Shown here: piece by piece, positions 1 through 64,000 of the stretch | How the letters are laid out: each line of letters begins with the position of its first letter | Position numbering within the stretch: position 1 is the stretch's first letter | Origin: an uncultured Phycisphaerales bacterium | GTDB lineage: Bacteria > Planctomycetota > Phycisphaerae > Sedimentisphaerales > Anaerobacaceae | Reading direction: 5' to 3' | Assembly: GCA_963718665.1 (NCBI GenBank) | Contig: OY970359.1 | Coordinates: 384,001-448,000 of the forward strand | Length of the DNA stretch: 64,000 nucleotides | Notes under the pieces: generated by a model | Database searches by the model: none | What the model was told of the DNA's origin: nothing | What the model saw: the letters and a program-made list of their open reading frames with translations, nothing else | Program-made: the position numbers and the translations under genes

Positions 1-1133
<1,133 letters not shown>

Positions 1134-1144
1134 AAAACGCTGAC

Positions 1145-1180
1145 GACAAGGCGGGCCTGAAAAACCCGCCTTGTTGCTTT
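1145..1180 (+). terminator. Intrinsic terminator-like hairpin after groEL
   Basis: GACAAGGCGGG-loop-CCCGCCTTGTT followed by GCTTT. Confidence 0.75.
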
Positions 1181-1196
1181 ATAAAGGAGATTTCAA

Positions 1197-1478
1197 ATGT
1201 CGTTTCAGTTTTACAGCAACGTAATCTCGCAGGCATCCCGCCGAATTGCGGGCGGCATATTCGCAACGGGACTTATGCTAATTGGTTTCGGCCTGCTGAT
1301 TTACCTGATGCCAAAGTTATTCGCTACCATAGCAGCCATCCTTTTCTTCGTCGCTGGCATCGGCACCTGCGTAACTGCCGTCAAAATCTTCGCAGTCCAA
1401 CGCCGGATAGACAAAAATATCAACAACGAATCAACTGAATATCGTGAGAACGTCAGAATCAGGATTGAAGACCACTAA
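1197..1478 (+). CDS. Small membrane protein with two TM helices, hypothetical
   Basis: AAAGGAGA RBS; two hydrophobic segments. Confidence 0.75.
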   Translation: MSFQFYSNVISQASRRIAGGIFATGLMLIGFGLLIYLMPKLFATIAAILFFVAGIGTCVTAVKIFAVQRRIDKNINNESTEYRENVRIRIEDH

Positions 1479-2286
1479 TCAGCTTGAAATTATTGAGCAA
1501 GTTTACCGCTGCTTTGATATCGCCAAGCCGGTCATCGCCTCCCTCACGTTCCACGGCCAACGCCCCGGCAAAACCAGCAATCTTCAATGCCTTCAAAAAT
1601 TTATCTGCACCAACCTCACCCGTCCCCCAGACAACTTCGCTTCCCCATGTCCCCGGCGTTTTGGTCTGCATCGCGTCTTTGATATGAACGTGTTTTATCC
1701 AGGGGCCAAGAACGCCAACCGCTTCGACTGGATTGCCCTTGCCATACAGGATCATATTGGCGGGGTCAAAGTTCACACCCAAAGCAGGATGATTTAATTT
1801 TTCAAGGAAATCGCGAAGCTCGCCCGCCGACTCCTGCCCTGTTTCCATCAATAGCGTTACCTTATGCTCGCCCGCTTTGTCTGCGAGCATCCTGGTTCGC
1901 TCAGTCAACGTTTGGGCCTTTGCGGGGTTTTGCATATCGATGAAACCAAAGTGCGTCGAAAGAAACCGCACCTTCAGCCCGGCAGTCAGCTCAATGGCCT
2001 TTAATGCCGACTTCCGATTATCCCGCCAGCAATCATCAGGCACTATCCCGCCCGTGGCTTTTATCGATTCGAGCGTCGAATAATCCTCCTGTGGAAAATT
2101 AATCATCGCGGCAGTAATCTTCAGTTTGCTTTTGGCGACTTTGGCAAGATACTGACTGCCGTTGTCGGCAAGCGCAGGCGCAATCGCTAAATGAACGCAG
2201 TCAACCCCTGCCTCGGCGATTTTCTCAAAGTCGTTGCCGAGCGACCAACTGCAAACCCCTACAGGCCAATCGAGACATTTCATCAA
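1459..2286 (-). CDS. Sugar phosphate isomerase/epimerase (xylose-isomerase-like TIM barrel)
   Basis: ETGQE, NFDPANM, HVHIKD, GTGEV, VERE metal-binding motifs. Confidence 0.9.
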   Translation of the reverse strand: MMKCLDWPVGVCSWSLGNDFEKIAEAGVDCVHLAIAPALADNGSQYLAKVAKSKLKITAAMINFPQEDYSTLESIKATGGIVPDDCWRDNRKSALKAIELTAGLKVRFLSTHFGFIDMQNPAKAQTLTERTRMLADKAGEHKVTLLMETGQESAGELRDFLEKLNHPALGVNFDPANMILYGKGNPVEAVGVLGPWIKHVHIKDAMQTKTPGTWGSEVVWGTGEVGADKFLKALKIAGFAGALAVEREGGDDRLGDIKAAVNLLNNFKLISGLQS

Positions 2287-3314
2287 ATCGCAATCTCCTT
2301 TTTGCTTTCAGCGGACTGTTTCTCCGCCAGAATTATTTTTATCGCGCTGAGAGAATCGGCCGGACTGATTATCTGGGGCACTTTTGTGCCTTTGATTTTC
2401 TTTACGAAGTGCGCGATTTCACGCGACCAGCCGTCACCCGATTCAATCTTAGGCGTTAAACAACCGCCGCCGGCCAGACACACTTGAAGCGTCGGCGTAT
2501 GCCTGCAATCATATATAATCGTCGCTTTTTCGAGCGAGATAACAAAACTCATTTCAAATTTGAAGCCGGGCGACATAACAAAGCCGCCCTCCGCCGATAC
2601 GACCTTGTTGTTCTTATAAACATATTGCGTCGTAACGTAATCGAATCCGCCGCTTGGCCCTATGACTGCCTCCGACCTCACCGCTTCGGGCAATCCGAAC
2701 AGATACTGAATATAATCGGCGTCGTGGATATGCAGGTCCATAATCGCCCCGCCGCTTTGTTTCGCGTGGATTAGCCAGTTCTTCCAGCTCCACTCCGGCA
2801 CCGTGCTGACCCGCCGAAAAGACGCGGCCAATACATCACCGTATTTTCCCGAATCCACAATCTGTTTCGCTTTCGCGTACTCAGGCCAAAAGCGGATACA
2901 ATGACCGATTTGCAGTATTCTTTTATTCGTCTTAGCGGCAGCAATCATACCCTCACACTGCTCGACATTCATCGCCATCGGCTTTTCACACAAAACGTGC
3001 GCACCCGCATTAAGGGTCTTTACCGTAAAATCCCTGTGCATAAACGTCGGCAACGTAATCGAAACAGCATCAAGCTGCTTTCCAGCAAGCATTTTTTCAA
3101 AATCCGTATAAAGCGCAACATCCCCAAGGTTTAAAGCTGCATCATCGCCTCCGATATTGCCCTCTATTTTTTCACTGCCCTTCAAGCGTGTCTTGTCGTT
3201 GTCGCAAATCGCAGCCACCCGCACGCCACGTAAGCCGCGATAGCAATGCAAATGCTGCCTGCCCATAAAACCAAATCCGACTATTCCTACCCGCACCAAT
3301 TTAACTCTCCTCAA
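2283..3314 (-). CDS. Gfo/Idh/MocA family oxidoreductase
   Basis: GIVGFGFMG Rossmann motif, HVLCEKPMA, GGAIMDLHIHD. Confidence 0.93.
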   Translation of the reverse strand: MRRVKLVRVGIVGFGFMGRQHLHCYRGLRGVRVAAICDNDKTRLKGSEKIEGNIGGDDAALNLGDVALYTDFEKMLAGKQLDAVSITLPTFMHRDFTVKTLNAGAHVLCEKPMAMNVEQCEGMIAAAKTNKRILQIGHCIRFWPEYAKAKQIVDSGKYGDVLAASFRRVSTVPEWSWKNWLIHAKQSGGAIMDLHIHDADYIQYLFGLPEAVRSEAVIGPSGGFDYVTTQYVYKNNKVVSAEGGFVMSPGFKFEMSFVISLEKATIIYDCRHTPTLQVCLAGGGCLTPKIESGDGWSREIAHFVKKIKGTKVPQIISPADSLSAIKIILAEKQSAESKKEIAI

Positions 3315-3332
3315 CGACTCAAATCCCTGTTT

Positions 3333-4502
3333 TTATCCTTTGAAAAATGCAACCAGCGCAATAATTGACGCGAACATAATCACCGCGGGCACTGAGAAAA
3401 TCGCCCGCCAGTTAAACCGGTCTTCCTTCCTGAAAATATCCATCACAACACCAGCAAACTGCGTCCCTAAAAATAACCCCACTCCGGTCGTTGCCGCGAA
3501 CACAAGCGCCTGCACCGAACTGCGGATTTCAGGCGGAGATGCGATGTTAGCGAATATCTGGCCGGCGATGATAAACAGGACATAAGCAAGGCCGTGAAGT
3601 GATTGCGAAATAACTATCAGCGCACGCGGTTTTGAGATGACGTAAACAAGATACAATAAAAACCAGGCCGCCGCGCCAATCGTCAGCGTCCATTTGAATC
3701 CAAACAAGCCAATAAATTTATTAAGCAGGTAGTATGTGGCTACGGCCTGCACCACCTGGGCAATAGCCATCGCAGCCGGCACGTTCCTGCCGGTTATTCC
3801 CGTGTCCATCATAAATCGTGCGCTGCCCAAAAAATAAAACTGCATCAGCCCCCCTGCCACGAGTGAAACAATCATAAAGACCAGGAAATTGGTATTCTGC
3901 AGCATAGTCATCGCCTTCAAAACAGGCGTCCCGCCGGCCCCGGCAGGCGGCGTCGAAGGTAATGCCAGACAACCGGCCGCCATAATAATTGAAAGCGCCG
4001 CGGCGAGAAAAAGACAATCTCGTCCCTTCTCAGCGGTCTTGAACGTCCACCGCCAGCCCGTCAGGAAATACCCCGCAATCGCCCAGGCAATCGGCGCCCA
4101 CATAAAGACCTTTCCCTGCCAGGCGGCATCGGTAACATTAGCAAAAAGCACCGCGTTGACCAAAGGAAGCGTCGCTGCGTAAAACACCGAATATAAAAAC
4201 ATTACGACAAACAACACTGCAAACCTCGTCTGCACCGCCGCAATCAGCAACAGTACCGCACCAATCAAATGTGCCCCCGCGAGAATCCATTCGGCGTTGA
4301 GCCACTTATCCGCAATCTGCCCTGAAATCAAAGGCGAGATAATGCACGCGAGAGGCAAAGTGGCGTATATCCACCCCGTCTGTTTGCCGCTGAAACGCAA
4401 AGGCCCCAGCAATCTCGCCGCCAATACAGGCATCCATGCCCCCCAAATCGCGTATTCCAGCGCCATTACCGCACTTAACTTTATGTAAAGCAATGTGCTC
4501 AT
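3333..4502 (-). CDS. MFS transporter, nucleoside:H+ symporter-like
   Basis: About 12 TM helices; EYAIWGAW, GQIADKW; likely operon with the two sugar genes. Confidence 0.85.
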   Translation of the reverse strand: MSTLLYIKLSAVMALEYAIWGAWMPVLAARLLGPLRFSGKQTGWIYATLPLACIISPLISGQIADKWLNAEWILAGAHLIGAVLLLIAAVQTRFAVLFVVMFLYSVFYAATLPLVNAVLFANVTDAAWQGKVFMWAPIAWAIAGYFLTGWRWTFKTAEKGRDCLFLAAALSIIMAAGCLALPSTPPAGAGGTPVLKAMTMLQNTNFLVFMIVSLVAGGLMQFYFLGSARFMMDTGITGRNVPAAMAIAQVVQAVATYYLLNKFIGLFGFKWTLTIGAAAWFLLYLVYVISKPRALIVISQSLHGLAYVLFIIAGQIFANIASPPEIRSSVQALVFAATTGVGLFLGTQFAGVVMDIFRKEDRFNWRAIFSVPAVIMFASIIALVAFFKG

Positions 4503-4626
4503 TTTTGTCTCCCTAAAAATGTGCCCACATTGTCAATACCCGGACGCGTTAAATCCAGTATAATCTAAAGAAGCCCCTGAGAAAATGGCGTGCAATCCGC
4601 AAAATCAGAGGTTAAAATATGGCGAT

Positions 4627-5232
4627 ATGAAACTGCCAAAACTTCAAAAACCGGATAGTTATGTCGGCCTGTACATCGTCGATTTCGGCGACGGTTCGAC
4701 AGGGCTCACCGCAGGTCATACGGGAGTGGGATTCACCGCGCAGGAGGTCGCTGAGCTTTTTGAAAGCGAAAAGTTCGGCCATTGCAAGGCATATAAGATA
4801 CACAAGGCATATCCCGACGGCCGGCTGGAGCTGAAAGGCGTTCAAAAAGAAATTTTCCAGCTTGAGACAGGCCTGTTCTTCTTCTCTGCTGATATCGACG
4901 CCGCCCGCAATGATTACAAGCGATTAGTCAAACTCGGCATTGAGACCAACTTGCCCTGCAAAGCGATAGTTCATCTTGCCAGGTACAACGAAGATAAATT
5001 CGCGGCAGCGCTTATTTACCCCGCCGAATATGATGATGAGATAAGCGGCTGGCTGCTTGAACATCAGTTTAAATCAGCGGGTGTTGCCGAAGGAGGCATA
5101 AGCGCTGTAACGAGATACTACGACGCAAAGCCCGAAATACTGGAAAGACATCAGTTGTGGGGCCGGTCATCCATCGAAAGCCGAACAGGCGAGGAGCTTC
5201 TGGCCTCGACAAAAATCGCCGTGCAAAGATAA
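4627..5232 (+). CDS. Hypothetical protein (carries an in-frame 24-nt repeat)
   Basis: Long ORF with normal composition; probable start MKLPKL at 4627. Confidence 0.75.
   Translation: MKLPKLQKPDSYVGLYIVDFGDGSTGLTAGHTGVGFTAQEVAELFESEKFGHCKAYKIHKAYPDGRLELKGVQKEIFQLETGLFFFSADIDAARNDYKRLVKLGIETNLPCKAIVHLARYNEDKFAAALIYPAEYDDEISGWLLEHQFKSAGVAEGGISAVTRYYDAKPEILERHQLWGRSSIESRTGEELLASTKIAVQR
4693..4716 (+). repeat. 24-nt REP-like mini-element inside a CDS (encodes GSTGLTAG)
   Basis: GGTTCGACAGGGCTCACCGCAGGT, similar to copies at 39502-39525 and 40419-40463. Confidence 0.6.
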
Positions 5233-5246
5233 TCACTTTTTGAAAA

Positions 5247-5447
5247 ATGGTCCTTCATCGCAAAACTAATACTGTCCTGGGCTTTTTAGCGGGGTTAATG
5301 TCGGCTGTCTTCGGAACCAAGGCCGCGAAACCATCTGCAGAGGATTTGAAACGGGCGGAATTCACAACCAGCACACAGCGACTCGGAATCCGGTTCACAG
5401 ACCGCATAAGGGATGTCTTTCGATTCAAGTGGCTTAAGAAAACGTGA
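5247..5447 (+). CDS. Small hypothetical protein
   Basis: Fills the gap between co-directional genes; basic C-terminus. Confidence 0.55.
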   Translation: MVLHRKTNTVLGFLAGLMSAVFGTKAAKPSAEDLKRAEFTTSTQRLGIRFTDRIRDVFRFKWLKKT

Positions 5448-5454
5448 GACCCCT

Positions 5455-7323
5455 ATGAAACCACACCGTATAAATAGTATGCGAGAAACAGATAACATAA
5501 TTCCGCCGACAGGTGGTGAGCCGGTGCTCAGCGAAAACGCGCTGACCGTGCTGGAGAATCGCTATTTAATCAGGGATGAACAGGGCAAAATCATTGAGAC
5601 GCCCGGTCAGCTTTTCAACAGGGTTGCCCGTCTTGTCGCATCAATCGAGGCAAACTACGGCTGTAACGAAACCGAAGTTGCCCAGTGGCATAAAAAATAT
5701 TATGACATTATGGCGTCGCTGAAGTTTTTGCCTAATTCGCCAACGCTAATGAACGCGGGTAGGCCTTCGGGAATGTTGAGCGCATGTTTTGTTTTGCCGA
5801 TTGAAGACAGCATCGAAGATATATTCGAGACAATCAAAGACACCGCCCTGATTCAGAAGGCAGGCGGCGGAACAGGTTTTTCACTCGACCACCTGCGCCC
5901 CACCGGCGACCGGGTCGCGTCGAGCGGCGGAACAACGTCAGGCCCGATTTCATTTTGGCGGGTATTTTCCCAGACAACCGACGCGATTCAACAGGGCGCA
6001 TTCCGCAGAGGCGCAAATATGGGGATGATGAGCGTTACTCATCCCGATATCATCAGGTTCCTGCACGCCAAACAGGACTTAAAGGCCTTCACAAATTTCA
6101 ACATCTCAGTAAAAATCACCGATGCCTGGATGAACGCCCTCGAAACAAAACCCAACACGCTGCACGTCGTTGAAAACCCCCGGACAGGTCAAAAATACCT
6201 CCTGCCCAAGCAAATCGACATCAACAACTATGTGATACAGGACCTGTTTGCGCTACCCGGCGACAACATATCACAATTTGAAAACACAGGCAGGTTTTAT
6301 ACCATCGGCGATTTGTGGAATATGATTATCACCTGCGCCCATAAAACAGGCGACCCGGGCGTGGCGTTCATTGACCGCATCAACAAAGATAACCCGACGC
6401 CCGCACTTGGCGATATTGAAGCGACAAACCCCTGCGGCGAACAGCCGTTGCTGCCCTACGAGGCCTGCACATTAGGCAGCATCAACATCGCGAAATTCGT
6501 TACCGACAAATCCGAAATCGACTGGCCTGCGCTGGCTGAAACAACGAAACTGAGCGTCCGATTCCTCGATAACATCATCGACGCCTGCCACTATCCTGTT
6601 ACCCAGACAGCCGAAATCGCCCACGCAAACCGCAAAATCGGACTGGGCATTATGGGCTTCGCGGACTGCCTTTTTATGCTCGGCATACCATACGACAGCA
6701 ACGAAGGCGTAGCTGCCGCGGAATCAATTATGAAATTCATAAACGAAAACGCCAGGCAGGCAAGCAGTGAATTGGCTGAAAAACGAGGGTGCTTCCCCAA
6801 CTGGCCCAACAGTATCTGGAACAAGCAGAGAAATTTGAAGGTGCGAAACGCCGCGATTACCTGTGTCGCACCAACCGGCACAATAAGCATCATCGCCAAC
6901 TGCTCATCAGGTATTGAGCCGCTTTATTCGCTCGTTTTTGTGCGACAGGTCCTGTCAGGCAAAAAATTACTCCAGGCAAATCCGGTTTTCGGGGAAATTG
7001 CCGCAAACAGGGGTATTTGCAGCGAAGATATCGCCCGGCAGGCACTTCAAACCGGCAGTATTCAAACGATATCTTCAATCCCCGCTGAAATCCGCAAAAT
7101 ATTCAAATGCGCCTATGATATCAGCCCCGAATGGCATATTCGTATGCAGGCCGCATTCCAAAAGCACTGCGACGCAGCCGTCAGCAAGACGATAAACTTC
7201 ACTGAAAAGGCCAAAACCACCGGCGTTGACAAGGCCTACCGGCTCGCGTATCACCTTGGCTGCAAAGGAATTACGATATACCGCCGGAAAAGCAGACCCG
7301 ATGAGCCGATGACGCTTTGTTAG
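5455..7323 (+). CDS. nrdJ: Adenosylcobalamin-dependent (class II) ribonucleotide reductase
   Basis: PNSPTLMNAG, LSACFV, QKAGGGTG, ATNPCGEQPL, APTGTIS, AVSKTIN, GCKGITIYR; no beta-subunit gene nearby; start 5455 or 5479 uncertain. Confidence 0.88.
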   Translation: MKPHRINSMRETDNIIPPTGGEPVLSENALTVLENRYLIRDEQGKIIETPGQLFNRVARLVASIEANYGCNETEVAQWHKKYYDIMASLKFLPNSPTLMNAGRPSGMLSACFVLPIEDSIEDIFETIKDTALIQKAGGGTGFSLDHLRPTGDRVASSGGTTSGPISFWRVFSQTTDAIQQGAFRRGANMGMMSVTHPDIIRFLHAKQDLKAFTNFNISVKITDAWMNALETKPNTLHVVENPRTGQKYLLPKQIDINNYVIQDLFALPGDNISQFENTGRFYTIGDLWNMIITCAHKTGDPGVAFIDRINKDNPTPALGDIEATNPCGEQPLLPYEACTLGSINIAKFVTDKSEIDWPALAETTKLSVRFLDNIIDACHYPVTQTAEIAHANRKIGLGIMGFADCLFMLGIPYDSNEGVAAAESIMKFINENARQASSELAEKRGCFPNWPNSIWNKQRNLKVRNAAITCVAPTGTISIIANCSSGIEPLYSLVFVRQVLSGKKLLQANPVFGEIAANRGICSEDIARQALQTGSIQTISSIPAEIRKIFKCAYDISPEWHIRMQAAFQKHCDAAVSKTINFTEKAKTTGVDKAYRLAYHLGCKGITIYRRKSRPDEPMTLC

Positions 7324-7481
7324 ACAGCCCCGCCAAGCCGTTTTAACCCCCAAATCGAACACGGAACCGCAAAAAACGTATATTTTATAAGGCCAACTAA
7401 ATGGGGTAATTTTTGGATTAAAGCACAAATTATGTGTTTGCCGATAATTGGAGCAGCAGAACAGAGTTTTTCTCCCCTCCG

Positions 7482-7525
7482 GAAAACATCGGGTAGCGAG
7501 GCGTTATCCGGTGTTTTCTTTTTTT
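7482..7525 (+). terminator. Strong intrinsic terminator (16-bp stem plus U7)
   Basis: GAAAACATCGGGTAGC/GTTATCCGGTGTTTTC then TTTTTTT; the G-U pairs favour the + strand. Confidence 0.85.
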
Positions 7526-7732
7526 ATAGAGACGACAACTACACTCAAATCGCTTAAAATTCAATAAATGGCTTGAAAACTAATGGGACAACGAGTAAAC
7601 TACTACGGGTTACCACCCGTAGTATTGCGGCGGAAGAATAAATTTCGGGCAATGTAGCCGATATAGTAATATCGGAATAACGAATGTAAAGAAATAGAGT
7701 CGCACGTTTTTTGGATTAAGGAGAAACCAAAA

Positions 7733-8119
7733 ATGAAGAAACAGTTAATGGCACTGGTTGGGGTGGTCGCGGTTTGTATGCTGCTGGCGGTTGTGAGCAA
7801 TGTGATGGCAGCAGACGTAAACCAGCCAAAGGAAAAATCGAAGGACAGCAACAGTTTGGTCATAGGTATCGTCAACGTAGTTAAAGGCAACGACGGTAAT
7901 TTCACTGAAATAAAAGTGGTGGTGTCACGCAGGGAACTCATATACAAGGTGGTTCTCGATGCAAAAGGCATAGAGCTGGGAAAGACAATGGCTGACAAAA
8001 GAGCCAGAATCGAAGGAACCATAGAGCAAAAAGGTGATGTTCAATGGCTGACCGTAAAAACGTTTAGCGACCTGAAACCCAGGGGAGATGCCAAGCCGAA
8101 AGCAAAACCAACCCAGTAA
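7733..8119 (+). CDS. Exported hypothetical protein
   Basis: AAGGAGA RBS; signal peptide MKKQLMALV...VMA. Confidence 0.8.
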   Translation: MKKQLMALVGVVAVCMLLAVVSNVMAADVNQPKEKSKDSNSLVIGIVNVVKGNDGNFTEIKVVVSRRELIYKVVLDAKGIELGKTMADKRARIEGTIEQKGDVQWLTVKTFSDLKPRGDAKPKAKPTQ

Positions 8120-8174
8120 CGCAAAATAGGACAAGCCCAGGCAAAATCAGTAACGTGATTAAATAATGAACACT

Positions 8175-8206
8175 AAGAGCCGCATAGTAACGCGGCTCTT
8201 TTTTTT
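8175..8206 (+). terminator. Intrinsic terminator between convergent genes
   Basis: AAGAGCCGC-loop-GCGGCTCTT followed by a T-run. Confidence 0.85.
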
Positions 8207-8223
8207 GCGCCAAGACAGATTTG

Positions 8224-11200
8224 TTATGCGTTTTGGCCGTGGCATTTTTTGTATTTTTTGCCTGAGCCGCAGGGACAAGGGTCATTGCGACCGACCTTGG
8301 GGCCTTCAAGCTTAATCTGCTTGACCTTTATCTCGCCCTGAGGCGCCTGCGCGGCGGCACGCTGACGCTCGGCCATAGCAAATTGCCCGACTTGGTCGTG
8401 CGCGGTCTGGCTCACCTGCCAAACGCTTCTGGCTCTTACGCCGGCTTCGAGATGAACCTTGAAAACGATATCCGTCACCCGCTCATCGATATTGGACAGC
8501 ATCTCGCTGAACATTCGGTGCCCTTCCCGCTTGTATTCGGTCTTCGGGTCCTTCTCGGCCCATGAACGCATCCAGATACTGTCCTTGAGATGGTCCATAT
8601 TATAAAGATGGTCTTTCCAGGCGGTGTCATAAACCTGGAGCAGGACGTATCTTTCAAGCTCGCTTAATTCCCTTCGCAGAAACTCCTTGCCCGCATGAAG
8701 GATTATATCTTTTCGCGTTTCAATATCCGCGAGCCGTTCGGGCGTAAACGCCGTCCCGAAGCGGTTATTGGTCCATTCGGTAATCGCCTGCGTATCAGGC
8801 AGGTGAAGCGCATCATCGATTTCCTTTGTCAATTGACCATTGCTGTAGGACTCGCTCAATTCCAGAAGCTGCCTGTGCAGCGTCTGCGGCTGGATTTGCT
8901 GTATGCCCTCGGCGGTAAACTGGGCGTTATATTTTCTGTTCGCCCAGTTCGCCAGCGATTCAAATCCATATACATTTGCCCCCTGAGGTCCATACACCAT
9001 ATTCATCGCGAACTCGACTGGATATTCGATTTCACGTCTTTTATACCTTGCCCTGATTTGCTCCGCGATAAGTCCCTCAATCTGCTCCGGCTTTAACGCT
9101 TTCAGATCATCAACGCTCAGCTTTATATCGAACTTAGTGCGAATCCATTCCACAAGCCGGCGAATCGCGAAATCAGGTTTCAACGGCTCAGCAACAGGTG
9201 AACAGTCCTTTTTCTCAATCTGCTCATGTGCCGCGGCAATCAATTGCTCTTCGAGCTGCTCAGGCGTCATCTGCTTGACCTTGTTTATGCTCAAGCTGAC
9301 GCTGAATGCGCTCATCGCCCATTTGCACAGACCCGGAATGTCCCACGTTGACTGGTCTTCGTAATCCTCGAAGTATTCGCCAATCGACAGCGATATATCG
9401 TTGCCCGCGCTTTCCTTGGCCTTGTCCTTGATGATTCGCTCAATCTCTTCGGCCGACAATTCCTCTATTTCAGATGGTTTCAATTCAACGCTGAACTGGC
9501 TCGATGCCCATTCACAGATGCACTTAACGGGATACGCCCTCTCCAGCATTACCTGACAGGTCTTGGCGGTAGTGCCACCTATCATTTCATCGATAATTTC
9601 TTTAAGACCCTCGCCTCCCAGGATTTTTCGCCTGCGGGAATAAAATATCTTGCGCTGATAATCCATCACCTCGTCGTAATCGAGCAAACTTTTTCGCGTC
9701 TCGAAGTTTCGCTCCTCGACCTTTTTCTGCGCCTTGGCGATGCCCTTGCTGATTCTTTTGTGATAAATCGGCTGCCCTTCTTCCCAGCCAATCCACGACA
9801 ACGCCTTTACCGTCCATTCCGGCGCAAACGTCCGCATCAATTCATCGTCGAAGCTGAGGAAGAACTGGCTCGATCCTTTGTCACCCTGTCTGCCGCAGCG
9901 TCCGCGAAGCTGGTTGTCGATACGCCTTGCCTCGTGGCGTTCGGTACCGAGAACGTGAAGCCCGCCTATATCAGCGACGCCCTCTCCGAGCTTGATATCC
10001 GTTCCCCGGCCTGCCATATTAGTCGCAATCGTAACGTTGCCGTGCATTTTCCCGTCACGACCCTGATGTTGAAAGCCCGCCTTCGCGACGATTTGCGCCT
10101 TGCGCTCATGCTGTTTGGCGTTAAGCACCTCGTGCTCAAGGCCGAATCTCCTGTTAAGCGCCTCCGATAACATTTCATTTTTCTCAACGCTCACCGTTCC
10201 AACCAGCACGGGTCTTCCCGAAATGCTGATATTGTTCAACTCCTCCAATATCGCGGTGAACTTTTCGGGCATCGACTTATAAATCACGTCTTCCATATCG
10301 TCCCTGATGCAGGGCTGATTGGTCGGCATAACAACGACTTCCAACCTGTAAATTTTCATAAACTCTTCGGCTTCCGTCATCGCGGTCCCCGTCATACCCG
10401 CAATCTGGCCATAGAGTTTGAAGAAATTCTGCAGCGTAATCGTGGCAAGCGTCTGGCTCTCCTCCTTGACCTGCACGGCCTCTTTCGCCTCGACCGCCTG
10501 GTGCAGACCGTCCGACCACTGCCTGCCGTGCATCAGTCGCCCCGTGAACTCATCGACGATGACGACCTTGCCTTCCATTACGACATAATCTTTTTCCTTT
10601 TCGAAAACTACATGCGCACGCAGCGACTGCTCAAGCATGTGAGGCCATTCCATATTCGAGCCGGTGAAAAACGACCCGACTCCCGCCGCCTCCTGTGCCG
10701 CGCTGATTCCCTCGTGCGTCAAATGCACTGCCTTTCGGTCTTGCTCAACCTCGTAATACTGGGTTGCGCCGCCGGTTTTGCTCTGCGCCTCTTCAAGCTC
10801 CTTTTCGAGCCGTTCTATCGTGGCCTGCGTCTTTTCGATACGACTTTTATCTTTGGACTTTTTGGCCTCGCTCAATTCGCCATAAGCATTGGCAAGGGTC
10901 TTTTCCGACGTATCAATCTGCTTTTTGACCCGGTCGTAACCACTCTGCAGCCCGATGAGTTTTCTCGCTACGTCGTCAGCCCTTTTGTATCTGCTCACGT
11001 CATCGAACGCGGGTCCCGATATAATCAAAGGTGTTCTCGCCTCATCAATCAGAATCGAGTCAACCTCGTCGATGATTCCGTACTGCAAATCTCCCTGCAC
11101 CATGTGCTCAATCGACAGCTTCATATTATCGCGCAGATAATCGAAGCCGAATTCGTTGTTGGTGCCGTAGGTAATGTCGCTTTCGTATTGGTTTTTTCTC

Positions 11201-11709
11201 TCCTCGCCTGCGGTATCCATATCCGCCTGTATCGCGCCGACGGATAATCCAAGCGCGTTATAAATAGGCCCCATCCATTCGGCGTCGCGCTTCGCGAGGT
11301 AATCATTTACGGTAACGACGTGAACGTGCCTGCCCGTCAGGTGCACAAGATACGCGGCTAACGTCGCGACCAATGTTTTACCTTCGCCGGTCGCCATTTC
11401 CGCGATTTTGCCTTCGTAGAGGACATTGCCGCCGACCAACTGCACATCGAAATGCCTCATATTGACTGTGCGTCTGGCCGCCTCACGAACAACGGCGAAC
11501 GCCTCGGGCAGCATATCTTCCGCCCTGCCGCCATTTTTGAGCTTATCCTTGAATTCGGCTGTCTTTGCCTTCAACTGCTCATCGGTCAACTGCTTAACCT
11601 GCTCTTCAAAGACGCCTGCCTCGCGGGCGACGGTCATATACGTCTTAACCAATCGCTCGCTGCGTGAGCCGAATAGCTTTACAATCCTTTTGCCGAAATT
11701 CTTTAACAT
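8224..11709 (-). CDS. secA: Preprotein translocase ATPase SecA, 1161 aa, with insertions
   Basis: [50 protein letters not shown] motif [19 protein letters not shown]. Confidence 0.98.
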
Positions 11710-12089
11710 CAGCGTTCAGCGGGTAGCGTACAGCGTTCAGGATTAAACATCCTATACAGCATCGCGCCCACTTCATCCATCAACGATTCTATATTTGCGT
11801 TTTTATCAGTATACCCCAAATCCACGGATAAAAGAAGCTGCGTTTGCAATTCAAGCAACGAGCCATAAGCGTGGCGTAAAAACTGATTATATTCGGGCTT
11901 ATGTTTCCTCCCATATCCTTCTGCTATATTAGACGGGATAGAAACAGCCGCCCTTCTCATTTCCTGAACCAGACCGTATTGCTCATTGTTCGGAAATGCT
12001 TTTGTTATTTTATAAATTTCCAGGACCAGCCGGTATCCTTTTTGCCAGACAATCAGGTCCTTAAAAGTTTTTGTTTTCATACTTTCCAT
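11709..12089 (-). CDS. Four-helix-bundle protein (23S rRNA intervening-sequence protein / bAvd-like family)
   Basis: FKDLIVWQK, [28 protein letters not shown]; stop overlaps the secA start (TGATG). Confidence 0.92.
11710..11740. repeat. Heptamer array CAGCGTT/CAGCGGG/TAGCGTA at the 3' end of the four-helix gene
   Basis: cagcgtt cagcggg tagcgta cagcgtt cag. Confidence 0.85.
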
Positions 12090-12093
12090 AGTT

Positions 12094-12234
12094 CTGTCCG
12101 CTGTTTACTCTTCTCTGTCCCTGTCCGCTGAACGCTGTACGCTGTTCTTTGTTTACTGTTTTTCCTGCACGCCGTCCGCTGTACGTTGTTTACTATCTTT
12201 TCTGTACGCTGAACGCTGACCGCTGTACGCTGAT
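12094..12234. repeat. Long degenerate heptamer array (CTGTACG/CTGAACG/CTGTCCG), inverted relative to 11710-11740
   Basis: e.g. ctgtccg ctgaacg ctgtacg; ctgtacg ctgaacg ctgaccg ctgtacg. Confidence 0.85.
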
Positions 12235-12240
12235 TCGGCA

Positions 12241-12269
12241 GTATCTTAAACTCCGGTTGTATTGTCAAG
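12241..12269 (-). promoter_or_regulatory. Putative sigma70-type promoter for the four-helix/secA transcript
   Basis: Minus strand TTGACA-N17-GATACT; near-duplicate at about 13122-13150. Confidence 0.45.
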
Positions 12270-12323
12270 GATGGGGAAAGGTGTCGAGCGATTTTTCGAG
12301 GGGAACCTGTAGAAATGCTTTTT

Positions 12324-12407
12324 TCAAACCTTTAATTTTTCTAACATCACCGCGCCGAGGCCGAGAAGTAATAGCGTGGCGGGTTCAGGGCAAGATAGGG
12401 AACTCAT
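12324..12407 (-). CDS. Mini-ORF consisting almost only of a PEP-CTERM sorting signal (MSSLSCPEPATLLLLGLGAVMLEKLKV)
   Basis: Manual translation; PEPATLLLLGLG matches the PEP-CTERM pattern; AAAGGAG directly abuts the ATG, so spacing is atypical. Confidence 0.5.
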   Translation of the reverse strand: MSSLSCPEPATLLLLGLGAVMLEKLKV

Positions 12408-12458
12408 CTCCTTTCAAATGCGATGGATTTTTAGAGCACGACAAAAAAGCGTATTCTT

Positions 12459-12487
12459 TTGACGGAACATTATCCAGGATGTAAAAT
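12459..12487 (+). promoter_or_regulatory. sigma70-type promoter of the 29-aa peptide gene
   Basis: TTGACG-N17-TAAAAT. Confidence 0.6.
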
Positions 12488-12536
12488 AAAACAGAGAAGC
12501 AAAATAATAGAAACTTAAATCTTAAGGAGACGAACG

Positions 12537-12626
12537 ATGCTATTGATGAGCACTTTAAACTTGATACTTATAGGTGTGGGGGTCGTAGTGTTGGTTTTGG
12601 CTATTATCCTGAAAGTGAAAAGTTAA
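12537..12626 (+). CDS. 29-aa single-TM peptide (MLLMSTLNLILIGVGVVVLVLAIILKVKS)
   Basis: AAGGAGA RBS 6 nt upstream, own promoter, downstream hairpin; below the ORF-track cutoff. Confidence 0.65.
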   Translation: MLLMSTLNLILIGVGVVVLVLAIILKVKS

Positions 12627-12660
12627 GGTCGAGGAAAGAATCCACCATTTGACAAGCCGG

Positions 12661-12686
12661 AAAAAAGGCGAGATTTACCGCCTTTT
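12661..12686. terminator. Bidirectional terminator-like hairpin
   Basis: AAAAAAGGCG-AGATTTAC-CGCCTTTT. Confidence 0.7.
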
Positions 12687-12740
12687 GGCTGCTATCACAG
12701 CACCGAGGCCGAGAAGCAAAAGCGTGACGGGATTGGGGCA
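12675..12740 (-). pseudogene. Orphan PEP-CTERM remnant (CPNPVTLLLLGLGAVIAAKRR*) with no start codon
   Basis: Manual translation; nucleotide similarity to 12347-12394; in-frame stop upstream. Confidence 0.55.
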
Positions 12741-12748
12741 AGTATTGC

Positions 12749-12815
12749 TGTCTGGTGTCTTGGGTCTGTGGTCTTGGGTCTCAACTGAACGCTGTCCGCT
12801 GCACGCTGAACGCTA
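12749..12815. repeat. Two abutting heptamer arrays (TGTCTTG/GGTCTGT type, then CTGAACG/CTGTCCG type)
   Basis: tgtctgg tgtcttg ggtctgt ggtcttg ggtctca; ctgaacg ctgtccg ctgcacg ctgaacg. Confidence 0.75.
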
Positions 12816-12816
12816 T

Positions 12817-13083
12817 TTAACGTTTATTCTCAAGCAATTCACACATTTTTTTCCTGGCATAATAACGATTAAGCCCCTGGCTGCGGCTCTTTTGAATTTT
12901 TACTGATAGGCCGCTGGTGATATGTTTTAGATAAACGCAGGTAGAGCTTTTATTTACTTTCTGGCCGCCTGAACCGCTGCTTCTAACGAACTTTTCTTCT
13001 ATATCTTTTTCGAACAAATTGCATTTCCGCATACGCTGCGCAAGCTCTTGCTTTTTCCGTTCTGTAATTCCAAAGTTAATCAT
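12817..13083 (-). CDS. RF-1-domain (GGQ) peptidyl-tRNA hydrolase, ArfB-like, apparently lacking the C-terminal tail
   Basis: FVRSSGSGGQKVNK, RSQGLNR. Confidence 0.85.
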   Translation of the reverse strand: MINFGITERKKQELAQRMRKCNLFEKDIEEKFVRSSGSGGQKVNKSSTCVYLKHITSGLSVKIQKSRSQGLNRYYARKKMCELLENKR

Positions 13084-13270
13084 AGGTTGTCAGTTGTTTT
13101 CTGTTTTTTCTGTACGCCGAATACTATCGTAAACTATGGTTGTGTTGTCAAGGACAGGGAAAAGAGGGTATGCTAAAATGGGTAATTGAGCCGTTTTCCC
13201 GATAAACCATCCCTTCTTTTCAGCCGATATAATCTCATAGCGAGATATGGATTTCAAAAGGAGAACTGCC

Positions 13271-13711
13271 ATGCGTTTCAGATTAGCAACAACGGAGGAC
13301 CTGAAAATAATTAAATCGTGGTTGAAAGAGGAATTTGACCGTTCTGGGACAGGAAATGGCTTTTACAACAATACAAACCTGATAGAGGAGGGGCAGAAAA
13401 GAGGCGAACTTACTGTAGCAATAGACAACAAGGATAATTTACCTGTGGCCTTTTATCTCGGAAACGGATGCTCTGCTGAAATTCTTGAAGTTAGACCAGA
13501 TTATCGCGGAAAAGGTATAGGGCGTTTATTCGTGGAACACATTATTAAATGTGCGAAAAACAAGGGCTATCCTGCTATATCTGGTTTTTGTTGTCCCGAA
13601 GAATCGCTTCCTTTTTGGTTAAAGATGGGCTTTAAACGAACGGGCAATTGGGTGAAATTCAATGTATCGACGAAATCGGACGAGAATACGACATGCTGTG
13701 GTTACGGGTGA
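13271..13711 (+). CDS. GNAT family N-acetyltransferase
   Basis: EVRPDYRGKGIGR acetyl-CoA motif; FWLKMGF; AGGAGA RBS before 13271. Confidence 0.85.
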   Translation: MRFRLATTEDLKIIKSWLKEEFDRSGTGNGFYNNTNLIEEGQKRGELTVAIDNKDNLPVAFYLGNGCSAEILEVRPDYRGKGIGRLFVEHIIKCAKNKGYPAISGFCCPEESLPFWLKMGFKRTGNWVKFNVSTKSDENTTCCGYG

Positions 13712-13795
13712 ATAAAATTATTAGATGACATTTCTGTTACACCCCCACCTCTAACAGAGAAGCATGTTGGTAAACCGGCCTTAAAGGAGTGAGCA

Positions 13796-13981
13796 ATGAA
13801 AACTATCTTACACAAGTCCAAATCCTATGCCGTAGAGGCATTGCGTTTAGCCGGTAAACAGATGCTCTGCGATATTATCAAGTGGACCGTAATCATTATC
13901 ATAGCCGCTATTGTGTTTCTAATCGTGTATCACATTCTTTACGGCCCAGACCCCTCCATTGCGGCGTCCAGGTCAAGATAG
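13796..13981 (+). CDS. Small single-TM hypothetical protein
   Basis: AAAGGAG RBS; hydrophobic stretch. Confidence 0.6.
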   Translation: MKTILHKSKSYAVEALRLAGKQMLCDIIKWTVIIIIAAIVFLIVYHILYGPDPSIAASRSR

Positions 13982-14027
13982 GAGCCAGATGGTAAGTGAG
14001 CCAGCGTCAGCTAACTGGCCTTAAAAA

Positions 14028-14519
14028 ATGGTTAATCGTAAATACAAGCCCGGACTTCCCCGCAAGGGATGGCATAGGGTCGATGAATGGGACTTACGTG
14101 AAGATGGTTCATCACCAGATGAAACTAATTATGCCACCTGCGAAGCGTGCAACCATTACCCTGTCCGGTATGTTCACGTTTTACAACACGATAAATACCC
14201 AGACAAGATTAAAGTTGGCCGTGATTGTGCGGGAAACCTAACTGAGGATTATAAAAAACTACAGGTCAGACAAACTAACAGAGAGGCCGAAAAATTAAAG
14301 CGTTTATTGCGACGGTGGAAGACATCTCGTTTGAAAGTCGAACGTTTCCTCTTAACTGTGTTCCCAGATAAAAATAAGCAGGGCTTTTGGAAGTGGGGCT
14401 TTGTCAATCGCTATACGGGTTATACCAGAATCAGTAATCGCTCTTATCCAACGATTGATGAGACCAAACTTGAGTGCTTGAATGAATTATTTGCTAAATG
14501 GTTATCTAACATTGTTTAA
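14028..14519 (+). CDS. Hypothetical protein with a CxxC...H...C putative metal site
   Basis: CEACNHYPVRYVHVLQH...VGRDCA. Confidence 0.65.
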   Translation: MVNRKYKPGLPRKGWHRVDEWDLREDGSSPDETNYATCEACNHYPVRYVHVLQHDKYPDKIKVGRDCAGNLTEDYKKLQVRQTNREAEKLKRLLRRWKTSRLKVERFLLTVFPDKNKQGFWKWGFVNRYTGYTRISNRSYPTIDETKLECLNELFAKWLSNIV

Positions 14520-14549
14520 CACAAAGAAAAAGGTGCCAGATAAGAATTG

Positions 14550-14570
14550 ATGGGCTAAAGCCCATCCTAC
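14550..14570 (-). repeat. GTAG-footed REP-like hairpin
   Basis: Minus strand GTAGG-ATGGGC-TTTA-GCCCAT. Confidence 0.65.
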
Positions 14571-14573
14571 GAA

Positions 14574-14604
14574 CTGTCCGCTACCCGCTGAACGCTGTCC
14601 GCTG
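14574..14604. repeat. Heptamer array; inverted copy of 11710-11733
   Basis: ctgtccg ctacccg ctgaacg ctgtccg ctg. Confidence 0.8.
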
Positions 14605-14614
14605 AAAACTATTT

Positions 14615-16864
14615 TTATCTTCTTCTTTTGGCTTTTTTGTGTTTTCGGCGGACGGCGAATCTTCCGCCGCCGTGTTTGGCGCGTTTGCCCTTTTCTTTGG
14701 GCCTGAGCTGTGGACGGGAAGGATGAAGGCCGCCTTCGAGGATAGCTAAAACAGGCGTGACGTTTAACTGCCTTGCGGCGACATTTACGGAAACGATGCG
14801 GACTTTCATCGGCTGTCCCAGGCAAACAATCCGCCCTGAATGTCTGCCTACGATGGAGCCATGTTTGGGGTTGTATTGCCACTGGTCAGGGCCTAAATCC
14901 GCAAGCTGCACGAGGCCCTCGATACCGAGTTTACGCGACTGGACAAATATGCCGAAATTCGTCAGGCCCGTAACAACACAATCCATCTCCTCGCCCACCT
15001 TATCTGCCAGCATTTGCAGAATCAAAACCGCCTTCAATTCGCGCTCTGCGTCGTCGGCTCGCTCCTCGGTAAACGTGATGTGCCTGCCGATATCCGCCAA
15101 CTGCTGATTATCAGGCATCCAGTCAGAGCCCGCTTCGAGGTCGCCTCGCAAATAACAATCCAAGGCACGATGAACGAGCAGGTCGGCGTATCGCCTAATC
15201 GGGCTTGTGAAATGCCCATATAATTCCGAGGCGAGCGCGTAATGACCTATATGCAGAGGTGAATACTGCGCCTTTTCCATACTTCGCAAAACGACGAGGT
15301 TTATCGCAAGAGAGCTGTCGGTGCCTTTGACGGAATTAAGAAGCTGCTGCAGCGAGGCCCGGTCTGGCAAACGGGGCAAGCTCAATCCCAATGACCGGAC
15401 AAGCTCGGCAAGATTTCGCATAGTAAAGGCATCCGGCTCAGGGTGAACCCGCCTCATAACCGGGATATTATTGCGGTCCAGAACCGTCGCCACGGCCTCG
15501 TTGGCCTCGACCATAAACATCTCGATTATCGTATGCGGATAACTATTATCCGCCGGCTGGCCATCGATAACCCTGCCCGCTTCATCGAAAACAAGCTCCG
15601 TCTCAGGCAAATCGAGGTGCAGCATACCCTCTCTATCGCGGCGTTTCTCGATTATCCGCGCAAGCGTATTCATATCATTTAATAAAGGCATCACTTCGGG
15701 TTTTATATCTTTGGTGTGCCCTTTTAGGAAGCGGTCAACCTGCTGATAAGTCAATCGCTGGGTCGAACGGATAATACTGTTGCGATAATTGCGATTTACG
15801 ACGTTACCGTCATTGTCGTAAGCAATATATGCGCTTTTGACTAATCGCAATTGGTCGGGCTGCAAACTGCAAACGCCGTTGCTCAGCATCTCAGGCAGCA
15901 TCGGGATGACCCTGCCCGGAAGATATATGCTGTTGCCCCGCTCCTTGGCTTCCTTATCCAAAGGCGTTCCGGGCGGCACAAAAAACGTAACATCGGCGAT
16001 GTGAACACCCAATAGCCAGTTGCCTTTCGCGTCGCGTCCCAAACTAATCGCGTCGTCAAAATCCTTCGCGTCGAGCGGGTCAATCGTAACTATGATTTTG
16101 TTGGTTATATCGTCCCTGTCGCGTATATTTTCCGGCTTATATTCGGTCGCGGCCTTATGCGCCTGAAAAATACAGGAGTCGTTGAATTCGCCCGGAAGCT
16201 GGAACTGGTGAGCAATCGAGGCGATTTCGCTTTCGTATCTGCCCGCTTTGCCCAGCACCTCGACAATCACCCCGCGAGCGAGACGTCTTTCTGTGGGATA
16301 AGATAATATCTCGATGACCACCTTGTCCTTTTCTCTGGCGTTTTTTGCAGTAACGTCATCGACGGTTATGGGGTCAGTCGCTCCCGAACCATCCGGCTGT
16401 ACAAGCCAGCCCTCGGGCTTTCGCATCAGCGTGCCTACAAAGCGGTTGCGTCCCCGCTGAACAATCTCGATGATTCTGCCGCTGTAACGGATTTGCTCTC
16501 CCCTGGTAGATTTCTCGACGACCTTGGCGGCAACGACATCGCCCGTCATCGCCTCCATCGTATCTCCAGGCGGGATAAATAAATCGACGTGGGCCGCCGA
16601 TTCCAATGGCGTAACAAAGCCGAAGCCCCTTGGATTGGCGCGGAAGGTCCCGATGATTCGTCCCGCAAGGCCGGCAAGCCCGACTACGCTGCCGTCGCCC
16701 AGGACGACGTGGCCCGCGTGATGAAGCTCATCGAACGCTCGCTTGAACTCGGGATAATCAGCATGGTCGATACCCAACGCCCCGGCCAGCTCGCTGACCT
16801 TGACCGGCTTGTAGTCGGCGTGCTTCAGTAACTTGATGATTTTCTTCTTATATACTTCTCGCAT
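14615..16864 (-). CDS. rnr: Ribonuclease R
   Basis: TIDPLDAKDFDDA, VHIADV, HFTSPIRRYADL, S1 domain, basic tail; start MREVY is likely. Confidence 0.96.
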   Translation of the reverse strand: MREVYKKKIIKLLKHADYKPVKVSELAGALGIDHADYPEFKRAFDELHHAGHVVLGDGSVVGLAGLAGRIIGTFRANPRGFGFVTPLESAAHVDLFIPPGDTMEAMTGDVVAAKVVEKSTRGEQIRYSGRIIEIVQRGRNRFVGTLMRKPEGWLVQPDGSGATDPITVDDVTAKNAREKDKVVIEILSYPTERRLARGVIVEVLGKAGRYESEIASIAHQFQLPGEFNDSCIFQAHKAATEYKPENIRDRDDITNKIIVTIDPLDAKDFDDAISLGRDAKGNWLLGVHIADVTFFVPPGTPLDKEAKERGNSIYLPGRVIPMLPEMLSNGVCSLQPDQLRLVKSAYIAYDNDGNVVNRNYRNSIIRSTQRLTYQQVDRFLKGHTKDIKPEVMPLLNDMNTLARIIEKRRDREGMLHLDLPETELVFDEAGRVIDGQPADNSYPHTIIEMFMVEANEAVATVLDRNNIPVMRRVHPEPDAFTMRNLAELVRSLGLSLPRLPDRASLQQLLNSVKGTDSSLAINLVVLRSMEKAQYSPLHIGHYALASELYGHFTSPIRRYADLLVHRALDCYLRGDLEAGSDWMPDNQQLADIGRHITFTEERADDAERELKAVLILQMLADKVGEEMDCVVTGLTNFGIFVQSRKLGIEGLVQLADLGPDQWQYNPKHGSIVGRHSGRIVCLGQPMKVRIVSVNVAARQLNVTPVLAILEGGLHPSRPQLRPKEKGKRAKHGGGRFAVRRKHKKAKRRR

Positions 16865-16959
16865 TTTAACCACTAATGGCTTGGCCATCCCTATCGGGAG
16901 ACACAAAGGCACTATTTTCTAATTTTACTTTGTGTCTTGGTGCCTTCGTGACTTTGTGG

Positions 16960-17238
16960 TTAGGCCGGCGCTTTTGCTTTCAGCGCGTTAAGCTTTTTGG
17001 CAAGACGTGATTTTTTGCGAGCGGCTGTCTTTTTATGCATAGTGCTGGTCGATGCGACCTTATCCAGCCGTTTGGCCGTCAGACGGAACTGCTCCGCTGC
17101 CGCCTTGATGTCGCCACTGGCAATCGCGTCCTCAAAACGCTTAATCTGCGTCTTGACGCTGCTCTTTCTTGCGCGATTAATTGCCCTTCTTTTTTCGTTC
17201 TGCCTTACTCTCTTTTTTGCCGACAACGAATGAGCCAC
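16960..17238 (-). CDS. rpsT: 30S ribosomal protein S20
   Basis: MAHSLSAKKRVRQ...HKKTAARKKSRL. Confidence 0.97.
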   Translation of the reverse strand: MAHSLSAKKRVRQNEKRRAINRARKSSVKTQIKRFEDAIASGDIKAAAEQFRLTAKRLDKVASTSTMHKKTAARKKSRLAKKLNALKAKAPA

Positions 17239-17301
17239 TTCTGTCTCCTAAAAAACACTTCTGTTAACAATTTTCCTGCACACAGTTATTTTCAATACCT
17301 G

Positions 17302-18703
17302 CTATTTCGCTTCTTTTCTCAGCCGGTCAACCCGCTGGGAAACATCTTTGAACCCAAAATCAATCTGGGCTATTTTACGATATATGTCGAGGGCCTCAGC
17401 CCTTTTGCTCTGCTCCTCGAAGGAGCGGGCAAGATTATACCGCAATTCCTTCGCAATGTCGTCATCTTTTATTTCATAAGATTCGATTGCCCTGGTGAAA
17501 ATATCCTCCGCGTCGGCATACCAGCCCTTCATAAAAAAGCAAAGGCCTATCTTGCCCATCGCCGCAACCTTGTGCCTCAGGTCTTTCTGGGCCTCCTGAA
17601 GCATCGGAATCGCCTCATCGTACCTCTTGTTGTGGACTAAGCGCAGGCCGTATTCGTATTTCGCCTTGAGGTCGGTAGGATAGTTTTTGACGCAAAGCCC
17701 GTAATGTTCCATTTCCGCCTTGTTCAACTGCGCGATTAAACCGGCGTGCTTTGATTTCGCGACGCTGTCTTCGGGATTTGCGTCAATTACCTCGTCCGCC
17801 TCTCGTATCTTGCGTTTTACCTGCCCGATTCGAATCAGGCCCGCTCGTTCCTTGAAGCTGAAATCCTGTCTCTTTTTGTACGCATCATCAAGCAGTTTTA
17901 TCGCTTCTTCTTCCGCCTGGTCGGTCCTCATATCCGCCAGAACGCCTGCCAGTCCGAATATGCTATGTGCCGACTCAGGATTTTGCTCGTATGTCTTTCT
18001 CGCCGCCTCTACCGCAAGAACCCGGTAATCATTGCTCTTGACCACCCCCTGCTGCGACTGAAATACTTCCTGCTCCTCGCGATTTTTGATTGATTTGCGG
18101 AAGTCGCCCGCCTGGTCATATTTGCCTCGCGAGACAGTCAGCTCCGCGGATAATCTCTTCGCCTCGTCGGCTATTTCGCCGTCATCTGGACGCAATTTCG
18201 CCGCATACTGGCAGGCGGCAAGCGCCCTGTCCCACAACCCAATGGCCGCGTATGAATCCTTCAGCAGCAAATACGCATGTCGCCGACGGCGATTGTGAGG
18301 CGTTGTTGGCCGCGAACAGCAAATCCGCTATCCATTTTGCCGTTTGATTGTATCCGCCGGCCACAGCCGCTTTTAACATCGCCTCGATATACGGCAAATG
18401 TTCCGGGTCCCTGGCCATCAGATATTCGGCGTTAAGCAACTGTTCGAGGGGGTTCTTGCCGCGGGAATATTTCATTCTTTCCATTATTGAGGGTTTCTTG
18501 CCGCCCTTGGCCTGTCGTCTAAGGGCAAGCTCCCTAAGCTGCAAATGGCCGTCCTGAAGCGCATCAGGGTTACATCGCAAACCCTGGAGATACAAATCTA
18601 TAGCATAGTCAAAATTGTAGTTTGCGGCCGCTTCGTCGGCCTTTTCAAAAAACAACTTCGCCTTTGCGCATATTCCGTTGTCTTCAGGCATCAATTTCCT
18701 CAA
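17302..18703 (-). CDS. TPR protein split by a frameshift near 18280 (one gene)
   Basis: ORFs 18182-18703 and 17302-18270 join into one continuous TPR protein if one base is removed. Confidence 0.75.
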
Positions 18704-18860
18704 AAAATCACTTTATGAAGCTTCCCACACCATAATCGTATTCTTCGGCCAAATTCTGTCAACAAATAAATCCGCCACGGGCGTATAAATGCTTGTATTG
18801 AAATCCCGACTTTGCTATAAAACCGTGATACCTTAAACCTGATTTTTTGGAGAATATGAT

Positions 18861-20123
18861 ATGCTGACAGCACTTGAGCAGTATGACCCGCAAATATATG
18901 AACTTATAAGGCAGGAAGGCGCACGCCAGAGCGCCTGCGTCCGGCTGATCCCATCAGAAAACTACGTTTCCAAGGCGGTAATGCTGGCAAGCGGCAGCTG
19001 CCTGACCAATAAATACGCCGAGGGATACCCGGGCAAACGGTATTATGAGGGACAGCAGATTACCGACCTCATCGAAACCATCGCCCGACAGCGAGCCATA
19101 AAGATTTTCAAGGCCGACCACGCTAATGTCCAGCCATATTCCGGCTCGATAGCGAACCTCGCGGCTTATATCGCGCTGGCAAAGCCCGGCGATACGATTA
19201 TGGGACTTGCGCTGCCTCACGGCGGACACCTCACCCACGGCTGGAAAGTCAGCATGACCGGCAAAATCTTCAACTCAATGCAGTATGGCGTCAGCGCTGA
19301 AACAGGCAGGTTTGACTATGACCAGATCCGAGACCTGGCAAAGAAAAACAAGCCCAAAATCATAATCTCCGGCTGCACCGCTTATCCGCGAGAAATCAAT
19401 TTCGAGATTTTCGGCGATATCGCCAAAGAGGTCGGCGCATATCACGTCAGCGATATCGCCCATATCTCCGGCTTAGTCGTCGCGGGTGTCCACAAAAGCC
19501 CGGTTCCCTACGCCGACATCGTTTCAACAACAACACACAAGACGCTGCGAGGCCCGCGAGGCGGAATGCTGCTCTGCAAGACCGAACACGCCGACAAAGT
19601 CGATAAGGCCGTATTCCCCGGACTCCAGGGCGGCCCTCACATGCACACGATTACCGCGATTGCCGTCGCGCTGGCGGAAGCCGACACGACTGAATTTGTC
19701 GCTTACGCAAAACAGATTGTCAAAAATGCAAAGGCGATGGCCGAGAAACTGCTCGAATGCGGATTTAATCTCGTATCGGGCGGCACCGATAATCACCTGA
19801 TTCTCATCGATTTGAGAAACAAAAACATCCCCGGCAAAAAATTCGCCAAGGCGCTCGACCGAGCCAGAATCGAAACCAACTACAACACCGTGCCCAACGA
19901 CCCCGCCCCACCGGCAAATCCGAGCGGCCTGCGAATCGGAACGCCCGCGATTACCACACGTGGTATGAAAGAAGAACAGGCCCGACTAATCGCGGAATAT
20001 ATAGGCAAGGTCGCCGAGAACATCGATAATGAATCGGTCATCGAGCAGGTCGCCAAAGACGTTCTGCTTTTGTGCTCGCAGTTCCCGGTGCCGGACCACT
20101 TCATTATTCCGAACAGGAAATAA
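18861..20123 (+). CDS. glyA: Serine hydroxymethyltransferase
   Basis: NKYAEGYPGKRYY, GGHLTHG, TTTHKTLRGPRGG. Confidence 0.98.
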   Translation: MLTALEQYDPQIYELIRQEGARQSACVRLIPSENYVSKAVMLASGSCLTNKYAEGYPGKRYYEGQQITDLIETIARQRAIKIFKADHANVQPYSGSIANLAAYIALAKPGDTIMGLALPHGGHLTHGWKVSMTGKIFNSMQYGVSAETGRFDYDQIRDLAKKNKPKIIISGCTAYPREINFEIFGDIAKEVGAYHVSDIAHISGLVVAGVHKSPVPYADIVSTTTHKTLRGPRGGMLLCKTEHADKVDKAVFPGLQGGPHMHTITAIAVALAEADTTEFVAYAKQIVKNAKAMAEKLLECGFNLVSGGTDNHLILIDLRNKNIPGKKFAKALDRARIETNYNTVPNDPAPPANPSGLRIGTPAITTRGMKEEQARLIAEYIGKVAENIDNESVIEQVAKDVLLLCSQFPVPDHFIIPNRK

Positions 20124-20172
20124 TCGCTGGTATTTGCAGCCGTTTACTTTTCGCTGCGATTTGTGTGCAGGG

Positions 20173-21219
20173 ATGCGAGAGAGTCCTCTGAAAATAGCTG
20201 TCCTGGGCCTCAATGACGCGGGCAGGTCGCTGCTCGACGCGGCCAAAGGTCTCGACTGCTTTACCATCGCGGCTGTGGGTGATAATGACACAAACCTGGC
20301 GCAGCAGGTCGCCAAAGATTACAACTGCGCAGCATACGACGATTATCGCCGGCTGATAATACAGAACCAGCTCGACTGCCTGCTCGTCGCCGCACCGATT
20401 CACAATTGCGCCGAATATCTCAAACTGGCGATAAAAAAGAAATTTCACATTCTCAAGCTGCCGCCATTAGCGAGAAATTTCAGCGAGACGGCGGAATTCG
20501 TAAAGATGACGCAAAACGAGGGAGTTACACTGGCTGCGGCCAACCCGGGAAGATTCGCTCAAAGCGCACTTGCGGCAAGGGGATATTTTCTGCAAAACCC
20601 GGCACAACAGCCCTTTCTTATCCTTGCCGCAGCAGGCGAGCCGACACCGGGCACATCAAGGGCAAAATGGCGAGACGACCCCGTGCTGGCCGGAGGCGGC
20701 GCGATTCTTTACGACTGCTGGGAGATAATCGACCAGATAATTCTGAACTTCGGCCTGCCCCAGCAGGTGTATTGCGTCGCAGGAAGCACCGCAGGCGACA
20801 GACAGCAGCGACTATACAGAACTGAGGACAGCGCTATCATAACAATGAAATTCGGCGACGCGATGTCGGGCAATCTCCTCGCGGGGCACGCCTCTGTCGG
20901 GCAATCACTCGCAAACCAGCAGCAAAAATGGTTAATCGCACAGTGCCAGGATACGATTGTAAGATGCAACGACAAGGTGTTTGAAATCGCTGATTCGTGG
21001 GGACAGCGGCTCAGGCAGGACAAATTCGCGGACGATTCGCCCGCCCGGATGAAAATGGTACTGGAGAATTTCGGCTCTCATCTGCTGTGGCCCGACAAAA
21101 ACCCGCTCGTAAGCCCCGCAGCCGACACCCTGAAGATTATGGCATTTATAGAAGCTGCTTATCTTTCCGCACGCACCGGCATGCCGGAAGAGCCGGCGAG
21201 AATACTCAAAATAGCGTAA
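20173..21219 (+). CDS. Gfo/Idh/MocA-like oxidoreductase with degenerate motifs
   Basis: IAVLGL, WRDDPVLAGGGAI, EAAYLSARTG; EKP replaced by KLPP. Confidence 0.8.
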   Translation: MRESPLKIAVLGLNDAGRSLLDAAKGLDCFTIAAVGDNDTNLAQQVAKDYNCAAYDDYRRLIIQNQLDCLLVAAPIHNCAEYLKLAIKKKFHILKLPPLARNFSETAEFVKMTQNEGVTLAAANPGRFAQSALAARGYFLQNPAQQPFLILAAAGEPTPGTSRAKWRDDPVLAGGGAILYDCWEIIDQIILNFGLPQQVYCVAGSTAGDRQQRLYRTEDSAIITMKFGDAMSGNLLAGHASVGQSLANQQQKWLIAQCQDTIVRCNDKVFEIADSWGQRLRQDKFADDSPARMKMVLENFGSHLLWPDKNPLVSPAADTLKIMAFIEAAYLSARTGMPEEPARILKIA

Positions 21220-21284
21220 TGTTTTCCGGCCTGTGACAGGCAAACCGCATTTTTTTTCAACGCAATCACTCCACTGCCGGTCAA

Positions 21285-22115
21285 TTACCTGCGTGGTTCG
21301 TCAGGCAGATTTTTTAACCTGTCCAGAATGTTCTGCCGGTATTCATCTTCCCCCGTTTTTGTCCCCGCGATACCGTCCAGATAATGTGACTGGATTCTCG
21401 CCCTGAGATAATCGATGCGATTTTCGGGCGAAGGGTGCGTCAAAAAGAAATCGCAGGAATTGTTCGTCTCCTCCTCTTTCTGCAGTATCTGCATCGTTTC
21501 GACCATACCGTTGGGGTTGTAGCCGGCCCTGAGCATATATTCCATACCGCCGAGGTCTGCGGTTTTTTCGTATTCCCTGCTGTATTTGAGATCCATAAGC
21601 TGCAGGGCGATATCGGCGGCAGCCACCTCGCCCTGGTTTCTTGCCTGGGACGCCGCAAGGATAAACAACGCGCCCATTCCCGCCTGCTTGCTCATCATAT
21701 TTTCCGTATCTCTTGCGACAACGTGAACGGTCTCGTGCGCCAGTATGCCCGCGAGCTGCGATTCGCTTTCGAGTTTGGCGAGCAGTCCTTTTGTAATAAA
21801 AATGCACCCGCCGGGAATCGCCAGGGCGTTTATCGACTTATCGTTGACGGCAACATAATTAAAATCAAAATCCGGATTGTGGCTGAATCTGGCGATTTTA
21901 TGGCCTACGCCGTTTATATAATCCTGCAATATCTGGTCTTTGATTCTGCCTTTAAGCTCTTCTTCGACCTTCGGGGCAATCTCTTTGCCCAACTTTATAT
22001 CGTTATGGTAGTCACGGTCGAGCATCAGTTCGTCTTCGCCGGTAATCGGGTTTGCGGCACAGCCAAAAGAAAAACACAAACCAGATATCAACAAAAGCAA
22101 AACAAACTTATGCAT
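21285..22115 (-). CDS. M48 family zinc metalloprotease, lipoprotein
   Basis: Lipobox FGC, NPITG, INALAIPGG, LAHETVH, YSREYEKTAD, THP. Confidence 0.92.
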   Translation of the reverse strand: MHKFVLLLLISGLCFSFGCAANPITGEDELMLDRDYHNDIKLGKEIAPKVEEELKGRIKDQILQDYINGVGHKIARFSHNPDFDFNYVAVNDKSINALAIPGGCIFITKGLLAKLESESQLAGILAHETVHVVARDTENMMSKQAGMGALFILAASQARNQGEVAAADIALQLMDLKYSREYEKTADLGGMEYMLRAGYNPNGMVETMQILQKEEETNNSCDFFLTHPSPENRIDYLRARIQSHYLDGIAGTKTGEDEYRQNILDRLKNLPDEPRR

Positions 22116-22128
22116 TTTCAGTTTCCCC

Positions 22129-22204
22129 TTTATAATTTACTGTTTATGATTTATTATCCTCAAATTGTAAATCAAAAATAACAAATCGAAAATAGAAAAT
22201 AAAT
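22129..22204. repeat. Inverted pair of AT-rich heptamer arrays with no gene between
   Basis: tttataa tttactg tttatga tttatta ... aaattgt aaatcaa aaataac aaatcga aaataga. Confidence 0.6.
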
Positions 22205-23248
22205 ATGAATGAAACACTTGTAACGGGCGGACTGGTCTTTATTGTCGGGCTGGTTCTTGTTCTGCCGTTTTTATCCAAACGGGTCGAAAAACAGCTTGAG
22301 GCCTTCCTGTTTGTTATGGGGTGCCTCGCTGTAACCATCTCCTGGCTCTGGTCATGGCATTTAGTGAAAGAGGCGCTCATTGAGCCGATTAAAATTACGC
22401 TGGCGGTGCTGTTTGCGGGCGTGATTTTCCGATTCATCAGGCCCAAAGTAGGCGCATGGGCGCATGGTTTCGCACGTCTGTTCGGTTATTCGGCGCTGTT
22501 CTTCGTTATCGTTGCCGGGCTTGGCTTATTGTCCAGCGTCATCACCGCGATTATCGCTGCTCTAATTCTCGTGGAGGTCATAAGCGCATTACGCCTGCCA
22601 AGAATTCTCGAAGTGCGGCTGGTAATTATCGCCTGCTTTTCAATCGGTCTCGGCGCGGTTCTGACGCCCATCGGCGAGCCGTTATCCACTATCGCTGTAT
22701 CCAAGCTTTCGGGCGAGCCATATCACGCAAGTTTCTTCTTCCTGCTGAAACTCTTAGGTAAATGGGTAATCCCGATGGTCCTGCTGCTTGGCATATTGCC
22801 GGCGTTCCTTAAAGGCAAGCACGAGGGGCAATCGCCCACACTCACCGAGGACAAGCCGGAAAACTTCAGGGATATATTCATCAGGACAGGCAAGGTCTAT
22901 CTGTTTGTCCTCGCGCTCGTTTTTCTGGGTGCCGGTTTTACGCCAGTTGTTGACAAATATATTGTGCATATCCCTTCAGCGGCGATTTACTGGGCAAATA
23001 CCACCTCAGCAATTCTCGATAACGCGACGCTGACAGCCGCGGAAATATCCCCCGCTATGTCCATCGACACAATCAAAGACGCCCTGATGGGTCTGCTAAT
23101 CGCGGGCGGTATGCTCATCCCCGGAAATATCCCAAACATTATTTGCGCAAGCAAACTCTCGATAAAAAGCAAAGAATGGGCTGTATTCGGCATCCCCCTC
23201 GGTATGGTCATTATGCTCGGCTGCTTTATACTTCTGCTTTTGACATAA
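22205..23248 (+). CDS. DUF1646-family membrane protein (putative ion transporter)
   Basis: LTPIGEPLSTI, DNATLTAAEI, GGMLIPGNIPNII. Confidence 0.85.
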   Translation: MNETLVTGGLVFIVGLVLVLPFLSKRVEKQLEAFLFVMGCLAVTISWLWSWHLVKEALIEPIKITLAVLFAGVIFRFIRPKVGAWAHGFARLFGYSALFFVIVAGLGLLSSVITAIIAALILVEVISALRLPRILEVRLVIIACFSIGLGAVLTPIGEPLSTIAVSKLSGEPYHASFFFLLKLLGKWVIPMVLLLGILPAFLKGKHEGQSPTLTEDKPENFRDIFIRTGKVYLFVLALVFLGAGFTPVVDKYIVHIPSAAIYWANTTSAILDNATLTAAEISPAMSIDTIKDALMGLLIAGGMLIPGNIPNIICASKLSIKSKEWAVFGIPLGMVIMLGCFILLLLT

Positions 23249-23262
23249 TCTCGCATCAGCGC

Positions 23263-23291
23263 TTGCGAAATTACCTCATTTTCAGTATAAT
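23263..23291 (+). promoter_or_regulatory. sigma70 promoter of tRNA-Thr
   Basis: TTGCGA-N17-TATAAT. Confidence 0.65.
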
Positions 23292-23311
23292 CCTGCCGAT
23301 ATAGAACTTAC

Positions 23312-23383
23312 GCCAACGTAGCTCAATGGTAGAGCTCCGGTTTTGTAAACCGGAGGTTATCGGTTCGAATCCGATCGTTGGCT
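23312..23383 (+). tRNA. tRNA-Thr (anticodon UGU), CCA not encoded
   Basis: Acceptor GCCAACG/CGTTGGC, D-arm GCTCAATGGTAGAGC, anticodon stem CCGGT-TTTGTAA-ACCGG, T-loop GGTTCGAATCC. Confidence 0.96.
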
Positions 23384-23555
23384 TTCGCTCGCTTCAAAAA
23401 CCTCATAAAACAGCAAATTTAAGGGCAAATAAAGCCATCCCAGCCAAAAATGCTATTTACTTGCCCCCTTTTTCAGGATATAATAATACTGCTGCATTGT
23501 TGGACTTGTAACACCACACTCATCTCGAGAGGAACCGAAAAGGGGGCCAGTAACG

Positions 23556-25901
23556 ATGAAAAGAACGGCGTATATTTTGGCCGCATGCCTAATCGCAACC
23601 TTGGCATTCGGAATCAATCGGGCAAATGCAACCACAATAAGCGGCATTTCACAAAACGCATCCACCATCGGCAGATATACCAAATACGAACTGACATTTA
23701 CGCTTTCACGGACATATACAAACCCGTTCGACCCCTGCGTAGTTGACGTTATGGTAACGTTTCATCAGCCCGACGGGACCAACGTGAATATTCCGGGTTT
23801 TTATTACCAGGCATATTCCACATCAGGAAGCAATCCTGAATATTATACTACAGCAGGCGCAATATCCTGGAAGGCAAGATTCGCACCTTCGCAGCTCGGC
23901 TCATATACCTGCGATATCAAAGTCAAAGACGTGGATGGAACAACAACAGCAACAACCGCCGGCTCTTTTACCTGCCAGGAAAGCGGCAAAAAAGGGTTCA
24001 TCAGAGTTGACCCCAACCAGCACGACTTTCTCAAATATACTAATGGCGACACGCGCATTAACATCGGCCAGAACATCGGCTGGAATAACGGCTCACTTCC
24101 TGGCGGCGGAATCGCTGGCTGGAATTATTTCCTCACAAAATTGCACAACGCAGGCGCAAACTGGGTGCGATTATGGTGCTGCACCTATGGGGCTGATTAT
24201 GGAGTTGCGCTGGAATGGCCAATCGGATGGGGCAACAACTACTTCCAGGGCCCGGGAAAACCTTCCCTGCAAACCTCGCTTAGAATGGACGGGTATGTCG
24301 CAAGCGCAGAGCAAAACGACATCGCCATTCAGTTTGCCCTTCAGCATCACGGCCAGGTCAGCACAACCACAGATGCCGACTGGGCCTCCAATCCTTACAA
24401 TATCGCTAATACCGGCGGTTTCCTCCCAGACCCCTGCAAATACTTCACCGACCCCTGTGCTATACAATTGACCAAAAACAAATACCGCTACATCGTAGCA
24501 AGATGGGGTTATTCGCCGGCAATTTACGCCTGGGAGTTATTCAACGAAGTTCAGTGGACCGATGGCTGGAATTACGACCAGTCAACCGTTGTAAACTGGC
24601 ACAACATTATGTCATCTTACATCCGCAGCATCGATGCGTTCAATCACCCCATTACTACCAGCAGTCATGAGCCAGGTTTCGAAAACATCTGGAATCTCCC
24701 CGATATCAATCTGGTTGAGAATCACTATTATGGAAATGATACTATCCAAGTGTTCGAGCAGACAGCCCTGACCCTAGCGGACTTCAATAAACCGGTGCTT
24801 ATGGCCGAATTCGGATTAGGGGGCGGTCCCGAAGGAAGCCCTAACGAGCCGGAACCTTATGCGACACAATTAAAAGAAGGTCTGGAGATGCATAACGGCA
24901 TCTGGAGCGCCTTCTTCGCCAAAAGCAGCGCGCATCTGTGGTGGTGGGACAATTATATCGACCCCTGCAATCTTTATGGCGTATATACGCCGCTTTCGAT
25001 TTACGACGCCAATGAGAATCTTGCCGACTGCAATTTAGTCAGGGCACAGCGAGCCGCCTCCGGAACCGAGGCGTATTTTGCAAATCCGGTCCTCACCGAT
25101 TTCTGGGCGATATCCGACCAGAATATATTTTATCTCAATGTGGATTACTTCCCCGGTATGGGAAACCTCTCTCAATGGCTTCAGGGTTCCTGTCAGCCAG
25201 CCCTCAAGTCAGACCCCAATTTCCATTTGAATATGCCGACTGCCGGCTCTCTTAAAATCCACGTACAGAGTACCGCAAACTGGACCCCTAATATCCTGAG
25301 TGTGCTTGTGAATGGAGGAAAGGTTTTTTCAGGAACATATCCTGCCGATTCAAACAATTTTATAATCTCGGTCCCCCTTTCGGCGGGCCAGCAATCCGTG
25401 CAGATTAAAAACGATGGCAACGACTGGTTTGAAATAACCAGCTATGAATTCGCCCCCAATAACGTCTCGCCTCTGGGTTCTATGGGGCTTGTGGGCAAAC
25501 AGCGGGGCTATTTCTGGATTTATGACACAAACAGTCAATACGGGCTTGTAAATAACGGAACTTTCCATAATCAACCCGTTATCGCCCAGGGACTCGACGA
25601 CGGACTTTACAACGTTTATGTTTATGCGACATGGGGCGCCGGAGGCATCATCAACTCAGGGACAGCCAATTCCGTAAATGGTCAGTTGACATATACACTT
25701 CCCGATTTCAGCAAGGATATCGCCGTCAAAGTCATCGGCGTTGTCGATATTTATGACCTCGACGCTTTTTGCAATTACTGGCTGCAGACAGGTTCGAACC
25801 TGAGTGCGGACCTTAACCACGACGGCAAGGTGGATTTCGCCGACTTCAGCACATTAGCCGGCTATTGGATGAACAACAGTCCCGGGAACTGGCCTTTTTA
25901 A
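23556..25901 (+). CDS. Secreted glycoside hydrolase (DUF5060 N-terminus, GH5-like catalytic domain, dockerin-like tail)
   Basis: Signal peptide; YTNPFDP, GFIRVD, AWELFNEV acid/base, MAEFG nucleophile; ADLNHDGKVDFADF EF-hand/dockerin. Confidence 0.85.
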   Translation: MKRTAYILAACLIATLAFGINRANATTISGISQNASTIGRYTKYELTFTLSRTYTNPFDPCVVDVMVTFHQPDGTNVNIPGFYYQAYSTSGSNPEYYTTAGAISWKARFAPSQLGSYTCDIKVKDVDGTTTATTAGSFTCQESGKKGFIRVDPNQHDFLKYTNGDTRINIGQNIGWNNGSLPGGGIAGWNYFLTKLHNAGANWVRLWCCTYGADYGVALEWPIGWGNNYFQGPGKPSLQTSLRMDGYVASAEQNDIAIQFALQHHGQVSTTTDADWASNPYNIANTGGFLPDPCKYFTDPCAIQLTKNKYRYIVARWGYSPAIYAWELFNEVQWTDGWNYDQSTVVNWHNIMSSYIRSIDAFNHPITTSSHEPGFENIWNLPDINLVENHYYGNDTIQVFEQTALTLADFNKPVLMAEFGLGGGPEGSPNEPEPYATQLKEGLEMHNGIWSAFFAKSSAHLWWWDNYIDPCNLYGVYTPLSIYDANENLADCNLVRAQRAASGTEAYFANPVLTDFWAISDQNIFYLNVDYFPGMGNLSQWLQGSCQPALKSDPNFHLNMPTAGSLKIHVQSTANWTPNILSVLVNGGKVFSGTYPADSNNFIISVPLSAGQQSVQIKNDGNDWFEITSYEFAPNNVSPLGSMGLVGKQRGYFWIYDTNSQYGLVNNGTFHNQPVIAQGLDDGLYNVYVYATWGAGGIINSGTANSVNGQLTYTLPDFSKDIAVKVIGVVDIYDLDAFCNYWLQTGSNLSADLNHDGKVDFADFSTLAGYWMNNSPGNWPF

Positions 25902-25934
25902 ACTGAATCTTACTTCATAATTTCAAAATACCTC

Positions 25935-25962
25935 GGGCCGTCTTTTACAGACGGCCTTTTTT
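25935..25962 (+). terminator. Intrinsic terminator
   Basis: GGGCCGTCT-TTTAC-AGACGGCCT followed by a T-run. Confidence 0.8.
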
Positions 25963-26204
25963 CTAATATTGTCCGCAAAAAATACAGCTTTGAGTACAGT
26001 TGCAGTCGCCGCAAGGTAACATAAAAACCCTCTTTTTCGCTGCCCGCAACTAACTAAAAAGAATGGCCAAAATCGCCCTTCTAACATTATTAAAAAATCC
26101 CATAATATGCCGATATACTTAAGATACGAAAGGACAATGGGGGCGTTCTTTGTCCTAAAAATATTGCTGATATTCATCGCCAGCGGATTTGGCAAGGAGC
26201 AGGC

Positions 26205-28688
26205 GTGATAACATTTTTTTCAGTAAAAAAACGAATATCGCCGGCTTGTTCCAAAGCAGCCGAGCCGGTGAAACATCGCTGGCTGTTCTGGCTGCCTTCA
26301 ATAACAGGATTTGCTGCGCTTATATGGTTTCTCATCAGGGTAATACCAAAGCCATCACGAGCTGCATATCCCTGCCAGCGCGTTGCGTTCCCGTTAGCGT
26401 CTGGCTTCATAATCTGGCTAATGGGGTTGGCCGGTTCGGCAGTCGCGTTTCGTAAGGCAAGGCATTATTTCCTGCGGGCGAGATACATCATCGGGATGAT
26501 GTTTGTTTCCCTCAGTATCGGCTTCATCTGGATGGCGATGAGCCATACGACACCTAAAATCGTCCTCGCTGATTCGCAGCCGGCTAACGAACCAATGGGC
26601 ACTGCGCAAGGTATTTGTCCCGGTCGCGTCGTCTGGGTTCACGACGCCAACGCCACCAATGAAAACTGCACCAACACATATACCCCAGTTGAAGACGGCT
26701 GGTTTCTCCCCAAAAACAATAATCAGGCGGTGATAGATAAAATGGTCTCGCAAATGCTTCGCAGTTTGACGGGAGAAAATTCAGATGAGGCCGCATGGGA
26801 TGCCCTGTTCAAAAATTTCAACCAGACAAAGGGCAGGGGCAACGCCGGCTACTTACCAGGCCAGAAAATTATGATCAAAACAAACTTCACAAGCGCCTGG
26901 GGCTGGGGCACTGATTATCCCAATATAAACTCAACCGATTACTCAATCGTGAAAAACAGCTGGTACGGCACAGCCGAAACATCGCCGGAGGTGGTGCTCG
27001 CTTTTTTAAGGCAATTAGTGAACGTTTACGGCGTGCGCCAGCAGGATATTTCAGTCGGAGACCCGCTAAAGCATCTCTATAAACATACATACGACCTGCT
27101 GCACACGGAATTCCCGAACGTGGTCTATATCGACCACCAGTCCAGCACTTTGGGACGAACTCCGATTGTTCCCAGCGCAGCCCCTGTAATTTTTTATTCC
27201 GACCGCGGCACTATTTTACACGAAGATGGCAATTCAGCCCCGGTCTATAATGATTACCTGCCCACCTGCATCACAGAAGCCAATTATATGATTAATATCG
27301 CAGCCCTTAAAGGCCATAACAGGGCAGGCATTACTCTTTGCGCCAAGAATCATTTCGGCTCACACTGCCGTGAAGACGCCAGCCATCTTCACGAAGGACT
27401 GGTCAGTCCCGACGAAATCCACCAAACCAGGGCCGGGATGGGGTTATATAGAGTCCAGGTAGATTTGATGGGACACAAGTTCCTCGGCGGCAATACCGTG
27501 CTGAACGTTGTGGATGGACTTTGGGGTGCGCCTGAATCAATTGAAAAGCCAGAAAAATGGATATCAACCCCGTTTAATAACGACTACCCGTCAAGCATCT
27601 TTGCCTCCCAGGACCAGGTCGCCCTGGAATCTGTTTGCTTCGACTTCTTAAAAACAGAATATACTCAGGCAAATCATCCGGACAATTACTGGCCCCAGAT
27701 GGCTGGCGTGGATGACTACCTTCACCAGGCGGCGGACCCGAACAACTGGCCGGCGGATATTAACTACGACCCCGAAAACGATGGCACTCCTATCGGAAGT
27801 TTAGGTGTTCATGAGCACTGGAATGACGCCAACAATAAGCAATACACCCGCAACCTCGACCCGGTGAACGGTAAGGGCATTGAGCTGGTCAATCCCGCAT
27901 TAGACCACTATTGGGTCTCAATTACGAATTGCACCGTTTCCGCCGGCAAAAACAACATCGGCGCGATTTCAATTTCGGGCACAATGGACGTTAACGCCAA
28001 CAACCTGAATGACGCCAACAACATCACGATTACCGTTGATTCAAATGATATGCTTTCACCCTGCACCAAAATCTTCCCTGTTGACGGAAATTCATTCAAA
28101 AATGGTAAATATAGTTATGCCCTGACCAAGAGCGGAACAATAAAATCTTTCAAATACGATACGAAGACCGGAAAGTTTTCCTTTACCGCTAAAAATGTTG
28201 ACCTGTCGGGTTTGTCTTGTCCAGTAACAATGCGAATCACAATCGGCGATTCGTCCGGTGCCGGCCATGCGGGTGAAAGAATAGTCAACGGCCGCAAACC
28301 GACCCCCATAAAACTTATGCTGGGGGTCAAAAACACCCTGAGAATTGACAATTTCAAAGTTACGAAGGGTAAGAATAAATTATCCATCAATGCGGCTATC
28401 GCAGTCGAACACACAAATGTAAATCTTTCCGATGTCAACGTCACCATTACTCTTGATTCGCAGACCTTCACCATTCCCGCCGGCAGCTTTATCACAAAGA
28501 AAAATAAATTCGTCTGCACAAATGCCGCTGTTAATGAGGGCGGTTTCGCCACCGGCGTTTTCGACGCAAACAACTGCTCCTTTACTCTCACTATAAAACA
28601 AACGAACATCACCTCGCCATCGGGCTATTGGAATCTCGCCATCAAATTCGCCGATTTTAACGAATCCGGGCTGGTTTACCTGCCTTAA
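26205..28688 (+). CDS. Membrane-anchored DUF362-domain protein with a beta-rich C-terminal extension
   Basis: RVIPKPSRAAYPCQR, PGRVVWVH, LKGHNRAGITLCAKNHFG, DQVALESV. Confidence 0.8.
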   Translation: MITFFSVKKRISPACSKAAEPVKHRWLFWLPSITGFAALIWFLIRVIPKPSRAAYPCQRVAFPLASGFIIWLMGLAGSAVAFRKARHYFLRARYIIGMMFVSLSIGFIWMAMSHTTPKIVLADSQPANEPMGTAQGICPGRVVWVHDANATNENCTNTYTPVEDGWFLPKNNNQAVIDKMVSQMLRSLTGENSDEAAWDALFKNFNQTKGRGNAGYLPGQKIMIKTNFTSAWGWGTDYPNINSTDYSIVKNSWYGTAETSPEVVLAFLRQLVNVYGVRQQDISVGDPLKHLYKHTYDLLHTEFPNVVYIDHQSSTLGRTPIVPSAAPVIFYSDRGTILHEDGNSAPVYNDYLPTCITEANYMINIAALKGHNRAGITLCAKNHFGSHCREDASHLHEGLVSPDEIHQTRAGMGLYRVQVDLMGHKFLGGNTVLNVVDGLWGAPESIEKPEKWISTPFNNDYPSSIFASQDQVALESVCFDFLKTEYTQANHPDNYWPQMAGVDDYLHQAADPNNWPADINYDPENDGTPIGSLGVHEHWNDANNKQYTRNLDPVNGKGIELVNPALDHYWVSITNCTVSAGKNNIGAISISGTMDVNANNLNDANNITITVDSNDMLSPCTKIFPVDGNSFKNGKYSYALTKSGTIKSFKYDTKTGKFSFTAKNVDLSGLSCPVTMRITIGDSSGAGHAGERIVNGRKPTPIKLMLGVKNTLRIDNFKVTKGKNKLSINAAIAVEHTNVNLSDVNVTITLDSQTFTIPAGSFITKKNKFVCTNAAVNEGGFATGVFDANNCSFTLTIKQTNITSPSGYWNLAIKFADFNESGLVYLP

Positions 28689-28752
28689 TCGCAGCCCTGA
28701 ATAATCACAAACCCCTTTTATTGCATCAAAAACATGACAAAGCCACTTTACC

Positions 28753-28780
28753 TTGACGTCCGGTCCGCACAATATATAAT
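28753..28780 (+). promoter_or_regulatory. sigma70-type promoter
   Basis: TTGACG-N16-TATAAT upstream of 28905. Confidence 0.55.
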
Positions 28781-28904
28781 TGTAATCGTATTTTGTCGTT
28801 ATGGCGGGTTCGTCATTTTCGCTGCAATATATTAGCCGTGAAAAACGTTTCTAAGATAAGGGAAGCGATTGATATTCTGACTTTTTTTATGAAAGGGTAG
28901 ATAT

Positions 28905-30440
28905 ATGAAAACTGCGATTGTGCTTGTGATAACAACCGTGTTTGCGGTTGCCCCGCTGTATGGCGAGGACTCGACCCAGCCGCCGCCGACACCGGCGCAA
29001 GAACAACCCGAGGTTTTGACACGCGGCCCCGTTCACGAGGCGTTTGCCGAACCGGTTGACCTGAACACGCAGCCGGCTGTGGTGGCCCCGACCCAGCCGC
29101 CCGCCAATATAGTTGAAAATCCGCCCGCGGATAAGCCCGTGGGCGATCAATACGTATGGGTCCCGGGTTATTGGGCATGGGACTCTGAACGCAACGACTA
29201 CATCTGGGTCAGCGGCTGCTGGCGAGCCGCCCCGCCGGGCAGATACTGGGTGCCTGGCTACTGGTCCAAAACAGACATGGGCTGGGAATGGGTTCCCGGT
29301 TTCTGGGCACAACAGGTCAGTAATGTTCAGCAAATCGAGTATTTACCCGCCCCGCCTGTAATTGCTGATGTGGAACCGCCGGGAGCTCCGCCCACAGACG
29401 ACAATATCTGGGTGCCGCCCTGCTGGTATTGGTATCAGGGCCAGTATGTCTGGCGAAACGGTTACTGGCTTACGGCCCAGGAAGGATGGCTTTGGACGCC
29501 GTCGCATTATGTATGCACGCCGCGAGGTTATGTGTTCGCCGCCGGGTACTGGGATTACCCCCTGCGGAGGCGAGGCGTTTTGTTTGCGCCGTTTTATATC
29601 CCCAGGCATGTCTGGGAACGGCCCGGTTTCTCGCTATCACTTGGCGTCGCAGTAGATATCGGCGCACTTCAGCTCAATCTGTTCACCTGTCCGCGATACA
29701 GCCATTTCTACTTCGGCGATTACTATGATGACTTCTATATCGGCATAGGCATCTTCCCGCAGTTCGAGTGTGAAAGTCGCCATTCCTGGTATGACCCTAT
29801 TTATGAGCATGACCGATGGAGCCACAGGGCTGACCCGCGCTGGGAAGAGCACGAAAGACATGATTATGAGTTAAGACGCGCCAACAAGGATATGCGCCCG
29901 CCGCGAACGTACAACGAAATGGAACAACGAATGGCAAAATTGCCCGAGGCAAAACGAAAAGATATCCAGATGGCACGGACTATGGACAAAGTCATCGCAG
30001 ATAAGAAAACAACGATGAAATTCGAGCCGATAAAGGCCGACACCAGGCAAAAGATTTCAACCGGCGCAACCGATTTACGCAAATTCGGGGAGGAGCGAAG
30101 CAAATGGGAATCCTCACCGGCCTCAACGAAATCAGGCGGGCCAAACATAGAGCGCAGCGGTCAGACAACACAGCCGACAGGACAAAAAGCAGGCCCCGCA
30201 GCCGGTACCGATAACAAGACCAGGAACGCGTCTGTCCAGGAAACCAAACGCGGTCAGTCGGAACAGGTAAAGATTCCGTCTCCGCCGATTGTCGGCAAAC
30301 AGGAAGGATTCTTCAATAAAACCTCGCCGTCTCAACCGGACAATGAACGAAAAACCGACGTCAAACATACGCCCCAAGACGCACCCATGGACAAAGATTC
30401 GTCCAGAGACAGAGGTTCGCAAAGAGATGACCACAGATAA
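28905..30440 (+). CDS. Secreted YXWGXW/WXXGXW-repeat protein with a disordered tail
   Basis: RGPVHEAFA; repeated WVPGYW, WVSGCW, WVPGFW, WRNGYW. Confidence 0.85.
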   Translation: MKTAIVLVITTVFAVAPLYGEDSTQPPPTPAQEQPEVLTRGPVHEAFAEPVDLNTQPAVVAPTQPPANIVENPPADKPVGDQYVWVPGYWAWDSERNDYIWVSGCWRAAPPGRYWVPGYWSKTDMGWEWVPGFWAQQVSNVQQIEYLPAPPVIADVEPPGAPPTDDNIWVPPCWYWYQGQYVWRNGYWLTAQEGWLWTPSHYVCTPRGYVFAAGYWDYPLRRRGVLFAPFYIPRHVWERPGFSLSLGVAVDIGALQLNLFTCPRYSHFYFGDYYDDFYIGIGIFPQFECESRHSWYDPIYEHDRWSHRADPRWEEHERHDYELRRANKDMRPPRTYNEMEQRMAKLPEAKRKDIQMARTMDKVIADKKTTMKFEPIKADTRQKISTGATDLRKFGEERSKWESSPASTKSGGPNIERSGQTTQPTGQKAGPAAGTDNKTRNASVQETKRGQSEQVKIPSPPIVGKQEGFFNKTSPSQPDNERKTDVKHTPQDAPMDKDSSRDRGSQRDDHR

Positions 30441-30705
30441 ACAATTGTTAGCGGCGCAAAAATTGTGGCAAAATAACAGCGGCAGTAATGGGAAACAAAC
30501 CATTGCTGCCGCTTTACTTTTTGCCGTCTGCCCGATTGTGCTGATTTCTCCGGGAATCACTTTAACAGGGTTTAAATCTTTCCGTTTTCCCTTGACTGTC
30601 TGTCCGCAAAACCTATGATTAAAACCGTCTTGTGCGGGGGTACACGCAGCAGAACCAGCCGCATTTTGTGGAACGAAAAAATCAAAAGAATACGGGTTAT
30701 ATGCT

Positions 30706-32598
30706 GTGGATTCAGGACATCGCGAAAAGCGGGTAAAACTGCTCATATGCATCGGCCTTGTGGCAGCCACATTTGCCACGTATGAGCCGACACTGCATAA
30801 CGGCTTCGTCAATTACGACGACGATAGATACATAACCCAGAATCCTCGCATAACCAAGGGGATAACGCAGGATTCCGTCGTCTGGGCATTTACACAGCCG
30901 CACTACTATATGTGGCATCCTCTCACCACGCTAAGCCATATACTGGATTGCCAGCTTTTTGGCCTGAATGCGTCCTGGCATCACCTTGTCAGCTTGTTGA
31001 TTCATATTGTCAACGCCCTGCTTGTGTTTTGGGTTCTCACCAATTTAACAGGGTCAATCTGGCCCGGCGCATTCATCGCGGCGGTATTTGCGCTGCACCC
31101 GATGCAGGTGGAATCGGTGGCGTGGGCAGCCGAGCGAAAGACGGTGCTAAGCGGATTATTCTGGTTTCTAACAATATCCGTTTATATCTGGTACACAAAA
31201 CGGCCGGGCACAGCACGATATATATTGCTGTTTCTGGTCTTTGGCCTTTGTATTATGACCAAACCCGTCGTCGTAACGCTTCCACTTGCCCTGCTTTTGC
31301 TGGACTACTGGCCTCTTGAACGGGTCAAATGGGAACTCAGCATTAAACCTTTAACTCCAAACGCCCAGGCCAAGCGAAAGATATCGGCTGCACTATTGAT
31401 AATAGAAAAAATACCTTTGCTTATATTGTCCGCTGTGCTGGCCATGGTAACATTCATCTCGCAACAAACCGGAGATGTGGTCAGCTCGCTTGAAATACTG
31501 CCTCTCAACCTCAGAATCGCCAACGTATTTATTTCCTACATAAAATATATCGGCAAAATAATTTGGCCGAGCGGACTGGCAGTTATTTATCCATATTTTA
31601 ACTTAAATCTTACAGACGCCACGGTGATTATTTGCACCCTGTTGTTTGTCCTGGCAACAATTTTCTGCATCTATATAGGCCGTCGCAGAAAGTATGTACT
31701 GGTCGGCTGGCTGTGGTATGTAGGGACGCTCGTCCCGATGATCGGACTTGTTCAGGTCGGTGCGCAGTCGATGGCCAACCGGTATATGTATATATCGATT
31801 CTGGGTCTGCTTGTCATTGCGGTCTTCGCCGTCAAAGAGTTTGTTGCCGACAACGTTCGCCGGAAAATTTTGGTCGCTGTATCAGCCGCAGGTTTGCTGT
31901 TTACCCTCGGTATTCTCACCCACATGCAGGTCAAACACTGGCAGAATGACTTCACTCTATTCGGATACGCCATTGAAGTCACCGAAAATAACGTTGTCGC
32001 AGAAAGTGGTTTTGGAAGCGCTTTGTTTAGAGCGGGCCGATACAACGAAGCTGTGCCGCATCTGACCAAAGCTTTGCGGATATCCCCTGCGTATTCCAAC
32101 GCCCGCAACGACCTCGGTATGGTTTTTCTGAAACTGGGAAAACTTAACGAGGCCAAAGCGTGTTTCGATGAGCTTATAAAACAAAAGCAGAGTTCCCCCA
32201 AGGTATATGTGAATCTCGCAGTAACTTACGCTCAACAGGGTAAGTATGACTTGGCAATGCAGAATTGCGCCAAAGCGGAGCAGTTAAAGCCAGACGACGC
32301 TGAATCGCTCAATAATATGGCCTGGCTTTTTGTCACCATCGGCGACACATTCGCCCAGGACGCCAACAAAGCGATAGGTTACGCCCGGGGTGCCTGTGAG
32401 CTGACGGCTTATAATAACGCGGACCATCTGGATACCCTCGCTGCCGCCTATGCCGCTGCGGGCAAATTCAACGACGCGATAGCAACTGCCGAAAAAGCTT
32501 TAAACGTCGCTAAAGCCGCGGGGCGGGAAAATACATTTCGTGAAATCCAGGGTCGGCTTGAGCTTTACAAGGCAGGCAAGCCATACCGCGAAAAATGA
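30706..32598 (+). CDS. GT-C-type multi-TM protein with C-terminal TPRs (TMTC-like glycosyltransferase)
   Basis: FVNYDDxxYITQN acidic loop, WHPLT, FALHPMQVESVAW, ANRYMY, TPR tail. Confidence 0.78.
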   Translation: MDSGHREKRVKLLICIGLVAATFATYEPTLHNGFVNYDDDRYITQNPRITKGITQDSVVWAFTQPHYYMWHPLTTLSHILDCQLFGLNASWHHLVSLLIHIVNALLVFWVLTNLTGSIWPGAFIAAVFALHPMQVESVAWAAERKTVLSGLFWFLTISVYIWYTKRPGTARYILLFLVFGLCIMTKPVVVTLPLALLLLDYWPLERVKWELSIKPLTPNAQAKRKISAALLIIEKIPLLILSAVLAMVTFISQQTGDVVSSLEILPLNLRIANVFISYIKYIGKIIWPSGLAVIYPYFNLNLTDATVIICTLLFVLATIFCIYIGRRRKYVLVGWLWYVGTLVPMIGLVQVGAQSMANRYMYISILGLLVIAVFAVKEFVADNVRRKILVAVSAAGLLFTLGILTHMQVKHWQNDFTLFGYAIEVTENNVVAESGFGSALFRAGRYNEAVPHLTKALRISPAYSNARNDLGMVFLKLGKLNEAKACFDELIKQKQSSPKVYVNLAVTYAQQGKYDLAMQNCAKAEQLKPDDAESLNNMAWLFVTIGDTFAQDANKAIGYARGACELTAYNNADHLDTLAAAYAAAGKFNDAIATAEKALNVAKAAGRENTFREIQGRLELYKAGKPYREK

Positions 32599-32638
32599 CC
32601 TCCGGTAGGTAACACCTTTGCAACGATTCGTCCCAGCT

Positions 32639-34024
32639 TTATTTTTGCCGCTGCGAAGGATGAAATAAATCGGCTAATTGCTTTGTGATTTGAGACCTGC
32701 GGACCTTCCGGCGGATATCCTTGAACTGCGGGTGGTCGCCCATAATGAGCGTGCCTCTTTCGATGGTTTCAGTCGCGTCGGCAAGCCGATTCATCGCAAG
32801 ATAAACAACCGCCGAAGCGCGAATCGCCAAAACGTGTTGCGGGTTTATCTCCATAGCGCAGGTGAAAAACTCAATGGCATCATCGAGCCGGCCTTTAATC
32901 GCGTTGGCCAGCCCCAGGTAATAGTGTGCATCCGCGTCGCTTGAATCAATATCGAGTGCCCGTAACAGGCAATTCGCCGCACAATCGAGCGTATCGTCCT
33001 TGTCTTCGCCCTCGGCTTTCTCAGCGATAACCAAAAACATCGAAGCCATCGACACAAGCACATCCGCGTCGTCGCTCACCAGCTTTATCTCCGAAGCCAG
33101 AAATGTTTTTGCCTTTTCAAGGTCGCCTCGCTCAAGTGCGTACTGTCCCAGCCGATATCGAGGACCGGCCAGCATCGTATCTCGTTCAAGCGCCTGCGTA
33201 AAATACTTCACCGCGCTGGCCTTGTCCCCCGCGTCAAGAGCAACGTCGCCCAGGTAAAACAACGCCATTGCCGTATCGGGCCTCAGCTCAAGGGCACGAT
33301 GGAATTTTTCCTTCGCCGACTCTACATCGCCTCTTTCGAGCAGAAAGAATCCGAAATCTACGATTACCTCCACGTCTCCGGGATTTATACGCAACTCTTT
33401 AAGAAAGTGCTGTCTGCTGCGTTCGGTTTCACCTTCCGCCCACAGTGCCTGCGCTATATGGTAATTGATTTGCGGATGCGAGGGTTCCATCTCCGCGGTT
33501 TTCATCCAGCAGTGAATTGCCTTTTTGAACTGCCCGCGGGCAAATAAACTGTTGCCTATGTTATAATAGCAAAGAGCGCAATCCGGATTTATCTGCTGCG
33601 CCAGGTAAAACATCTGCTCGGCCTGCTCGTGCAGTCCCATTTCCGTATAGGTGATTATCCTGTTACAGTAACACGGCTCAAAGCTCGCGTCCAGCCCCTC
33701 GATGTGCTCAAAGGTCTGGATGGCAAGGTCATAATTTCCTACCCGCGTGTAATCGACCGCCAGCGAGTTGAGAATCTCAAGGTCGCACGGATTCAAAGCA
33801 AGGGCCGCCTCGTAATCTGCTATTGCTTCCTCGAATTTGCCAAGCGAATCAAGCGAAAGCGCCTTGTTAAAATGCAGTGCACAATTCGCAGGATTTGTTT
33901 CAAGGGCGTCGTTAAGCTCTGTGATGGCCTGAATTACCTTGCCGTCCTCATAAAGCTCAAACGCCTTTTGCGCCTTCTGCTCGCCGCCGTCAAAAGATTC
34001 GTATGGCTGCTCGTCAAAAATCAT
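32639..34024 (-). CDS. Tetratricopeptide repeat protein
   Basis: Multiple TPR units, e.g. YYNIGNSLFARGQFKKAI, HYYLGLANAIKG. Confidence 0.9.
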   Translation of the reverse strand: MIFDEQPYESFDGGEQKAQKAFELYEDGKVIQAITELNDALETNPANCALHFNKALSLDSLGKFEEAIADYEAALALNPCDLEILNSLAVDYTRVGNYDLAIQTFEHIEGLDASFEPCYCNRIITYTEMGLHEQAEQMFYLAQQINPDCALCYYNIGNSLFARGQFKKAIHCWMKTAEMEPSHPQINYHIAQALWAEGETERSRQHFLKELRINPGDVEVIVDFGFFLLERGDVESAKEKFHRALELRPDTAMALFYLGDVALDAGDKASAVKYFTQALERDTMLAGPRYRLGQYALERGDLEKAKTFLASEIKLVSDDADVLVSMASMFLVIAEKAEGEDKDDTLDCAANCLLRALDIDSSDADAHYYLGLANAIKGRLDDAIEFFTCAMEINPQHVLAIRASAVVYLAMNRLADATETIERGTLIMGDHPQFKDIRRKVRRSQITKQLADLFHPSQRQK

Positions 34025-34044
34025 AGAGCCACTCCATTTAAATT

Positions 34045-34118
34045 AGAATTTAGAATGTAGAATTAAGAATCGAATTAAGCGGTCTTATTTCTAAATTCTG
34101 AATTCTTCATTCTTAATT
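34045..34118. repeat. Inverted pair of heptamer arrays (AGAATTN / ATTCTNN)
   Basis: agaattt agaatgt agaatta agaatc ... attctga attcttc attctta. Confidence 0.75.
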
Positions 34119-34395
34119 GCTTATCGCCAATCCAAAGCCCGCGGTTAACCGGTTTTTGGCCACTGTCTTATGACGGCAAACAAACGGAAATTTCACTGGC
34201 AATATCGCCCGTAACATCTTATAATTGAACAAGTTAGCTAAATTAGGCGGGCTTTATATGCCGGTATGATTTGGCTGACGCGGTTGTTTTTATGGAAAGC
34301 AGGCCGTAATGGTCTTATAATGTACGTGGTAGTCGCTCGATGCGCGCGAGTATCGTATATCGAGAAACAGGTACTGAGTTTGGAGATTTGCAAGT

Positions 34396-34860
34396 ATGAT
34401 TAAGGAAATAAAAGGTCAACTCACGGCGGGCAAGGGAAATTACGCCATTGTCGTCAGCAGGTTCAATGAATTCATCACTTCTCGTCTGCTTTCAGGCGCA
34501 ATCGATTGTCTTAAACGCCACGGGGCAAAAGAGGAACAGATAACCGTCGTCTGGGTGCCCGGCGCCTGCGAGATTGTTGTCCCCGCGAAGAAACTCGCTG
34601 TGGCCGGCAAGTTCGACGCGGTGCTTTGCCTCGGTGCGGTAATACGGGGACAGACCCAGCATTATGAGGCCGTATGCCAGCAGGTGGTTCGTGGCATAGG
34701 CCAGATTAACTACGATTCGAAAACCCCTGCGGTCTTCGGCGTGCTGACCTGCGAAACGCTCGAAGAAGCCGTGGACAGGGCCGGGGCAAAGAAAGGCAAC
34801 GCCGGCGCAGACGCAGCTATGACGGCTATGGAAATGGCCAGCGTAATGGGACAGCTTTAA
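34396..34860 (+). CDS. ribH: 6,7-dimethyl-8-ribityllumazine synthase
   Basis: SRFNEFIT, WVPGACEI, LGAVIRGQTQHY, FGVLT. Confidence 0.96.
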   Translation: MIKEIKGQLTAGKGNYAIVVSRFNEFITSRLLSGAIDCLKRHGAKEEQITVVWVPGACEIVVPAKKLAVAGKFDAVLCLGAVIRGQTQHYEAVCQQVVRGIGQINYDSKTPAVFGVLTCETLEEAVDRAGAKKGNAGADAAMTAMEMASVMGQL

Positions 34861-34907
34861 CACATCGATGCTCGTACGGGTATCGAAGAATAAGTATTGA
34901 AAAAATG

Positions 34908-34928
34908 GTAGGGTGTGCTGTGCACACC
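34908..34928 (+). repeat. GTAG-footed REP-like hairpin
   Basis: GTAG-GGTGTGC-TGT-GCACACC. Confidence 0.65.
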
Positions 34929-34947
34929 AGTCAGGAGAGTTTGACGC

Positions 34948-35376
34948 TTGGATCCGAGGACAAAGGCACGCCAGCTCGCAATGCAGGCCTTGTTTCAGCT
35001 CGATGTTCAGGGCGCGTCACTGCTTGCTGATTTGGACGATTTTTTCAGGGAAAACGCCCCTGAACTGCCCGTTCGCACTCTCGCCTCGGACTGGACAAGA
35101 GGCGCCTGGACCAATATCTCCGCCTGCGATGAACTAATAACCGGTGCGGCTCTTAAATGGAAACTTTCCCGGCTTTCGCAGGTCGATAAAAGCATACTGC
35201 GTCTGGCGGTTTACCACCTGAAGTTCTGCCCCGACATCCCGCCCAAAGTTACAATCAACGAGGCAATCGAGCTTGCGAAAAAATTCGGCACAGATAAATC
35301 GCCCTCGTTTGTCAACGGCGTCCTCGACGGCGTCCTGAGAAAAATGATGGAAGTAAAGCAGGAGGCCCCAAAATGA
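34948..35376 (+). CDS. nusB: Transcription antitermination factor NusB
   Basis: RTKARQLAMQALFQ, VDKSILRLA, INEAIELAKKFG, FVNGVLD; TTG start; follows ribH. Confidence 0.95.
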   Translation: MDPRTKARQLAMQALFQLDVQGASLLADLDDFFRENAPELPVRTLASDWTRGAWTNISACDELITGAALKWKLSRLSQVDKSILRLAVYHLKFCPDIPPKVTINEAIELAKKFGTDKSPSFVNGVLDGVLRKMMEVKQEAPK

Positions 35377-36304
35377 GAAAAATTGCGGTCCTCAACCAAA
35401 AAGGAGGCGTCGGCAAAACCACCACTGTCGTCAATACCGCCGCCGCTTTGGCAAATATGGGCCAGCGCACCTTAGCCATCGACCTTGACCCGCAGGGACA
35501 CCTGACCACTCATTTGGGCATCAACACCGACGTGGTTCACGCCGGCTCATACCGTGTCCTCACCCAGTCCGCAAACGTCGAAGCGGAAATGATGCTCGTC
35601 AGACCAAACCTATGGCTGCTTCCCGCCAATATCGACCTCGTCGGAGCTGAATCCGAGCTTGTAAGCGTCGTAGGCAGAGAAACAATCCTCCGAGAAGCAT
35701 TAGCCATTCTGGAAGACAAACTCGATTACATAATCATCGATTGCGCCCCGTCGCTTGGTCTTTTGGCCCTGAACGCGTTAGCCGCTGTTGATGAGATTTT
35801 GATACCGCTTCAGCCGCATTTTCTGGCACTTCAGGGTTTAGGTAAATTGCTTCAAACCGTCTCACTCGTCAACAAGCGAATCAATCCCGCCTTGAAGGTC
35901 AAATGGGTTCTGCTTTGTATGTTCGAAGCCCGCGCGTCGCTGCCAAACGAGGTCAAAGCCGATATCGAAAACTTCCTTTCGAACGCACGCAACACAAACT
36001 GCACTGGTCAGAAGCGCAGATTCTGCCCGTTTATGTCCGCAGGAATATCACATTGGCCGAAGCCCCGAGTTATGGCCAAACGATTTTCGAATACGACCCC
36101 TCTTGCCACGGCTCAACCGACTACAAACAAGTCGCAGAACTCATACACAACCAGATGCAATCGCCAATACTCCCCGTCGAAACACAGCAGCCCCCCATAA
36201 AAATTGTTGAGATATCGCCTGCAAATTCACAGGCCGCTGTCACAGAAGCTGTATCATTAAATCCTTTGCCTCAGACAGAACAACCACAAAATCCTACAAT
36301 ATAA
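35373..36304 (+). CDS. parA: ParA/Soj family ATPase, frameshifted near 36003
   Basis: NQKGGVGKTTT, DLDPQ, IDCAPSLG; C-terminal RRNITLAEAPSYGQTIF lies in a second frame. Confidence 0.85.
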
Positions 36305-36983
36305 GCTGCTCTGGCCTTTGCAGAAGACCTCCGATACATGCGAGAAATTTTGCGGCATAGGGGTCGGGAACGACTCTCGAATCCACGGCTATCGTCAAAT
36401 CGGTGATTTTGCGGATAAGAATTTGACCATCCTTCGGAACGGCGGTTCGCAGTGTGTTGCCAACGTTCAAAATCGTCGTCGCAGGCGGCGGAACAATACC
36501 GATAAATGAATCGATATCGTAAACGCCAAGGTTACTCAGCCCAATTGTCTCGCCGGAAATCTCGTCGAGCGTAAGTTTGTTGCTTCGGGCTTTGTCGGTT
36601 AATTCTTTTTCAAGATTGGCTATCTGGGCAAGCGTCTTTTTGTCGGCTTCTTTGACCACGGGCACAACCAATCCGTGCGGCGCGTTCACGGCAAAACCCA
36701 CGTTGACTGAATCGGCGATTTTTATCGAGTCGCCCTGCAATGAGCCGACCATTAGGGGAAATTCCTTAACCGCAAGGCCAAGGGCCTTGATATAAAAAGC
36801 ATTGGACGTGATTTTGACGCCCAATTGCTTTTTCAGCTCGTGGCGCCTATCCATAAGCTCAGTCGTGTCAGCATCTATCCCCATATAATAACAGGGTTTG
36901 GTCTGCTTGCTCTCAAGCATCCTCTGGCCTATGAGCTTTTGTATCCTGCTCATAGGAATACGCGTTTCAGGTTTTGCCGTCAT
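36294..36983 (-). CDS. Stand-alone 2-oxo-acid dehydrogenase E2 catalytic-domain homologue
   Basis: GLVVPVVKEAD, LSNLGVY; no lipoyl domain; DHR motif reads DSR. Confidence 0.8.
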   Translation of the reverse strand: MTAKPETRIPMSRIQKLIGQRMLESKQTKPCYYMGIDADTTELMDRRHELKKQLGVKITSNAFYIKALGLAVKEFPLMVGSLQGDSIKIADSVNVGFAVNAPHGLVVPVVKEADKKTLAQIANLEKELTDKARSNKLTLDEISGETIGLSNLGVYDIDSFIGIVPPPATTILNVGNTLRTAVPKDGQILIRKITDLTIAVDSRVVPDPYAAKFLACIGGLLQRPEQLIL

Positions 36984-37091
36984 ATTTTACAGTTTTTTAG
37001 TTGCTATTTATTACTTCCGATTTACGACTGGAAGATATAAAATAGCAGATAGCAAAGCGAAAATCAAACAATGTAATTGCGGGAGGCAAAT

Positions 37092-38249
37092 ATGACTGAA
37101 GAATATTCAGTAACTACCAAGGTGTACCCCACCGAAAATATGGGTCTGCTCAGCATGCAGGATATGCTTGCCTATTTCGAGAAAAGAGGAGCGATGCGGG
37201 TCTCGGACCTTCACATCAAGGTCGGCGCCCCTCCCGCTTACCGAATCGACGGCGACATAACCTATCTTAAAGGCAGCCCCGTCACACCCGAAGTCGCCCA
37301 AAAGCTCATATTCCCAATCCTGAGCGAAGATAATATCCACAAGTATCAGCATGACAACGACGTCGATTGCTCATACCGCGTCGGGGCATTGCAGTTCCGC
37401 ATAAACGTCTTTCGCGAAAACGACGGGGTAAGCGCCGCAATACGGGCGTTGTCGCTGGATATCCCCAAAGTCGAAACAATCGGCTTTCCGAACAATATCT
37501 GGGAGGACATTATCGACCGCAAGCAGGGGCTGATACTGGTGACCGGAATTACGGGAGCCGGCAAATCAACAACAATATCGTCCCTGATAGACCGAATAAG
37601 CGAGAAAAAGGCCTCCCGGATTATAACGCTCGAAGACCCAATCGAGTATCTTCTTCCCAACAAGCACAGCATGGTGTCGCAGCGAGAGGTTGGCAGGGAT
37701 GTAAAGTCATTCAGCCACGGCCTGCGGGCAATGATGCGTGAAGACCCCGACGTCATATTCGTAGGCGAGATGCGCGACTCCGAGACAATATCGATGACGC
37801 TTATGGCTGCCGAAACCGGACACCTGGTATTTTCAACCCTCCACACAAGAGACGCCACAGGCACAATAACCCGCATCCTGGATTATTTCCCGACCGGCAG
37901 GCAAAACGAAGTACGCAACCAACTCTCGCTCGGACTTGCGTACATCATTTGTCAGAAACTAATCCCCAAAAAAGACGCCACCGGTCGTATTGCCGCAATG
38001 GAATTGCTCAACAACAACAATTACGCCTGCGCAAACCTCATAAGGACGGGCAAAGTCGAACAGATATACTCCCAGCTTCAGACAAAGACACGCCCCAATC
38101 CTGACGAAAAAATGATGACGATGGAAAGACACCTTGCCCAGCTGGTAAAGCAGGACAAAATCGACCTGCTCGAAGCGAAAAAATGGGCCAACGACCAGAA
38201 ATCATTCGTTGACGCGATGAAAATGGTGGAATCCGCCCCAGGCGAATAA
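37092..38249 (+). CDS. pilT: PilT/PilU family type IV pilus retraction ATPase
   Basis: SDLHI, GITGAGKST, TLEDPIEY, MREDPDVIFVGEMRD, AAETGHLVFSTLHT. Confidence 0.9.
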   Translation: MTEEYSVTTKVYPTENMGLLSMQDMLAYFEKRGAMRVSDLHIKVGAPPAYRIDGDITYLKGSPVTPEVAQKLIFPILSEDNIHKYQHDNDVDCSYRVGALQFRINVFRENDGVSAAIRALSLDIPKVETIGFPNNIWEDIIDRKQGLILVTGITGAGKSTTISSLIDRISEKKASRIITLEDPIEYLLPNKHSMVSQREVGRDVKSFSHGLRAMMREDPDVIFVGEMRDSETISMTLMAAETGHLVFSTLHTRDATGTITRILDYFPTGRQNEVRNQLSLGLAYIICQKLIPKKDATGRIAAMELLNNNNYACANLIRTGKVEQIYSQLQTKTRPNPDEKMMTMERHLAQLVKQDKIDLLEAKKWANDQKSFVDAMKMVESAPGE

Positions 38250-38257
38250 AAAAAAAG

Positions 38258-39157
38258 ATGACGATACAGTTTCACTGTCCCAAATGCGGTTCTCTTATCG
38301 CCTTCACCGACAAACACGCCGGCCAGTCCGCGAAATGCCTGACCTGCGGCCAGCGGCAGATAATACCCAAAAAATCAGACCAAACACCCCAAAAAATCGA
38401 GCTGAAAGTCGAGCCGGAATTTCCCCTGCCCGGATTTTATCGCGCCGTGTTCGTCGATAGCTGGAAGATATTTATCGACAAAAACAACCTGACCTCCCTT
38501 GTGTTCATAATTGCCGCGATATGCTTTAAGTTCTTCTCTGCCGGTGTCTGCTGCATGGCGGTTATAACGTATTTCGCCGTCTGGGGCTATTTTTTCGGAT
38601 TCTATCTGCAAATCATTCGTGAAACCGCCGAAGGCGAAGACAAGCTGCCCGAAATAGAAATGGGGACAAGCATCACGTTTCTGGGATACATATTCAAACC
38701 GATTTTCACCTTTGTATTCGCCGTCTTCATTGTACTGCTCCCATTCATAATCGCCCTCGCGTTTTTCAGCGATAAAGGCGTCACCTGGGAGAATATATGG
38801 GAAACAAAAACAGCCCTGAATCTGGTTCTGCGGGGATTGTTTGTCGCGGGGCTTTTCCTGTTCCCGATGGCCATACTGGTCGCCGCCGTCCTTGAAGACC
38901 TTCCCGAACTGCTCCGTTTTGACCGCCTGTTTGTCCCCGTCATCAGGGCGTTTATTCCGTATTTGGTGGTCGTAGGCCTTCTCGCCGCCGCCTGCTTCAT
39001 CGAAAATAACGCCGAAAAATATGATTGGTCATCGACGCCGCAAATCGCCGGAATACTCGCGATAAACCTGGCCGGTCAGGTTGTCGCGATTATTGCTATG
39101 CGTTCGATAGGGCTTTTTTACAGACACTACGTCTGCTATTTCGGCAAATCGTGGTGA
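38258..39157 (+). CDS. Membrane protein with an N-terminal zinc ribbon
   Basis: CPKCG...CLTCG followed by several TM helices. Confidence 0.8.
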   Translation: MTIQFHCPKCGSLIAFTDKHAGQSAKCLTCGQRQIIPKKSDQTPQKIELKVEPEFPLPGFYRAVFVDSWKIFIDKNNLTSLVFIIAAICFKFFSAGVCCMAVITYFAVWGYFFGFYLQIIRETAEGEDKLPEIEMGTSITFLGYIFKPIFTFVFAVFIVLLPFIIALAFFSDKGVTWENIWETKTALNLVLRGLFVAGLFLFPMAILVAAVLEDLPELLRFDRLFVPVIRAFIPYLVVVGLLAAACFIENNAEKYDWSSTPQIAGILAINLAGQVVAIIAMRSIGLFYRHYVCYFGKSW

Positions 39158-39184
39158 AGTTATACCTGCGTCGTATTGTCGGGA

Positions 39185-39405
39185 AATAAAAAAGGACCTT
39201 TGCGCAGGCGGCGCAAAAGCCCTAACTCGGAAAGAAACTTATATGGCCCCCCCAACCCTTCGCCAGTATGCCTTAACACAGGGCGAGAGTTGTTGTATTT
39301 GCCGATCCTGACTCGGCCCGGAAAGATGGTGCCGGCAGGAACGATATTGGACGGCCATTGTGCCACATTTAAGTGGTGGCTATGTCCGCTTTATCCGCTC
39401 TCTCC
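39185..39405 (-). ncRNA. Candidate structured non-coding RNA (three hairpins, closing stem, terminator)
   Basis: Manual folding; the G-U pairs form only on the minus strand; ends in a 12-bp hairpin plus U-tract. Confidence 0.5.
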
Positions 39406-39501
39406 ATTAAACAATAGGAAATAAAACCCGCCGTGCCAAACCGCCGGATGACAGAAAACAGATGACGGAAAAATAGGGTATCTGCCCTCCGTCCACAGTC
39501 C

Positions 39502-39525
39502 GCCTGTCCTGAGCAAAGTCGAAGG
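39502..39525. repeat. 24-nt REP-like mini-element inserted in a heptamer array
   Basis: GCCTGTCCTGAGCAAAGTCGAAGG. Confidence 0.65.
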
Positions 39526-39539
39526 GCTGTCTTCTATTA

Positions 39540-40466
39540 TTATTCCCTCGCCTTTGCGAACCAGTCCGGGTCTTTTGCCAGCTTTTCGCGGGCATCATCC
39601 GTCATCATCATAAACGCCGGATGTGTGCTCTCCCAGGCACGTCCGGTAAAGGGGCTGTTCCGCATCTTTTCAATCTCGCGGACGACATCGCCAAAATAGC
39701 TGCCGTAAATATGAAGTGAGTCGCTTATATCTACGTATCTGCCGACAGCGACGGGCTTGTTTATCTTCTCTGAAATCTTTCCGGCTATTGTCCTTTGCAG
39801 GTCCGTCAGCGCGTAAACATTCATAAACCACGCCTTATACAAATCCCTGCTTCGCCAGTGCGTGTTCATATTCAGCACATAGCCGCCCGCGTTATCCGCC
39901 ACCAGCCGGCACCATATCCTCTGCAAACATGGCGGGTCGTCGGTCGCCGGGTCAGCCGTAGGCATCCACGTTATCGCCTGCGCCCTTCGGGTATGCGCGA
40001 CCTTCGACAAGGCGTCGATAATATACTGAATCTGGTTTACTTTTTTGAATGGCTTTTTGGCCTTGGGGTTTCTTATGTCCTCAACCGGCGAATACGCAAA
40101 CACACGCTCGTGATAAGTATATGTCCATTTGCCCGCCGCTGGGTCTATCCAGTGGTCGTGAATGCCGTCAACCACCTCCTGCCTGTATGCCTCAAGCTCC
40201 TCGGGGCCGCCCGGAAAATTCTTGTGTATCCTCGGCTCGCTGAACGGCTCCGCGACCGTTATCATTACCGTCGCGTCCTTGCTTGGCGGGTCGTCGGGCT
40301 TGTCGTATTGCGTCTTCATATCAAGCCCCTGGTCCCATACCGCCAATACCGCCTTCTCCCATGCCTCAGGCAAACATCTCGCTGTTACTGAAATCACCGG
40401 GAGATTTGCATTTAACAATTGCGGTGAACTTGCCTGCACTGAGCTTTGCCGAAGTGTCGAATCCAT
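39540..40466 (-). CDS. thyA: Thymidylate synthase, archaeal-like ThyA
   Basis: YTYHER, TRRAQA, PPCLQ catalytic Cys, WRSRD...N, SLHIY; GGAGGAG RBS before 40466. Confidence 0.85.
   Translation of the reverse strand: MDSTLRQSSVQASSPQLLNANLPVISVTARCLPEAWEKAVLAVWDQGLDMKTQYDKPDDPPSKDATVMITVAEPFSEPRIHKNFPGGPEELEAYRQEVVDGIHDHWIDPAAGKWTYTYHERVFAYSPVEDIRNPKAKKPFKKVNQIQYIIDALSKVAHTRRAQAITWMPTADPATDDPPCLQRIWCRLVADNAGGYVLNMNTHWRSRDLYKAWFMNVYALTDLQRTIAGKISEKINKPVAVGRYVDISDSLHIYGSYFGDVVREIEKMRNSPFTGRAWESTHPAFMMMTDDAREKLAKDPDWFAKARE
40419..40463. repeat. Nested mini-elements at the start of thyA
   Basis: TTGCGGTGAACTT[GCCTGCACTGAGCTTTGCCGAAGT]GTCGAATC. Confidence 0.65.
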
Positions 40467-40496
40467 CTCTGGCTCCTCCATAAGCTATATTGTTTA

Positions 40497-40520
40497 TCAT
40501 TCCCGACACGGCGGGAATCC
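40497..40520 (+). repeat. REP-like palindrome
   Basis: TCATTCCCG-ACACGG-CGGGAATCC. Confidence 0.55.
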
Positions 40521-40542
40521 ATCTTTATTTCAAGATTTCGAG

Positions 40543-41061
40543 CTATTTGCTGAGATCTAATTCGTCGGGGGTAATGTGAAAGAACTCGCGTTTATTCGCC
40601 GGCAGTTCTGTCGCCAGCGTACGTTTGGCCTTATATGCGTATTCGCTGCCCGGATATCTCTCGATTATCTGCCTGCAATATTGCACCATCGCCCCATAAC
40701 CTACTCCCGGCAACTGGGCCATTTTTCGCTGCTGTATCGCCAGCTCGTATAATTGTTCTGCACCGGCTTTTTCATCCTCGGTTAGCTCTCTGAATTTCCG
40801 CGGTTCGGCTGGGGGCTGCTGCGCAACCGGTTGCACTGCCTCCGGCTGTGACGTTGTCGGCTGTGCAGGTGCATTCGTCTCTGCCAGATTCGGCTCGGCA
40901 CGCATACGTTGCTCATCATGACGAAATGTGTCCCCAACCGTCCTCTCCGGCTCCGCTGGTTTCGACATTTGATTAGCTACCTTGCTGACAATAACAAAAA
41001 TAACCACCAGCAACACTACCACCGCCACTATTTTCAACCAAACCGTACTCATAACAATCAT
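40543..41061 (-). CDS. Hypothetical membrane-anchored protein
   Basis: N-terminal TM, Pro/Gln linker, IIERYPGSEYA TPR-like end. Confidence 0.75.
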   Translation of the reverse strand: MIVMSTVWLKIVAVVVLLVVIFVIVSKVANQMSKPAEPERTVGDTFRHDEQRMRAEPNLAETNAPAQPTTSQPEAVQPVAQQPPAEPRKFRELTEDEKAGAEQLYELAIQQRKMAQLPGVGYGAMVQYCRQIIERYPGSEYAYKAKRTLATELPANKREFFHITPDELDLSK

Positions 41062-41175
41062 GCCTCCAATTATTCCCGGCGATTGATTATTCGCGCCGGA
41101 TTGCCTACAATTAACTTGCTATACTATGTATTCTACACTGAATCGTAAATTGAAAATACGGAATAGTCAATTGCT

Positions 41176-41817
41176 ATGTTCACAGGAATAATCCAGCAGG
41201 TTTGCGAGGTAAAGGCACTTTCCAAAAGCGGCGATTCCGCTGCGCTTACTATTGATCTCGGCCAATTGGTTAATCAGGCCAAAACCGGCGACAGCATAGC
41301 CATAAATGGCGCCTGCCTGACCGTCTCGAAACTCGCCGGCACACTGGCAACCTTCGACGTCAGCGGCGAAACGCTCACCAAAACCACCATTGGCAAACTG
41401 GCCCCTGGCGCAAAGGTCAATATCGAGCTTGCCCTGCGTGCCGACGACCGATTCGGAGGCCATTTCGTCTTGGGCCACATCGATGGTTCCGCAACCATAC
41501 GAAAAATCGATAAAAACATCGATTTCGCAACCTTCACCTTCACCGCCTCAAAAGACCTGCTCGACCAGATGATTTCAAAGGGGTCGGTCGCAGTCGATGG
41601 TATCTCACTAACAATAGCCGAATTGAATCCCGATGGTTTCACTGTAGCAGTCATCCCGCAAACGCTTAAAGAAACCACCCTCGGGCGAGCCAAAATAACT
41701 GCGCAGGTAAACATAGAAATTGATATAATAACCAAGACGGTCAGAAAGTACCTGCAGCAGCTCTCGCCGGAGAAATCTGGCCTGACCCTCGAAGACCTCA
41801 GACAGCAGGGTTTTTGA
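41176..41817 (+). CDS. ribE: Riboflavin synthase (alpha chain)
   Basis: MFTGII, GDSIAINGACLTV, GGHFVLGHID, KGSVAVDGISLT. Confidence 0.96.
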   Translation: MFTGIIQQVCEVKALSKSGDSAALTIDLGQLVNQAKTGDSIAINGACLTVSKLAGTLATFDVSGETLTKTTIGKLAPGAKVNIELALRADDRFGGHFVLGHIDGSATIRKIDKNIDFATFTFTASKDLLDQMISKGSVAVDGISLTIAELNPDGFTVAVIPQTLKETTLGRAKITAQVNIEIDIITKTVRKYLQQLSPEKSGLTLEDLRQQGF

Positions 41818-41824
41818 GTACCTC

Positions 41825-42919
41825 ATGAAAGTAAACAATCGTCTAAATACAGGTATGAACAATATTACAAATCACAATTCGATAAGTGAAGAGCCGGTCA
41901 TCGGCATAACGATGGGCGACCCCGCCGGTATCGGGCCGGAAGTCGTCGTAAAGGCGCTCGCCGACCCGGCCATAAGACGTTGCGCCAAGTTCATCGTCTT
42001 CGGGATGGATGAGCAGTTGCGCTACGCCGCGGACAAAACGGAAATTGAGCCGTTCTGGGGCAGGCATCAGCACGAAAAAATCAGCAGGGACTATCCCCAT
42101 AAGGTTGTGGTTGCCGATTATGATGAGTTTTCAGTGCCCCCCTGGATAAGAGAACCGACAGAAATTGCCGGCGCTGCCTCTCTGAAATTCTGCACCGACG
42201 CGATTGATGCCGCACAAAGGGACATTATCGACGCGGTGGTAACGGCGCCGATAAACAAAACAAGCTGGAAATTAGCCGGCTCGCACTGGCCCGGACATAC
42301 CGAAATGTTCGCCAAACTCTGCAAATCGCCCCGAAAGGCAATGATGTTTGTCGCGGGGCCGTTGAAGCTTGCGCTGGCGACGATTCACGAGGCGTTATTC
42401 GAGGTGCGCCATAAATTCACAATCGGCAGGGTATTCGAACCGATTGACCTGCTCAATATCGCCCTCAAGGAATACTTCGACATCGAAAACCCCAAAATCG
42501 GCGTCGCCGCCCTCAACCCACACGCGGGCGAAAACGGCCAGTTCGGCGACGAGGAACAACGCATCATTTCCCCGGCAATCCTGATGGCGCAGGGCCAGGG
42601 CATCGATTGTTTCGGGCCGATTTCCGCAGACACGCTTTTCCTGCGGGCAGTCCATGGCGAATTCGACGGCGTCGTCGCGATGTATCACGACCAGGGTATG
42701 ATACCGGTCAAACTGCTCGCCTTCGACAAAGCGGTCAATGTTACTATAGGCCTTCCGATTATCCGCACCTCTCCCGCTCACGGCACCGCCTTCGACATCG
42801 CAGGCAAAAATATCGCCGACCCATCCAGTATGATGGAAGCCATAAAGGTCGCCGTCCAGATGGTGCAGACAAAAAAGGCACATCCGGCTGGTGCGGTTGC
42901 AGTTAAAAAAAGCACCTGA
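41825..42919 (+). CDS. pdxA: 4-hydroxythreonine-4-phosphate dehydrogenase
   Basis: ITMGDPAGIGPE, PGHTE, LNPHAGE, MYHDQG, RTSPAHGTAFDIAG; start may be 41855. Confidence 0.94.
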   Translation: MKVNNRLNTGMNNITNHNSISEEPVIGITMGDPAGIGPEVVVKALADPAIRRCAKFIVFGMDEQLRYAADKTEIEPFWGRHQHEKISRDYPHKVVVADYDEFSVPPWIREPTEIAGAASLKFCTDAIDAAQRDIIDAVVTAPINKTSWKLAGSHWPGHTEMFAKLCKSPRKAMMFVAGPLKLALATIHEALFEVRHKFTIGRVFEPIDLLNIALKEYFDIENPKIGVAALNPHAGENGQFGDEEQRIISPAILMAQGQGIDCFGPISADTLFLRAVHGEFDGVVAMYHDQGMIPVKLLAFDKAVNVTIGLPIIRTSPAHGTAFDIAGKNIADPSSMMEAIKVAVQMVQTKKAHPAGAVAVKKST

Positions 42920-42920
42920 T

Positions 42921-43805
42921 ATGCAAACCAAACAGCAAATCCGTGAGTTGCTCGATTCCGCGGGAGTAAGACCCAACAAGCGATTCGGCCAGAACTTCCT
43001 CATCGACCTCAACCTGATGCGCCTGCTCATCGACACCGCAAACATTCAGAATAACGACGTTGTCCTCGAAGTCGGGCCCGGCACCGGCTCGCTTACCCAG
43101 GCAATCGCCGAAAAAGCGGGCTTCTGTGTCTCAGTTGAAATAGACAGCGTCCTCGCCAATATCGCCAAAGGGCAACTCGCCGACAAATCAAACGTCGAAA
43201 TCATCGCAGCCGATGTTCTTAAAAATAAATTTGAAATCGAACCCGTCGTAATCGACGTTTTGAATCGCGCCCGTGCAATTCACAACGGACGATTACTTCT
43301 CGTCGCCAATTTGCCCTATATCGCCGCAACCCCCCTGATTATCAACCTCATTACAGGCCCAATTATCGCGGACGCGATGTTCGTTACAGTCCAGAAAGAA
43401 GTCGCTGACAGGATGAACTCGCAGGCGGGCATAAAAGATTACGGAATCCTCAGCATACTAATGGCCGCGACAGGCGAAGTCAGACATATCAGGACATTGA
43501 AACCAACCGTTTTCTGGCCTCAGCCGCAGGTCAATTCTGCTTTTATATCCTACGCCCGCGACCTCGAAAAAGTAAAATTAATTAAAAGTGTCGAAATGCT
43601 GAGCCGCGTCGCAGGCGCACTTTTGCAGCACCGCCGCAAGATGCTCAAAAGCTGCTGCAAACTTACAGCCGACCAACTGGGGGAAATTAAGAACTGGCCT
43701 GAGATTTTAAATCAACTCGGCATCGACCCGGAAATCAGACCCGATAACCTCACCCCGGAACAATTCGTCGCAATCGCCAATCTGTGCAACGAAACTAAAC
43801 GATAG
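42921..43805 (+). CDS. rsmA: 16S rRNA m6(2)A dimethyltransferase
   Basis: FGQNFL, LEVGPGTGSLT, VANLPY, VQKEVA; pdxA-rsmA synteny. Confidence 0.95.
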   Translation: MQTKQQIRELLDSAGVRPNKRFGQNFLIDLNLMRLLIDTANIQNNDVVLEVGPGTGSLTQAIAEKAGFCVSVEIDSVLANIAKGQLADKSNVEIIAADVLKNKFEIEPVVIDVLNRARAIHNGRLLLVANLPYIAATPLIINLITGPIIADAMFVTVQKEVADRMNSQAGIKDYGILSILMAATGEVRHIRTLKPTVFWPQPQVNSAFISYARDLEKVKLIKSVEMLSRVAGALLQHRRKMLKSCCKLTADQLGEIKNWPEILNQLGIDPEIRPDNLTPEQFVAIANLCNETKR

Positions 43806-44649
43806 CTTCGCCGTGCCGATGGCTGTGGCATTCGATATTCACCGCGACGGGAAGTGACGCGATATGACAAGGTGCGGTCTCAATCAGAACAGCCAAAGCA
43901 GTCGTGTCCCCGCCAAGACCCTGCGGGCCAACTCCCAGCCGATTGATTCTGATAAGCAAATCCTTCTCTAATCCGGCGTAAAACAAATCAGCGTTTGACT
44001 TATCGATGCTGCGAACCAGCGCCTTTTTACTCAACAGGCAGCTAACCTCGAAATTGCCCCCGATGCCGACACCCACGACAAAAGGCGGGCAGGCGTCCGC
44101 GCCGGCATTTTTAACAACCTCAACCACCCAGTCGATAATCTCCTCTGTTCCCGCTGTCGGCTTGAACATCCGAAATGCGCTTTTATTTTCGCATCCGCCG
44201 CCTTTGGCCATAAAAGTTATTTTGAGCTTGTCCCCAGGCACTATCGACCAGTGGATAATAGCCGGGCAGTTATTGCCCGTGTTTTTGCGGTGCTGCATCG
44301 GCTCACTTACTACGCTTTTACGCAAGATACCTTTTTCGTACCCGGCTGTTACCCCCGCGTTAATCGCATCGACAGCCGTCCTGCCTGCGGGACATTCGAT
44401 AAACACCTCGCCCCCCTGCTCGATAAAAACAACCGCAAGCCCCGTATCCTGGCAAAGCGGTATCCGCTCCTTCGAAGCCAGATGCGCGTTTTCAACTAAT
44501 TGCTGAAGTATTTTTGCCGCTAAAGGATTCGATTCCTTTTTGGCGGCCGTGGTAAGAGCCGTCAGTACATCGGCAGGCAGCTCGTAAGCCGATTTTATGC
44601 AAAGCTCCTTGACCGCGTCAACAATTTTTGAATACGCAATATGCCGCAC
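43795..44649 (-). CDS. Fe-S fumarate/tartrate hydratase, alpha subunit
   Basis: PLCQDTG, KGGGCEN, ACPP, GPQGLGG, CHIASLPVAVNIECH. Confidence 0.92.
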   Translation of the reverse strand: MRHIAYSKIVDAVKELCIKSAYELPADVLTALTTAAKKESNPLAAKILQQLVENAHLASKERIPLCQDTGLAVVFIEQGGEVFIECPAGRTAVDAINAGVTAGYEKGILRKSVVSEPMQHRKNTGNNCPAIIHWSIVPGDKLKITFMAKGGGCENKSAFRMFKPTAGTEEIIDWVVEVVKNAGADACPPFVVGVGIGGNFEVSCLLSKKALVRSIDKSNADLFYAGLEKDLLIRINRLGVGPQGLGGDTTALAVLIETAPCHIASLPVAVNIECHSHRHGEAIV

Positions 44650-44655
44650 GACAGT

Positions 44656-46911
44656 TTACTTATCTTCTATATTGATAACATAGCTCTTGTAGGACGTATT
44701 ACCTACCGCGTCGGCCAGTTTAAACGAAATTATGTGCTGACCCGCGGACAGTTTCTCCACAATAATCGTGAAGTCCTTGCTCGTAGTATCATAAATCAGG
44801 TCATCCGGCACAGTCGCAATCCAGTTGGCGTCGCTGTCAACCGTGTATTCGACTTTGCCGATAGCGCTAAGCTCATCGCTGACCGTCATTTTAATCGTTA
44901 TCTTTCTGCCGGCCTTTTCGAGTTTGTATTTCACTATCGAAGGCGGTGTATTATCAACAACTACCGCGTCGCTTACCCGGCTGCCCGTTAGTTTGGTCTC
45001 GGGCGAATTGCTTCTCTCATCGCTTGCCGTAACCCTGATTTCGTACCTGCCGTCCTCGACAGTTCTGCCGTCCCATTCATAACTACCAGTCTCAACATCG
45101 TGTGCCGCCTCAATCCAGCCAGCCCAACCTATTTTCCTGAAATCTATTTTGTAAATCAGCTTGTCACCGTTGTCGTCTTTGGCATCGTAACTGATTTTGA
45201 ATACGCCATTTTTGCCCGGCCCTTCCATCCGCGTTACGTTCACCGATTCAATCCTCGGCGCCAGATTTGGAACCGCCGATGGCACCACGACTTCACGCAC
45301 AACCGGGCTGGCCTTTCCATCGCTGCCTCGCAGCACGAGTTTATACTGGCAGAACCTGTTCACGGGACAATCCAGCTGCACAGGGCCGGTAACTTCCTTC
45401 GGCTCCGTCCACTTTGAAAAACTCTTGTCGTTTATGTCTTTCACATTCCCACTGCGACAGGCCATCAGCACCCTGCATCCCTGCGGCACGTCAGCTTCAA
45501 TCTGAAGTTTGCCCCACTTCGCCGGCTGGCCCGCGTCAACAAGTCCCGACGTATATACGCCCTCACTCGCAAAAACCTTTCCCAGCTTTACCAGCCGGGC
45601 AGGATTCGCCATCCCGACATACGCGTTATCGCCGACCACAGTGACAGCCGTAATCTGCGACGCCTGCTTGTCTTCAAAAACAATCGCCTCTTCCTCTGAA
45701 TTCGGCTCCACAGCAAAAAGCTTGGCGGTGTTGCCCGTTCCAACCAAAAGCTCCTTACCCTGCGCCGCTAAGCAGAAAAATACTGCGGACTCATTGAATA
45801 TATCCGTAACAAAGCCGTCTTTTGTAACCTTGTAAATATGGCTCGCCTGTGTGGGGTTCGGCGGCATTGGAACAGGCGTTTTATGCTCCGCTGGCTGTTC
45901 GCCCGCCGACTCCTTTGTGTTGGCAATCTGAAGTTTTGTCCCGCCGCTGCCCTCTTCAGCTTCACCTTCTTCGTCATCATCCTGCTTTTCAGGACGACCC
46001 GCCTGTGGCTGCTGAGCGGCAAATTTTGTCTCGGCCCCAACCGCATTGGCTGAAGTAGCCGTCGCATACAACTCCTCACCCATGAAAACCAACGCCGTTA
46101 TTTCCTGCTGCTCACTGTCATACAAAATCGCGGCGTCTTTTGTCTTCGTATTTATCCTGTAAATAAGCCCTCGGCTGTCACTGCCGGCGTAAATAAAACC
46201 GTCAGGCCCCTGCGCAAGCGAAAGTATGTTCTTGTCGGAACTGCCATACAGCACCTCGCCGCGCTTTCCCGAGGAATCGACACGATAAATCTTGCCTTTC
46301 GGCCCCGTTCCAAGATAAATATCCCCCCCCTTGTCCGCCAAGATTGCGAATATGTAATTCGCGTCGTTCGGCTCAAAAATCGTTTTCAGCTCGCCGCCTT
46401 CCAGCCGGCACAACGCGCACCTCTGCCCGCTTATGCCCACCAAAAGATGTCCCGAAGCATCCGCCGCCATCGCGAAAATATGCTCATTGGCAAAATGCTT
46501 GTCCTGCTTAACCGCATTTGGGTCATTAGGTTCATTGACTTCACGGTCGTTACTGTCCTTGGGACGCTCCTTCTTTGTCAATTTCGCCGCGTAAATCTTT
46601 TTCAACCCGCCCGCGCCGAATGAGTAAACCCCGCCGTTCGGGCTTGTCCCCACATACACGGTATCTCCGATTGAAACGATACTGTTGATTGACCAGACGT
46701 CATCGAACTGCTTCACAAGGATTTCGGCACGCCTGCCTAATTGTATCGTCCCGCGGGAGCCGATTACCACGTCGTTCACCTCGCCTTTTTGAAATTCACG
46801 GCTGCTGTTATGACGGGTGATTTTGCTCGTCACCGCGCTGCAAAAAGAAGCCGACAGGCACACTAAAAACATTATCGCGAAAACATATTTTGACTGCATT
46901 TTCTTAATCAC
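44656..46911 (-). CDS. Secreted beta-propeller plus Ig/FN3-like protein
   Basis: Signal peptide; repeated YVGTSPNG, YLGTGPKGKIY, YAGSDSRG blades; DGRYEIRVTASD, VDNTPP. Confidence 0.75.
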   Translation of the reverse strand: MIKKMQSKYVFAIMFLVCLSASFCSAVTSKITRHNSSREFQKGEVNDVVIGSRGTIQLGRRAEILVKQFDDVWSINSIVSIGDTVYVGTSPNGGVYSFGAGGLKKIYAAKLTKKERPKDSNDREVNEPNDPNAVKQDKHFANEHIFAMAADASGHLLVGISGQRCALCRLEGGELKTIFEPNDANYIFAILADKGGDIYLGTGPKGKIYRVDSSGKRGEVLYGSSDKNILSLAQGPDGFIYAGSDSRGLIYRINTKTKDAAILYDSEQQEITALVFMGEELYATATSANAVGAETKFAAQQPQAGRPEKQDDDEEGEAEEGSGGTKLQIANTKESAGEQPAEHKTPVPMPPNPTQASHIYKVTKDGFVTDIFNESAVFFCLAAQGKELLVGTGNTAKLFAVEPNSEEEAIVFEDKQASQITAVTVVGDNAYVGMANPARLVKLGKVFASEGVYTSGLVDAGQPAKWGKLQIEADVPQGCRVLMACRSGNVKDINDKSFSKWTEPKEVTGPVQLDCPVNRFCQYKLVLRGSDGKASPVVREVVVPSAVPNLAPRIESVNVTRMEGPGKNGVFKISYDAKDDNGDKLIYKIDFRKIGWAGWIEAAHDVETGSYEWDGRTVEDGRYEIRVTASDERSNSPETKLTGSRVSDAVVVDNTPPSIVKYKLEKAGRKITIKMTVSDELSAIGKVEYTVDSDANWIATVPDDLIYDTTSKDFTIIVEKLSAGQHIISFKLADAVGNTSYKSYVINIEDK

Positions 46912-48764
46912 TGTTCCACCGTAACATTCATAATTTTTTTATCCACTATTATCGTTGACGTTCGCACGCTTTTATCAATCCAGCCGGGATATACCTGCAT
47001 CGTATTGGCCCTCCTCGAATCGCCAAGAACCATCGCCTCTGTCGCAGGCAGCTCGGGCAGCTCCGCCTGCTCCAGCGCAACCCCCCCCGCAGGCAAAACC
47101 AGGACACAATGAAGCTCATTCCTGCCGACCGCCAAAATCCTGTTCATCACCCCGACCAGCGTATCCAAATTCTCCGGAGCAAACCTGTGCGGGACCGCCT
47201 TTCTCAAAAAGTCCCCATAGTCGAACCCGCCACAGATAATCAACTGATATGTCCCCGCAGGGGTATTCTCCGGCACGGTAAAATTGAAATTGTATTTTTG
47301 TTTCTGCGCCCGCACCGACTCCGTAACAACCTCCACGTCCAGGTTATCGCCCCTTTTGACGCGGGAGCCGGACAGCCCGACAGACCATATAGCCGAAGTA
47401 ATATCCTTTTCGCGTATGTCCAAATCCACGTTAATCGACTTTATCCGAACCTGCCTGTATGGATTACTCATCAGCAAACCCAGCGGGCTCATCGTGTCAC
47501 GCACTGCCTCGTCCAAACCCCCGCCCGTCGAGACATTATCAAAAACCACAGTTCCCGCCCCGTCAGTTTCGATAGTGCCCTTGTATGAAACCGTATTATC
47601 AGGCGGCATCTCTCCCTGAAAAACCCCCGCGCTCATAACAACCGCCCTCAGCAGCCGCGGCGTCAGTATTCGGTTATCCGCAATCCGGCAGTTATATTTC
47701 CTCGGCTGACTGTCGTTATACCGGGTCACGCTCACCGTCAGCGGAATCATCCTCGCCTCGGCCCCGATTCTGCCCCGAACAGCCGTTGCCTCGTCCGCTC
47801 TCAATGCGCCTATCACGTTCACCGATGTCCCCACTTTAAACGACCGCATCACGCTCGACACAACCGTATGCACCTCGCCCATCGCCATCGGTAAATCCAC
47901 AGGCCCATAACCCAAAAAAGAATGCCCGAAGGCGTAAATATCGTCGCCCCTCACCTCGGTAATCGTCCCGACAACCTCAATGGTAATATCGCCGGTAACT
48001 AACGGCACAGTCAGACATCCCCCCGGCACCGGCTTAATATCGCAAACGTCGCTCCGCCCTCCACCGCCCGCGCCCGACACAACCATAAATCCTAAAGGCC
48101 GTAGTGTTTCATCCAAATCGCCTGTAACCGACTCCGGCATACCCGAAACCACTATCGGACAGGGCAGCATCGACGCCCCCGCGAATTCCCCGTGCGATGA
48201 CGTTATCGGCGACAAAATCTTCTTTTCAACCTGGGCAAAATCAATCGGCCTCGAAAAATCCAGCGCAAAGCCAGGCCCGCTGTTTAATGATTCACCACCT
48301 GACTGGTTAAACGCGGCCCCGCCCACGCGAAGCATATCCGCAATCGGCGTTACGCCATAAAGCGGGTCTTTGCTGAATTGCCACCCCATCGCCATCGCGC
48401 CCGCCAGCCGGCCATTTATATAAACAGGCGAACCGCTGCAACCTGCGACAGGCCCCGTATGAATGAACCGCTCGTCGGTCCCCCGAACTAATATGGCGTC
48501 CCGCCCAGGCATAAAATTGTGAACAACACTCAGAACCTCCAGGCCAAACTTCTCGACCTCCGTCCCTTTATAGACCGTCAGGCAATACGCCTCCATACCC
48601 GGCTTAATCTCATCAACGCTTATATACCTCGCGGGGTCCCAAATTCCCTCCAATCCCTTCGCAACTCCCGCCTGCGGCTTTTCCGCTGCCCCGCAAATAG
48701 CAGCAACGCACATCACTGTGCAAACCAGAAAACCTGCCTTAATTCGCGGCTTATCTTGAGCCAT
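46908..48764 (-). CDS. SpoIVB (peptidase S55) domain protein
   Basis: AGCSGSPVY, VTPIADM, YAFGHSF; start MAQDKP is likely. Confidence 0.85.
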   Translation of the reverse strand: MAQDKPRIKAGFLVCTVMCVAAICGAAEKPQAGVAKGLEGIWDPARYISVDEIKPGMEAYCLTVYKGTEVEKFGLEVLSVVHNFMPGRDAILVRGTDERFIHTGPVAGCSGSPVYINGRLAGAMAMGWQFSKDPLYGVTPIADMLRVGGAAFNQSGGESLNSGPGFALDFSRPIDFAQVEKKILSPITSSHGEFAGASMLPCPIVVSGMPESVTGDLDETLRPLGFMVVSGAGGGGRSDVCDIKPVPGGCLTVPLVTGDITIEVVGTITEVRGDDIYAFGHSFLGYGPVDLPMAMGEVHTVVSSVMRSFKVGTSVNVIGALRADEATAVRGRIGAEARMIPLTVSVTRYNDSQPRKYNCRIADNRILTPRLLRAVVMSAGVFQGEMPPDNTVSYKGTIETDGAGTVVFDNVSTGGGLDEAVRDTMSPLGLLMSNPYRQVRIKSINVDLDIREKDITSAIWSVGLSGSRVKRGDNLDVEVVTESVRAQKQKYNFNFTVPENTPAGTYQLIICGGFDYGDFLRKAVPHRFAPENLDTLVGVMNRILAVGRNELHCVLVLPAGGVALEQAELPELPATEAMVLGDSRRANTMQVYPGWIDKSVRTSTIIVDKKIMNVTVEQ

Positions 48765-48922
48765 TGACAACCCTTGAAATCCGTTTCCAATATAAAACTT
48801 TAATCTTAACCCCCTAATACCACCATTGCAACATAAAACAACCTCTGGTAGAATATGGCTTTTGTTGCTTCGCTGTTCGTAAATAACAGGGTTTTTGCAA
48901 GATATTTTAACGGAGAATAAAT

Positions 48923-49672
48923 ATGAAGGCCGAACATCGCCATGAACTGAAAACCAATGACTTGGCCTTATGGCTTGGTAATTTACCAAACTGGGCAAAC
49001 CAGAACCTCAGGACAATAATATATGTTCTCGTTGTTGTCGTTCTTGTGCTTGCCTCGTCCATTTATATCCGCTATCAGAAAACGTCTGTGGCCGAACGCG
49101 AACAAAGTAATCTGACCATGATTGTATCACAACTGCCGCAGCAAAAAGCGTTTATAGCCCAGAAACAACTGGAAAACCAGGACAACGCCTACATGCTTTT
49201 CCAGCTCAACGACGAACTCGATAGCATCGCCAAAAATGCGTCCAACGACGCGGTTGCCGCAACGGCACTGATTAAAAGCGCCGAAGTCCTGAGAACGGAA
49301 CTCCATTTCCGTTTCGGCGCTGTCAGCCAGCAGGATATCACCACACAGATAGGCAAGGCGAAAGATTACTACACCAAAGCGCTCGACACATACCTTAAAC
49401 GAAGCCCCAATCCTACCCTCGAAGCCATCGCCAAAATCGGCCTTGGTTTATGCGAGGAAGAGCTTGGCAACCCCGATGCGGCCAGAAAACTTTATCAGGA
49501 AGTGGCAACCGGCGCCGCCTATGAAGGCACTGCACCGGCAGTAGCCGCAAAACAACGGCTCATGATAATGGACTCTTTCTCTGAAAAAATCGCTCTCAAA
49601 CCGATGCCAAGACCAGCGATACAGGCGCAGCCGCCGGTAGCCAGCGAGCCAAACGTACCGGCCCAGAATTGA
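48923..49672 (+). CDS. Hypothetical membrane-anchored TPR-like protein
   Basis: MKAEHRHELKTN, single TM, helical repeats; GGAG RBS. Confidence 0.75.
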   Translation: MKAEHRHELKTNDLALWLGNLPNWANQNLRTIIYVLVVVVLVLASSIYIRYQKTSVAEREQSNLTMIVSQLPQQKAFIAQKQLENQDNAYMLFQLNDELDSIAKNASNDAVAATALIKSAEVLRTELHFRFGAVSQQDITTQIGKAKDYYTKALDTYLKRSPNPTLEAIAKIGLGLCEEELGNPDAARKLYQEVATGAAYEGTAPAVAAKQRLMIMDSFSEKIALKPMPRPAIQAQPPVASEPNVPAQN

Positions 49673-49684
49673 TTATCGCGCGAA

Positions 49685-50710
49685 ATGCCGAATAAAGATA
49701 CGAACCTCACACTTCACGTCGGCCGTGCCCTCCAGGAACGCCGGCTCGACAAATATCTCCACGGACGATACTCCAACTACAGCCGGGTTATGCTTCAGGA
49801 AGTCATCAAGGCAGGTGGCGTAAAAGTCAACGGCAAAAAGGCCAAACCAAGTTTAAAACTCAACCCCGACGACCTCATCGAAATCACCCTGCCCGAACTG
49901 CCCACTAATGAAATCCCGCCTGAAGATATACCCCTCAATATCCTCCACGAAGACGACGACATAATCGTCATCAATAAATCAGCCGATATCATCGTCCACC
50001 CCGCACGGGGCAACACCCACGGCACTATCGCAAATGCCCTCGCCTTTCACCTCGCCTCAGCCGAGGCCGAAGAAGATGAAGATGATGAACCCGAAACCGA
50101 CGACGCCAATTTCCCAATCGCACTCGGCGAATTTCGCCCGGGCATCGTCCACCGGCTCGACAGAAACACCACGGGCGTGATGATTCTCGCCAAAAATGCA
50201 ATCGCCCAGTGGAAAATCTCAAGACAGTTCCACGACCGAAAGGTCGAAAAAAGCTATATCGCCATCGTCCACGGCACCCCCGAACTCACGCGAGACCGCA
50301 TCAACGCCCCGCTCGGCGTCAATCTCAAATTCAGATACAAATACGCCGTCCGCCCTGAAACAGGCAAAGAAGCAATCACCTTCTACGAGGTCCTCGAAAG
50401 TTTCCGCGGCTTCTCACTCCTGAAACTCACCCCCAAAACGGGCCGGACCCACCAGATTCGCGTCCATCTCGCCCATATCAAACACCCAATCGTCGCAGAT
50501 GATATGTATGGCGGCAAACCCGTCTATCCCTGGCAATTAAAAGACGCCGAACTAACCCCCGAAGCTCCCGTTATTTCCCGCTGCGCACTCCACGCCTGGA
50601 CGATTTCCTTCAAGCACCCCACAACCGAAAAAATCGTCTCCTTCGAAGCCCCCCTGCCCGACGACATGCAAAACCTCCTCGATTTGCTGAGAAAATACCG
50701 GAAAAAATAA
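49685..50710 (+). CDS. rluD: RluA/RluD family pseudouridine synthase
   Basis: S4 domain, GIVHRLDRNTTG, TGRTHQIRVH, ALHA. Confidence 0.92.
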   Translation: MPNKDTNLTLHVGRALQERRLDKYLHGRYSNYSRVMLQEVIKAGGVKVNGKKAKPSLKLNPDDLIEITLPELPTNEIPPEDIPLNILHEDDDIIVINKSADIIVHPARGNTHGTIANALAFHLASAEAEEDEDDEPETDDANFPIALGEFRPGIVHRLDRNTTGVMILAKNAIAQWKISRQFHDRKVEKSYIAIVHGTPELTRDRINAPLGVNLKFRYKYAVRPETGKEAITFYEVLESFRGFSLLKLTPKTGRTHQIRVHLAHIKHPIVADDMYGGKPVYPWQLKDAELTPEAPVISRCALHAWTISFKHPTTEKIVSFEAPLPDDMQNLLDLLRKYRKK

Positions 50711-50734
50711 TCTTCCTAAATATCATTCCCCTTG

Positions 50735-52834
50735 CTAAGCCACGTCTGCCAATCCTAATGAGTCGCCGAATTTGGTTATCAATGCCTGGCGGATATTCTT
50801 GTGCGTCGGAACAGTAAGCATAGGGTCTGCTGAAACAAGTTCAAATGCGCAGCGTCGAGCCAAAACCAACAAATCATAATCGTCGATGATATCGGCGATT
50901 TTCAAATCGGGCAGGCCGTGCTGTCGCGTGCTGAAAAGCTCACCGGGGCCGCGCAATTTCAAATCGTGCTCCGCTATCTCGAAGCCGTCGTTGCTTCGTT
51001 CCATCATTTCAAGCCGGCTTTTCGCCACTTCATTCTCCGTTTCCTTATCCGCGAATAAAAAGCAAAACGATTTATCCGTCCCCCTGCCTATCCTGCCACG
51101 CAACTGGTGCAGTTGTGCCAGGCCGAACCTGTCCGCACCCTCAATAACCATTATCGTCGCGTTTGGAATATCCACGCCCACTTCTATCACCACCGTCGCG
51201 ACCAGCGCCTTTATTTTCCCTTTGCGAAACTCCGCCATTACCTCTCTTTTCTTCTCCGAGTTCATCCGCCCGTGCAGTAATTCAACCTTGAACTCGCCAA
51301 ATACCTTCGATAATTCTCGCCAGCCGTCGGTCGCCGCTTTTATGTCCCCTTCCTCCTCGACGCCCGTTATACGCGGATACACAAAATACGCCTGCTTGCC
51401 CGCCCGCAATCGCTCGCGGATAAATTCGTATGCCTTGGCCCTGTCATCCGGCGAAACCCACCGCGTAACCACCGTTCCTCTGCCCGGCGGACTGTGTTTG
51501 ATTATCGACACGTCCAAATCCCCAAAAACCGTCATCGCCAAAGTTCGCGGAATCGGCGTAGCAGTCATAACGAGGCAATGAGGTGTCCCGTCCTTGCGCA
51601 ACTCCGCCCGCTGATGAACGCCGAATTTATGCTGCTCATCAATCACAACCAAACCGAGTTTTTTGAATTCGATATCCTTCTCTAACAGTGCAACTGTGCC
51701 GACAACGATATCTATCTCGCCTGCTTTTATATTTTTGAGAATTTCATCCCTGTCTTTGCCCATCAGCCCGCCCGTAATCAGCACTCGTTTCACATCGCTA
51801 TTGCGCAGATACCTTTCGATGCTTATAAAATGCTGGTTCGCCAATATCTCAGTCGGCGCCATAATCGCAACCTGCGTCTTGTTCGCCACCGCCAACAGCG
51901 TCGCGTAAAGCGCAACCACCGTTTTGCCTGAGCCGACGTCCCCCTGCAAAAGTCGATTCATCGGTATCGGCCTTTGCATATCAGAGATTATTTCAGCTAT
52001 CGTCTTGTCCTGGTCTTCAGTCAGTAAAAACGGGAATCGCTTTCGAATCCGCCTGTCGATTTCCTCGGATGATTTCATCTCTACCGCCGAAGCGAATTGA
52101 CTGTGCCTGTGCCTGCGAAGCGCAAGCCCCAATTGCATCAAAAACAATTCGTCGAATTTCAGCCGGCGTTTCGCCTTGCCTAATTTACCCTCATCAGGGG
52201 GCAAATGAATCCATCCAAACGCGTCTTTGCGTTTTATCAGTTCCGCTTTTTTAAGAAACTCATCGTCATAGAATTCGCCTACGAGTCCGCCGATATTATC
52301 CAGCACGGGCCTGATTATCTTCTTAATCTGCATACTGCTCAGCCCGCCGCTCGCCGGATATACCCCCCCGCTGAAATACTCCGCCGGTTTCGATGCCTCT
52401 TTCTCCATCACGCGAAACTTCGGATTGGTCAACTGCAGCTGATGTTTATATTCCCCGACCTTGCCCCACGCCATAACCGCCTGGCCTGGCCGTAACTGGT
52501 CCCGCAGGTATCCGCCGTTAAACCATATTATCCGGCAAGTCCCCGTCTCATCGCTCACCATTGCCTCAAATATCGCCGGCCTGCGGTAATTCTGAAAATC
52601 CGTTGACTCAACCAGCCCCACAATCGCCGCCGTCTCCCCCGTCTCCAATTGTCCTATTTTCTTCGGCTCAGGCGCAAATACCCAGTCACGCGGAAAATAT
52701 TCCAGCAAATCGCCAACAGTAACAACCCCCAGCTTTGCGAATATTTCCGCCCTTGCCGGCCCCACCCCCTTCAAAAATTGCACCGGCATCGACAACTTAA
52801 TCTCACCACTCGGTTTTACGCCTAATTCACTCAC
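50735..52834 (-). CDS. recG: ATP-dependent DNA helicase RecG
   Basis: QGDVGSGKT, DEQHKFG, MTATPIPRT, FGLAQLHQLRGRIGRG, DGFEIAEHDL. Confidence 0.97.
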   Translation of the reverse strand: MSELGVKPSGEIKLSMPVQFLKGVGPARAEIFAKLGVVTVGDLLEYFPRDWVFAPEPKKIGQLETGETAAIVGLVESTDFQNYRRPAIFEAMVSDETGTCRIIWFNGGYLRDQLRPGQAVMAWGKVGEYKHQLQLTNPKFRVMEKEASKPAEYFSGGVYPASGGLSSMQIKKIIRPVLDNIGGLVGEFYDDEFLKKAELIKRKDAFGWIHLPPDEGKLGKAKRRLKFDELFLMQLGLALRRHRHSQFASAVEMKSSEEIDRRIRKRFPFLLTEDQDKTIAEIISDMQRPIPMNRLLQGDVGSGKTVVALYATLLAVANKTQVAIMAPTEILANQHFISIERYLRNSDVKRVLITGGLMGKDRDEILKNIKAGEIDIVVGTVALLEKDIEFKKLGLVVIDEQHKFGVHQRAELRKDGTPHCLVMTATPIPRTLAMTVFGDLDVSIIKHSPPGRGTVVTRWVSPDDRAKAYEFIRERLRAGKQAYFVYPRITGVEEEGDIKAATDGWRELSKVFGEFKVELLHGRMNSEKKREVMAEFRKGKIKALVATVVIEVGVDIPNATIMVIEGADRFGLAQLHQLRGRIGRGTDKSFCFLFADKETENEVAKSRLEMMERSNDGFEIAEHDLKLRGPGELFSTRQHGLPDLKIADIIDDYDLLVLARRCAFELVSADPMLTVPTHKNIRQALITKFGDSLGLADVA

Positions 52835-52837
52835 TCC

Positions 52838-53536
52838 TTATTCCTCAAACGCGCATTTGCCGACGAGTTTGACAAACCGGACGTCGCACACCACCCGCTC
52901 AATAAGTTTGCCTTCTTTTTTTATCCCCACGATAAGCTCCTGCACACCGCCTTGGCCAACCGGCACGACAATCACCCCCCCCGCACCAAGCTGGTCAATC
53001 AATTGCTCCGGCACCTTCGGCACAGCAGCCGTAACGATAATCCTGTCAAACGTTCTTTTTTCATACCAGCCAGCACTGCCGTCTCCGACATAAAACTCAA
53101 CATTATTGATTCCCAGCCGGCCAATAATCGCCTGTGATTTCGCCGATAACTCTGCGAACCGTTCAATCGTATAAACCCGTTTCGTCAATTTCGCCAGAAC
53201 CGCCGTCTGATACCCGCTGCCAGTGCCTATCTCCAGCACCTCGCAAAAATTATTCAGCCGAAGCTCCTGCGTCATCAGCGCAACAATATACGGCTGCGAT
53301 ATCGTCTGCCCCATCCCAATCGGCAAAGGGTAATCCGCGTATGCCCGCGACTCATACGACTCAGGTATAAACTCCTCGCGCAATAGGCGCCCCATCACCG
53401 AAAGCACCCCCGCCTCGGTTATGCCCCGCCCCTTCAGGTCATGCTCGACCATCCGCTGACGTTCCCTGGCAAATTTACTGTTCTGCGGCCCTGTTATCAT
53501 ATCCCTAATAATCCCGTCAAAAACATAATTTTGCAA
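52838..53536 (-). CDS. pcm: Protein-L-isoaspartate O-methyltransferase
   Basis: GQTISQPYIVA, VLEIGTGSGYQ, FDRIIVTAA, VRFV; exact start uncertain. Confidence 0.94.
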   Translation of the reverse strand: MQNYVFDGIIRDMITGPQNSKFARERQRMVEHDLKGRGITEAGVLSVMGRLLREEFIPESYESRAYADYPLPIGMGQTISQPYIVALMTQELRLNNFCEVLEIGTGSGYQTAVLAKLTKRVYTIERFAELSAKSQAIIGRLGINNVEFYVGDGSAGWYEKRTFDRIIVTAAVPKVPEQLIDQLGAGGVIVVPVGQGGVQELIVGIKKEGKLIERVVCDVRFVKLVGKCAFEE

Positions 53537-53559
53537 CCCATTTCGCCGGCGTTCATCTG

Positions 53560-54291
53560 CTAAAACAACAGTTTTATCGCCGCCGCCAGCGCCAAAAGCT
53601 GTATCGTAATCTCAAATACTTTTTGAGGCATCTTTTTCAACGCCACTATCCCCAAAACCGCACCCGTTATAATAAAGGGCAGCATAACAAAACCAAGTTT
53701 TATTGATGCAGCGTTAATCAGCCCCAGGTGCACACTGAACGGCACCTTCATCCAGTTGACAATAAAGAAAAACCAGGCGCTGGTCCCCACAAACTCAACC
53801 TTTGGCAGTCGCATCGCCAGCAGATACACAATCATCACAGGCCCTGCGGCATTCGCCATCATCGTCGTCGCGCCAGCGAAAAATCCCATCACCTCCGCAA
53901 ACCACCACTGCGTCGGAACATCCTCACCTCTTCGATTGCGCCACCAGTTGACCGCCAGCATCGCCACCACGATTACGCCGATTATCGGCTTCAACTGCGC
54001 ATCGCTGATTACCTTCATCACAAAATATCCCGCGACGATACCAACAAGCGTCGCAGGAATCAGCCGGATAATATGACGCCACATCGCAGATTTGTGGTAA
54101 TAACTCGCCGCGAAAATGTCCCCCAGAACCAATATCCCCAGCACCATTCCCGTCGATTGCTTCGCCGGCATCACCATCGCCATCAGCGGCACAAACAGTA
54201 TTCCCATCCCCGGCAATCCCGTCTTGCTGATGCCGACCATCACCGCACACAACGCTACTACCACCCAGCCGAATAAATCCAGTCCCATCAT
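53560..54291 (-). CDS. Sulfite exporter TauE/SafE family membrane protein
   Basis: GISKTGLPG, ANAAGP, FVGTSAWFF. Confidence 0.85.
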   Translation of the reverse strand: MMGLDLFGWVVVALCAVMVGISKTGLPGMGILFVPLMAMVMPAKQSTGMVLGILVLGDIFAASYYHKSAMWRHIIRLIPATLVGIVAGYFVMKVISDAQLKPIIGVIVVAMLAVNWWRNRRGEDVPTQWWFAEVMGFFAGATTMMANAAGPVMIVYLLAMRLPKVEFVGTSAWFFFIVNWMKVPFSVHLGLINAASIKLGFVMLPFIITGAVLGIVALKKMPQKVFEITIQLLALAAAIKLLF

Positions 54292-54421
54292 TGCATAATC
54301 CTTTATTGCTACCGCCCAAGGAATCGTTACAATACCATAATTCCAAACGAATTTAATATAGCTAACCGTTAAAAACTTAACTTTAGTAACGCTTGGTTTC
54401 TTTGAAAAAGGTGATTACTCA

Positions 54422-56023
54422 ATGCTCCAATCGGACTTCAGACGTTATCTCGTTGATATTGACTCCGTTACCACGCACCAGCAATCGACCGACTATCTTG
54501 TAATTGGCGCAGGCGTCGGGGGCCTTCGCGCGGCAATCGAGGCCTCGCAGCACGGCTCTGTAACCGTCGTCACAAAAGGCACCGTCGAAGACAGCAATAC
54601 CTGGCACGCCCAGGGAGGTATCGCTTCGGTCCTCGAAAAAACCGATAAATTCGAATCGCACATCGCCGATACTCTGCGCACAGGCGGCGGACTCAGCAAT
54701 GAAAAAACCGTTGACCTCGTCGTCCGCCAGGGACCTGGGCTTATCAGGCAATTGCTCGACTGGGGCTGCGCTTTCGATATGGTTAATGGCAATATCACCA
54801 CTACAATCGAAGGAGGTCACAGCCACCCGCGCATCGCACACGCCCACGGTGACGAAACAGGCAGAATCATCGCCCAGACCCTCATCGCAAAAGCAAGACA
54901 ACAGCGAAATATCACTATCATCGAAAATTTCTTCTCAATAGACCTGCTGACCGACAATCACAAATGCCTCGGCGTCATCGGCTGGCACAGGGAAAAAGGC
55001 GCACGCATAATCTGGGCGCTCAACACAATCCTCGCCACGGGCGGCGCGGGCCAGCTCTACCGCGAAACCACAAACCCCTCCTGCGCGACAGCCGACGGCC
55101 TCGCTATGGCATATCGTGCCGGCGCAGTCCTCCAGGATTTGGAATTTGTCCAGTTCCACCCGACAACGCTCTATATCGCAGGCGCATCACGAGCGCTCAT
55201 TACCGAAACCCTACGCGGCGAAGGAGCCGTCCTGCGAGATACCAAAGGCCGGGCCTTTATGAAGGACTACAACCCCGCCGCTGAACTCGCACCCCGTGAT
55301 GTCGTCAGCAGGGCCATCCTCACACAAATGCTCAAAACCAAAACCACCCACGTCTATCTCGATATCCGCCACTTCGATAAACAGCATTTCACCAAAAGAT
55401 TCCCCGTCATAAGCGAACTCTGCGACAGCTTCGATATCGATATCAGCAAAGACCTCATTCCCGTCCGCCCCAGCGCACACTATATGGTCGGCGGCGTCAA
55501 AACCGACATCGCCGCGAAAACAAATATCGAAAACCTCTACGCCTGCGGTGAAGTTACCTCAACGGGCCTCCACGGTGCTAACCGCCTCGGCAGCAACTCC
55601 CTCCTCGAAGGCCTCGTCTTCGGCAGAATTGCGGGCCAGACATCACTCGCTCCAAAATCCGCCGGCTTCGGCCAGTCGATTATCAAATACCAAATCCCGC
55701 ACTCCGAACTTCGTCATCTCGATACTTCCGACGTCAGAAACTCCCTCCGGGCGATTATGTGGCGAAACGTCGGCATCACAAGAAAATCCCCCGAAATGAG
55801 ACAGGCCATCGACCAGATTCGCTTCTGGCAGCGATATGTTATGGATAAGGCCTTCGATAACTCTCAGGGCTGGGAGCTTCAGAATATGCTCACCGTCTGT
55901 CTCCTTATTACCCAATCCGCCCTGGCACGAAAAGAAAGCCGTGGCGTCCACTTCCGAAGCGATTTCCCGGACACCGACGACCAGAATTTCAAAAAACACT
56001 CCGAAATTAAAAGGGCGGAATAA
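54422..56023 (+). CDS. nadB: L-aspartate oxidase
   Basis: AQGGIA, EGGHS, QFHPT, ETLRGEG, GLHGANRLGSNSLLE, ESRGVH. Confidence 0.95.
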   Translation: MLQSDFRRYLVDIDSVTTHQQSTDYLVIGAGVGGLRAAIEASQHGSVTVVTKGTVEDSNTWHAQGGIASVLEKTDKFESHIADTLRTGGGLSNEKTVDLVVRQGPGLIRQLLDWGCAFDMVNGNITTTIEGGHSHPRIAHAHGDETGRIIAQTLIAKARQQRNITIIENFFSIDLLTDNHKCLGVIGWHREKGARIIWALNTILATGGAGQLYRETTNPSCATADGLAMAYRAGAVLQDLEFVQFHPTTLYIAGASRALITETLRGEGAVLRDTKGRAFMKDYNPAAELAPRDVVSRAILTQMLKTKTTHVYLDIRHFDKQHFTKRFPVISELCDSFDIDISKDLIPVRPSAHYMVGGVKTDIAAKTNIENLYACGEVTSTGLHGANRLGSNSLLEGLVFGRIAGQTSLAPKSAGFGQSIIKYQIPHSELRHLDTSDVRNSLRAIMWRNVGITRKSPEMRQAIDQIRFWQRYVMDKAFDNSQGWELQNMLTVCLLITQSALARKESRGVHFRSDFPDTDDQNFKKHSEIKRAE

Positions 56024-56098
56024 TCGCCTTTTTGGTATAATATCTCCCGCTGCACCGAACAAAATAATCAACCGTCAATAGCGCATTGAAAATCAAAA

Positions 56099-56461
56099 GA
56101 GCGGGTTGGGCAGCCGCTGGCTCTTCGGGGCCGGAGGAAAGTCCGAGCAGGACAGGGCACGGTGATGGCTAACAGCCACCTCCTCACTGCTTGCGAAAGC
56201 AAGAAGCGGGAACGGGATAGTGCCACAGAAAATACACAGCCGACGTCCCGAGCAATCGGGGCAGGCAATGGTGAAATGGTGCGGTAAGAGCGCACCGCGG
56301 AGTTGGCGACAATTCCGGCAGGGCAAACCCCACCGCCTGAAAGACCAAGCAGCCGGTGCTCGGCCCGGGCATTACCGGCGGGTAGGTCGCTTGAGCCAAC
56401 TGGTAACGGTTGGCCTAGATAAATGGTTGTCCAAGACAAAACTCGGCTTACAGACCCGCTC
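56099..56461 (+). ncRNA. rnpB: RNase P RNA (bacterial type A)
   Basis: GAGGAAAGTCC, AGTGCCACAGAAA, GGTAAGAGCGCACC, GGCAAACCCC, ACAAAACTCGGCTTA; P1 GAGCGGGT/ACCCGCTC. Confidence 0.97.
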
Positions 56462-56509
56462 TTTTGATTTTCCTTCTCGACGCAGGCCCGCAAACTTCAA
56501 AAAATCGCC

Positions 56510-57259
56510 TTAATTATCCATCGCGTCCAGTCCCTCTAAACTGAGCTTCCCGCTCTTGCCGAAAGACCCAAGACGCATCTTGACCGTCACTATGTCATTA
56601 TCGATAACCATCCGCAGCCGGCCCTTGTCTAAGTTGATATGGTCGAACTCCACGCCGTTCGGCTCGCTAAGACGAACAGCAAGCGCCGGCGAAGCGTCTA
56701 ATTTGGTCAGAAGCGATTCCATCCCCTGACCCGCCATCATTCCGCTCACGTTCAGCGTCGCGTTGTCCGTCCCAATTTCACTTGTGTCCTTGCGGGTATC
56801 CGCATCAACTTTCTTTAATATCGCGATGCGCCTCGCGTTTTCATCCGCGTATGGCTCATCAAGAATTTCTTTCGACAAAACCATCTGGCAGCCGAAATCC
56901 ACTCCTTCCCACGGCTCAACGAACAACTGCTTCGGCCTCTCATGCGAAATAAAATAGTATTTCCGCTTCGCTATAAGCTCGCTCTCGTCGAACGACACCA
57001 TATTAAACCACATCTTATGGCCCTGTTTAGTAGTCCCCGCAAGGGCCGCTATGCTTTTGCTCTGGCTCAACAGCGTATCCTTGGGCGTCCCGAACCGCGA
57101 AAGCACGTCAGCACTCGTGCTCCGTTTAAGAGTCGTCTGCTGATACTGCGCATATATCTGCTTGTTTGTCAGCGGTCCTTCTGGTGTAACCAAAACTACC
57201 GCCTCACAACCCGCTGCCAGACAACACATCACCATAAACAACGCTTTCATCGTTTTCAT
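56510..57259 (-). CDS. Hypothetical lipoprotein
   Basis: Lipobox LAAGC. Confidence 0.75.
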   Translation of the reverse strand: MKTMKALFMVMCCLAAGCEAVVLVTPEGPLTNKQIYAQYQQTTLKRSTSADVLSRFGTPKDTLLSQSKSIAALAGTTKQGHKMWFNMVSFDESELIAKRKYYFISHERPKQLFVEPWEGVDFGCQMVLSKEILDEPYADENARRIAILKKVDADTRKDTSEIGTDNATLNVSGMMAGQGMESLLTKLDASPALAVRLSEPNGVEFDHINLDKGRLRMVIDNDIVTVKMRLGSFGKSGKLSLEGLDAMDN

Positions 57260-57336
57260 AGCATCACCATTTTAACAGAGTTATTTTTATCTCTGCGGTC
57301 TCCGCGTTGCTCGGCGGTTAAAAATTCGTTAGCCGT

Positions 57337-58353
57337 TTAACGAGGTTTCACGCCTTCCTTTACGTCAATCCACTTCATCATCTTACGCAATTTACGTCCG
57401 ACATTTTCGAGCTTGCTGTTGTAATCCTTCGCATAGAGCTTGTTGAACTTCTTCAGCCCCGTCGCGTTTTCCTTCATCCATTCTTTTGCGAACTTGCCGC
57501 TGGTGATTTCCTTGAGGATTTTCTTCATCTCCGCCCGTGTCTTGGACGGGATGATTCTCGGCCCGCGAGTAAGGTCGCCGTATTCCGCCGTATCCGAAAT
57601 ACTATACCGCATATAGCTCAGCCCGCCTTGGTACATCAAATCAACGATGAGCTTCACCTCGTGCATACACTCAAAATACGCAATCTCCGGCTGATAACCC
57701 GCTTCCACAAGCGTATTGAACCCCGCCTTTATCAGTGCTGACAGGCCGCCGCAAAGCACGCACTGCTCCCCGAACAGGTCCGTCTCGGTCTCTTCCTTGA
57801 ACGTCGTCTTGATAATGCCCGCTCTCGCTCCGCCTATGCCGTTGCCCCAGGCAAGCGCAATCTTCAGAGCACCGCCCGTCGCGTCCTTCTCTACCGCCAC
57901 GATACAAGGCACGCCGCCGCCCTTCTGGTATTCGCTTCTGACCAAATGCCCCGGCCCTTTCGGCGCAATCATCACTACGTTATTGCCCTTTGGCGGAACA
58001 ATGTATTTGAAATGAATATTGAACCCGTGACAGAAACCAAGTGTCTGCCCCGGCACAAGATTCGGCTTAATATACTTCTCGTAAAGCTTCCCCTGCACAA
58101 CATCCGGCAGCGTAATGATAATCAGCGAAGCGCCTTTCATTGCCGTCTTGATATCAGTCGGCTTAAATCCGTGCTCTAACGCTATCTTGTAATTCGGCGT
58201 CCCCGGTAACTCCGCAACCGACACCTCGATGCCGCTGTCCCGCAGGTTCAAACTGTGAGCATGACCCTGACTGCCGTAACCGATCGTCGCAACCTTTTTG
58301 CCCTTCAACGGAGCAAGCGACGCGTCCTTCTCATAAAACATCTTCAACGCCAT
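57337..58353 (-). CDS. ilvC: Ketol-acid reductoisomerase
   Basis: [40 protein letters not shown]. Confidence 0.97.
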
Positions 58354-58386
58354 TGTTTTATTCTCCTTATTTTAATTTGCTTAAAT

Positions 58387-58466
58387 TACCCCCGCGGCTT
58401 CGCTTTTGCTCGCCTCTGCGTCTCTCGAGGTAAGTCGAGGCAGCAGGCGAAGCAAAACGGCGGGGG
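58387..58466. repeat. Triple-nested palindromic element
   Basis: TACCCCCG...[TTTTGCTCGCCT...CTCGAGGTAAGTCGAG...AGGCGAAGCAAAA]...CGGGGG. Confidence 0.6.
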
Positions 58467-58477
58467 CGATATTTGCC

Positions 58478-58620
58478 TTACTTCATGGTTTTTCGCACGC
58501 TCACCGACCGGCCAGCCCGACGCTTGCGGTTTATCATCTTCCTGCCTTTACTCGTCCGCATCCGCACTAAAAATCCGCTCTTGCACTCCTCTTAATCTTA
58601 CTCTTGCGATGATTTTCCAC
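58478..58620 (-). CDS. rpmH: 50S ribosomal protein L34, frameshifted by a 1-nt deletion near 58586; absent from the ORF track
   Basis: GTG start with AAGGAGA RBS; MENHRKSKIKR.. then ..KSGFLVRMRTSKGRKMINRKRRAGRSVSVRKTMK*; 143 nt is one base short of 48 codons. Confidence 0.85.
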
Positions 58621-58648
58621 GCCTTGTCTCCTTCATTCCTTTAGTATT

Positions 58649-58670
58649 TAGCCCTGGGTTTCACCCAGGG
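58649..58670 (+). repeat. REP (TAGC foot)
   Basis: TAG-CCCTGGGT-TTC-ACCCAGGG. Confidence 0.75.
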
Positions 58671-58787
58671 TTTCGGTTACTTTCAATCATCGTGGAATTA
58701 TACACCAATCCCCTTTAAATGAAAAGGCAATCCTTCCAAAAACTGATACCCCAACGACGTTTACTTGCCGCCCCTGCAATCTGCGTT

Positions 58788-59231
58788 TCAATGCCCCTCA
58801 ACGTATTCTATTCTGTTTTTCAATGACTTTTCATCGAAACAGAACTTCGTATTATATCCATTTGTCCACACCCTCCCCTTAAACCCGTTTTTCTGCAGCG
58901 CGACTCGCCCCGCGTTCTTGTAATAACCCACAATAACCCCTATTGGAACATCAACATACTCACACACGATATGAACGTGATTCGAGAACACCCTTGCCGC
59001 GAGAATCTTTTGCTTGAATCTCTTCGCCGCTTCCGTAATCGCCTCCCTTACAATCTCTTTGTCTTTCCGCCCCAATCGCTCCGGCTCATGCTCCAATTTC
59101 TTTTCGCAATCTTTTTTAATTGCGATGTTCTCTCCGCGAACCTCTCCATCTTTGACGTATCCCTTTTTCTCCCCCTGTAACCACGTCCCGTATATCGTCC
59201 ACGTCACCATATATCCGATTGTCTTCGCCAT
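58788..59231 (-). mobile_element. HUH/Y1 transposase, REP-associated (RAYT/TnpA-REP-like)
   Basis: YMVTWTIYGTWL, NHVHIV (HUH), WTNGY, IEYV catalytic Tyr; flanked by REPs. Confidence 0.82.
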
Positions 59232-59249
59232 ACGCAGATTTTATCCCAA

Positions 59250-59504
59250 TACCACTGGCTTTGCCAGTGGCGTATATAGCCCCCGGCTATGCCGGGGGGT
59301 GCAAACGCGAGGTCCGCTTTTACCCCACTATCTCACCGGGGTTTGCCCAATGAACGTCCGCTTCGGGCGTTTGTATATAGCCCCGGTCTCCGGCCGGGGT
59401 TGCAATCGCGAGGAATGCTTAACCCTTTATCCGCCGTAGGCGAATTGCTTATGTGAGGTCAACTTAAACCCTTTTTGAACGCCCGCTTCGGGCGTTTGTA
59501 TAGC
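59250..59504 (+). repeat. Cluster of REP hairpins next to the RAYT
   Basis: TACCACTGGC-TTT-GCCAGTGG; TAGCCCCCGGC-TAT-GCCGGGGG; TAGCCCCGG..CCGGGG; two copies of TGAACG(T/C)CCGCTTCGGGCGTTTGTATA. Confidence 0.8.
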
Positions 59505-59524
59505 AAGGAACCTGCCATATAGTA

Positions 59525-59935
59525 TTAATAAAACGTAATTTCTAATCCAAGCCCCAAACTGCCCGCCAATTGAATAAATTCCGGCGGGAAGTAATACCAT
59601 TTAACGGGAAACTCGTCACGGTCCTCGCGAGCAACGCCAAAATCCAAGGTTACATCTTCAACACCCGGATAAGCCAGAAGAGTAGATATTTGTTCTGAAT
59701 TTTCTTTATCTTCCAGAAAAACTACTGCGTCCTGAATCTGCTGTTTTAAATCTTCGAATCTAGCGTCACTGACACAAATATTAAATCCGGAATGATCTAT
59801 CTTAGGACCATCTGGTTTATTTTTATACCTTGGCTCTCCCAGGCGATGAAGACCGGATACTTGGCAGGGATGCTCCTTAAGATAAGCATCTACATTCAAC
59901 TTTTTACCGCCTACTCTAAGATAACATGACGACAT
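59525..59935 (-). CDS. Hypothetical protein, AT-richer than the flanking genes
   Basis: GAGG RBS before ATG at 59935; ends LGLEITFY. Confidence 0.65.
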   Translation of the reverse strand: MSSCYLRVGGKKLNVDAYLKEHPCQVSGLHRLGEPRYKNKPDGPKIDHSGFNICVSDARFEDLKQQIQDAVVFLEDKENSEQISTLLAYPGVEDVTLDFGVAREDRDEFPVKWYYFPPEFIQLAGSLGLGLEITFY

Positions 59936-60209
59936 TGATAACCTCACAAAGCATCTTCCGCCCGGCAAAGTTGACAGGCAAAGGTGTTATTCTCTTCCGG
60001 CCATAAGTTGGCAGTATACCGCTAAACTGGTCAGAAAAGCAAGAGTTTTAAGAATCCGCATCCCAAAATTTTACCCGCCCGCCATAAGGCGTCACTTGCG
60101 GGAGTAGTTTTAACGCAGGCGGGCCGCAATCCCAAATAAAAAATATGTTCAAGTGATTCGTTTTAGTGCTTTGAATTTGTTTCGGATTTAGGGTTTAGGA
60201 TTTCGGGTT

Positions 60210-60722
60210 TTAAGTGTCTGCCTCTTCGGTCGAACCACTAACCGTCTTTTCCTGTCTCGGCATCGCTATCGTCCCCGTCCGCGCGACGTTCTTTATCCCG
60301 TATGGCCGGCACATCTCGATAAACGCCTCGATTTTCTCCTCAGGCCCGCTTATCTCCACCATTATCGTCTTCTGTCCAATATCAACAACGTTGCCCTTGA
60401 AGGTCTCTATCAACGCCAGTATCTCAGGCCTCTTTTCCGCAGGCGCAGCGAAAGTTATCAGCATCAAATCTCTCGCGACCACCGTCTGGCCCGCAAAATC
60501 CTGGACCTTCACAACGGGTATTATCTTGGCAAGCTGTTTACGGACCTGCTCAAGCACCCTGTCATCGCCAATCACGACAATCGTCATCCGGCTAAGTTGC
60601 GGGTCCTCCGTCCGCCCGACGACTAACGAATCGATATTGAACGCCCTCGCCGCGAACATCCCCGAAACATGTGCCAAAACTCCCGGCTTATTCTCAACCA
60701 ACGCGCTTATTATATGTTTCAT
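60210..60722 (-). CDS. ilvN: Acetolactate synthase small (regulatory) subunit
   Basis: LVENKPGVL, FNIDSLVVG, ARTG. Confidence 0.96.
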   Translation of the reverse strand: MKHIISALVENKPGVLAHVSGMFAARAFNIDSLVVGRTEDPQLSRMTIVVIGDDRVLEQVRKQLAKIIPVVKVQDFAGQTVVARDLMLITFAAPAEKRPEILALIETFKGNVVDIGQKTIMVEISGPEEKIEAFIEMCRPYGIKNVARTGTIAMPRQEKTVSGSTEEADT

Positions 60723-60801
60723 AGGTCTTACCTTCCTGTCCCGGCATGCCTTTGGCCGGGATCCAGTTTTTACTTTTTACATTTTGATTTTTGATTTTCT
60801 T

Positions 60802-62535
60802 CTATGCCATACTTTCCAACATGTCTAATCCGTCCATCTCGTGCAGGGACTTACCCGACGGAACCATAGGCCAGACGTTTTCTTCCGGCTCAACCCTGAA
60901 ATCCACAACGCAGGGCATCTTCTCGCCTAACATCTTCTTTATCGCCTTCGGCACATCCGCCTTTTTCTCAACCGTTATCCCGACCGCGCCCAGCGCCTCA
61001 GCCACTTTCGAGTAATCCGGGTTCGCAAGATAACTCTTCGAATAACGCTTGTTATAGAATAGCTCCTGCCACTGCCTCACCATTCCCATATACCCGTTAT
61101 TCAAAATGCAGACCTTTATCGGCAGCTCATATTGGACCGCCGTCCTCAGCTCCGTCAGCGTCATATTGAAGCTGTGGTCCCCGTCAATATCGACAACGGT
61201 CGCCTCCGGCATCGCTATCTGCGCCCCTATCGCCGCGGGCAACCCATAGCCCATAGTTCCCAGACCGCCTGAAGTAATAAACTGTCTCGGCCTCTTGAAC
61301 CGGTAGAACTGCGCCGTCCACATTTGGTTTTGTCCGACGCCTGTCGTAACTATCGCGTCGCCGCCCGTCAATTCGCAAATCTGCTCAATCACATATTGCG
61401 GCTTTATATTCGTCGCCTTCCTGTCGTATCCCAGCGGATATTTCTTTTTCCACTGCGCAATCTTGGTGAACCAATCCTTGCGCTCGCGGTGCTCAACCAT
61501 CTTAGTCATCTCACCCAATATATATTTCGCGTCGCCCACAACCGGAATGTCCGCCCGAACGTTCTTCGCTATGCTCGCCGGGTCAATATCTATATGTATC
61601 ACCTTCGCGTGCGGCGCAAACGCCTTGACCTTGCCCGTCACCCTGTCATCGAACCGCGCGCCCACCGCTATCAGCAAATCGCACTCCTGCACCGCGTAAT
61701 TCGCAAATGCGGTTCCATGCATTCCGAGCATATCAAGCGATTCAGCGTTGTTCTGGTCATAACTTCCCAGCCCCAATAGCGTCATCGTAACCGGCAGATG
61801 CGCCTTATTCGCAAGGGCGCGCAGCTCCTCGCCCGCGTTGGCGCTGATAATCCCGCCGCCGACGTAAAGCACCGGCTTCTCCGATTTGTTTATCGCCTCG
61901 GCTGCCATTTCTATCTGCCGATGATGCCCCTTTATCTTCGGCTTATACCCCGGCAGTCGCATCTCGACGGCGGCGTCATATTCCGTCTTGGCGACCTGAA
62001 CATCGACCGGCAAATCAACCACCACCGGCCCAGGCCTGCCCGTCGAGGCGATAAAGAACGCCTCCTTAATCACCCGCGCCAGGTCCCTTACATCCTTGAC
62101 TATGCAATTATATTTTGTAACAGGCCGCGTGATACCCGTCGTATCCGCCTCCTGAAAAGCGTCATTGCCGATTAGCTCCGTCCGAACCTGCCCCGTTATG
62201 GCGACAAGCGGAATCGAATCCATCATCGCCGTGCCAAGCCCCGTAACAAGATTGCACGCCCCCGGCCCGCTCGTCGCGACTATCACGCCGACCTTACCGC
62301 TCGCCCGCGCATATCCGTCCGCCATATGTGCCCCGCCCTGCTCATGTCGCGGAATTATAAATCGAATCGGCGCATCATACAGCTTATCAAACAGGGGCAA
62401 TACCACTCCACCAGGGTAGCCGAACATTGTTTCAACGCCCGCGTCAATTAGTGCCTGGACGGCTATCTCAGCGCCTGACCTTTGAATTGAGGATTTTCCA
62501 GCCGAATCGGCTGACTGTGAAGAATCGGACTTCAT
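60802..62535 (-). CDS. ilvB: Acetolactate synthase large subunit, biosynthetic
   Basis: FGYPGG, RHEQGGAHMADGYAR, GNDAFQEAD, GGLGTMG, GMVRQWQ; AAAGGAG RBS before 62535. Confidence 0.97.
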   Translation of the reverse strand: MKSDSSQSADSAGKSSIQRSGAEIAVQALIDAGVETMFGYPGGVVLPLFDKLYDAPIRFIIPRHEQGGAHMADGYARASGKVGVIVATSGPGACNLVTGLGTAMMDSIPLVAITGQVRTELIGNDAFQEADTTGITRPVTKYNCIVKDVRDLARVIKEAFFIASTGRPGPVVVDLPVDVQVAKTEYDAAVEMRLPGYKPKIKGHHRQIEMAAEAINKSEKPVLYVGGGIISANAGEELRALANKAHLPVTMTLLGLGSYDQNNAESLDMLGMHGTAFANYAVQECDLLIAVGARFDDRVTGKVKAFAPHAKVIHIDIDPASIAKNVRADIPVVGDAKYILGEMTKMVEHRERKDWFTKIAQWKKKYPLGYDRKATNIKPQYVIEQICELTGGDAIVTTGVGQNQMWTAQFYRFKRPRQFITSGGLGTMGYGLPAAIGAQIAMPEATVVDIDGDHSFNMTLTELRTAVQYELPIKVCILNNGYMGMVRQWQELFYNKRYSKSYLANPDYSKVAEALGAVGITVEKKADVPKAIKKMLGEKMPCVVDFRVEPEENVWPMVPSGKSLHEMDGLDMLESMA

Positions 62536-62633
62536 TACATACTCCTTTCGCAGCATATCCCGGAAATTACAGCTTTTCGGGCCTCTTTTGTCAGGCCTGT
62601 CGTTACCACCACAGCAACGACCTGCCCATACAA
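62535..62633 (-). CDS. Putative Val-rich leader peptide of ilvB (MYGQVVAVVVTTGLTKEARKAVISGICCERSM)
   Basis: TTG start; 5 Val in 6 consecutive codons; stop overlaps the ilvB ATG (TAATG); hairpin over the Val codons. Confidence 0.5.
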   Translation of the reverse strand: MYGQVVAVVVTTGLTKEARKAVISGICCERSM

Positions 62634-62670
62634 AGTTTATAGCCCTGCTATAATCCCGTAATTCTGCTCA

Positions 62671-62699
62671 ATTATAGTATTTACGCACTACCCTGTCAA
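62671..62699 (-). promoter_or_regulatory. Consensus sigma70 promoter of the ilvB operon
   Basis: TTGACA-N17-TATAAT, exact match. Confidence 0.85.
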
Positions 62700-62838
62700 T
62701 TGTTTTCGGCAATTTTTCGCACCACTATCACAAATTATCCACCCTGCCGCCTTCGAAATTCGTATAAAATTATGTGTGCAGAACAATAAATAGAGCTATA
62801 ATAACACCCCTCCTTTAATAAAAATTTGGAGACCAACT

Positions 62839-63107
62839 ATGTGCGAACAATGCGGTTGCAACCACGATAAAACACAGGATGCCTTCGAGACGAAGGTCAA
62901 AGCGATAATCGAAGCCATCAGGCCGAATTTGCAAAGCCACGGCGGTGACGTCGAACTCGTCGCCACCGAAAAGGGCTCTACAGTCAAGGTCCGCCTTCAG
63001 GGCGAATGTTCCGGCTGCCCGGCGCAAGAATGACCCTCAAAATGGGAATCGAACGACTCCTCAAAGAAAAAGTCCCACAGGTCAAAGAAGTCATAGCGGT
63101 TGACTAA
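62839..63107 (+). CDS. NifU C-terminal/Nfu-type Fe-S scaffold domain protein, frameshifted near 63020
   Basis: IRPNLQSHGGDVEL, LQGECSGCP, then GARMTLKMGIERLLKEKVP in the next frame. Confidence 0.88.
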
Positions 63108-64000
63108 AAATTTTAGACACGAATACGAAGAAGCATTCTCCCGGTTTGCGGACGCCCCGGCTGCGAGGGCCTTCGGGCTTGGCAGGCATGCGTTGTTCAT
63201 ATTGCTCAAAGCCCTCGATGTAAACCCCGGTGACAAAGTAGGCGTCTGTGCTTTTACGTGCCTGGCTGTTGTAGAAGCTATTAAAGTTTGCGAAGCAATC
63301 CCCGTATATCTCGACATTGATGAATACCTCTGTATTGACCCGCATGAAATTCTTATACAGGATACCGGTTCTCTCAAAGTTGTGATTTTACAGCACACCT
63401 TCGGCAACCCGGGGCGATTCGAGCAGCTTCTGGCGGCCTGCAACAAAATCGGCGCAAAAGTTATCGAAGATTGTGCCCACTCGCTTGCGTGCACGTGGAA
63501 CAATCAAAAATTAGGCAAATGGGGCGAAGGAGCCGTAGGCCAGGGAGGGATGTTGACCGTCAATTCAAGCGGCTTACTCGAAAAGGTTGACCGTCAAATC
63601 AAGCGGTTCGCTGCGCCCGCATCCAAAAAATCAGAATTTATTATTGTCTCCCTTCGGCGAGCATATCACCCGTTCAGTCAGTCGCGTCTCGATTGTTACC
63701 TCGGATATAACTACTCCCGGCTGCGTAGTATGTTACATTTCAGGGGGAAATCTTTTCTGAAAAACAGCTTTCCTGAATGCGCGGATACCCCCGATTGGCC
63801 GGAGAAATAAAGGCAAAGGCGGGATTGAAACAAATCGAAAGCTGGCCTAAATTGCGGCAGATACGACTTCAAAATACCGCGATGATAGAGGAATCCTTCA
63901 GCAACGCTGGCCTGTCCCTTTGGCCCGTAGAACCTCAGGCAAACATCACAATGATGAGATACCCATTACGGGTATATAAGAAGTGGGAAATAGTCCATCG
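63100..64000 (+). pseudogene. DegT/DnrJ/EryC1/StrS aminotransferase-like gene, frameshifted near 63775, runs off the window
   Basis: GRHALF, FTCLAV, QHTFG, IEDCAH; PLP-Lys segment missing; continuation RGYPRLAG...MRYPL in another frame. Confidence 0.65.

Follow-up and report, generated by a model that had tools for sequence, protein, structure and literature searches.

A four-helix-bundle gene within inverted heptamer arms between the predicted secA promoter and secA: a probable selfish cassette with the layout of 23S rRNA intervening sequences

The window (the whole 64,000-nucleotide stretch of DNA analyzed here) carries a cassette of 525 nt in the interval from the predicted promoter of secA to its start codon; within it, a four-helix-bundle gene is flanked by inverted heptamer arms. 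The cassette is a real feature with the layout of the ORF-bearing intervening sequences (IVSs) of 23S rRNA, but it lies outside rRNA. The reading we consider probable is that of a selfish cassette, exchanged among relatives and built like the rRNA intervening sequences, and not of an element controlling secA.

The original prediction placed the gene between the likely secA promoter and secA, with a stop codon overlapping the secA ATG and a 3′ array encoding the last residues of the protein, and all three points are confirmed (Table 1). In the window allele the 3′ arm ends on the AU of the secA AUG. The roughly 140 nt of upstream 7-nt repeats also described do contain heptamers, but not as one unbroken array: they form two heptamer blocks within three 37-nt super-repeats with A-rich spacers. 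Across the genus the −10 box is recognizable in 19/20 loci, 17 nt after TTGACA, with close variants in three; in the remaining one (L018) it is overwritten by a hairpin. At 1161 aa the SecA protein is long and carries insertions that the NCBIfam models lack; its relatives are of similar length. The rpoB frames of three other genomes (L053, L054 and L055, from G007, G003 and G023) are 1440–1522 aa long and carry in-frame insertions, possibly inteins.

Table 1. Coordinates of the cassette and adjoining features in the window.
Feature	Position	Strand	Basis or distribution
−35 hexamer TTGACA, predicted secA promoter	12263..12268	(−)	Upstream of secA in 20/20 genus loci
−10 hexamer GATACT, 17-nt spacer	12240..12245	(−)	GATACT in 16/20 loci
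Outer 5′ arm, 4.6 heptamers (CAGCGUA type)	12202..12234	(−)	Start approximates predicted transcript 5′ end
Inner 5′ repeats, heptamer blocks in 37-nt super-repeats; contain alternative 16-nt partner 12128–12143	12094..12201	(−)	
Four-helix-bundle gene, PF05635/TIGR02436, 126 aa	11709..12089	(−)	Profile scores, structure model, alleles
3′ arm, 4.6 heptamers (CUGUACG type)	11708..11740	(−)	Inverted-repeat search, fold
TGATG stop/start overlap	11707..11711	(−)	Sequence; no Shine-Dalgarno-like site before secA in window allele
secA, host gene downstream of cassette	8224..11709	(−)	NF009538, 981 bits (cut-off 814)

The perfect 16-bp pair on which the original prediction rested its stem is real (11725–11740 with 12128–12143), but it is neither the longest nor the preferred one. 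The longest inverted pair joins the 3′ arm to the outer 5′ arm (33 nt, 85%), and this pairing is favored, with a duplex energy of −47.6 kcal/mol against −35.1 kcal/mol for the 16-bp pair and most pair probabilities above 0.9. In a fold from the presumed transcript start, the outer arm pairs with the 30 nt preceding the secA AUG, and the A and U of the AUG are themselves paired (probabilities 0.95 and 0.8). The region 11640–12300 of the minus strand folds with z = −3.49, none of 20 shuffles being equally stable, and 11400–13400 has no Rfam match. The proposal that the stem would sequester the secA initiation region is thus upheld in the computed fold, which buries the AUG. An inverted-repeat stem around the ORF, as required of ORF-bearing 23S rRNA IVSs, is likewise present by computation.

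The small protein scores 114.6 bits against TIGR02436 (cut-off 24) and 126.9 bits against PF05635 (cut-off 33.8). Its predicted structure consists of four helices (pLDDT 91.5) and has the same fold as Xcc0516 (PDB 2GSC; TM 0.82, 43% identity) and BT_0352 (2RLD), to neither of which the accessible literature assigns a function. The title of 2GSC, as given in a reference list, names an assembly of five four-helix bundles, and the small protein is likely to be a pentamer like this 43%-identical relative. Family members also occur inside cas loci, according to the accessible part of one article (PMC3936711). Similarity to Avd is more distant (TM about 0.67–0.69, 13–14% identity), and both Avd models score below cut-off (NF033474, 32.4 against 80; PF22296, 26.4 against 40). 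The suggested relation to bAvd therefore stands as structural likeness (TM about 0.69, 14% identity) and not as family membership.

The first ATG/GTG position of the small gene is conserved across the four secA alleles that carry it. Its dN/dS is about 0.04–0.07 (dN 0.008–0.045), and by these rates the protein is under purifying selection and maintained. Synonymous divergence is lower than that of rpoB in 6/6 pairs (dS 0.12–0.90 against 0.21–1.35) and in most pairs comes to about half the value for secA and rpoB, in a comparison of six non-independent pairs and about 72 synonymous sites. By its low dN and reduced dS the gene is kept by selection and was probably exchanged between hosts after these had diverged.

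Presence or absence of the cassette in relatives, the first check proposed, was surveyed in 23 other genomes of the genus. The secA start was found in 20 of these, one of which, at a contig edge, was dropped, giving 20 loci with the window. Six are empty, with 9 nt between the −10 hexamer and the ATG (L004, L007, L009, L012, L016, and L017). Ten carry a gene-less hairpin of one of three repeat types: heptameric (L002, L003, L015, and L018), of roughly 8-nt period (L001, L006, L008, L010, and L014) or other (L011). Four bear the gene (the window, L005, L013, and L019). With the secA ATG 9 nt past the −10 hexamer, the empty alleles would be near-leaderless; a genome-wide scan of promoter-to-ATG distances gave 13 scattered matches and no peak, so that support for this reading comes from the six empty alleles. 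A contig from an RNA run (X18) that skips 11713–12240 was considered as a sign of splicing and rejected: it has five other letters there and corresponds to a relative's empty allele, promoter included.

Slot state changes 12 times on an rpoB tree of 19 genomes, which does not separate gain from loss of the occupants. The four states tested were each incompatible with a single clade (p-AU 7e-5 or less), and four states coexist in one six-genome clade of about 95% rpoB identity. The gene-bearing state (4/20 genomes; p-AU 1e-5 for a clade) is sporadic among close relatives, a trait of ORF-bearing 23S rRNA IVSs. Comparison of empty with occupied alleles gave no target-site duplication, and the occupied alleles do not retain the 9-nt spacer, leaving no clean insertion point. 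Among 20 loci in other genera, one too short to judge, no gene copy abuts secA, and one partial match lies about 850 nt upstream. The four genomes with a gene-less heptamer hairpin, two of them 95–97% complete, contain no match to the small protein at E ≤ 1e-40, and the hairpin thus persists without a close protein copy.

The high occupancy of the slot (14/20) could reflect a benefit to the host. A host may favor any stem-loop at the 5′ end of secA mRNA, for stability or for a switch from leaderless to Shine-Dalgarno initiation, with the gene as a hitch-hiker. We hold this to be unlikely. It accords with the 14/20 alleles, of four repeat types, in which a hairpin starts just past the −10 box, 10 of them with a Shine-Dalgarno-like site, but six of the 20 genomes, scattered over the tree, have no hairpin, 188 heptamer arrays occupy all kinds of sites genome-wide, and the small protein is itself under strong purifying selection.

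Somewhat less probable still is a true mRNA intervening sequence, in which RNase III would cut the stem, free the small-gene RNA and leave a secA mRNA with a short leader. The predicted stem is of 30-bp scale and runs from the 5′ end to the AUG, an RNase III gene is present in the genome (G000), and the IVS of Coxiella 23S rRNA has an RNase III site at its first heptamer repeat, according to the available text of PMC4990558. However, the stem is mismatched every 7 nt, and cutting would compete with the coupling that the window allele apparently needs. Release by RNase III would be compatible with a selfish cassette, and the two readings are not exclusive.

The selfish-cassette reading draws on the same design at other loci. 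A further check had been to look for heptamer arrays beside four-helix-bundle genes, and the association was found: inverted arms (score of at least 12) surround 48 of 59 related genes, against 3/57 in the control. The 59 are the scorable part of 61 related loci, three of which precede secA and are probably repeats of loci already counted. Both arms are of the secA-cassette repeat type in 27/47 relatives at 60% identity or more, none reversed, and in 0/14 below 60%. Judged by record titles, Planctomycetota supply most of the loci, and Atribacterota and Omnitrophota some. Of the relatives at sites other than secA, the nearest (90–92%) sit ahead of a different gene, and the group at 65–75% identity precedes at least eight other genes, neighbors being distinguished by their first residues.

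In a genus-wide arm alignment of 40/46 loci (six without a match to the query were dropped), arms are present in 33/40. The 5′ arm of one locus pairs with the 3′ arm of another in 67/76 pairs at 80% protein identity or more, a bin made up mostly of same-locus orthologues, in 26/50 at 60–80% and in 100/1434 below 60%. At one intergenic slot two protein clades occur, and two repeat types with them (L086/L089/L091 against L087/L093). L101 is a gene-bearing cassette at a different locus, and its 5′ arm agrees with the gene-less hairpin of L003 at 34/36 nt, the tail outside the repeats included. No other observation speaks as clearly for an origin of gene-less hairpins in cassettes and for their arrival at new sites. 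The loci thus present an element at unrelated sites with non-autonomous copies, by which IS and MITE elements are recognized. Four-helix-bundle genes flanked by arms of roughly 8- and 9-nt period, and gene-less hairpins of such arms, also occur (L174, L105, and L001/L008), so the design is not restricted to period 7.

Protein clade and repeat type co-vary in these sequences, for which co-inheritance is as good an explanation as binding. A residue-to-base code was tried and rejected: positions 6 and 11 track CGCT against CCCT arms (position 6 is T in 32/32 against L/A in 11/12, with one gap), yet CCCT as one clade is not rejected (p-AU 0.66), and co-variation of residue and repeat yields only one supported independent pair.

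Heptamer arrays are abundant well beyond the cassette. Genome G000 (2.61 Mb) contains 201 arrays of period 7, compared with 24 and 16 for periods 6 and 8, and a stricter scan gave 188 of period 7 against none in a block shuffle. The arrays are not due to chance, but neither are they special to secA. The three PF05635 genes of G000 all lie within inverted arms, each gene with its own repeat type. An inverted counterpart lies no more than 700 nt from 37/185 arrays (control 4/185), and most arrays are solo. Gene-less hairpins show no RNA-strand bias, with 16 G-U against 13 A-C mismatches and the sense strand more stable in 9/16. The cassette holds no transposase, its sole ORF of a known family being that of PF05635.

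Within the window, a gene-less inverted hairpin of another heptamer type, with 12 nt between its arms, lies at 34036–34123, and solo arrays of several types lie at 14579–14606, 22161–22202, 60179–60210 and 60767–60798, the first of them directly past the stop of a 765-aa ORF (14615–16912). An 88-aa RF-1-domain gene (12817–13165, minus strand), ArfB/PrfH-like but under the cut-offs of these models, has in front of it a second copy of the predicted secA promoter and a trace of a 5′ arm, and behind it arrays of two repeat types stacked together (12757–12814). It lies less than 2 kb from secA in 7/20 genus loci and keeps 92–95% nucleotide identity even in distant species. Two plus-strand ORFs, of 163 aa (14028–14519) and 128 aa (7733–8119), have no Pfam or NCBIfam match.

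A dispersed family of HNH_3 + AP2 genes occupies 27 loci of G000 (e.g., L187:301–900 and L188:301–900), its copies about 40–63% identical to the query. A heptamer array lies within 400 nt of 13/27 of them (control, 45/336 ORFs of similar size), and their flanks are mosaic. These genes may be another selfish family and may donate a nuclease. They were rejected as a second cargo of the arms: inverted arms do not enclose them, a score of at least 14 being reached in 3/29 matches.

Could the arrays be written by the protein's own machinery? If the small protein were part of a repeat-writing machine, assisting a heptamer-adding polymerase in the manner of Avd, solo arms would be explained, and arrays of several types are indeed stacked. 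Structural likeness to Avd and the placing of the arrays also agree: the secA repeat type forms 43 clusters, and those located after a stop codon number 16 in 5′-arm orientation and seven reversed, or 13 against one without HNH-AP2 neighbors (by a crude ORF caller). Yet no RVT_1 reverse transcriptase was found in G000 (94.6% complete), many of its repeat types have no matching gene among its three family members, and deletion relics and slippage account for solo arms more simply. Such a machine is very improbable.

How is secA translated behind such a stem? The stop/start overlap occurs in two of the four gene-bearing genomes, the window and L005; the small genes of L013 and L019 terminate 84 and 46 nt ahead of secA. 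In RNA run X18, the contig of a relative shows nine extra nucleotides with a Shine-Dalgarno-like motif between arm and ATG, and no overlap. Among the 14 occupied alleles, 10 have such a site behind the 3′ arm, two have the overlap and two have neither. Overlap with the next ORF is found in 3/43 related loci, two of the three being this allele. Overlap and Shine-Dalgarno-like site are read as alternative ways of keeping secA translated behind the stem. A secA-specific regulator, in which the protein or the coupled ribosome would use the stem to gate the synthesis of SecA, is scarcely credible: in the window allele, where the predicted stem covers the AUG and a Shine-Dalgarno-like site is lacking, translation of secA would require the small gene, but half of the carriers and nearly all related loci are without the overlap, 16/20 genomes have no gene at the slot, and near-identical proteins precede unrelated genes. 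The link to secA appears incidental, and the cassette is likely not a secA control element. Where the original prediction spoke of a selfish or regulatory intervening cassette, the selfish, IVS-like part is retained, on the slot states and the same design elsewhere, and the secA-specific regulatory part falls away. Such cassettes should not be taken for regulators of the adjoining gene.

As a selfish cassette, the element would work as follows. According to the predicted fold, its arms pair into a stem that spans from where the transcript begins to the AUG of secA, with the gene in the loop, an arrangement shared with ORF-bearing 23S rRNA IVSs. In the window allele, ribosomes on the small gene would open the 3′ arm and, at the AUG that overlaps the stop codon, begin again on secA; hosts would accommodate the cassette by this overlap or, more commonly, by a Shine-Dalgarno site behind the arm. 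The small protein may bind its own arms as a non-catalytic adaptor. Spread at the secA slot would proceed by homologous recombination between relatives, new sites would be colonized rarely, using host enzymes, and internal deletion would give rise to gene-less hairpins and solo arms. Against this reading stand the missing insertion signature, the lack of a catalytic mobility gene, the many unpaired arrays and the mismatches without RNA-strand bias.

A bolder proposal, which we regard as doubtful, makes these cassettes mobile elements that need no transposase: the pentamer would read its own heptamer arms, at about one repeat per subunit, and cause the hairpin to be copied into the starts of transcripts and the junctions between stop and start codons. 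Repeat types would be rivals for the same slots, and the window allele would tie the translation of an essential gene to its own. Were this true, the dependence of essential-gene translation on the cassette gene would protect the cassette from decay.

The cassette links a large protein family of unassigned function with the unexplained heptamer excess of many genomes. At one essential-gene promoter it provides a natural allelic series, comprising empty alleles, three gene-less types, and the gene with either overlap or Shine-Dalgarno-like site, in which binding specificity, processing, translational dependence and mobility are directly testable.

Several known systems invite comparison. MITEs and REP-RAYT systems are autonomous/non-autonomous pairs of a gene-bearing element and gene-less hairpin derivatives, whereas the secA cassette has no transposase domain and no target-site duplication. 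Avd is a DGR accessory protein, pentameric and with a positively charged barrel, according to the available text of PMC6182149. Its fold (PDB 4DWL, 8UBB) is similar to that of the small protein; however, a linked reverse transcriptase, as in DGRs, is not found at the cassette, whose neighbors are secA and the RF-1-domain gene. Over-represented heptameric repeats of prokaryotic genomes (Mrazek et al., 2007, cited in PMC4692102; PMC4679880) share the excess of period 7, the intergenic location and the variability between close relatives, but in the accessible parts of these two articles they are tied to polymerase slippage or regulation and not to a gene cassette.

With ORF-bearing 23S rRNA IVSs the cassette has in common the protein family (S23p/PF05635), a gene inside a terminal stem, heptamers in the 5′ arm and a patchy distribution. 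An ORF-bearing IVS in Leptospira 23S rRNA was reportedly described by Ralph and McClelland in 1993. For Coxiella burnetii the available text of PMC4990558 describes a 23S rRNA IVS with a terminal stem, heptamer repeats (GACAGAT) in the 5′ arm and an RNase III site. The open-access literature searched describes cassettes of this design for 23S rRNA and none outside rRNA. Unlike these IVSs, the secA cassette belongs to the 5′ part of an mRNA that encodes a protein, between promoter and gene; its slot holds gene-less derivatives and competing repeat types at one site, and its ORF, under purifying selection, is joined to the next start codon.
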